Positions 1 through 40,281 of a DNA stretch of 40,281 nt are shown here, one piece after another (position 1 is the first letter of the stretch; each line of letters begins with the position of its first letter). The DNA lies in assembly GCA_002256025.1 (NCBI GenBank), contig NKIB01014823.1, positions 1 to 40,281 of the forward strand. The letters are read 5' to 3'. This DNA comes from Asterionella formosa (Eukaryota). The translations under genes and the position numbers were made by a program. The notes below the pieces were generated by a model, which saw only the letters and a list, made by a program, of their open reading frames with translations, did no database searches and was not told where the DNA came from.

Positions 1-30
1 TGATTTCTATGATTTCTATGATTTCTATGA
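1..30. repeat. Short tandem repeat (TGATTTCTA)x3, possibly continuing upstream of the window
   Basis: Sequence reads tgatttcta tgatttcta tgatttcta tga. Confidence 0.85.
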
Positions 31-1242
31 TACGTATTATTCATGAGTGAAAAAATACATTTACATGAAAAGAACGCGGAAGCAAAAGGGGAAGGAATGC
101 TAGATATATAGCCGCTACATGAATACTGTACTGGTAACCAGAGGGTCGCAGTGAAGGACAGACGTCGCTCCCAGCATCCACCAATGGATGACGACAGAAA
201 AAAGACCATGATTCCCAAGCAATTACCGGAAGTCGTTGGAATCCTCATGGCGACGTCAACATTACAACAATACAATTGTCCACCATTGCGCTTTTGTCGG
301 TATGTTATGTTATCTTCGTTCCTTCTTGTCAAAACGGATTCAGATGATGAGAACTTGAAAATTACATACCATCTTTCGACTGATCGAAGCTTCATACGCT
401 TCATGAGAGACTCATTTTCCCAACATGTACTGATGGATCACTTTTCGTACCTTGTTGAGGCACTTGTAACTTGACGGTTTGAACTCCTTGGAGGCTAACA
501 CAACTCGCGTCTTGACCTTTGCAGATGTCATCATGTGGAGCATCAATAAATGTCATTCTGTTTTCTTCTTGCACGTTTCAGCATGATTTGTATCTCTCTC
601 TCAATCTCTCTTCGCTGAAATCTAAAATGGTTTCTTTGCAAGTATCGCCGGGAGGAATACGAGGAAGCGAGATATAGGGCTGTGTGTACATTGCAATACA
701 CAAGAAGAATTGTAGTTTCGAGACTTTAGGATGTTACGAGATTGAAAACATGACAAACCCCTTGCTATGATAAGGGTATATACCCGGTATGCCTTTTTGC
801 CGAATTGAGGACAATGTGTGATCATTCCTACCATATGAGATCCTTGCTAGTCTGGATGACTTTAGTGACAAGCCGAACTTTGGCATCACGTCCATACTAG
901 CTGCTCACTGATTAAAAGCAACCATTGAGATCGAAACGCTGTCTGAGTTTATCTCATGTAGCAGACATTGACTCCGTCATCATAATAAAGTCTACTGGAG
1001 TCATCTAATTCGCAGCTGGGACCAACAGGGTGGCATGATTTGTTTATTGTAAATTTCGAGCGACTGCATGTGAATGCTACTTATACTGCCACCGTATTCT
1101 CCTCATTTTATTCACCGGTATTACAGGTATATATACATCATGGTCTAGATATACTCTATATATTCGCAGTCTACCGGCTATATACTTTTATGACACATAA
1201 CCGTACCTAGTATGCGCACAGAAAGAACCATGGTGGGCAATA

Positions 1243-1352
1243 AAACCTTTTAACTAATCATTTATCAAAGCCCCAGATGCAGGGTATAATCTGTAAGACG
1301 AGGTGTGTACGGAAACCTTTTAACTAATCATTGATCAAAGCCCCAGATGCAG
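1243..1352. repeat. 40-bp direct repeat, two copies, 70-bp period
   Basis: aaaccttttaactaatcatt[t/g]atcaaagccccagatgcag at 1243-1282 and 1313-1352; 39/40 identical. Confidence 0.9.
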
Positions 1353-2091
1353 TGTGTTTGTTATCTATGATACAACCGGTATGTGGGTACGGAGTCCACG
1401 TTTTTTAATGCCCTCTCCTACATTGGTGTGGGAAGCCGGGATTTCTGCCAGATTATTCATACATGTGTGTTAAGAAATGTAATGGATGGTACCTGGTACC
1501 TCACCTTGTACCACTACATAGACTTCTGGTACTGGGGTAGACTACTCGTACCACATCATGGTGCAATAGACATATCAGTATCCGGTAATTTACCTGATAC
1601 TCACACAGCCATGCATGTATACATACATATAACCAAACGACAGCCATCGCTGATGATTAGCTAATAGTAAGCAGCTGAGCAAATATGATATCGATGATGA
1701 TTTATCCCCCGACATGGGTGTTCGTATGCATAGACTACAAGATATTCTTAAATGTGTATTCGTTGTCGTCGATTCATTATTTTTCTAAATATTAATAGTC
1801 TTTGCGGCGATTCATTAATTTTTCTGGGGCTGTTATTTAACTATTTACATAAGCTAAATATATATCGGTACCAGTAGTTCACTGATAGATACTTCATATA
1901 CCGGTGTATATCCTGATTATGATATGCCGCTATGGTCATACTGAATTCCGGTTTGACAGGCAGACCAGTCATGGGAGCGCCAAAGAATCCGCCCATGTAA
2001 AGATGTGTGCAATTCTCAATTGTCAATTGCAACCTTTCCATCAGTGTAGATAGCTCAACAAGGCCGGAGAAAAGTTATCAAAAGAAAAATA

Positions 2092-5000
2092 ATGCTCTGG
2101 AGGTTTTGGTTGTCAGGGCTCTTGGGAGTCCTGGTCTTGGCGGATGATGTAAAGCTTCAAGTGAGCATCAGAAAAGAAATGCTCAGAGGGGTCTCGTCGT
2201 GCATACACGCGAAGTCGGAAATCGAGCTCTTGAACACGGTAAGTTTCCCGCGACAACGAAGGTCATGCTTTTGCCTAAGTGAAGATTTGTGGGGCTATTT
2301 CAGGTACCTCTTTTATTCTATATTAGTTCGTCTGTGACGTGCAGCCTTCTTCTTGCGTCGGAGCTCGTGGTTTGGGTTTCCTCTCACTCCTTTCCGTTTC
2401 GTTGAATATAGCATTCATCGGAGTCCATAACTATCCGCTCACTTCGCACAACAAAAGAAGACGTAGTGCTAGTTCAGGGAAACTTGGAATACGATATTGA
2501 AGCCGAGGTTGCAAAGCAAGTTCATGTTACTCGATTACCAAACGGAGACTTCAAGCTTGAGCCGGGGCAAAAAGCCACCATTCCAATTACGTTTCTTCCG
2601 CGCTTTCCTCATGATGACGAAGATTTGATTTGGCCTAGCGGATGGGATGAAAGTGCCCCTCCTCTAAGCATACCCGTCAAAGCGGACTTGGCGAGACTAG
2701 TTGGCGAGGAAGCCATAGAGCGAACTGCAAGGCACGGTCAACGACGGAGCAACAAGGGATTGTACAAGTTTGATTTCGACAACGACGACGAGTATGAAGT
2801 TCGCACTGCTCTTATAGTGGAATCATCACGTGGGTTAATGGAAGTGCCTGTTTTGGCATCGAGTTATAAGCACAACATGTATGGAGTTCCACAAATGATT
2901 TATTTCCGACACACTCCAATGAAGAATGAGCATCTGGACCCATGGATTGATGAAGTTCTGATACTAGATACTATAGCTTTACACAAGGGATCGTTGACGA
3001 CAATGAGCACCGTCACGTCTGATGTCCCAGTACACGAGTGTTACGATGTCTACCTATCGAACCCACGCGACCATACCTATTTGGAAGTGAACGAGGTTTT
3101 GGTCTCGAAACCAGACCTTGTATCGTTATTCGACAAAAATCAGGATCCTTACTTTGAAAAACCGAAACGATCAATAGATTCATGGACCGTCGAAAGAATC
3201 AGTGTTCGGATAGAAAAAGGCGAAAAAGATGTTTACTTAGCCACACTATGCCCGTACGGCGGCAACAATCCGTTGGATTTGCTCCAGTCACCGACAGTGG
3301 ATGCACCGAAATGGGTCAATGATGGGAAAACACAAAAAGATATTCTAGGCTATCTACAGATTAGAACCGACAAAGACACGCTATTTGTCGTCCTTCAGCG
3401 CCAACCCGCAGAAAACTTATTTGCACAACCACCAGACGAGAACCTTCATGAAGCCATTGAAAAAGTGTTTGGAAAGGAATTCGCCAACGGAATGCGAGAC
3501 GTTCCCATCAAAGATTCACTGACCATCGGAACAAATTCCGTAAGGCTAAAACACCGAAAACAAAATTTGGTAGCATCGCCCCGCAACCTAAAGAACAACC
3601 TAGTTGGTAACGTCAGCCCCCAAGTTGCGACGCCCATTACTATTCGGAATACCTACAATGAAACCGTCAAGATTATGCATGTGACTTTGATCATTGACAA
3701 GATTCCAGATGGTGACGTTATGGAGGAATGTACAAGCACGGGTTTGGAGATTTCGGTTCATGTTCGCGACTCGGGACAGCAGTGTATGGCCACCGAAGAA
3801 AACTGCGTGACTGACCAAGGTCCTTATATTCGAGCAGGATCTGCCTTGGAAGGAGCTGTGCTATTTCGTGCGTCTATTGATTCGAACAAAACTGCTGAAT
3901 ATCTTGAAAGGACATTTGTTCGGACACGATATACTGGTACTGTCGTCCTCAGGGCAACCTCAGACATGGACATTTCATATTCTGAGTGGAAAGAAAAATT
4001 AAAGCAAAATCCGTTTATGGATAGCAATTTGATACTCGAGATTCAATACACTGTGAATGTTATTGACGGGCAAATCCATTTTCTGCTTGAACGAACAACT
4101 GGACCCCATCCAATGCTTCGCTATCAAGAAAAGGCCTACAAATTCCTGCCATCAGTGAAGGCGTTGTTTTTTCCCATTCAAAATTTTGAAATGCGTAGTT
4201 GGATGTATTGGGAAAAGTCTCAGGAGACTTACTTCCCTTACGATGATTTTGGTTTAAAGCATTCCATGAGAATTCTCGGTTCAATTCCTGTCGTGACCAA
4301 CATAACGAATATCAGAATCAATAGTTATGGCGACCATAAATCACTTTGTGAGAGATTTAAGATTTCGATTGACTATCCGGAGACTACGCTGAATAGACCA
4401 GCAAAATTTGGGAAATCTGGATTACATGATATGGGCGTGCTCCACGTTGACTACACTATTACTCCCCACAAAGTAAAGGAAAAGGAAAAGAAGAAAAGGG
4501 ATTCGCTAGCATACACTGAAGTCTGTTATCTGGAATATGAAACGACACCAGTCAATACGGGAGTGCATATCCTACCGTTGCTTGTCTTCCCAGCTAGACT
4601 CGATGTTGCAGCATCTGAATATAGCTTTGTTGAAGATGAAGCCTTAGTTGATTCTCGGATGTCAAAATTAAGCGAGTTTTCGTCATCAGTTGTCACTGGG
4701 TTTGATGAAGTCCTAGAATGGTTTCGATCGTCAAATCTGGGCCAGGCACTTTATAAATATCTTGAGCAATCGTCGGAGGGTCAGAAGAAATCCGATATGG
4801 AGACAGGAGCTTACTTACTGGGTCGCTACATCTTCAAATTGGGAAATGCAACCGCTAATGAGAGTGCTTCGTTGAGGCCCATACTTTTGAAGGTAGGAGC
4901 AATTGGTCATAGTGAAACCCAGACGACGTCGTTGTACTTGACGAATCACAACCCTATCCCCGTCACCGTTTATGTTGACGTAAGTGAAGTTGAAGGATCA

Positions 5001-8000
5001 AGCATTTTTCTGGCAAGGGATTCAAGCAGGGGACGCGGTGACGGTAATTGTTTTCTTGATTATCTTCCCAAACTTGAACCCGAAACGTTCAACACTAGAA
5101 TCAAAAGCGGAAAATTTAAGGGTCATTCAAGGGAAGGGCTCCGGCAGTTTCTACTCAACGCAGAGATAGCGCAATCATTTTATCGAATCGCCCCATATCG
5201 TGACGCAGTCAGCTTGAGCGCGGTTGCACTTAAAAAGAACTCGTTGCTTCAATTCATGTACAAGTTGAATGCAAGGATGCATTTTTACGCAGAGAAACTG
5301 CCTCGCCACTGCTTTAGAACTGAAGGTCTTCGTTGCAACAACATGGATCATAACCCCTCATGGTATTACAACTTCACTACAACTAGACAAGATTCCAAGA
5401 AAAAATCTGAATTCCCTGGCCCCTTGGTTCTTTCTGAAGATCTTAAGATTGCTCATCATTCAGTAATCTGTGATCCTCCTTTGGAAGAAGCTGCTGTTCG
5501 CGAGAGAACCCTTACGAGCTATCGCCACCCACCAGTGACGATCCCCCCAGGAGGTGTTGCGCGTTTCGAAGTGCGTGTGCGTGCTCCGGACGAGAGCGCC
5601 TTACAGAAGGATATTACTCCACTTTTATCGACTGGCCTTGTATTATCCACAAGCCACGGACAAGTTATGCCAATTATCGTAGCCTTTGAGGCCCTCCTAG
5701 GAAAGTTAAAAGTGACAAACAAAAGATTTAAAGGTGACGAGTTTGCAGGAAATACTGTGGTTGACGAACAGGAAGTGATACGAGTCCCACCTGGTCTTTT
5801 CAAGGAATTCCAAATTAATAACGAAAACCATACTATCTCTCCCTGGCTTTCCACGGCCACTACCCTAGGAGTCAACGAAGGTCAGGAAAATATGATATTT
5901 CAGAATACGATAATGAAGCTATACCTGGATTCGTCGTTCTCTCGAAAGGTTTCTCTTCGCTATATAGAGAGCTGCAACCCATGGTTTCATGTGGAACTAA
6001 AAGAAGGGGCATCTACTGGTTTAGGAAATGCTCCCCTTGGTACAGTGCTGGCAGTCAACGAACGCATTGAAATCGGAACCATAGAAAGTATGCTTGACTG
6101 TCCTGTCATAGACACCCTGATGGCATCGGAACAACTGACAACACAAGCACCCGTGTACCCTTCATTTTTCCAATGTGCCATGGCATGGATAGAGAATCGG
6201 TCGAAACTTCAACCTCACGGTTGCGGATTAGAACCAAGCCCAACTGAGAATCTTTATATTGATGAGGAAGTAGTCGAGAATTTAGCCGAGGATGATGCCC
6301 TTGACCGCGCACGATATGCGTTGCATCATGCAATTACCTTTAGTTTGGTCAAATACGGCGGAGCTAAAGCTCCCCTGGATAATGGACGTTCTCGGAGAGG
6401 CGAAGGTGAGGAAGGTAGGGACATTATCAGAGCAGGACCTAGTTCAATCATGTACAATCATCCAGACTCTGTTGACTATGCAACGAAATCGGGGGCCTCT
6501 CAAGGGAAAGAACTAATTGACAGTCTGACACTTGACGTGTTCGCCGAAATAACGGACGCTTGGCGTGTGATTATGGAACTTGATCTTCATTCCATTAGCA
6601 CAAGTTTACGAGCTACGATTGACTACGAATTTCCAGACACGGAACGAAGCTCTGAAGCGATATCTGTCCCTGAGCGTCATACTTTGACCATGTCTATGCA
6701 GAATTTGGCAGCGCGAACGGTCCTTTCATTTCCCCTACTTTTCGATCATACCAGGTTTCTGAAGGTAGACCCATACGCACTCTCCTTTCCACATGAAGTT
6801 CTTTCTTTCATCAATTTTCCCGCTGCTCGTGTGGGAAATGTGGGCTGGTTGAAGATTCCAATTCGCAACCCGTATGCAGTACCCATACGCGTGCGGCTAG
6901 CAGCAGCCTCACGCTCACAACTCAAGAATGATGGAGCATACAAATCAACAGAGCTCCCTATTCTCGACAGTTTGGACGTACGCGAACGATACCTAAGGCG
7001 CCTAGGACCTCTGTTTGCACAAACGAGCCCAACTAATTTTCACAGGAACCAGGCAGGGGATTCATGGTGGGACGGCGATGGGTCGTTTTTCATGCATGAT
7101 GACCATGGCAATCTTATTCAATCTAGTCAGGATGATTCGATCGTTGCTGGCGCTGGAACACAAGTCAACCTCGTCAACCCATCCCTCTTTGCAACATCAG
7201 GTCTTCTCGTTGGTTGCGGCGCAAGATGTGGGTTGCACGATGGGGCGGGTGACAATCCCGAAGAGTCAACAAGCCCCATTGGCGCCTCTGCTGCGGCCGG
7301 TTTGTATATGATTGGGCGCAGACGATCATGCAGTAAGTGGCGAAGCGATCAGGGTGCAAATGAACCGTGTCTGTCGGCTGATGGTTCGTCATCTGACGAA
7401 GAAGCCCCTGCAGCCTTTGCGATTCCGTACTCTTCTTTCGACGAAGTGATCTTACCTCCTTATGGAACTGCCGAACTTGGCCCAGTATATTTTCGCCCGC
7501 CGGGGCGCAATAGCGTTCTTGGCTGTGACGCTATGCTTGAGAGCAAAAGTTATCCGTGGTCGCCTAGAACAGAAATGGCTTGCGAATCTCAAACATTTGA
7601 ATCAATGGTTTTCCTTGAAAATTCGCTTACAGGCCTTGAACGAGTGGTTGTGCGCGGAGTTGGTCTTTGGGAACGGGTAGTTTTTACTGACCCGGCACCG
7701 ATGCCTGGGAGAGACGCGTTTGGTGATGTTGAGTATCGGTTTGGACGATCGACGCTGGTTTTTCCAGGCAGTGGCGTGAAGGAGAGCTATGGTTTATTTG
7801 GGTATACTTCCCACCCAGTCATCAAGGAGTTCTTGATTTTCAATGACGGTGATATTGAAATCGAGTTTAAAAGTATTTTCTTTACAATGGCCACAAATTT
7901 GCCGAAAAAGAGAACACGGAATAGTGGGGCTGACCCTGGGAGAAGCTGCGAGTACCGAGGATTCCGGCTTATTGGATGCTTTGATAGCGACGAGCGAGTT

Positions 8001-10955
8001 GTGTCGGACAATGATGGTCGGTTTACTCTTCACAACCTCAAGTATGGTTTCACTCTCAAACCAGGAAGGACACGTACATTAATGATCGAGCATACGCCCG
8101 ATTGTTCTTACCGGTCTGAGTATATAGCGTTACAGTTTGAATATGCAAGGGGAGAGCGAAGCTTTCACGGGGAGGACACACAATCGGACGAATCATTCTC
8201 ACGATCTGGGAAAATGAGACGTGAAAACGGGAATGATTGGAGTAGGTCCTTCAATCGCCGATTCGAAGAATTGCTGGTAGGATTTGAGATGAATCATAAC
8301 GATGTGAGTCGCTGTATTCCAGTCACCAAAAATGCAAAAAGACCCCCTGCCGTTATTCCGGTCTCGTTGACCGACTTCAGCAATTCCACAAACAAATATG
8401 TCTTGGCCACAGCAGTTAAACGATCTTTCATGTTGGAGTACCATTTGAAAAGATTTTACAGTTCAAACCGCCGCCTTGGCCTGGCATTCGGTTTGTGTAT
8501 CCTTTTTGCTGTTGCGACATGCATGATCGCTTTGCTTGTGCGCCAGTTGACTTGTTATCGGCAGAAGACTTCGTTGAGATTCCGTACTACTTTGCGTGGG
8601 GGGAAAGGTAAGTCAGAGCTGGACGAGCTCGGGCAGCAGCATGACAACTTAGCACACCCATCGTCCAACTGCTATAACAACTGGTCAGCCACATTCCGTT
8701 GTTTAGCCCGTACCGATCCTACATCGTCGGAGCTGCAAACCTTGGGTCGAGAACAAGTCCGACAAATCGTTCTAAATCGTTACAAGAGTATGGGTGTTCT
8801 TGCACCTCAGTGTATCAATGGTGCTGGTATTTTTGTACGCGACCGATTTTTGGTGAGCGAAACAACCAGTAAAGATGGCAGTCTGGGTAACAATGGCAAG
8901 ATCCGGACTCTTAGTGACTCCCTATTTTATCGAATGGTAAACGAAGGCGACTATGTTTATGGTACAATGCCATGCGCACTTGGCTGGAAAACTGCAGTGG
9001 CAAGAGGAATTGTCAGCAAAAGGTCCAGATCGTCGGTTCGACTCAACTCTGCAAACCTTCTTCGCGAACGACAAATTATCCTAGAACCAAGGAACAGTAA
9101 TGAAATCGGTGATTCTGAAGAAGACGCACCTTTCGGAGATGAAGGCAGTGATGAGGAAGAGGACGTTTCAGAAGATCTCGAAGCGTCAGACGAGCTGGTC
9201 TCGTTGAGTGGAAAGTCTCGAAGGACTGTATCTGAAGTTATTGAGTCAAACGATAGATTTTCCAAGATGTCAAATGATGACGTAGATTCTGTTATTCCTG
9301 TCGAAACACCTACCGGGGATGCAATCTCAACATCCGACTCCGACGGGCACACTAGTCGCGATGAAGACTCACAGGTGACGAAATCTAGCTTGGGGTCGCT
9401 AGTTGTTGCTGATATTGCGATGAAAAAGGTCAAAAATCATGGCGCCCAGGGGACCACTGACAGGAGGGTAAAGCCAAATTACGAAGATACGAACGCTACT
9501 GACACGACAGCAAAAGTGGCCGAAAAGTTGGAGCCAATACCTTTGACTTCGTCGCATCATGACGATAATGTCACCAAGGCGCCAATGACTAAGGATTGCG
9601 CATCATTAGCGGTTTTTGAAATGCATCAAGTATCCAGTACGTCAACCAAGTCAGTTGAACACAAGGAGGAATCGGAAGTGGGAAAGCAGAAAAGGGATAG
9701 GCTCGAGAAAGAGAAAGACACGAAAGTGGTGAACCCGGAGGAGGAACAACCATCCAAGGCGAAGAACCTTCGGAAGAAGGAAGCCGTTCCAAGTCAATCT
9801 TCAGATCGTTCTACAAAATCTTCTCAGACCCCGAAGTCCGATAGTAGGTCCGAGCAAATATCGGTACCAAGCGGTTTATCTAAGGGATCCACCACCTGCA
9901 GCGACAAGATCCGAAGTCAAAGGATGTCAGGCCCGAGATCCGCGCAATCCGAGACATCGACGAAGAAAGAGAGAGCCAAGGGAATAAAAAAGACGAAGAA
10001 GTGTCAAACCGAAACCAAATCCAAGGCAATTCACGAGATGACAGCCACAATGGGTTCGACAAACCCTGGCCCTATGGTGAGCATTCTTCGACCACCACCA
10101 GGATTGGCACCTCCTCCTGGCTTTGGGAATACCGGGGGGAACAACAGCGCTTGCAACAATCATACCACTCCCAAGAATGCACGCTCGCTTCCTGGAGGAG
10201 ATCTCCCACCAATGCACGAGTCGTTGTCACAGCTCGCTCCCATCCTGCGTGGGCTAGGCAAGACCACGACGGACGCTGCCCAAGGGTCCTTCTTTGGGTC
10301 CCCAACTACCTTGAACGAAGCCAGTACCTCAAACTTATTCAATTCTCTATTGGGTCATTCAAGTGCCCTTTTTGGAGAGTCCTCGGCTGGTTTGACGGAT
10401 CTATCACATCCATCTCTCTCCATGGATGAAGACATTATTTCACGCCCATGCGCACCTTCTTCCCCGGGAAGTCATAGTCTAAGTGACGACGGTAGGTCTC
10501 CACGAGGAGATGGAAGGCCCTTACTAGGGCTCGGCGGGGGTTTCAATGTCATGGATTTCCTCGATAGCATTTTGAATGATCCGAAAAGCCGGGAAGAAGG
10601 TGAACAAGGAGCAAATGGTCCTGCTGAGTTGTTGGTAGAGACCACCGGGACTATTTCAGAACCTGTGGTTGGGGGCACGATCATTTCTGCCTTACCATTG
10701 AGCGCCAACCCATGGGCGCCCTCAGGTATGAGCTCTCGAGCAGCTGCCTACGGTATTGCGGTGGACGATCCACCTGTCGAAAGTGGGATTGTGCATGCCA
10801 TTTTGGCTGCTTCTCCCAATCGCGAAAATTCTGTTTACCCTTTGGAGGCTTCGGCTGTTACGTTGTTGACCCCAGCTGTGTTTTTCCCCCATAATGACAA
10901 TGATGACGATGACTACAATAGTGGTTCTTTCTTTGCGCATCTTTTGGGCGAGTAG
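2092..10955 (+). CDS. TMEM131: TMEM131 (RW1)-like type I membrane protein, ~2,896 aa; join(2092..2238,2412..10955)
   Basis: Exon 1 encodes a signal peptide (MLWRFWLSGLLGVLVLA-DD). Phase-0 intron GTAAGT(2239)..ATATAG(2411) joins in frame to the 2829-aa ORF. Motifs resemble TMEM131 repeats: FKLEPGQKATIPITFLPR, LYLTNHNPIPV, VYFRPP..VFLENSLTGLERVVVRGVG, CEYRGFRLIGC..FTLKPGRTRTLMIEHTPDCS. One TM helix (LGLAFGLCILFAVATCMIALLV) precedes an acidic/Lys/Ser-rich disordered tail with PPPG motifs. Confidence 0.8.
2239..2411 (+). other. Spliceosomal intron (173 bp) of the TMEM131-like gene
   Basis: GTAAGT donor, pyrimidine-rich tract and TAG acceptor; splicing restores the frame and adds the signal peptide. 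Confidence 0.8.
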
Positions 10956-11312
10956 GAATTGCTCGAACAAAAGTAAAATCTTATAATGCTCACATTTCAA
11001 AAACTCGAAGCGCCGTTGACTTTAGACCGATAATACCATGGCACCTAATTTTAGTATTTGCTGACTACTCATATTATATTGCCATGACGGCGGTAAACTA
11101 GTTTCCGTCGTGGTTTTGTCAGTTTCGAATGCAATCAACATACCGTTATCCTACTTCAAGATTTGAGCCCTACATAGATGTAACCTCCACGATTCTAATT
11201 CAATTAATGCTAACATGAAACTATCCTTCCAGTACAGTGATTCAACATCTGCATTGCGGCCCAAGGTTTGCTGTATTCCCGACGGGCAGGTCACAGTCTA
11301 CTCTTCTCTCTT

Positions 11313-11726
11313 TTAAGTACGGTCCATCTCTTCAGAATTGACATAGTCGGAACTTTCTTTCTTGAGGTCTCCAATCTTGATGCAGCAGCCAACTTTGGGG
11401 AACAAGGTCAAACCAAGAAAGGTGACAGCAACAGGCACTTCCTTGTTGCAGGGAAGAGCACCCGACACAACGACATTACAGAGCTGGCACTGGGCGTTAA
11501 AGAAAGAACATCCATCGCACTCGAACTTCGGTCCACAGCAACCGAGAGGAAGGCAGGGAGCGGAAGGCTTGCAGCAAAACTCCATGTTGAGGCAGCATAG
11601 GCCAAACTTTCCAGAGCAGCCTGCGCAATCAGCATCCTTGTAAAGACCGCAGTTCATGCAGCACACAGCGCAACAAAGCGCGATGTTCTCCTCATCGACA
11701 GCGTCATCTCCTCGTCCAGATCCCAT
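11313..11726 (-). CDS. Small cysteine-rich protein, paralog 1 (137 aa, 21 Cys), function unknown
   Basis: MGSGRGDDAVDEENIALCCAVCC...SGALPCNKEVPVAVTFLGLTLFPKVGCC. Aligns end to end with the paralogs at 15393 and 16442, with many differences at third codon positions. Confidence 0.85.
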   Translation of the reverse strand: MGSGRGDDAVDEENIALCCAVCCMNCGLYKDADCAGCSGKFGLCCLNMEFCCKPSAPCLPLGCCGPKFECDGCSFFNAQCQLCNVVVSGALPCNKEVPVAVTFLGLTLFPKVGCCIKIGDLKKESSDYVNSEEMDRT

Positions 11727-12660
11727 GATTCTCAATTAATCCTTGTTGTGAAGTTATTTGTGAGTCAAAATGAGCGGCAATGCATACACGGGGTACTCTG
11801 TGAAGAAGTGGAGTGTCCAGCCAGCCACAATGCTGGAAAGCACTTTCGGAGGGAGTGTCAAGGAAACAGATGTCATCATACAAGGCATCCTCGCCAAAAC
11901 TTTACAACGGATCTAATCATCAAGTTTATGGGATAGTCGTAGCATTCAAAAGCGAGATCGGCAGGCTGAATCTTTTTTTCTTCGAGTAGTTAGTACCTGT
12001 ATAAACATATACCGGAAGATATATCCTTGTTATATAGATACCCCGGCGTTGTTTTGGAAACGGGATCATATGTAGGAGAATACATGGTTACCGTTTTACG
12101 ACCGGTTCCTTTGTAGTCTACGGTACCGGTATACTACTATCATACTAAAGCGTAGTTAGTGCCACCTAAAAACTGTAGTAAGCCACCGCTATGACAACTT
12201 TTGAACTGTAAGACACCGGTAAACGAGCAAACGCACGGTTTGAACTTAGTTTGCAAGATCCGTTAAAATTATTGACAAGAAGGAGTTCTTCAGATTTATA
12301 GATCGAGAAAGTACTTACGTACATGCTTGCATTGCTCCATTTTGTAAGTTGTACTGTAACAGGTATGTACCTATTACGGCCCAAAAAAAGGTTGCTGTCG
12401 ACGCGAAATTGCGAAAAAGGGATATTTTCACTTTACTCTATATTGAGTTGTCAAAGCCTTTTCTCAACGTGTTTTTACGCACAATAATAAAAAATTCTTC
12501 CTATAGAAATTAATTTAGTATCATTAAATGTGGGTACGACGTCATTGGCTGTGCTTTCGAATACACTAAGTACCGCAGTAAGAATTAAGAATTCGGTGAT
12601 GATGTGCAAGCGCAAAAAGCATACCGGGTACTGTGTCGCGCATAATAGGTAAAGTAAAAT

Positions 12661-12975
12661 TTTATTTTTTTTTGGCTGTTCCAAGAAGGCGCCAGGAGAA
12701 AACCTATCTGGCCGCTTTGCCCGCCTGCCCCATCGATGTTGGGTGCTTGGGGGGCATCATGGGAGGATTCGAACTCCTCCCACCAGTTCATGTGTTCAGG
12801 AATGTTTTTGAGGCACCCCGTCATCCAATCATTTCCCAGTGTCCAGTGAGGCACCCCGCCCCTCTCACCTCCTGGGCAAGGTGGTGTGAGACTTTCACTC
12901 ACTAAAAACCTGTGTGCAGCCCCAGTCTTGACCAGTACGCGGTCTGCCCTACCCATCGGGGCGTTGGCCCGTGGG
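12661..12975 (-). mobile_element. SINE-like (or 5'-truncated non-LTR) retroposon, ~315 bp, A-rich tail, 13-bp TSD
   Basis: Direct repeat GGTAAAGTAAAAT at 12648-12660 and 12976-12988. T-tract at 12661-12673 is an A-tail on the minus strand. GC-rich body in AT-rich flanks. Hairpin TGGGAGGA-GTTCGAA-TCCTCCCA carries a B-box/T-loop-like sequence. Confidence 0.75.
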
Positions 12976-13544
12976 GGTAAAGTAAAATATGACAAGAATT
13001 TCTGTAGTATAAATGGAGCAAGAATAGTCACGCTTAAGGGGGACATATATATTCATGTACAAATTGAAAAATATCCAATGTAAGCCAGTCAGCAGTAAGA
13101 TATGTGCAACAATCTTCATGACTTTGAAAAGATTTGATCTTCATGGCTCGATACACTGAATCAAAACTGATTACTTATTCATTGAGTAGAGTGCATCGTC
13201 TAACATACACTTATAATTAGTTCTTGCATCAGGTTTCGATTGATAAATTACTAAAATATTTTCAGTCGGAAGATGGAAATAATGGTGGCTTACAGTTTTT
13301 AACTGGTAACAGGGTAGTCCTAGCATTCAGAACACAAATGCATCATTGAGGAGGATGCATTAAAAGCTTGATACAGGTGTTTACATACATGTATGTGGCA
13401 GGGGTATATTCTATAGCTGGGGGGGTGCATCATAAAACTAGCTACTGGTTCATTGGATAGCAACCATTGCTACCAGTACAACATAATTTTAGCTTAAGTA
13501 AAATGCTCTATACAATTAACATTCAAATGAATGAATTTTATGTA

Positions 13545-13830
13545 TACATGTAGCATCCGCAATCTTGTTGCTATCATTGTTGAGTTCATTCGTGACAAAC
13601 TTGAAATCGAAGTCCATTGCACAGCAATGAGTGCGAAATTGTTGTTGTAGCTTCATTGTAACTACTTTAGGATCTTACTTGAGACAGTCCTATACATTTT
13701 CAGCTTCAGCTTGCCCACTTTCCAGCACAAGATTTTTCCACATGAAACCATTGGTCATGTAGGTGTGGATCTGCGTGCCCAATACAAAATAGTTCATAGA
13801 TAAAACAAGAAATCATGTCCTCTCATGCCG
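13545..13830 (-). pseudogene. Degenerate C-terminal fragment of an IS630/Tc1-mariner-like transposase
   Basis: The minus frame with stops reads ..MKLQQQFRTHCCAMDFDFKFVTNELNN.., resembling the F(K/R)THRxAxDFD C-terminal motif I recall for this family. Recognition is from memory only. Confidence 0.35.
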
Positions 13831-14229
13831 CTTCCTGCGTTTACTGGTATTGCTGCTCGTCGTGGCAGGGACAAGGCTATTCGAAGCAGTGCTGGAGGTT
13901 GTTCTGTTGTTGGGTAAAATAACGACATGGTGGATGTGATATTGACATGCCAAGCAATAAACACGCAAAATATTACTGACAATGGGTTTAGGGTTTATGC
14001 TAATAATAGGTCTACGGGGTCTACCCTTTGGCCCCAAAATTGCATTCAGCCATACTGCATGAATGGGCAAGGATCAGGACGAAAGAAAGGCAGATGTGGT
14101 ACCCTGGTACCAGGTACTGGGCATCTGGTACCAGGGTACTGTCAGGTACTAGTTTGCCAACTTATCCCTCTCCCAGCAAGACAATCACCAAAAAATCAAA
14201 AAACAAAAAAAACCCATCTCATTCGCTCC

Positions 14230-14820
14230 ACTGCCAAGAAATACAGGGCATGCCCCAAGGACTTCAAGAAGCTTTCCTAGTAGGCTACTATCAAAGAGAA
14301 GCTCAATTGATATGGATCAAATTTCTGGGGCCCATTGTATTTTCTGATGTTTCCAACACATTCCTCACAAAACTGTCACCAGAGCAATGAGTGCTATTCG
14401 TTCAAGCTTTCTGGCATGATGTATGGCAAGCTGGGTTCAACACCTGCCCATGATAGCGAAATTCCGCTGGCTTCAGCAGCAGCGGCCTGTGATACCATTG
14501 CAGAAAATGACTGACCCAACAAAAATCACTGGATTCTATGCCTCTCATTTTTCTTCCTACTGAAATATGGATCCAACCATTAAACACAAAAGAGTACTAA
14601 CAGTTCTTGAGAAATTAAAAACATGCTTTCAAAATGCTATCCAGTTGACATTTGACTGTGTCCCTTCATTCATCATTCTAGCATTTCTTTCCAAAACGCT
14701 TTACATTCAAGGTCTTAATTTCTTCCAGGACAGGGCCTTTATCACCACAAATTGTGCCACAATCCACCTTTTGGATATCCCATGCATAATCTTTTATGAC
14801 CTGAAAATTTGCCAAATCCC
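14230..14820 (+). pseudogene. Possible degenerate tyrosine recombinase fragment (DIRS/Ngaro-like retroelement)
   Basis: Frameshifted peptides EQ*VLFVQAFWHDVWQ, DPTIKHKRVL, FIILAFL and KTLYIQGLNFFQD..IHLLD..IIFYDLK fall in the order expected for the YR core. The catalytic R motif is not visible. Confidence 0.3.
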
Positions 14821-15392
14821 TCTTAGCCACACTACCGGTACTTCCCCCTTCACATGCCCAGTTTGACAGGGAGCTTAGATAGTCAGTCGATCATGCCGGT
14901 GTTCACCAGGGTAGCATTACCGTTATGCATGAAGAAACTTACTTACAATTATGCTCTATGTATGTATAATACTTATGTATGAAACGGATGCGTTCGCAGG
15001 ATGATCATCTTTATGTATATATACAATTTATATAGAGAGAGATGATTTATCGGAATGTTAGCGAATGACCAATCATGTGATGTTCTAATTATTCAACAGA
15101 CCAACGCATAGGTACCAGGGAGTATATACAAGGAACTGCACTCAACGCCAGCACGCCACAGTGGATGGGAACAGGTATTGCCAAGCAAGAATCAACAATT
15201 AGCTATTTACTGATGTGTATCGTATCATGTACTAGTTGCATTACGCAGTATTTATTACTATAGTGAAGGGCATCATCACATTTCCCCTCGCTAAAATACC
15301 GTCCTTCATTCTTCATCCATATACCGGTATTGTGGGGTACTAGTACCATCGTAAGTAGAATAAAGGTAAGATCACACAATCAAAAAGCAATC

Positions 15393-15764
15393 ATGGGACG
15401 AGGAGGCGACGCCGTTGACGAGGAGAACATTGCCCTTTGTTGCGCAGTTTGTTGCGCAAACTGCGGTTGCTACAACGATGCTGATTGCATTGGCTGCTCT
15501 GGCAAAGCAGGACTTTGTTGCTTAAACTGCGCGTTTTGCTGCAAAGCTGGTGCTCCCTGCCTTCCATGTTGTTGCTGTGGACCCACGTGTGAGTGCGATG
15601 GATGCTCTGTCTTTAATGTCCAGTGCCAATGCATGAGCTTGGTTGTAAGCGCTGCTCTTCCCTGCAACGAGGAGGTGCCTATTGCAGTTTCCGTCCTTGG
15701 TTTGACCCTTTTTCCCAAATGCGGTTGCTGTGTCTCGATCAAGAGTATCAAGATGGACCGTTAA
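15393..15764 (+). CDS. Small cysteine-rich protein, paralog 2 (123 aa, 27 Cys)
   Basis: Intact ORF MGRGGDAVDEENIALCCAVCCANCGC...PKCGCCVSIKSIKMDR; homologous to paralogs 1 and 3. Confidence 0.88.
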   Translation: MGRGGDAVDEENIALCCAVCCANCGCYNDADCIGCSGKAGLCCLNCAFCCKAGAPCLPCCCCGPTCECDGCSVFNVQCQCMSLVVSAALPCNEEVPIAVSVLGLTLFPKCGCCVSIKSIKMDR

Positions 15765-15786
15765 GCTCGATGAATGCCTCAGTATC

Positions 15787-16349
15787 NNNNNNNNNNNNNN
15801 NNNNNNNNNNNNNNNNNNNNNNNNNNNNNNNNNNNNNNNNNNNNNNNNNNNNNNNNNNNNNNNNNNNNNNNNNNNNNNNNNNNNNNNNNNNNNNNNNNNN
15901 NNNNNNNNNNNNNNNNNNNNNNNNNNNNNNNNNNNNNNNNNNNNNNNNNNNNNNNNNNNNNNNNNNNNNNNNNNNNNNNNNNNNNNNNNNNNNNNNNNNN
16001 NNNNNNNNNNNNNNNNNNNNNNNNNNNNNNNNNNNNNNNNNNNNNNNNNNNNNNNNNNNNNNNNNNNNNNNNNNNNNNNNNNNNNNNNNNNNNNNNNNNN
16101 NNNNNNNNNNNNNNNNNNNNNNNNNNNNNNNNNNNNNNNNNNNNNNNNNNNNNNNNNNNNNNNNNNNNNNNNNNNNNNNNNNNNNNNNNNNNNNNNNNNN
16201 NNNNNNNNNNNNNNNNNNNNNNNNNNNNNNNNNNNNNNNNNNNNNNNNNNNNNNNNNNNNNNNNNNNNNNNNNNNNNNNNNNNNNNNNNNNNNNNNNNNN
16301 NNNNNNNNNNNNNNNNNNNNNNNNNNNNNNNNNNNNNNNNNNNNNNNNN
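15787..16349. other. Assembly gap (563 N)
   Basis: Run of N. Confidence 1.
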
Positions 16350-16441
16350 TTCACTCACACACCGAACACTGTTGCCACGAATCACAACAATTATGCTTTA
16401 TTACTTCATTACCATGAGGAGATCACAATCAACAAGCAATC

Positions 16442-16816
16442 ATGGTGGAAGGAGGAGATGACGCCGTTGACGAGGAAAACATTATTCTTTGCTGCGCTTT
16501 TTGCTGCGCAAACTGCGGTTGCTACAACGATGCAGATTGCGTCGGTTGTTCTGGGAAGGTTGGACTTTGCTGCACAAACTGCGAGTTTTGCTGCAAAGCT
16601 GGTGCTCCCTGCCTTCCTTGTTGTTGCTGGGGACCCAAGTTTGAGTGTGATGGATGCTCTATCTTTAATGTCCAGTGCCAATGTTTTAGCTTGGTTGTGA
16701 GCGCTGCTCTTCCATGCAACGAGGAGGTGCCTATTGCAGTGTCTGTCCTTGGCTTGACCGTCTTTCCCAAATGTGGTTGCTGTGTCTCGATCAAGAGTAT
16801 CAAGATGATGCGTTAA
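16442..16816 (+). CDS. Small cysteine-rich protein, paralog 3 (124 aa, 25 Cys)
   Basis: Intact ORF MVEGGDDAVDEENIILCCAFCC...SIKSIKMMR. Shares the 5' flank (caatcaa.aagcaatcATGG) and the 3' TTAAGCTC with paralog 2. Confidence 0.88.
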   Translation: MVEGGDDAVDEENIILCCAFCCANCGCYNDADCVGCSGKVGLCCTNCEFCCKAGAPCLPCCCWGPKFECDGCSIFNVQCQCFSLVVSAALPCNEEVPIAVSVLGLTVFPKCGCCVSIKSIKMMR

Positions 16817-18814
16817 GCTCTACGTTATGGAATTGAGGACTACCACAAGAATACCATTCTCGTTGGGTAGTCTACCCCTTTTCCAGCTTTTAATATAGTA
16901 GACTTTGAGCCATGTACAAGAAATAACCAATATCATTAGGCTATGTAGTCTTATATGCGGGAGTCTATCTAGGTCAGCAGGGTTTCCATATTTATCATTA
17001 TATCTGGTATTATCCCTCATCTTAGTTCATAGATGTATTTACTCGCCATATCATAGCATAATTATTATTGGCGCTGTTGGTGTTGTTGTTGCTGTGTTTC
17101 TTGAGAGTACTACTGCCATCGCGATTTGCCTCTTTTCATTCCATGTCATCATAGATTGGTTCATATGGTGGTTCTGCTGTCAGGATAAAGTATTCCACTT
17201 GGAAATCAATTGTTGTATAATCGTTTTTCTCCATTCTGGCAGTTTTCATTAAATTGTGAAATGCTGATGTAGGTGCTTCATTTCGGCTATGCTCTGTAAC
17301 CATTGTATTGTTAGGGGGGAAGGGGTCCGCCATGGTGGAGAGGAGGCACCCCTTGGCCAGAGCACAACATAGTCTCACCCCGAGACTCCTGGTACACTTT
17401 AATTGATAAAAACTTAGTATGCTTTTTCACTTTCCGCATTTGCGGAACTATATTGGTTTGAGGTTGCATTCAACTAATTTATGTTTAGAAGCTTACAAAT
17501 CACGATTATATTTGCAGCTGACTGTGAGATTCAGCACAAGTTCAATTCCAGGAAGAAACAAAGTTCTCTGACAATATGACAACTCATCCTTGAAGGTGAA
17601 ATCGAGGATGGCTTGTTTGATTTTTTCACGAGCCAATCATTCTCTTCAGTCTTGGGTTCGAAAACATCTCGTGGTGAGGAAAGAATGTCTGAGGATATTT
17701 GGTGCAAGTGGCAGGAAAATAAATTGTGCAACGCAATCTCCTTTAGTCCTCATATTTCTCAAGGTTTTCACACAACATGCCTGTCACCAAAACTGGCAAG
17801 GACTCATAGATGTGGCTGTATTGCAATTGTCACAGGCTTGCACAGCAGCCATATCATCCTTGCAACAAATCATCCAATGCATGATGGCAAAAATTGAAAT
17901 TGAAGGAATAGATTTACCTGAACAAAATACATGCTAGTCTGCTGACAGAGCCCAATGGATACTAGTATGTATACTCAGTCTGCATGACATGATATATTTG
18001 TTATTTTATTTCCAGCTGCTACGTATATTTGTATATTCCTGTTCAAATAAAATTAGATGCTCGTTTCTGGCCTGTTGCCATTGAATATCCATGTCACAAA
18101 ATCATTCACTGCGCTACAAATAGGTGATACAATTTTATGTGGAGAATGGAGTTAATTCAGTTCAAATCGAGTTACTGTTGCTGATAAATTTTCAAAAAAC
18201 TTCAAATGAGGTGAAAACCCGATGAAAAATGAGAAGAGCGGCTCTGAGGCAGAATTTATCGATTGTTCTGATAACTTGCTAACTCTGCATAGTTTGCACA
18301 CTGAGAGAGTAATTCGATCTCTTCCACCTGAGCTTGAGTCAAAGTGCCCAAGTGTGGAAAAAAATTTGAGAAATCATGTTGAGGGAGTGAATCTTTCAAA
18401 ATAGTCAGCCTATTTTACTCCATATGCAACTGCAAGCCAGGGAAATCAAATGTGTGTTGATTGTAACACGATGACTGCTAGTCACCACAATTGCTTACAG
18501 TGGCTGTGGCAGAGTAGTTTTTCCTTGTCGATCAAATAACGTTATTTTGATCTACAGATTGCATGGTACTGTGTACTAGCATGCTATGCATTGCACAGAT
18601 CAATCAAAAGAACCAGGAAGATAAATATTCATAGATAGTATCCACCAGCATGAGGTCTTTCCCACCACTTGCTATGGGGATCACTCATAACATTTAGTCT
18701 CTCGATTGGCGCAATAGTAACATGTAATTCCAACAAATCATCAACAAGTTTGTTTAAAACACAATGATCTTGTATGCTATTCCCATTCCCAGATTCCAGA
18801 TTCTCACCCGTAAA

Positions 18815-19085
18815 TGTTTATCATCATGTTGGGTAGTACTATGCAGCAAGTTCAAAATACATCTTCAATATGTTTGGGCATTGTCAAGTGATTCCATCTC
18901 TTCTCAATCAGCCAAGAATCCTTCTTGATAATATCAAAGGTGCACTCAATAACTTTCCCGATACTAGTCTCAACCATCATTCCAGGAGACCTTTTTTGTT
19001 ATTCTCATCACCATACTTGTTAAGAAATGTCAATTGGGACATCGTTGGTGGTAGCTAATAGCCTCCATCTCATGTGAAGTACTAC
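18815..19085 (-). pseudogene. Degenerate PIF/Harbinger transposase C-terminal fragment
   Basis: The minus strand gives DGGY* and, after a frameshift, MVETSIGKVIECTFDIIKK..IEDVF*TCCIVLPNMMI. This matches the Harbinger DxGY..ESxRKDVECTFGILK..TCCxLHNM pattern. Confidence 0.6.
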
Positions 19086-20879
19086 CCAATGCAATTGATT
19101 TTTACTCCGTTATTTGCTGGTAAGTGTATTCCAAGATTGTGACCCACCCAAAATGAAATCCATTATTTATATTTGTCGCAGCAGGCAGCAGCATCGAATT
19201 TGACAATTTTTTTCATTCTTTGTAACAATGAAGGTAGTAGCTGATCGATAATATCTTCCTCCAGTGGTAGGATACCACTTCAAAAAAACTGACAAAGGAG
19301 ATCCCTTAGAACTCCTGGCTCTTGTATACATCTCAATTGAAGAAAGGGCACATGTTACAAAAAATTCTGCGAACGCAATCAGCAGGAAGCAAGACCAAAC
19401 GAATTATAACCAGATTTACTCACAGATGGCTGCTCACCTTCTAGCTCGTCTTTTTGGCACAGAAAAATGAATCAAACAACATTGTTGCACAATTCAGGAA
19501 TTGGTTTTCAATATGCACTTCTTGGGAAATATCAGTTTGATTTACAGCACTTATAGATTTGAAGCACCAGCTGAGGAGAGATCATGATGACGCCTGACAT
19601 GTACTACAGTCACCGTTAGATGTATTTCGAGCAAATGTCTTGTAATTAGCTTTGCGTCATGTAAAAATTTGGCAATAATTGGTTGAACGCAAGCACTAAT
19701 ATATCCCAATGCAGATCTTACCCATCATTGAGTACAAAATGAAGAATATTGAAGGAAGTCACAGGAACAATCATCGTGCCCATTGTGAGGATGAGACGAA
19801 CACCACCAATGCAACAGAGCAAAGCATGGGTGATAAAGTCGTTGCTCCATTGTCTATTTATTTCTGCACCAATTCAGAATCATACAAACGATTGGATATT
19901 TCGCTCGATGAATACACTGTTGTTTTCACAGCACCGGCCGGTATGCAGAGTGTTACCAATTTTCAATAGAATTATCTAAAGCACAAAGCATTTTCAGTGA
20001 TAAATCTTTTCAGTTTTAGGAAAGGTGATTATGAAAGGCAGTTCCATACTTTTCAGAGTGACATGGACACTTGTCAGCCAAGAAGGAAGGAACTGCATGG
20101 TGATGGTTATGTGTGTTGCGACCATTATATGGGCAGGACTCATGCCATGTCTCATCGCTACATGGAAGAAGGCGTTCTCAGCTCATTGGATGAATTTTGT
20201 TGGAAACAGAAGGTCCTGTTCATCCACTTGGCTGCTCGGCTCATTGCTTTTCCTTGTCTTATTATTGTTTGTGCAAGGCAGAATAACGGGTAAATACATT
20301 CTTTGCAAAAAACTGTCTGGAAATACACAAATCATCAGTCAGGGGAAGTAGTGTTTACATTTTAGCATCGAAATTTTTAGTCGCCTAAAGAACAAGAAGC
20401 ATATTGTTGCATATCTATATGTATGTTTATACGTAACTTTGAAATGACTTAATCACAATTCCATAGGAATATGAACCACCGTTGAGGCATTTTCATGCAT
20501 TTTGAGCTGTTGCACCCTTTCTGAGATTTCATTTTCTCAATGTTTCTATATTTACAGTTGATAGAAATGATTATCTAGCAAGCATACTAAGTTTATCAAG
20601 CTAGCTACTATGGATTCAATGGTGTGTCTACTTTGGTTATATATTGTTGAGCAAATGTTGACCAAAACAAATTCTATTCTCCAGTCATTAATAACACTTA
20701 TAGTATGCTCGATGCTCTGTCACCATGTCCACCACCTATGATGTGTTGTTCCTTGCACCTCTGACACAAATTTTTGGATGAATGTCATGCTCAGAGAATG
20801 TTTTGTGAGGTCTCCACTGTCTACTAGTAGTACCACAAATCTCCAAGATTCTGTTTGGTCATTGACTTGGTCAAGGATA

Positions 20880-21790
20880 NNNNNNNNNNNNNNNNNNNNN
20901 NNNNNNNNNNNNNNNNNNNNNNNNNNNNNNNNNNNNNNNNNNNNNNNNNNNNNNNNNNNNNNNNNNNNNNNNNNNNNNNNNNNNNNNNNNNNNNNNNNNN
21001 NNNNNNNNNNNNNNNNNNNNNNNNNNNNNNNNNNNNNNNNNNNNNNNNNNNNNNNNNNNNNNNNNNNNNNNNNNNNNNNNNNNNNNNNNNNNNNNNNNNN
21101 NNNNNNNNNNNNNNNNNNNNNNNNNNNNNNNNNNNNNNNNNNNNNNNNNNNNNNNNNNNNNNNNNNNNNNNNNNNNNNNNNNNNNNNNNNNNNNNNNNNN
21201 NNNNNNNNNNNNNNNNNNNNNNNNNNNNNNNNNNNNNNNNNNNNNNNNNNNNNNNNNNNNNNNNNNNNNNNNNNNNNNNNNNNNNNNNNNNNNNNNNNNN
21301 NNNNNNNNNNNNNNNNNNNNNNNNNNNNNNNNNNNNNNNNNNNNNNNNNNNNNNNNNNNNNNNNNNNNNNNNNNNNNNNNNNNNNNNNNNNNNNNNNNNN
21401 NNNNNNNNNNNNNNNNNNNNNNNNNNNNNNNNNNNNNNNNNNNNNNNNNNNNNNNNNNNNNNNNNNNNNNNNNNNNNNNNNNNNNNNNNNNNNNNNNNNN
21501 NNNNNNNNNNNNNNNNNNNNNNNNNNNNNNNNNNNNNNNNNNNNNNNNNNNNNNNNNNNNNNNNNNNNNNNNNNNNNNNNNNNNNNNNNNNNNNNNNNNN
21601 NNNNNNNNNNNNNNNNNNNNNNNNNNNNNNNNNNNNNNNNNNNNNNNNNNNNNNNNNNNNNNNNNNNNNNNNNNNNNNNNNNNNNNNNNNNNNNNNNNNN
21701 NNNNNNNNNNNNNNNNNNNNNNNNNNNNNNNNNNNNNNNNNNNNNNNNNNNNNNNNNNNNNNNNNNNNNNNNNNNNNNNNNNNNNNNNNN
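20880..21790. other. Assembly gap (911 N)
   Basis: Run of N. Confidence 1.
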
Positions 21791-21913
21791 CACCCTGGTA
21801 CTGAACATGTTACAGAATATATACTGGTAATGATATTGCGATGCAGTTCGAGCCTTTTTCTGCAGGGGAAGAGGGAAAGGAAGCGATGACGATGTGGCGA
21901 GTGGCGGGCCATC

Positions 21914-23296
21914 ATGAAGTGCAAGAAACTACTTGTTGCCTTTGCGTATGGCTTCCTTGTCTTTCAAGCCTACCAGCTTGTGATTATGATGCTTTCCATC
22001 AATTGTACATTGCGTTTGACCCCAAATGTACCATTTGGTTCTCTGTTTCGCTTGCCACGTTGGGAGGACGGTGCAGTCGTGCCTGTGGTAGGTGGTGAAG
22101 GCGAGAACGATGTACCAGAATGGATCGACAGCTATTTCGCCTGGCATCGAGAAATGAGGCATAAGTTCCCTGATCGGCAACTGTTTGAACATCCTGATGC
22201 ACCAAATCTTATTGTCAGAGTCTGCACCTTGAAATGTGGGGGGCTCAACGACCGCATTACGGGCCTTCCACTTGACCTCTATGTAGCTAATCTTACTCGG
22301 AGAGTCCTCCTTGTGAAATGGACACACCCGATGGCCTTGGAAGAATTCATGGTTCCCAGCAAAGTCGACTGGACAGTACCATCAGGAGTAGGTTTCGACA
22401 CCGCAAAACAAATCGATTCGATTCCTTCATTCACATTCTATCGAGGTGGTGGGCAAATGGTGATTGATGCTGTGGAAAATGCTTTGACCGGGGATCTTTC
22501 GACTACTAAGGTGTTCACGTCCTCGTGTCTCGCGGGCAACGTTCTTATGGAGTCCCTAAATGTCCCGCCGGCTTTTGGTTACATTTTCAATTCATTCTTC
22601 AAACCGAGCCCACGAGTGCGGACCATTATGAATGAAATTGTTTCAAAATACAACTTACGAAATGGAATGTACACTGCTGTGCATTGTCGTGTCCGCCATC
22701 CAAAAGGAGTTCCCCGCTGTCAAGGCCTTGCAGGTCGCGAAGGAGGTCAAGCAGACAGTTCTGGAATTTCGTTTCAACAAAACTTTACTTTGGGACATTG
22801 TCATCCAAATGAGACGGGTCTCTTGATTGGGAGATATATGGACTTTGCTGTCAATATTGCCACTCATGCCATAGACTGCGCACATTACATATCACAAAAT
22901 GTCTCCGATGCCATTTATCTCTTTTCCGATTCAAACGATACCTTGGCGTTCATGACGGGAGAAGAGTCGCCGTTTGCTGGGTCTGGTGTGTCTATTGCGT
23001 CCAGCTATTCACCCGCTGTGAATGTGCTACATATCGATAGGCAGCCAGGTCACAAGGCATCCGATTACTATCCTGTCTTTGTGGACTTATTTCTTGCTGC
23101 CAAAGCAAAGTGTGTGAGTTATGGAGTCGGAAATTATGGGCTGCTGGCTGCAAAGATATCTGGCACAAAGTGCAAAATTCAGCATCGCGATTTCATTTGG
23201 GAGACAGGCCCAATACCAGAATCAAGGAAGGGGAGTCAATGCCCGCCGTCGCCACATCGTGCGAATTGGACGATGATTAGGAAACAACGAAAGTGA
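21914..23296 (+). CDS. Fucosyltransferase-like GT-B glycosyltransferase, type II membrane, 460 aa
   Basis: N-terminal hydrophobic anchor. Motifs CGGLNDR, YTAVHCRVRHP (VHxR-like), IYLFSDS and DLFLAAKAKCVSYGVGNYG resemble the three shared motifs of alpha-1,2/1,6/O-fucosyltransferases. Coding status is strong; substrate specificity is uncertain. Confidence 0.65.
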   Translation: MKCKKLLVAFAYGFLVFQAYQLVIMMLSINCTLRLTPNVPFGSLFRLPRWEDGAVVPVVGGEGENDVPEWIDSYFAWHREMRHKFPDRQLFEHPDAPNLIVRVCTLKCGGLNDRITGLPLDLYVANLTRRVLLVKWTHPMALEEFMVPSKVDWTVPSGVGFDTAKQIDSIPSFTFYRGGGQMVIDAVENALTGDLSTTKVFTSSCLAGNVLMESLNVPPAFGYIFNSFFKPSPRVRTIMNEIVSKYNLRNGMYTAVHCRVRHPKGVPRCQGLAGREGGQADSSGISFQQNFTLGHCHPNETGLLIGRYMDFAVNIATHAIDCAHYISQNVSDAIYLFSDSNDTLAFMTGEESPFAGSGVSIASSYSPAVNVLHIDRQPGHKASDYYPVFVDLFLAAKAKCVSYGVGNYGLLAAKISGTKCKIQHRDFIWETGPIPESRKGSQCPPSPHRANWTMIRKQRK

Positions 23297-23801
23297 TTAC
23301 AACACATTCGTATCACAGCCGTCAGTCACAAATCAACGACTAAATGTCCAGGCCTACTTAATGGTTAGAATAATATAGAGTGACTACCCATAGATCGTCA
23401 AGCTTGTTAAACAGGGACACTGATAGAATAGCTAGACTGAGAACGTCACAATGCAGGCGCATAGAACTTTGGATGCCCGTGGTGGCCACTGTCGGCTTGA
23501 CAATTTTCTGATCCTCACTCCCAAGGCCGAAATTTTACCAGCTCCCCGTGAACAGTTTCCTTCGGTTGAAATAAGGAAAACTATCATTCAACCACAAAAT
23601 GTTGGTCGTGGAGGCGAACAAAAATGAAGCAGACTGCCTGTTTTGGACGAACGGATTGACAAGTGGAAACGGGCGGAAATAGATTCTAGAGGAAGGAATT
23701 GTCCTTGATCATCTCGAATCACACATACCCTGCATTCATTTGACAAACGGCTCGTAATTCATCGCTGACAATGGAAAGGAATGAACTGTCATAAGTAGGA
23801 T

Positions 23802-25232
23802 CTACAGCTGGACCCAGCTCCTCGCTCGATTTTTGGAATGGATATTTCTATCATCCGCCCGTCCAGACGCATCGCACTCACGACACGACAACGTCGACCA
23901 GCTAATGGTAGACTCGCCCGACGCTTCGGGTACAACAGCGAACCTAAGTGAAAAATTGGAATTCGATGGCCAAAACTTTTCCAAGGCAGTGTATTCGTCA
24001 TCCGTCAAGATTTCCACTACTGTTTTGTTTTCACGATCGAGGGATTCGTTGTCAGTCCGGTCTGGGATCCGGGGTTGTGTCACGCGTTGATTTACTTGCA
24101 TGGCCATCATGGCCACGATCTGTTGATTGACTTCCGCTTGTGAGAGTCCAGCTGCACGGAGAGCATTCATGGTTTCGGAATCCACAGTTGGAGACAAACC
24201 AACCGGGCGCGATGCTGGTAAAGGATTCGAAGGAGCAGCTGCACAAGCACTCAATAAATTGGTGGTTTTTCCATGGACGTACTGCTCGAGGTGAGGGGGT
24301 AGCAATGGAAAGCGATGGGCTTCACATAACAAAATGCTCGCATCTGGGGCACTTGGACGGTCGCCCTCTCCAGTCTTGAGGTACTTTCTCCAACCATGCA
24401 ACCACGACCGTGGCAAAATGTAGTATATGCCAGGTTGCAAGGGACAATGCCCGCAAGCAACATCACCTCCAACCAAAGAGTGAGAAGGCACACCACGGGA
24501 GCGCGTGTAGATGCGTCGAACAAGGGGACAGCTTAGCGGCAGTTTACGTTTTTCTGTTTCGATAAGTTTTTTGCTTTCTTGTGCCTTTTTGCTAGACTCC
24601 TCTTCTACAGCACACTGCAAACATTCCCCTGATTTGACTTCCAAGGACGTACTGTCGGGATACAACCTTTTCAACACTTTCCAAGCTTGCTTGTCCATAA
24701 CGCGGCGTCGAGAGCGAGCACTCTTGCTACTGCTGCAGTGTTGCAAGTTGGAATGAGTGCAGAGTAAATCGGAATTGACATTGGGCCATGGAGGAGACAC
24801 GTCAGAAAGTCGACGGTCCCTCATGCGAACCTGTCTTTTGGTGAGTTTCTTTTGCTTCTTTGGCGTTTCGGTCGACTCTGCCTGCACCTCCAGCCATTTC
24901 AAAGCCGTTCGACACCAGGACTTGGATACAAAGTACCCAGATGTTGGTTCTGGGCGGTTTAAGACACGCGACACCACCAGCAACTCCATATTTCGCAATA
25001 CTTTAAAGGTGTATTCTTTCGTGTCCTTGGTGATGAAGCCTTCTGTCAGATCAGCTGGGAACACTTCTTCAGCAGTGTGCTGGACGATGTCACGAATTAG
25101 GTCTCGGGATGCAAAGAAACGACATGTTTGCTGAACACCGGACAGGTCGTACGCGCGAAGGTAGGTCAGGATATTTACGTGAAGTTCGTGGGGAAGCAAT
25201 AGCAGAGCTGCACTTGTGTCTGAAGTCGACAT
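23802..25232 (-). CDS. F-box protein with two DUSP-like domains (USP48/UBP26-type), ~476 aa
   Basis: First ATG at 25232. F-box-like LLLLPHELHVNILTYLRAYDLSGVQQTCRFF. DUSP-like 1: YFVSKSWCRTALKW..PPWPNVNSDLLCTH..MDKQAWKVLKRLYP..CLQC. DUSP-like 2: YYILPRSWLHGWRKYL..PDASILLCEAH..ILTDDEYTALEKFW..CREC. Confidence 0.7.
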   Translation of the reverse strand: MSTSDTSAALLLLPHELHVNILTYLRAYDLSGVQQTCRFFASRDLIRDIVQHTAEEVFPADLTEGFITKDTKEYTFKVLRNMELLVVSRVLNRPEPTSGYFVSKSWCRTALKWLEVQAESTETPKKQKKLTKRQVRMRDRRLSDVSPPWPNVNSDLLCTHSNLQHCSSSKSARSRRRVMDKQAWKVLKRLYPDSTSLEVKSGECLQCAVEEESSKKAQESKKLIETEKRKLPLSCPLVRRIYTRSRGVPSHSLVGGDVACGHCPLQPGIYYILPRSWLHGWRKYLKTGEGDRPSAPDASILLCEAHRFPLLPPHLEQYVHGKTTNLLSACAAAPSNPLPASRPVGLSPTVDSETMNALRAAGLSQAEVNQQIVAMMAMQVNQRVTQPRIPDRTDNESLDRENKTVVEILTDDEYTALEKFWPSNSNFSLRFAVVPEASGESTISWSTLSCRECDASGRADDRNIHSKNRARSWVQL

Positions 25233-25799
25233 GATTATGCGGATTGGATGTTGTGTAATTAGCAGGTGATGAAATGTAGCGAGTGAAGCCGTACTTGTTG
25301 ATATGCAAGCTCGAAATGCGGTTGGAATAGTGTCTCTAGCTATAGCGGGAGTAAATACAGGAACGCCAAGATTCGTTCGGTCGTTGAGCAATGCGAAACG
25401 AATGCCGGTATTCTTGTGTTTGAATGATGATTCACCACGACTGAATAACCAATGAGAATCGAGCAAGACAGGAACTCAACACGAACGACAGGATCTTGAT
25501 CGTTTCGCTTCGTGCCAATCAATGAGATAAAGTCAAGTGAAAGGTATGTCAGCAAGAAGGTAGTGGGATATGGAGTGATACCAGTACCAGGTAACTGGAT
25601 TTGGACGACAAAGATTCCAACAAGGAACAACGACTGTTTTCCAAACGAGTGACAAGAATCTACGAAAATTCGGTCTGCTGCTGGGTTTCCTGCCGGTAAG
25701 ATTTGTGTTTCCAAGCCTCAGCCGCAGTTGAGAATTCACAGTGCGAACAAGCGATTCGGAATATTTCGCCGTGCTGAGGATTGTTTCCTACTGGTGGTA

Positions 25800-26150
25800 T
25801 GGTACCAGGTAACGGTAGTTGTCAGAGTACCAGGTACCAGGTACCCTGGTTTTGAGTACGTGGTATGGGCTCGTCATGCATCATAGTACAAGGGTACCTG
25901 GTACAAGGTACCTGGTGGAGTACTTGGTACCAGGTACCAGCAAGTTGCGGTAATTGTGCTGAAGCTAAAACTTTAGCTATCTTTATCCTGTATTAAATTG
26001 TTTATTTAAGCCTAATGACCGCAACCTGCAGGGTACCTGGTACCAGGGACCAGGACCAGCCACGGAGTATCGGTATACCCCTGTGAGCTCTCGTATGGTG
26101 TCCATACTCAAAACCAGTACAAGGGCACACCTACCTGGTACCTGGTACCA
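25800..26150. repeat. Cluster of GGTACC(A/T)GGTACC heptamer-based repeats
   Basis: Many ggtaccaggtacc/ggtacctggtacc copies. The same motif occurs at 1488-1500, 14098-14150, 34369-34432 and 34662-34880. Confidence 0.8.
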
Positions 26151-26495
26151 TCTGGTGATGGGGCAGCTCAGCTCTACGTATGGACAGAATGTTAGTCACA
26201 CTCTAATGCATGTACGTACTGGTAGTTTATCTCAATGCTTACATTTCCATACGTTGGATTACTACCAGTACATAAGGGCCAATCTTGACAGAGATACAAA
26301 TTATTTTTTGTTTTATTTTCAGAAAAAAATGAATCTTTACAGAGATACATTTCACAAATATATCTCTATAATGGCAAAACAGTTAACCTTTTTCTTCATG
26401 TCTCTGCAAACATGTGCATCAGACTCAGCAATTATATTTGCAATGTGCACTTTCATTATTCAATGTGTCTGACCATTATCATTATTGACACAACA

Positions 26496-27265
26496 ATGAC
26501 AAATCGACCAGAAGAACCTGACAGTTGGGATGTCATTGCAAATCTTGATATAGAAGCAGAACAACCGAGCTTTTTGTTAGTAATTGCAGCAGTTGCATTA
26601 CCATTTTTGAAGTCCTATGAACGAAATTCGAAGCTAGTGCGAATTCCAAAATGGGAGCATCAACGAATTGACTGGAATGAGCATGTCACAAAGCTTGTTC
26701 ATGAGAATAGATTTCATCGTGAATATCGCATGTCTCTTGAAGCTTTCAATCAACTACTGGAACTCCTTCGACCTTCTATCACAGTTGATGTTGTTAAATC
26801 AAATGCAAGTTCCGGTTTATACAGCTCAAATCAGCCTATTTATCCTGAGTTGATCCTTGGCATTGGACTTCGCTGGCTTGCAGGTGGAAACCTCATAGAA
26901 ATTTGTCATGTCTATGGAGTTTCTTATCCATCTGTTTATGCCAGCATCACTAAAACATTCCTTGATGCAGTGAACTCCTGCACAGCATTATCAATAAAAT
27001 TCCCTACAACAAACAGTGATGAATGGATTCCTTGAAACAAGGAAGCAGCAACTATTTTGTGGATGAATTGGTGCTATAGATGGATATTTACAGCCTATTT
27101 CTAAAACCAAGAAATAAGGATTGTGATGGCTTGCTTCCCTCACCAAGCATATTGGTCTGGGCATTATATGACATATGAATTGAATGTTCAAGCTGTTTGC
27201 AAAAGCAATTGTTGTTTTCTATACTTTGGTGTTGTGGCACGAGGAAATGGTCCAGATCAGAAGGG
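26496..27265 (+). pseudogene. PIF/Harbinger (DDE_Tnp_4-type) transposase pseudogene, 3'-truncated
   Basis: FHREYRMSLEAFNQLLELLRP and IYPELILGIGLRWLAGG, then across frameshifts G*IGAIDG and YWSGHYMTYELNVQAVC..FLYFGVVARG. Stops and frameshifts are present. Confidence 0.85.
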
Positions 27266-28235
27266 TGTAGGCAACCTCTGGCTAATGTGTTGTGCCGATG
27301 GTGTGAACTGGCTGGCTGACTGAAATAGGATTAATGTAGCATACAAACTATAACTGGAAGGAATAAGGTAATAACAAGAACTAAGTAGATTAATAATTGG
27401 TAACCTAATTATGATTAGATGCATCCTCTTCAGCTGTTTGTATGAGAGCTACAGAATTCTTGGTCAGTGCATCCAGCCATAGCTTCAAAAATTTTGGCTT
27501 CAAAAAATTCACCAAAACTGACATTCTCTTAATACTCTTTACCATCACATTTTTGTGACACTTCATTGCTTGCTACTTCAGTCCGAGCTTCCTTTAGCTT
27601 ACAACATCCATAATTTCCTTCTCTCGTTTTACAAGAAAAGTTGCTCGAGAAAATTCTGCATTGGAACTTTGAGAGGCAAGTGTGCAAATAGTACGACGAA
27701 GTCGTTGTAGCGATATCTGTTGTATGAGCATGCATTTTATCGTCGTCAAAGACCCTTTGTTGTCAATGAAAAAATCAGTAGGAGTGATACATGCAACCCA
27801 CTGGTCATCCTGTTTCCTTGCTGCAGAGTAAGTTTCATTGTCCGAAGATTCAAATGATGCCATTCCACAAGTCGTTTACAAGTGATGAAAAGCATTATTC
27901 CATGAGTAGATACAGATAATAATAATTGCTGCTGAGAAGCAATCCCTCCTCCCAAAATTCATTTCTGTTGTCGCCATTAGAGATAAAAATGGTGTCTTTG
28001 TTGATTAATTTAATTACATGAGATATATTAAATTGATATAAATTAGTGTTGCTTAATGCTGTATCTGCAGCGATACACACAGATACACATTTCGGAGCAA
28101 CAAAAAATGTGTTGCTGGAAGCAACATATCCCCCGGATATGTGAGATACAAAAAATTGGGCCGAACAACATTTTTTTGATTTTTGTTATCTCTATTAAGA
28201 TTGGCCCTAGAAAAATGGTATGCAGATATTCTGGT

Positions 28236-28808
28236 TTGGCATACATACCAGTACCGGTAATAGGGAGTATTGATTTGTGTTGCCATAGCTAGTGCCGCGG
28301 TATGTAGGGGTTGATGATCTAACACCTGTCTTGACCATGACGAAATTATTGGACTGAATTTCTCATCGAAAATTAACATTGAAGTATTGCTATTTTCGTA
28401 CTTATATCTAGCCGAACATAGATGAGATAATCGTTCAATAATAAGAAAGTTTGCACTAATAATGACAACAAAAATTTGAAATTGCTGCTAGACTAGTATG
28501 TTTTTGTCTTCGTTTGCTCAGCTTTCAAGATATGAACAAAGTAGAGTCATCTTTGAGTCCGCGGTTACTAGTTTAATAACTTTTATTAGACAATTATTTC
28601 TATTTAATGTAAAAATTTAACGAGAAAAATTTAGCAATAGTAATCTCGGAGAGGGTGCAACATCTCAAATGCAAGAAAATTCATCAATGTAAATTTTGTA
28701 CTGAGTTTCATATACATACTTCTTGTTGTGATTCATATTTCTATGTAATTATGGAGTAGTCCATTTTAGAGTTTAATACAGACATACATGCAGACATCTA
28801 ACAATATA
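28236..28808. repeat. Diverged copy of the internal region (32136-32696) of the MITE
   Basis: Collinear shared blocks: ttggcatacatac, cttgaccatgacgaaattat, atcgttcaataat, tgacaacaaaaa, tttgctcag and tctcggagaggg. Confidence 0.8.
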
Positions 28809-28817
28809 CTAATTGTT

Positions 28818-29900
28818 CTAGTGTGATTCAACTAAGCTAAGATAATTGATCCAGCGATGAGCAAGTAACTCAAGTTCCAAATATGCCCTCCTAGTATATA
28901 TAGGTCTATGATATTCCAGAGTTTCAGGGCATTCATGCCCATCAACAGAGCAATGCTTCTTTCGTTTTTTACCGGAACCCCACTGCATGCATACATCTAG
29001 GTGTGGTAGACATATGCAGGCTTGTAGTAATGCCATGCCTCCTTAGAAATTCATCCTTTTCCTCGTTCGTAATACTATCTACTGGTTGTTGCAGCACCAT
29101 GACCTCAGAAAGATTATTGTTTAGCATCTTCCTCTGCAGCTCAACTGTCTCATTTCCCCCTCTTTTAATCAGTTTAGGCACTAGTTTTTCCCTAACATAG
29201 TATTCATGCATCCCCTCGGGGTTCTGTGAGGGTCTCCACCACCATCTACCACCAATCTCCAAGATGATGCTTGGCCATTGACTTCGTCCTATTCAAAACA
29301 ACTTCTAAAGCATTGACATCCAAACCATCCTTTTTCGAGTTGAAAACTATTTCCAGGCATCTCCAGATTCCCAGCACCAGATATACCGGCTGGCGGTCTT
29401 CACTGATTTGAACTTGATCCTCCTCTGTAGTAGTCATATCCGTTGTCTGTAATGGAGCGAATTTTCGTTCTTTTGTTGGATGAAATTCCCAAAGTGGACT
29501 ATTTTTGGCATCATGGAAGGCAGGAAACTTGAGGCAAGAAAGCAAGGTTAATTCCCATGCTGCTACTTCACCAGTGACGGAAGGGAAGATTGGAGCAAGT
29601 GATTTTATGGTTGTGTGGAAGAATTGGTGTTGCTGAACATTTCCAGTCTTGTGTTAATGTCAAAAATGTGGGGTGATGTCCTGCTGCCAGAAATCTGGAC
29701 TGTGTTGCCTGATGATGACATGTCACCAAAGTTCTTGTTGATGATCCCCATCATTGAAGCTTTGTTGAGCTTCAGGTCATCATCAAGCCTGAATTTGGAG
29801 TTGAAATCATACTCCAACAACTTGTCAAAATGCATCCTCCAACGGTCATGGAGATGATGATCATCAAGGCAAAAACAAGATTTCTCAATTTGAGTCCATT
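28818..29900 (-). pseudogene. Degenerate IS630/Tc1-mariner-like transposase, N-terminal/HTH region, catalytic part missing
   Basis: Frameshifted ORFs ..MHEYYVREKLVPKL..EFLRRHGITTSLHMSTTPRCMHAVGFR and KKHCSVDGHECPETLEY..YLELELLAHRWI resemble the GFxY..KKxxYVDGHERxDVxxYR motif of this family. Confidence 0.6.
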
Positions 29901-30431
29901 TTGTGTCTTCACACGCCGCTTCACGTGGTTGAACTCATGTCAGTTGTTTTCCCGTTGAAGCGGCGTGGGAGATTAATCAGTTGTTAAGAATAGCAAAAGA
30001 ATGTGAACAACATGGTTGGGAGCAAAAATCGTGATGCTTTATATTATTTTAGGGATTGTGATAAACTGTAGTACTAGCTAGTACTACTTATAAGGCTACC
30101 TGGTGGAAATAAAAATGGCATCCAGCCATCATAGTACTACCTACTACTATCAGCTTAACAGTACCTGTGGAAATTGTGGTAAATGAGAAATTTAGCTGCG
30201 TTTTCCCTCTAAAAAATGTCTTTTACTGCATCTCCCTCTTGTATACACGCTATGAACTGCAGTGAACAGCCAACAGGTTTGTTGCTGCATTGAAACCCAA
30301 ACAAGGGTTACCAAAATTTTTCCCAGATCCTATATCCTGACGATATATAGAGTGAACTTGCCCTACTTTGACAGAAGACTGTTTGTAAGCATGCATGGTG
30401 GACATTATTGAGTTGATTCAACCCTATTACG

Positions 30432-33320
30432 ATGCATGAGGAAACTGCGTTCCAAAATGCCCTCAATCAGGTCGTTCTACTTACTCCGGCTCATCGGACA
30501 TGACTCCGTAATGACGATCATATCATATCTGCTACCGAACTTGGTCCTCTTCTTGATGATGCCACCATACTTGATTGTTCCACAAATGCAACAAGGCTAA
30601 CTGCCGGTAAGAGGACTAAGATATATGCATTTCATAGTTGGATCCGTGAACAGCAGGTCATTGTTGGATATGGCAATGTTCCAGTCTTCCAATTTCAATG
30701 TTTAGCACTTGTCCCATTTGCTGAAGGATGCAGGTAAAATCAAGCATGCAGAACAATATCAATCCGGAAGCAAAGATATTAAAGCCCCTGACCTATGGTC
30801 CGGTAAGGCTACAGATTGGCGACAAAAGAAAAGGGAGTTCATTGCCTACATTTCATTGAAACGCAACAAGAATGGGATACCTTTGGTGTATCTTCTCCGT
30901 GACAACAACGAGCAACCTGCTATCGAACAGGACCATGGACTTGATGGAGATACCAAGTCTATTATCCGCAACGCACCCTTGACAGGGGAAGCATTAAACA
31001 CAGGCGCACAACTACAAACTCTTTCAACCACTCCTTGTTGCATGGACAGCAAGCGGGTCTGGGCAATCTTTGAAGCGTTTTGGGAAGGTGACCGATACAA
31101 TTGGACACTCGCTGGTGACTACTACTGTTCCATTCAAATGAGCTCGCAAGATGAGCTTGAAACCCTTGGCATAGTTCGGTATGGTGCCAGCCAGGTTTGG
31201 GCGCTATTATCTGGACTTCGAACAGATCAAATCCGTCAAATTTCTGCAGTAATCATGAATGAGAATGGATGCAATACCGACCTAGCTACAAGCATCGGTT
31301 TTAAGTTACAGAACCTCTGAAATATGCGTAGACCACCATCTCAAGCTTATAATAGTGTTGGCCGACATAATCAACATAGACATTACACTGACCGCAATAT
31401 CAGCTCAACATCACATGACAGTTGTACCAGACGTGGAGGTCATAATGGCGGATGTCATGGTGGTCGCCAGGCTGGATGCACTGGCCGTGGTGGTCATGGT
31501 CGTGGTCGATACAATAATCGCAAAATAATAAAAATAACCAGTCAGGTACTGCACAGGATGGTCTTTATATTGCGTTAGTCATCTGAAATCAGTTAGCCAG
31601 AGAGCAAAGATGCGTAATGTGCAATCAGGCTCAGAATCAATCATCCACCTGCCTCCTCAATCCCACAACAAGTCTCTGCAGTTAATGGAAATGGCGATGA
31701 ATCCACTATCAACACTCAGCTTACACCACACCCAGCATCCCAGGCTGTGCCACTTCAGAGGGATTAGTACCCCCTGCATCTGCACGATGTTCCATTACAC
31801 TTTTTGCATAAAAGTGTCCGAAAATGCAATATGAGTTAGTCGGGGGAACTTGGGGTTTTTTTAATTACATTTGTAGCAAATCAATATTAATTTCTATCAA
31901 TGATAGAAACTTTTCCTGACTAAATTTTCAATGACTCTTTTTACTTAGTATATCATTGAAATCGAAAAATAAAAATAAATTTGTACTGCTGTACATTTTT
32001 GTCAAGAAATCGGATGCATACACAATGTATCAGATGTACTTATGTTTTCAACATGGAACACATCATACATACAACAAACCTTGTATGTACTTTCTACATT
32101 CTGTATATAAAGCGTTACATATTATATATGCTTGCTTGGCATACATACTACTGGCTGTTTACTAGTAGTACCAGTACTTGCATGTGTGTTCATACAAGCT
32201 GCCTGTGGTGGTATGGGGTTGATGAGACAGCAACTCCATCTTGACCATGACGAAATTATGGATTTTAATATCTTCACAAATATTGACAATGAACAATTTC
32301 TATTTCGCACGTGTATGTAGACTAACATAGAAAAGATTATCGTTCAATAATTTAATTTTTTTGCACTAGCATTGACAACAAAAAGTTGAAATCGGCGCTG
32401 GAAGTTGTTTTTGGTCGTTGTTTGCTCAGTTTTGAAGATATGACCAAAAACGAGACAGTGTTGAGTCTGCGGTGATTAGCTTGATAACTTTGACTAGATA
32501 ACAAGGTTTTCTATGTTTTGTAGAAATAGATGAGAAAACTTGAGCAACAGTATTCTCGGAGAGGGCGGTACAACATTTCAAGATGCAACAAATTCATCTA
32601 CGTCAATTTTGTAAAAATTTTCATGTAGCTACACACTAATTGATAAGGTCATTTGACAGTTTACTATAGACATACTTTCAGCCATTCAACAATACACTGC
32701 TTGTTCTTGCCGCGAATAAAAACTTTGCATCACGGAAAATATCACTAACTCCCCCCCCCCTGACTGACGGTTTATGCATTTTCGGACACTTTTATGCAAA
32801 AATTGTATTCTTTCTTTGCACAATTTGGCCAATCTTGCCAACAAGGAGCTATTACCACAGGTATACATTACATTTCTAAAGCAACTCGTCGCCCTGTGGA
32901 GAATGATTACTATACCAGTCGCTCCTGTGCCGATGATACCATCTGTGCTGGTCAGACATTTCATCTACTAATACACCTATCAGGCCGAGTAGTCGATGTT
33001 TGGGGGTTACACAATGATTTAGGGGTGATGAGTGTAGTACCAATTGCTCATGTGCGTCGCAACCGCATATAATTCTCCTGATGGCCACACATCTATTCTT
33101 TCAGCCAATGAGGCCTTATTCTTTGGTAAAGACATGATGGAGAACTCATTGATCTCTCCCCAACAATTGCATGACAATGGTCTACGTTGTGACACCACTC
33201 CTATGCAGTATAATGCTCACTCGATCCATGGAATACATGACCCAATCTCAGACACCACGATCCGCTTCCGACTCGTCCATGGATGCATTTCTTACATTCC
33301 TATTCGCCTACCAACAGAGC
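30432..33320 (+). mobile_element. Decayed Ty1/copia (diatom CoDi-like) retrotransposon, gag and protease region, interrupted by a MITE
   Basis: Gag-like KAPDLWSGKATDW..FIAYISLKRNKNGIPLVYLLRD and an RGG-rich segment. Protease-like ADDTICAGQTF..SGRVVDVWGLHNDLG, then VATAYNSPDGHTSIL..NEALFFGKDMMENSLISPQQLHDNGL..HGCISYIPIRLPT. No IN or RT seen; many stops. Confidence 0.75.
31798..32805. mobile_element. Non-autonomous Tc1/mariner-type element (MITE), 1,008 bp, 31-bp TIRs, TA TSD
   Basis: Left TIR CACTTTTTGCATAAAAGTGTCCGAAAATGCA (31798-31828). Right TIR at 32775-32805 matches 30/31 as reverse complement. TA at 31796-97 and 32806-07. AT-rich non-coding interior. Confidence 0.9.
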
Positions 33321-34956
33321 GTATACAGGGAATAGACAATTGTATATATTTAGAGTACCTGGTAATTAATATAGAGTCACCATGAGTACATATACAATTG
33401 CACTATATTACAGTAAATAGAGGACCAAATCTATTACTGATAGATATTTCTATGTATAATATACATATACCCAAAATGAAGTGAAAACAATCAATGTATA
33501 GCTAATGAAAAATAGTGAAAAAATAATGTAACTACAGCAGTATGAAATCATGCATCTATGTAATACATACTAGCTGTGTATGACCACCAATGTGACGATC
33601 AGCAGATATCAATTGATTGGCAATCTTACCTGTGGCAATATTCTATCTGGAATATAAACCTCATATATTTTGTCAATTTGCAATGTGGGAGTGAAAAGAA
33701 TGCAGCTCAAAGTAGGGCAGTCATCATATCCCACACAACGCTTTGCCAAGCAACAATACTCCACCTTTCTTACTCTATCCTGCACAAGCAACCCTTGTAA
33801 CATTTTTAGGCACCTTACAACCTAGTTCCAACTTTGCATTCCTACCAAAGAAAAAATAGTTTTTGGTGTAACAGAAAGGCTGCAATACTGACAGAATTCT
33901 TCCTCCCTCCTACCTCTTCGATGCACATTCTGCATCATTTCTGTTGGTTCATCAACTTGTCAAATGTTGAAAACTTCTTGAAACACCACATTTGAGGAAT
34001 TTCTGGTCTCAATCATCATTCTGCATACTTCTTGTCACTCCTGCTACCACCAATAATACTAGTAGTCAGAAGTCAAAACTCATTCAAGATGAGAGTCGAC
34101 TGGCTGATGTCATCCACCTTACTTTCAAAACTAGGCGACATTGCATCTTGATCTTCTGGGAGTACAACCCAAGTATATAGTTCCAAAAACAAACTGGCAG
34201 CTCAGACTTCCCTCCTTCACCTGCTGTTGATGTCCCATCACTCACACCTTCCTCTCCTTACCTGGCAGCAGGTACGAAGTAGTCTCCTGCTGCTGCTTTC
34301 CGAAAACATAAAGTCGTGTGGTGTAAACGACGGAATTAAGTCACGTTTCTTGTTTGACACAGACTACCGGGTACCTGGTACTAGGTACCATACCAATGGT
34401 ACATGAATGTGGTAACTGGTACCTGGTACCAGTAGAGTGTGATAGCTAATAACATGTACTCGTGCAGTGTATATGTCATTCCTACGATTAATTAAACCCG
34501 CAGTGAAACCGGCTCTAATTTTTCAGTATCTACATACTGTTGTAACACGGTCCTTCCACTTGTATTTTCAGATCAATACCCTGTCAGTAGTAAAGTGACC
34601 AATTAGACACATAGTAGAGGCCTACAGGAAAATACAACTTGGGTTTAATTGTACCAATTACGGTACCTGGTACGATACCATACGGCGAACAAGGTTGTTG
34701 CGTGTAATTGTAATTTTTTTCGGCAAAAGTTGATCTAATTTAACGAGCTTCCAGGAGTTCACAGTACGAGGTCTGTTGCCGAAGTATTCCCGATACCAGG
34801 TACCACGAGCAGTTCCCAGTCCCTGGTACCTAGTAGACCCCAACCAGGTACGTAAGTAACTGTTACGGTACCTGGTACCTGTTCCCCCAGTTGCAGAGCA
34901 CCAGCGCACTAATTTAATTTACACACTCGGAGCATCGGAGTTCGTAGTGGTACTAG

Positions 34957-35522
34957 NNNNNNNNNNNNNNNNNNNNNNNNNNNNNNNNNNNNNNNNNNNN
35001 NNNNNNNNNNNNNNNNNNNNNNNNNNNNNNNNNNNNNNNNNNNNNNNNNNNNNNNNNNNNNNNNNNNNNNNNNNNNNNNNNNNNNNNNNNNNNNNNNNNN
35101 NNNNNNNNNNNNNNNNNNNNNNNNNNNNNNNNNNNNNNNNNNNNNNNNNNNNNNNNNNNNNNNNNNNNNNNNNNNNNNNNNNNNNNNNNNNNNNNNNNNN
35201 NNNNNNNNNNNNNNNNNNNNNNNNNNNNNNNNNNNNNNNNNNNNNNNNNNNNNNNNNNNNNNNNNNNNNNNNNNNNNNNNNNNNNNNNNNNNNNNNNNNN
35301 NNNNNNNNNNNNNNNNNNNNNNNNNNNNNNNNNNNNNNNNNNNNNNNNNNNNNNNNNNNNNNNNNNNNNNNNNNNNNNNNNNNNNNNNNNNNNNNNNNNN
35401 NNNNNNNNNNNNNNNNNNNNNNNNNNNNNNNNNNNNNNNNNNNNNNNNNNNNNNNNNNNNNNNNNNNNNNNNNNNNNNNNNNNNNNNNNNNNNNNNNNNN
35501 NNNNNNNNNNNNNNNNNNNNNN
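34957..35522. other. Assembly gap (566 N)
   Basis: Run of N. Confidence 1.
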
Positions 35523-36132
35523 ACAAACAAACATACATACCGGAATAAATTTTAATGATTATGTTATCGCAACGTGTATCATACTGGCAATACCTTCAAT
35601 TCTATTACTGGTACACTCAAGTATTCATGCGTAAAGTATTCTGTACATGCAATTGCTTTTTTACTTCTTGTAGCAGCCAGTGATGAGGTCCAGGAATCCG
35701 ACGAAGCTCAGCTGACTTTCCATCCTGTCCTGGACCTCGCCAACATGCGTTGTCTTTTTCATTTCTTTCCTATTTCGGAGTGCGTACTAACTAATAAATT
35801 GCTTATTTTATAAACAAATCTGTCACATTTAAATTAAATAATAGCCATCAAAGGAGCACAAAATGTAGATACAGCGTGGTCCGCGATGTACCGGTACATA
35901 AACATACCACCAATATTCTCAAAATTCATACGAATCCCGATGTGATCATGCCTCGGTGTGGTGTGGTCATAGGTTATACATAGGCAGCAAAATTCTAGTG
36001 CTGGTATAATCGCTCACTCTATGATCGCTTTGGCTCTTTCTGGTTCTATCGTCGTGCTCCATTCTTGTCCTCGGAAACCCCTTCAACCCTTTAAGAAAAA
36101 CATCGGCAGCCAGGCAAGCTGAGCAAGTCAAA

Positions 36133-38307
36133 ATGATATCATTACAATCCATTTTCCTCTTCTTGTTGCTGTCCGCCGCCGCCATTCCGTGCGCCTTATG
36201 CACAGCGCTATCGAACTATACGAAACTCTTTAGTGCTTCGGATTGGATCATTTCTGGGCCCACCGTCTTTCCTAAACCCACCGATTTCGCTGGGAGCGAC
36301 ATTCTGCCTATCCTCACACCCACCATTGGCAAGCACAGGCCACACGTGGATGCTGTTTTCGTCTTCGCCATTGAGTACGAGTTAACCACCTATTTGACCT
36401 TTGTCAGTTCCCTACGAAAGACTGGCTTTCAGGGAGACATTGTCTTTGCTATTTCGGAGTTGGATTACAAAGATGCGGAAGTGAAAGATTTCTTGACCTA
36501 TGCGACTGGTAAGGAACGCAACTGCACTTGAGATGGCACGTTCTGATAGAAGTCAAGCATCGTTCACTCATTCGTCACTTTCTCTCGCTCTCTCACACAC
36601 ACATACACACAGGCGTTGTGACATATGTCGTTACCTTATCCTGTTTCAACTCCGAATTGCAGCATGTCGAATCGGCAAAGGGAGGCATGCGAGTTTGCCA
36701 AATTCACAGCCTCTTGGGCCGCAAGACCACAACGACACAAGGTCTCGAAGTTGCACCAATCCAAGATCCTCGCAAACCTCGCACGATTGCAATCCTTAGG
36801 TATGAACTTTTTTGGATCTGGTCTTTGAAATATATTCCTCATACATGGATCATGATTCTGGATGGAAGAGACACCTACTTCCAGAAAAATCCTTTTGAGA
36901 GCGTGCCGAGAACGGCCATAAAGGATGCGAACACGCAAGATGGTCTGTTGTATTTCTTTGGGGTAAGTGGAGAATGAATGCATGGAATTATTTGGTTGTC
37001 ATTTATACGTACGCTACTGGAGAATATGCTGACTAACCATGTTATCGCATTAGGAAAATGTTGACGCAACCCGCCTTGGAACTAGTATTAAGAATCGGGC
37101 TTGGCTCCAGCATGCTTATGGCGATACGGTAGTGAAAGCCTTGGAAGATAAACCAACAATTTGTTCCGGGGTTAGTATGGGTGAACAAGTGGCCATCGAA
37201 GCATACATTCGTGCCATGGTGGCAGAAGCGGACGAGACAGGGACAGTAATGATGGGGGCCGATCAGGGGTTTCACAATTATTTATTCCACACCAACAAGT
37301 TGGCAAATTCCAAGAATATCCGGAGTATTACAATCTTTGATCAGGGGTGGGGATTGGTCAACAACATGGGAGCCTTGAGAACAAAAGATTTGAATCAGTG
37401 GGGTAATGGAAAGATCCTTAATCATGTTGACGAGCATACCATATCTGTTTTGAATTGGGATGGGCTGCCCTCGCCAGTTGTTCATCAGTTTGATCGACAC
37501 AAAGAGCTGTCAAAGTATGTTCACAAGATCTTGGCGGATGAATTCAAATCGAAATATTTGGAGGAACATAATACTCGACTACAAGCTGCAGCCGCTCAAG
37601 CGGCTGCAGAACAAGCTGCGGCAGAGAAAGCAGCTGCGGACAAGGCGGCTGCAGACAAAGCAGCTGCGGACCAAGCTGCTGCAGCCCAGGCGACTCCAGA
37701 ACAAGCGGCGGCAGACAAAGCAGCTGCGGACAAGGCGGCTGCAGACAAAGCAGCTGCGGACCAAGCAGCTGCAGACAAAGCAGCCGCTGACACGGCGGCT
37801 GCAGCCCAGGCGACTCCAGACCAAGCGGCGGCAGACAAAGCAGCTGCAGACAAAGCGGCTGCGGACCAAGCGGCTGCAGACAAAGCGGCTGCGGACCAAG
37901 CAGCTGCAGCCCAGGCGACTCCCGACCAAGCGGCGGCAGACAAAGCAGCCGCGGACAAGGCGGCTGCAGACAAAGCGGCTGCGGACCAAGCGGCTGCAGA
38001 CAAAGCGGCTGCAGACAAGGCGGCTGCAGACAAAGCAGCTGCGGACCAAGCAGCTGCAGCCCAGGCGACTCCAGACCAAGCGGCTGCAGACAAAGCGGCT
38101 GCAGATAAGGCGGCTGCAGACAAAGCGGCTGCAGACAAAGCAGCGGCAGACAAAGCAGCTGCGGACAAGGCGGCTGCGGATCAAGCAGCTGCAGCCCAGG
38201 CGACTCCAGACCAAGTGGCGGCAGACAAAGCGGCTGCAGACAAAGCAGCAGCAGACAAAGCGGCTGCGGACCAAGCAGCTGCAGCGCAGGCGGCTGTAGT
38301 GGCATAG
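36133..38307 (+). CDS. Secreted or anchored GT-A-like putative glycosyltransferase with Ala-rich repeat tail, 659 aa; join(36133..36508,36613..36962,37054..38307)
   Basis: Signal peptide MISLQSIFLFLLLSAAA. Intron 1 GTAAGG..ACAG (phase 1) and intron 2 GTAAGT..GACTAAC..TTAG (phase 0) join three ORFs in frame. Motifs FVSSLRKTGFQGDIV, ILDGRDTYFQKNPF (DxxD), TICSG, ADQGFHNYL and PVVHQFDR are GT-A-like. Confidence 0.8.
37582..38296 (+). repeat. Coding minisatellite with 15-bp units encoding AAADK/AAADQ, punctuated by AAAAQ-ATPDQ
   Basis: About 47 pentapeptide units such as gcggctgcagacaaa and gcagctgcggaccaa, with variation mostly at synonymous sites. Confidence 0.95.
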
Positions 38308-38769
38308 TAGAATTAACTGTTTATGCGTTTTTAATACTTAATGATTCCTAGCGAAATCTCTCGTGTTGCTGCGGCTATCATATCCAGCAGACATGAGAAT
38401 TCCTCTGCCTTTTTTATTAAGCATTAACATTTGATAGAACTTGTAGAAGTTCGTCGATAATAGGCGTGAGGGTTCTAAGTCTAATGTGCGACAGTTTCTA
38501 CACTAGACTCAGTGAAGTCGGTAATCCTCCCATGACAATCTAGACAGAGAAAAAAAAACAAATTGCTCACTTTGCTTAGGGACAGTTGGCGAGAGCAACC
38601 TTACCGACTATGTAATGGAGGTGATCTCGTGTGCCTCCTCTCGTTGCTATGCTGTGGAGTAAGAATAGCCATTCGCAGTTTTAAAAGTGAATGGAAAACT
38701 ATACCATAACCCTATAACATTTAACCAAAGGCATTACTATAAGGTACATTGAAAAAACGAGCGACTTCA

Positions 38770-39918
38770 TCATGAATTGACACTTGTTCGCTTCTCGAAA
38801 TGGAACATCTCATTCGAATAATCGTCTTTGTAAAACTCCTCTACCAAAGCCTCTGAATTCTTGTCAAAGTACTCCCGCAAATATTTATCCGCTTTGGTAC
38901 TATGCTTGACATTCGAAATGGATTGGAAAATCGATTCGTTCCCTGTATTACCCCAGCCACTAGAACCGAACTCTTCCCAAGCACCCAATCGCTCGAGTAG
39001 GACCCTAGTGTCGACGGCAGCTGTTTCAATGTGCCCTACGAAATCGATCGTCTCCCAAAATCGATCCTCCATACGATGCGCTTGTGGCATCCAATGTGGA
39101 TCGACACAATGCTTCATCACACCCAAAAATCCCTCCACCGTGGCAGCTTCTTTACCGCAATCAGGACAGCATTGGATATTTACATAATCGCCCTTATCGC
39201 GGACGGCCTTGTCCAAGTATGCGGACAAGAATCTTTCTTTGGGGTCTCTGAGAAAGATCGCTCTTGTCCACTCACTTGATTTCAACATTTCTGTGGCTGT
39301 TGGGATATCGTAGGAATGCAGATACTTCAGGCCATTTTTAGAGGGCAGGTGTGGAAGCAAACCGTCCTTACCTACATCGATCCAATTCGGAATATTTGCC
39401 ATTCGTCGAAACAATTGCTTGAAAACGGTACAACCCACTTTAGGGATTGTAAAGAATATTAGTTTGTACTTTTCCACGACGATGGGTGAACCATCCCAAA
39501 CGCCTTTTCTATAGATATAGCAATCGCTTGTTACAAAGTTGTGATTGACGAGGCCAAACTTTTCCGAGTTCAAAATCACCTTTCCTTTACTTTCAACCGC
39601 CCTCTTGTATGCCATCATTCTAAACATGTCTTTCGCTTTCTTCCTTTTTAACTGTTCCGCTTCAATGTGTGCTATCCTCATAGCCGAGGTTTGACGAACA
39701 GGACGGCCTTTATTTTCTCCTTGTACCTGCACCGGCGTACCATTATTACCCAGTACGCCATTAGTATTAGGAATCATCACATCGTCACTACTATTCAACA
39801 CACCATCATCCTTGTAACGCCAAAGAAGGACCAACATAACGGAAGCGGCGACTATTTTCAAGATATGCAGGAGCCGTTGTAGTGAATGTCCACGATGACT
39901 TCGAAGTTTTTGAGTCAT
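38770..39918 (-). CDS. Carbohydrate sulfotransferase (Sulfotransfer_2 family), type II membrane, 382 aa
   Basis: First ATG at 39918. TM anchor ILKIVAASVMLVLLW; 5'-PSB FFTIPKVGCTVFKQ; 3'-PB IFLRDPKERFLSAYLDK; DPHWMPQ, IDFVGHIE and terminal YKDDY. Confidence 0.88.
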   Translation of the reverse strand: MTQKLRSHRGHSLQRLLHILKIVAASVMLVLLWRYKDDGVLNSSDDVMIPNTNGVLGNNGTPVQVQGENKGRPVRQTSAMRIAHIEAEQLKRKKAKDMFRMMAYKRAVESKGKVILNSEKFGLVNHNFVTSDCYIYRKGVWDGSPIVVEKYKLIFFTIPKVGCTVFKQLFRRMANIPNWIDVGKDGLLPHLPSKNGLKYLHSYDIPTATEMLKSSEWTRAIFLRDPKERFLSAYLDKAVRDKGDYVNIQCCPDCGKEAATVEGFLGVMKHCVDPHWMPQAHRMEDRFWETIDFVGHIETAAVDTRVLLERLGAWEEFGSSGWGNTGNESIFQSISNVKHSTKADKYLREYFDKNSEALVEEFYKDDYSNEMFHFEKRTSVNS

Positions 39919-40281
39919 GATTTTTGGATGCGTTGGTCGAATACCAATAGGGAGTCCTGATTCTCGCTGATACAGATGTGTTGCATCCACTGAAAACTGC
40001 AAGTTGCTTGTTGTAAGGAGGCGGAGTATATTTAATGCAATCACAGACCCTGAACACAGGAGCAGAATATCGGTACAAGATGACTACCAGAATGCTGCGA
40101 CTTAAATATAGGCAGAACACCGCCACACAAGTCTTTTCGTTATTGTTAGGATTTGAGATTGGAATTCGCTCAGGACGACAATGTTTTCCTGACAAATTTA
40201 TTTTGGGGCAGGAGTTTTCGACATGAAGCAATGATGGAATCAAAGAAGCAGGTCCGATTGTGGATTACGAACTCTACTACC

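What the first reader, a model, noticed from the sequence alone, without database searches (positions are those of the whole stretch)
12648..12988. Structured ~315-nt A-tailed retroposon with an exact 13-bp TSD and an internally placed tRNA-like hairpin: candidate new SINE family
Seen: GGTAAAGTAAAAT flanks both ends, with an A-tail on the minus strand and a GC-rich body. There is a perfect 8-bp stem with a GTTCGAA loop (12760-12782), a second hairpin GTGAG-TGAAAGT-CTCAC (12886-12902), two copies of GGGGTGCCTCA, and partial complementarity between the 5' part (GCCCCGATGGG) and the 3' part (CCCAACATCGATGGGGC). Established: a TSD plus A-tail marks target-primed reverse transcription, and tRNA-derived SINEs normally carry the B-box in the first ~70 nt. 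Inference: here it lies ~200 nt in, so this may be an atypical SINE or a retrocopy of an uncharacterised structured RNA. The identical TSDs suggest a recent insertion.
Basis: partly seen in the sequence, partly recalled or inferred. Interest (0 to 1): 0.75.

Follow-up and report, generated by a model that had tools for sequence, protein, structure and literature searches.

The report
Self-propagating structured LINE tail
The insert is the tail of a LINE-type jumping gene, not a tRNA-derived SINE, but this tail keeps being copied into the genome with the same starting base, right at the edge of a folded RNA element shared by many distant LINEs, which suggests the LINE makes a defined short RNA from its own end.

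Summary
The 13-bp TSD, A-tail and hairpins are real. The 314-nt body is the last 23 coding bases, stop codon and 3' UTR of a young endonuclease+RT LINE. It is not a tRNA SINE: no tRNA or Rfam hit, the B-box is not conserved, and a conserved T5 tract at +67 would stop Pol III.

It is also not ordinary random truncation. Of 59 independent copies with a placeable 5' end, 29 start within six bases of this copy's start, and they come from several LINE subfamilies.

That start is the edge of a covarying RNA module found at the ORF end of 24 other LINEs. A second conserved module follows, with two U-tracts closed by a covarying stem just before a short A-tail, resembling an ENE.

Best reading: the LINE RNA yields a processed 3'-UTR RNA (exonuclease block or self-cleavage) that is retroposed. 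Main rival: RT arrest in front of a conserved upstream hairpin. No RNA end was observed directly.

The parts
12976..12988 (.). Target-site duplication, 5' side of the element
12648..12660 (.). Target-site duplication, 3' side of the element
12661..12975 (-). Whole insertion: the 3' end of an APE+RT LINE. Position +1 = 12974; 12975 is a C where the LINE has T
12946..12974 (-). Module A: conserved leader (+1 to +6), 3-bp P1, NAVG/UAD internal loop with an invariant G-U pair, 3-bp P2 hairpin. Contains the ORF stop TAG at 12951-12949
12930..12944 (-). P3 hairpin with YGUAC-type loop; kept in the closer relatives only (64.6% of cells paired)
12903..12912 (-). Module B: outer stem arm X and 5' U-tract (T5, +67 to +71)
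12886..12902 (-).
12842..12882 (-). Module B helix Pc and the 5' arm of Pd
   Evidence: for Pc; Pd read by eye
12795..12825 (-). Stem closed by tandem G-A pairs (K-turn-like; label recalled); seen by eye in several relatives, not tested statistically
12760..12782 (-). 8-bp hairpin with GTTCGAA loop; T-loop-like, not a conserved B-box
12693..12712 (-). Module B: 3' arm of Pd, 3' U-tract and outer stem arm X'
12661..12673 (-). Short A-tail
12159..13312 (.). Host repeat (about 80% identical paralogues, inverted ends) into which the element inserted; bounds approximate

Best explanation
The insert is the 3' end of an active single-ORF APE+RT LINE (shown). Copies with this exact 5' end arise again and again from successive LINE subfamilies (shown). 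The end coincides with the edge of a conserved RNA module (shown). Inferred: the LINE transcript is processed so that a stable RNA of about 300 nt begins at module A. The more likely route is that 5'-3' exonucleolytic decay is blocked there (xrRNA-like, about 0.3); the other is self-cleavage in the linker ahead of it (about 0.2). Inferred: module B binds a short A-tail through its two U-tracts (ENE-like) and/or docks the LINE protein, so the fragment stays stable and competent for target-primed reverse transcription. The result is SINE-like insertions without a Pol III head or a master copy.
For: 29 of 59 placeable independent 5' ends fall within -3..+2; 0.54 expected from the +4..+249 background, Poisson p about 1e-39; about 1 expected using only +4..+65 (arithmetic). 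None fall at -4..-61. In the 11 hot-spot copies whose TSD reaches the junction, starts are -1 (1), 0 (2), +1 (6), +2 (2), with no added G. Solo copies interleave with LINE-attached copies of young and old subfamilies, 0-18% divergent. Nucleotide conservation begins at this site: C at -1 in 22 of 25, C at +1 in 22 of 25, G at +5 in 21 of 25. Module A covaries: 53 double-change cells vs 19.4 shuffled, 0 of 500 shuffles. RNAalifold finds the same 7 pairs. A LINE end not used in the model scores 34 bits, E 4e-8. The module is read in different frames or lies in the UTR, so the constraint is on RNA. X/X' pairing is element-specific, 0 of 20000 permutations, 19 elements. A-tails are 6-9 nt in 29 of 34 copies. 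Precedents: viral xrRNAs give precise 5' ends in 3' UTRs (PMC11702639, passages); ENEs protect retrotransposon RNA (PMC12501189, passages).
Against: No RNA 5' end was observed; only assembled contigs were available. No Rfam match to any ribozyme, xrRNA or ENE family in the window or in 10 related loci. I found no convincing pseudoknot or leader pairing by eye, which known xrRNAs and HDV-like ribozymes have. A long hairpin just upstream in 15 of 25 elements gives RT arrest a real basis. The hot spot was measured in one genome and one family. Long young copies are collapsed in the assembly, so upstream ends are under-sampled. Cleavage inside the ORF would cost the element full-length templates.
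Confidence: 0.5

Rival explanations
1. Programmed RT arrest: full-length LINE RNA is the template, but reverse transcription stops at a roadblock (the long hairpin ending at about -13, perhaps protein-bound), and the short cDNA is integrated. Modules A and B are then only protein-docking or stability structures.
For: A 16-17 bp hairpin spans about -51..-14 in this family and in L132. The 60 nt upstream fold better than shuffles (z <= -2) in 15 of 25 elements (no control on other ORF windows). A related non-autonomous element joins the LINE sequence at -15, the hairpin base. Junction microhomology (T or CT) is frequent.
Against: The boundary is at -1..+2, 12-15 nt short of the hairpin, and no family copy starts at -4..-61. 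Sequence conservation starts at the boundary itself.
Confidence: 0.27
2. An internal Pol II start inside the ORF end produces a capped 3'-UTR transcript.
For: It would give a precise end, and the conserved leader could be a DNA initiator element (inference).
Against: No added G at 11 TSD-defined junctions. The conserved features covary as RNA pairs.
Confidence: 0.1
3. Co-translational decay: the exonuclease trails a ribosome paused two codons before the stop (Pro in the P site, Asp in the A site), leaving an end at -23 from the stop.
For: +1, +4 and +7 equal -23, -20 and -17 from the stop, and single copies start at +4, +5, +7, +7. A ribosome leaves 5'-P ends 17 nt upstream of its A site (PMC9017187, passages).
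Against: The usual peak is -17, not -23. Module A and its leader are conserved where they are out of frame or untranslated.
Confidence: 0.08
4. A Pol III-transcribed SINE with a displaced B-box, amplified from master copies.
For: Shared 5' end, TSDs, A-tail and a GTTCGAATC match in this family.
Against: The sequence is contiguous with the LINE ORF. T5 at +67 is conserved as T4-T7 in relatives and is a Pol III terminator (established knowledge). The B-box C is lost in L132 and L154. No tRNA. Solo copies carry no shared diagnostic changes that set them apart from LINE-attached copies.
Confidence: 0.03

Closest known systems
5'-truncated copies of stringent-type LINEs with structured 3' UTRs (e.g. 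SART1Bm; PMC7265360, passages)
   Same: 3' end of an APE+RT LINE, inserted by TPRT with a TSD and an A-tail; such a UTR can be mobilised in trans.
   Different: Truncation is usually scattered (established knowledge); here half of the ends share one site across subfamilies, and the structure covers the ORF end and the whole UTR.
tRNA-derived SINEs with LINE-derived tails (PMC5786205, passages)
   Same: Short, fixed 5' end, LINE 3' end, TSD.
   Different: No RNA-gene head, an internal Pol III terminator, no master lineage; 100% LINE-derived.
Ribozyme-headed and bipartite non-autonomous LINEs: R2 and R2/R1 SIDEs (PMC3414825, abstract), Perere-3 twister variants (PMC8501958, passages)
   Same: A precise 5' end next to the TSD, set by an RNA structure that lies 3' of the end.
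   Different: Those structures sit at the element's 5' end and are joined to the tail by deletion. Here the end is internal, there is no deletion, and the fold matches no Rfam ribozyme.
Viral xrRNA / subgenomic 3'-UTR RNAs (PMC11702639, passages)
   Same: A 3'-UTR fragment with a precise 5' end at a conserved fold near the stop codon.
   Different: Described from viruses; no pseudoknot ring shown here; nuclease resistance untested.
ENE poly(A) triple helices of PAN, MALAT1 and plant/fungal LTR elements (PMC12501189 and PMC13541005, passages)
   Same: Two U-tracts facing each other, closed by a GC-rich covarying stem, just upstream of the A-tail.
   Different: The upper side is a three-helix junction rather than one stem, and the host is a non-LTR element.

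Membership tests
tRNA-derived SINE | tRNA-related head with A and B boxes near the 5' end | tested here: not met
   ARAGORN 0 genes; Rfam none; the 5' 26 nt are LINE coding sequence
tRNA-derived SINE | No internal Pol III terminator | tested here: not met
   T5 at +67, T4 at +273; conserved in relatives
tRNA-derived SINE | Family descends from master copies distinct from the LINE | tested here: not met
   Solo copies interleave with LINE-attached copies
tRNA-derived SINE | Fixed 5' end, TSD, LINE-related tail | tested here: met
APE-type LINE 3' end | Contiguous with an ORF carrying endonuclease and RT domains | tested here: met
   P0001 (98% to the query): RVT_1 E 3.4e-27, Exo_endo_phos E 2.4e-13; CCHC knuckle seen
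APE-type LINE 3' end | Scattered 5' truncation points | tested here: not met
   29 of 59 ends within 6 nt; the other 30 scattered from -741 to +249
Named LINE clade (L1, RTEX, Ingi etc.) | RT phylogeny with reference elements | not testable with these tools
   No named relatives; nearest Atlas clusters are unnamed RVT_1 proteins; no Repbase or Dfam
Known self-cleaving ribozymes (HDV-like, twister, twister-sister, hammerhead, pistol, hatchet) | Match to the family's consensus fold | tested here: not met
   No Rfam hit. The module A loop is 3x2, against 5 and 6 nt in TS-like cores (PMC11620745, passages). No twister L4/P4 layout by eye
Self-cleaving ribozyme (any class) | Site-specific cleavage in vitro | not testable with these tools
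   needs a cleavage assay
xrRNA | Blocks 5'-3' exoribonucleases at a fixed base | not testable with these tools
   needs an XRN1 assay
xrRNA | Pseudoknot ring around the 5' end | tested here: inconclusive
   By eye, a leader to P3-loop pairing fits some rows and fails in others
ENE | U-rich tracts on both strands closed by a GC-rich stem near the A-tail | tested here: met
   19 elements; permutation 0 of 20000; 3' U-tract 17-32 nt from the tail in 16 of 19; 6 of 19 pair weakly
ENE | Simple internal loop flanked by a stem on both sides | tested here: not met
   The upper side is a Pb/Pc/Pd junction
ENE | Triple helix with poly(A) and protection from deadenylation | not testable with these tools
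   Indirect only: tails of 6-9 A in 29 of 34 copies

The most novel reading that the evidence does not exclude
A widespread, unnamed LINE lineage carries a two-ended RNA protection device. A new xrRNA or a new ribozyme class sits over the ORF end, and a junction-type ENE sits before the A-tail. Together they release a stable subgenomic 3'-UTR RNA, like flaviviral sfRNA but from a nuclear retrotransposon, which is retroposed as promoter-less SINE-like elements and may titrate the LINE's own protein.
Probability: 0.3. Interest if true: 0.9.

Novelty: new variant of a known kind. Interest (0 to 1): 0.62.

Why it matters
It offers a route to SINE-like families that needs no Pol III head, no internal deletion and no master copy. 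It also supplies a compact, deeply conserved RNA fold (two modules, about 25 natural variants with covariation) that matches nothing in Rfam and has a predicted processing site known to within 2-3 bases. An XRN1 assay and a self-cleavage assay on a 120-nt transcript would decide the mechanism. A positive result would be a non-viral xrRNA or a new ribozyme class.

Tried and rejected
tRNA/B-box reading: rejected. Single SINE master: rejected. Whole-element stability: z -0.10; the comparative structure costs about 6 kcal/mol against the free fold (-102.7 vs -108.6), so it is not the MFE. RNase P-type cleavage of a tRNA-like fold: no acceptor stem between +1..+7 and the bases after the T-loop arm (by eye). 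SECIS or hammerhead reading of the tandem-GA stem: the apical As and the hammerhead core are not kept in relatives (by eye; family features recalled). Protein-level explanation of the C-terminal peptide: rejected, because the same bases are read in another frame in 15 of 115 proteins (control 2) or lie in the UTR. RNA runs: 4 of 24 listed runs were laid, all contigs. In X13 the UTR pieces are deeper than the one ORF piece, in X1, X2 and X4 not; contig depth cannot rank parts of a gene, so no conclusion. A second module-B family in the own genome: pattern search found 0, so the hot spot could not be tested in another family. Viral contigs: 2 chance hits and 0 hits. Prokaryote genomes: 2 hits, probably eukaryotic contaminant contigs (inference), one a LINE end with both modules. 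Rows left out: L166 (ORF-internal regex hit), L129-L131 and L139 (near duplicates) from A2; L124, L125 (other family), L080 (Ns), duplicates and contig-end copies from the 5' end count. Clade naming failed.

Full report
OBSERVATION. The letters are as described. The 13-bp duplication is at 12648-12660 and 12976-12988, with the A-tail, both hairpins and the 11-nt repeat at the stated places. The insert sits in an older multi-copy repeat, and 4 of 5 paralogues compared run across the site without it. No tRNA or Rfam family matches, and the element folds no better than shuffles (z -0.10). Position +1 below is window 12974, minus strand.

WHAT IT IS. The own genome gave 130 candidates, of which 40 were scored, at 94-96% identity apart from the window itself. 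Of the 30 loci returned, 25 continue upstream into an open frame with the RT catalytic motif and a CCHC knuckle, ending ...STGQRPDG* with the stop at +24..+26. The full protein is 1475 aa with endonuclease and RT domains. The insert is therefore the last 23 coding bases and the 3' UTR of a young LINE; the window copy is 2.4% from the reference. I could not name the clade. I did not test the organism; other notes of this scan call it a freshwater diatom, and the RNA runs holding the sequence are mostly freshwater and estuary samples.

THE SHARP 5' END. I collected copies with three patterns at +1, +65 and about +258 (52, 90 and 74 matches), fetched those not yet held and placed their 5' ends. 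After collapsing duplicates and dropping contig-end copies, one N-flanked copy and two members of another family, 59 ends remain. Of these, 29 lie at -3..+2 (27 by BLAST start, 2 by eye because of an early deletion), 10 at +4..+37, 12 at +86..+249 and 8 at -62..-741. The expected count in six bases is 0.54 (p about 1e-39), or about 1 on the +4..+65 background. Where the TSD reaches the junction (11 copies) the starts are -1 to +2, with no added G. Caveats: long young copies are collapsed in this assembly, and old short copies are under-sampled.

NOT ONE MASTER. Young solo copies carry the same haplotypes as LINE-attached copies, and older solo copies share diagnostic bases with older LINE-attached copies such as L104/L113 and L107/L110. 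The tree interleaves them over 0-18% divergence. CpG sites are 18% diverged against 5% elsewhere. The end is thus made repeatedly from the LINE.

CONSERVED RNA. A metagenome scan gave 80 loci of relatives, down to about 25-40% protein identity. Module A (RYC-NAVG-stem-UAD-GRY) was found in 29 of 80 loci, with 0 hits in reverse-complement and reversed controls; many other loci lack the 3' end or are more distant. One hit was ORF-internal and was dropped. On 26 distinct rows, 53 cells show double changes against 19.4 in shuffles, and RNAalifold gives the same 7 pairs. The rows were chosen by a pattern that required pairing, so the percentage paired is not independent evidence. Independent support is the position at ORF ends, a held-out LINE end scoring E 4e-8, and the proteins: of 115 with a CCHC knuckle (148 examined), 38 carry the peptide of this module in one frame (control 0) and 15 in another frame (control 2). 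Base conservation starts at the hot spot (C at -1 and +1 in 22 of 25). A long hairpin of free sequence lies just upstream in 15 of 25 elements.

Module B is X-U(4-7)-A-Pb-ACU-Pc-G-Pd-U(3-6)-X', followed by the tail. It was found in 25 of 80 loci, two of which look like chance (controls 4 and 3). Pb and Pc covary (10 double-change cells vs 2.2, 15 rows). X pairs with its own X' better than with others (0 of 20000 permutations, 19 elements, 6 weak; relatedness not controlled). Tails are 6-9 A in 29 of the 34 copies parsed, of 39 tried. The GTTCGAA hairpin is not conserved as a B-box, and the U-tract at +67 would end a Pol III transcript (established knowledge).

HOW IT MOST LIKELY WORKS. Shown: LINE origin, TPRT marks, a recurrent end, the end at the module edge, covarying structure. 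Inferred (0.5): a processed RNA starting at module A, by exonuclease block (about 0.3) or self-cleavage (about 0.2), stabilised at its 3' end or docked to the LINE protein by module B, and then retroposed. Rivals: RT arrest before the upstream hairpin (0.27), which is supported by a related element joining at -15 but sits 12-15 nt off the boundary; an internal Pol II start (0.1); ribosome-trailing decay at -23 from the stop (0.08); Pol III SINE (0.03). The RNA data available were contigs only and decide nothing.

COMPARISON. It works like a stringent LINE tail and looks like a SINE in its ends, but it fails the tRNA-SINE tests. It resembles xrRNA-derived subgenomic RNAs, ribozyme-headed non-autonomous LINEs and ENEs in layout. 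Membership in each is untested or fails on fold. Papers seen: passages of PMC12501189, PMC13541005, PMC5786205, PMC11702639, PMC7265360, PMC9017187, PMC11620745 and PMC8501958; abstract and outline of PMC3414825; no supplements, where alignments of LINE UTRs could bear on novelty. Ten searches listed no paper describing this fold or a fixed internal 5' end in a LINE tail. Only the top listings were seen, the library lacks most subscription papers, and Repbase and Dfam could not be searched. I recall, without a check, that some insect LINE UTRs and SINE bodies carry a similar U-tract plus hairpin; if so, module B is partly known as a sequence motif.

VERDICT. Real feature; not a new tRNA SINE; a LINE tail with an unexpected, precise and recurrent 5' end at a conserved, uncatalogued RNA structure. 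New variant of a known kind, interest 0.62.

Noticed in passing
L125:58-970 (G000:C14060); also L130:624-1544 and a decayed copy in L124: A non-autonomous element of about 0.9 kb with a 15-bp TSD. Its 5' end shares 37 nt with the 5' region of LINE L132, and its 3' end carries a variant of modules A and B with compensatory changes. It looks bipartite; PMC5786205 lists only RTE, Ingi, Vingi and R2 as producing such elements. Its contigs are deep in two RNA runs (508 and 562), which does not prove expression.
   Followed up: partly
window 12159-13312: Host repeat with inverted ends and about 80% identical paralogues (298 candidates, 40 scored); MITE-like by inference.
   Followed up: partly
window 11313-11735 (-), 15267-15764 (+), 16418-16816 (+): Three paralogous small, very cysteine-rich ORFs (about 120-130 aa); the one scanned has no Pfam match.
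   Followed up: partly
window 2412-10955 (+): A 2847-aa intron-free ORF with no Pfam match.
   Followed up: partly
window 37054-38307 (+): ORF ending in a long AAADK/AAADQ pentapeptide repeat.
   Followed up: no
window 26289-27035 (+) and 30706-31320 (+): Probable decayed transposon ORFs (Harbinger-like and Copia-gag-like by recall); no Pfam match.
   Followed up: partly
L212 (RFGN01000222.1) and L213 (CBDCEV010000146.1): Bacterial MAG contigs that carry this eukaryotic-type LINE 3' structure (L212 both modules and the ORF end; L213 module B only); probably contamination.
   Followed up: partly
L008:1450-1487 and equivalent places in relatives: A long hairpin inside the coding end of the LINE, free in sequence but present in 15 of 25 elements.
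   Followed up: partly
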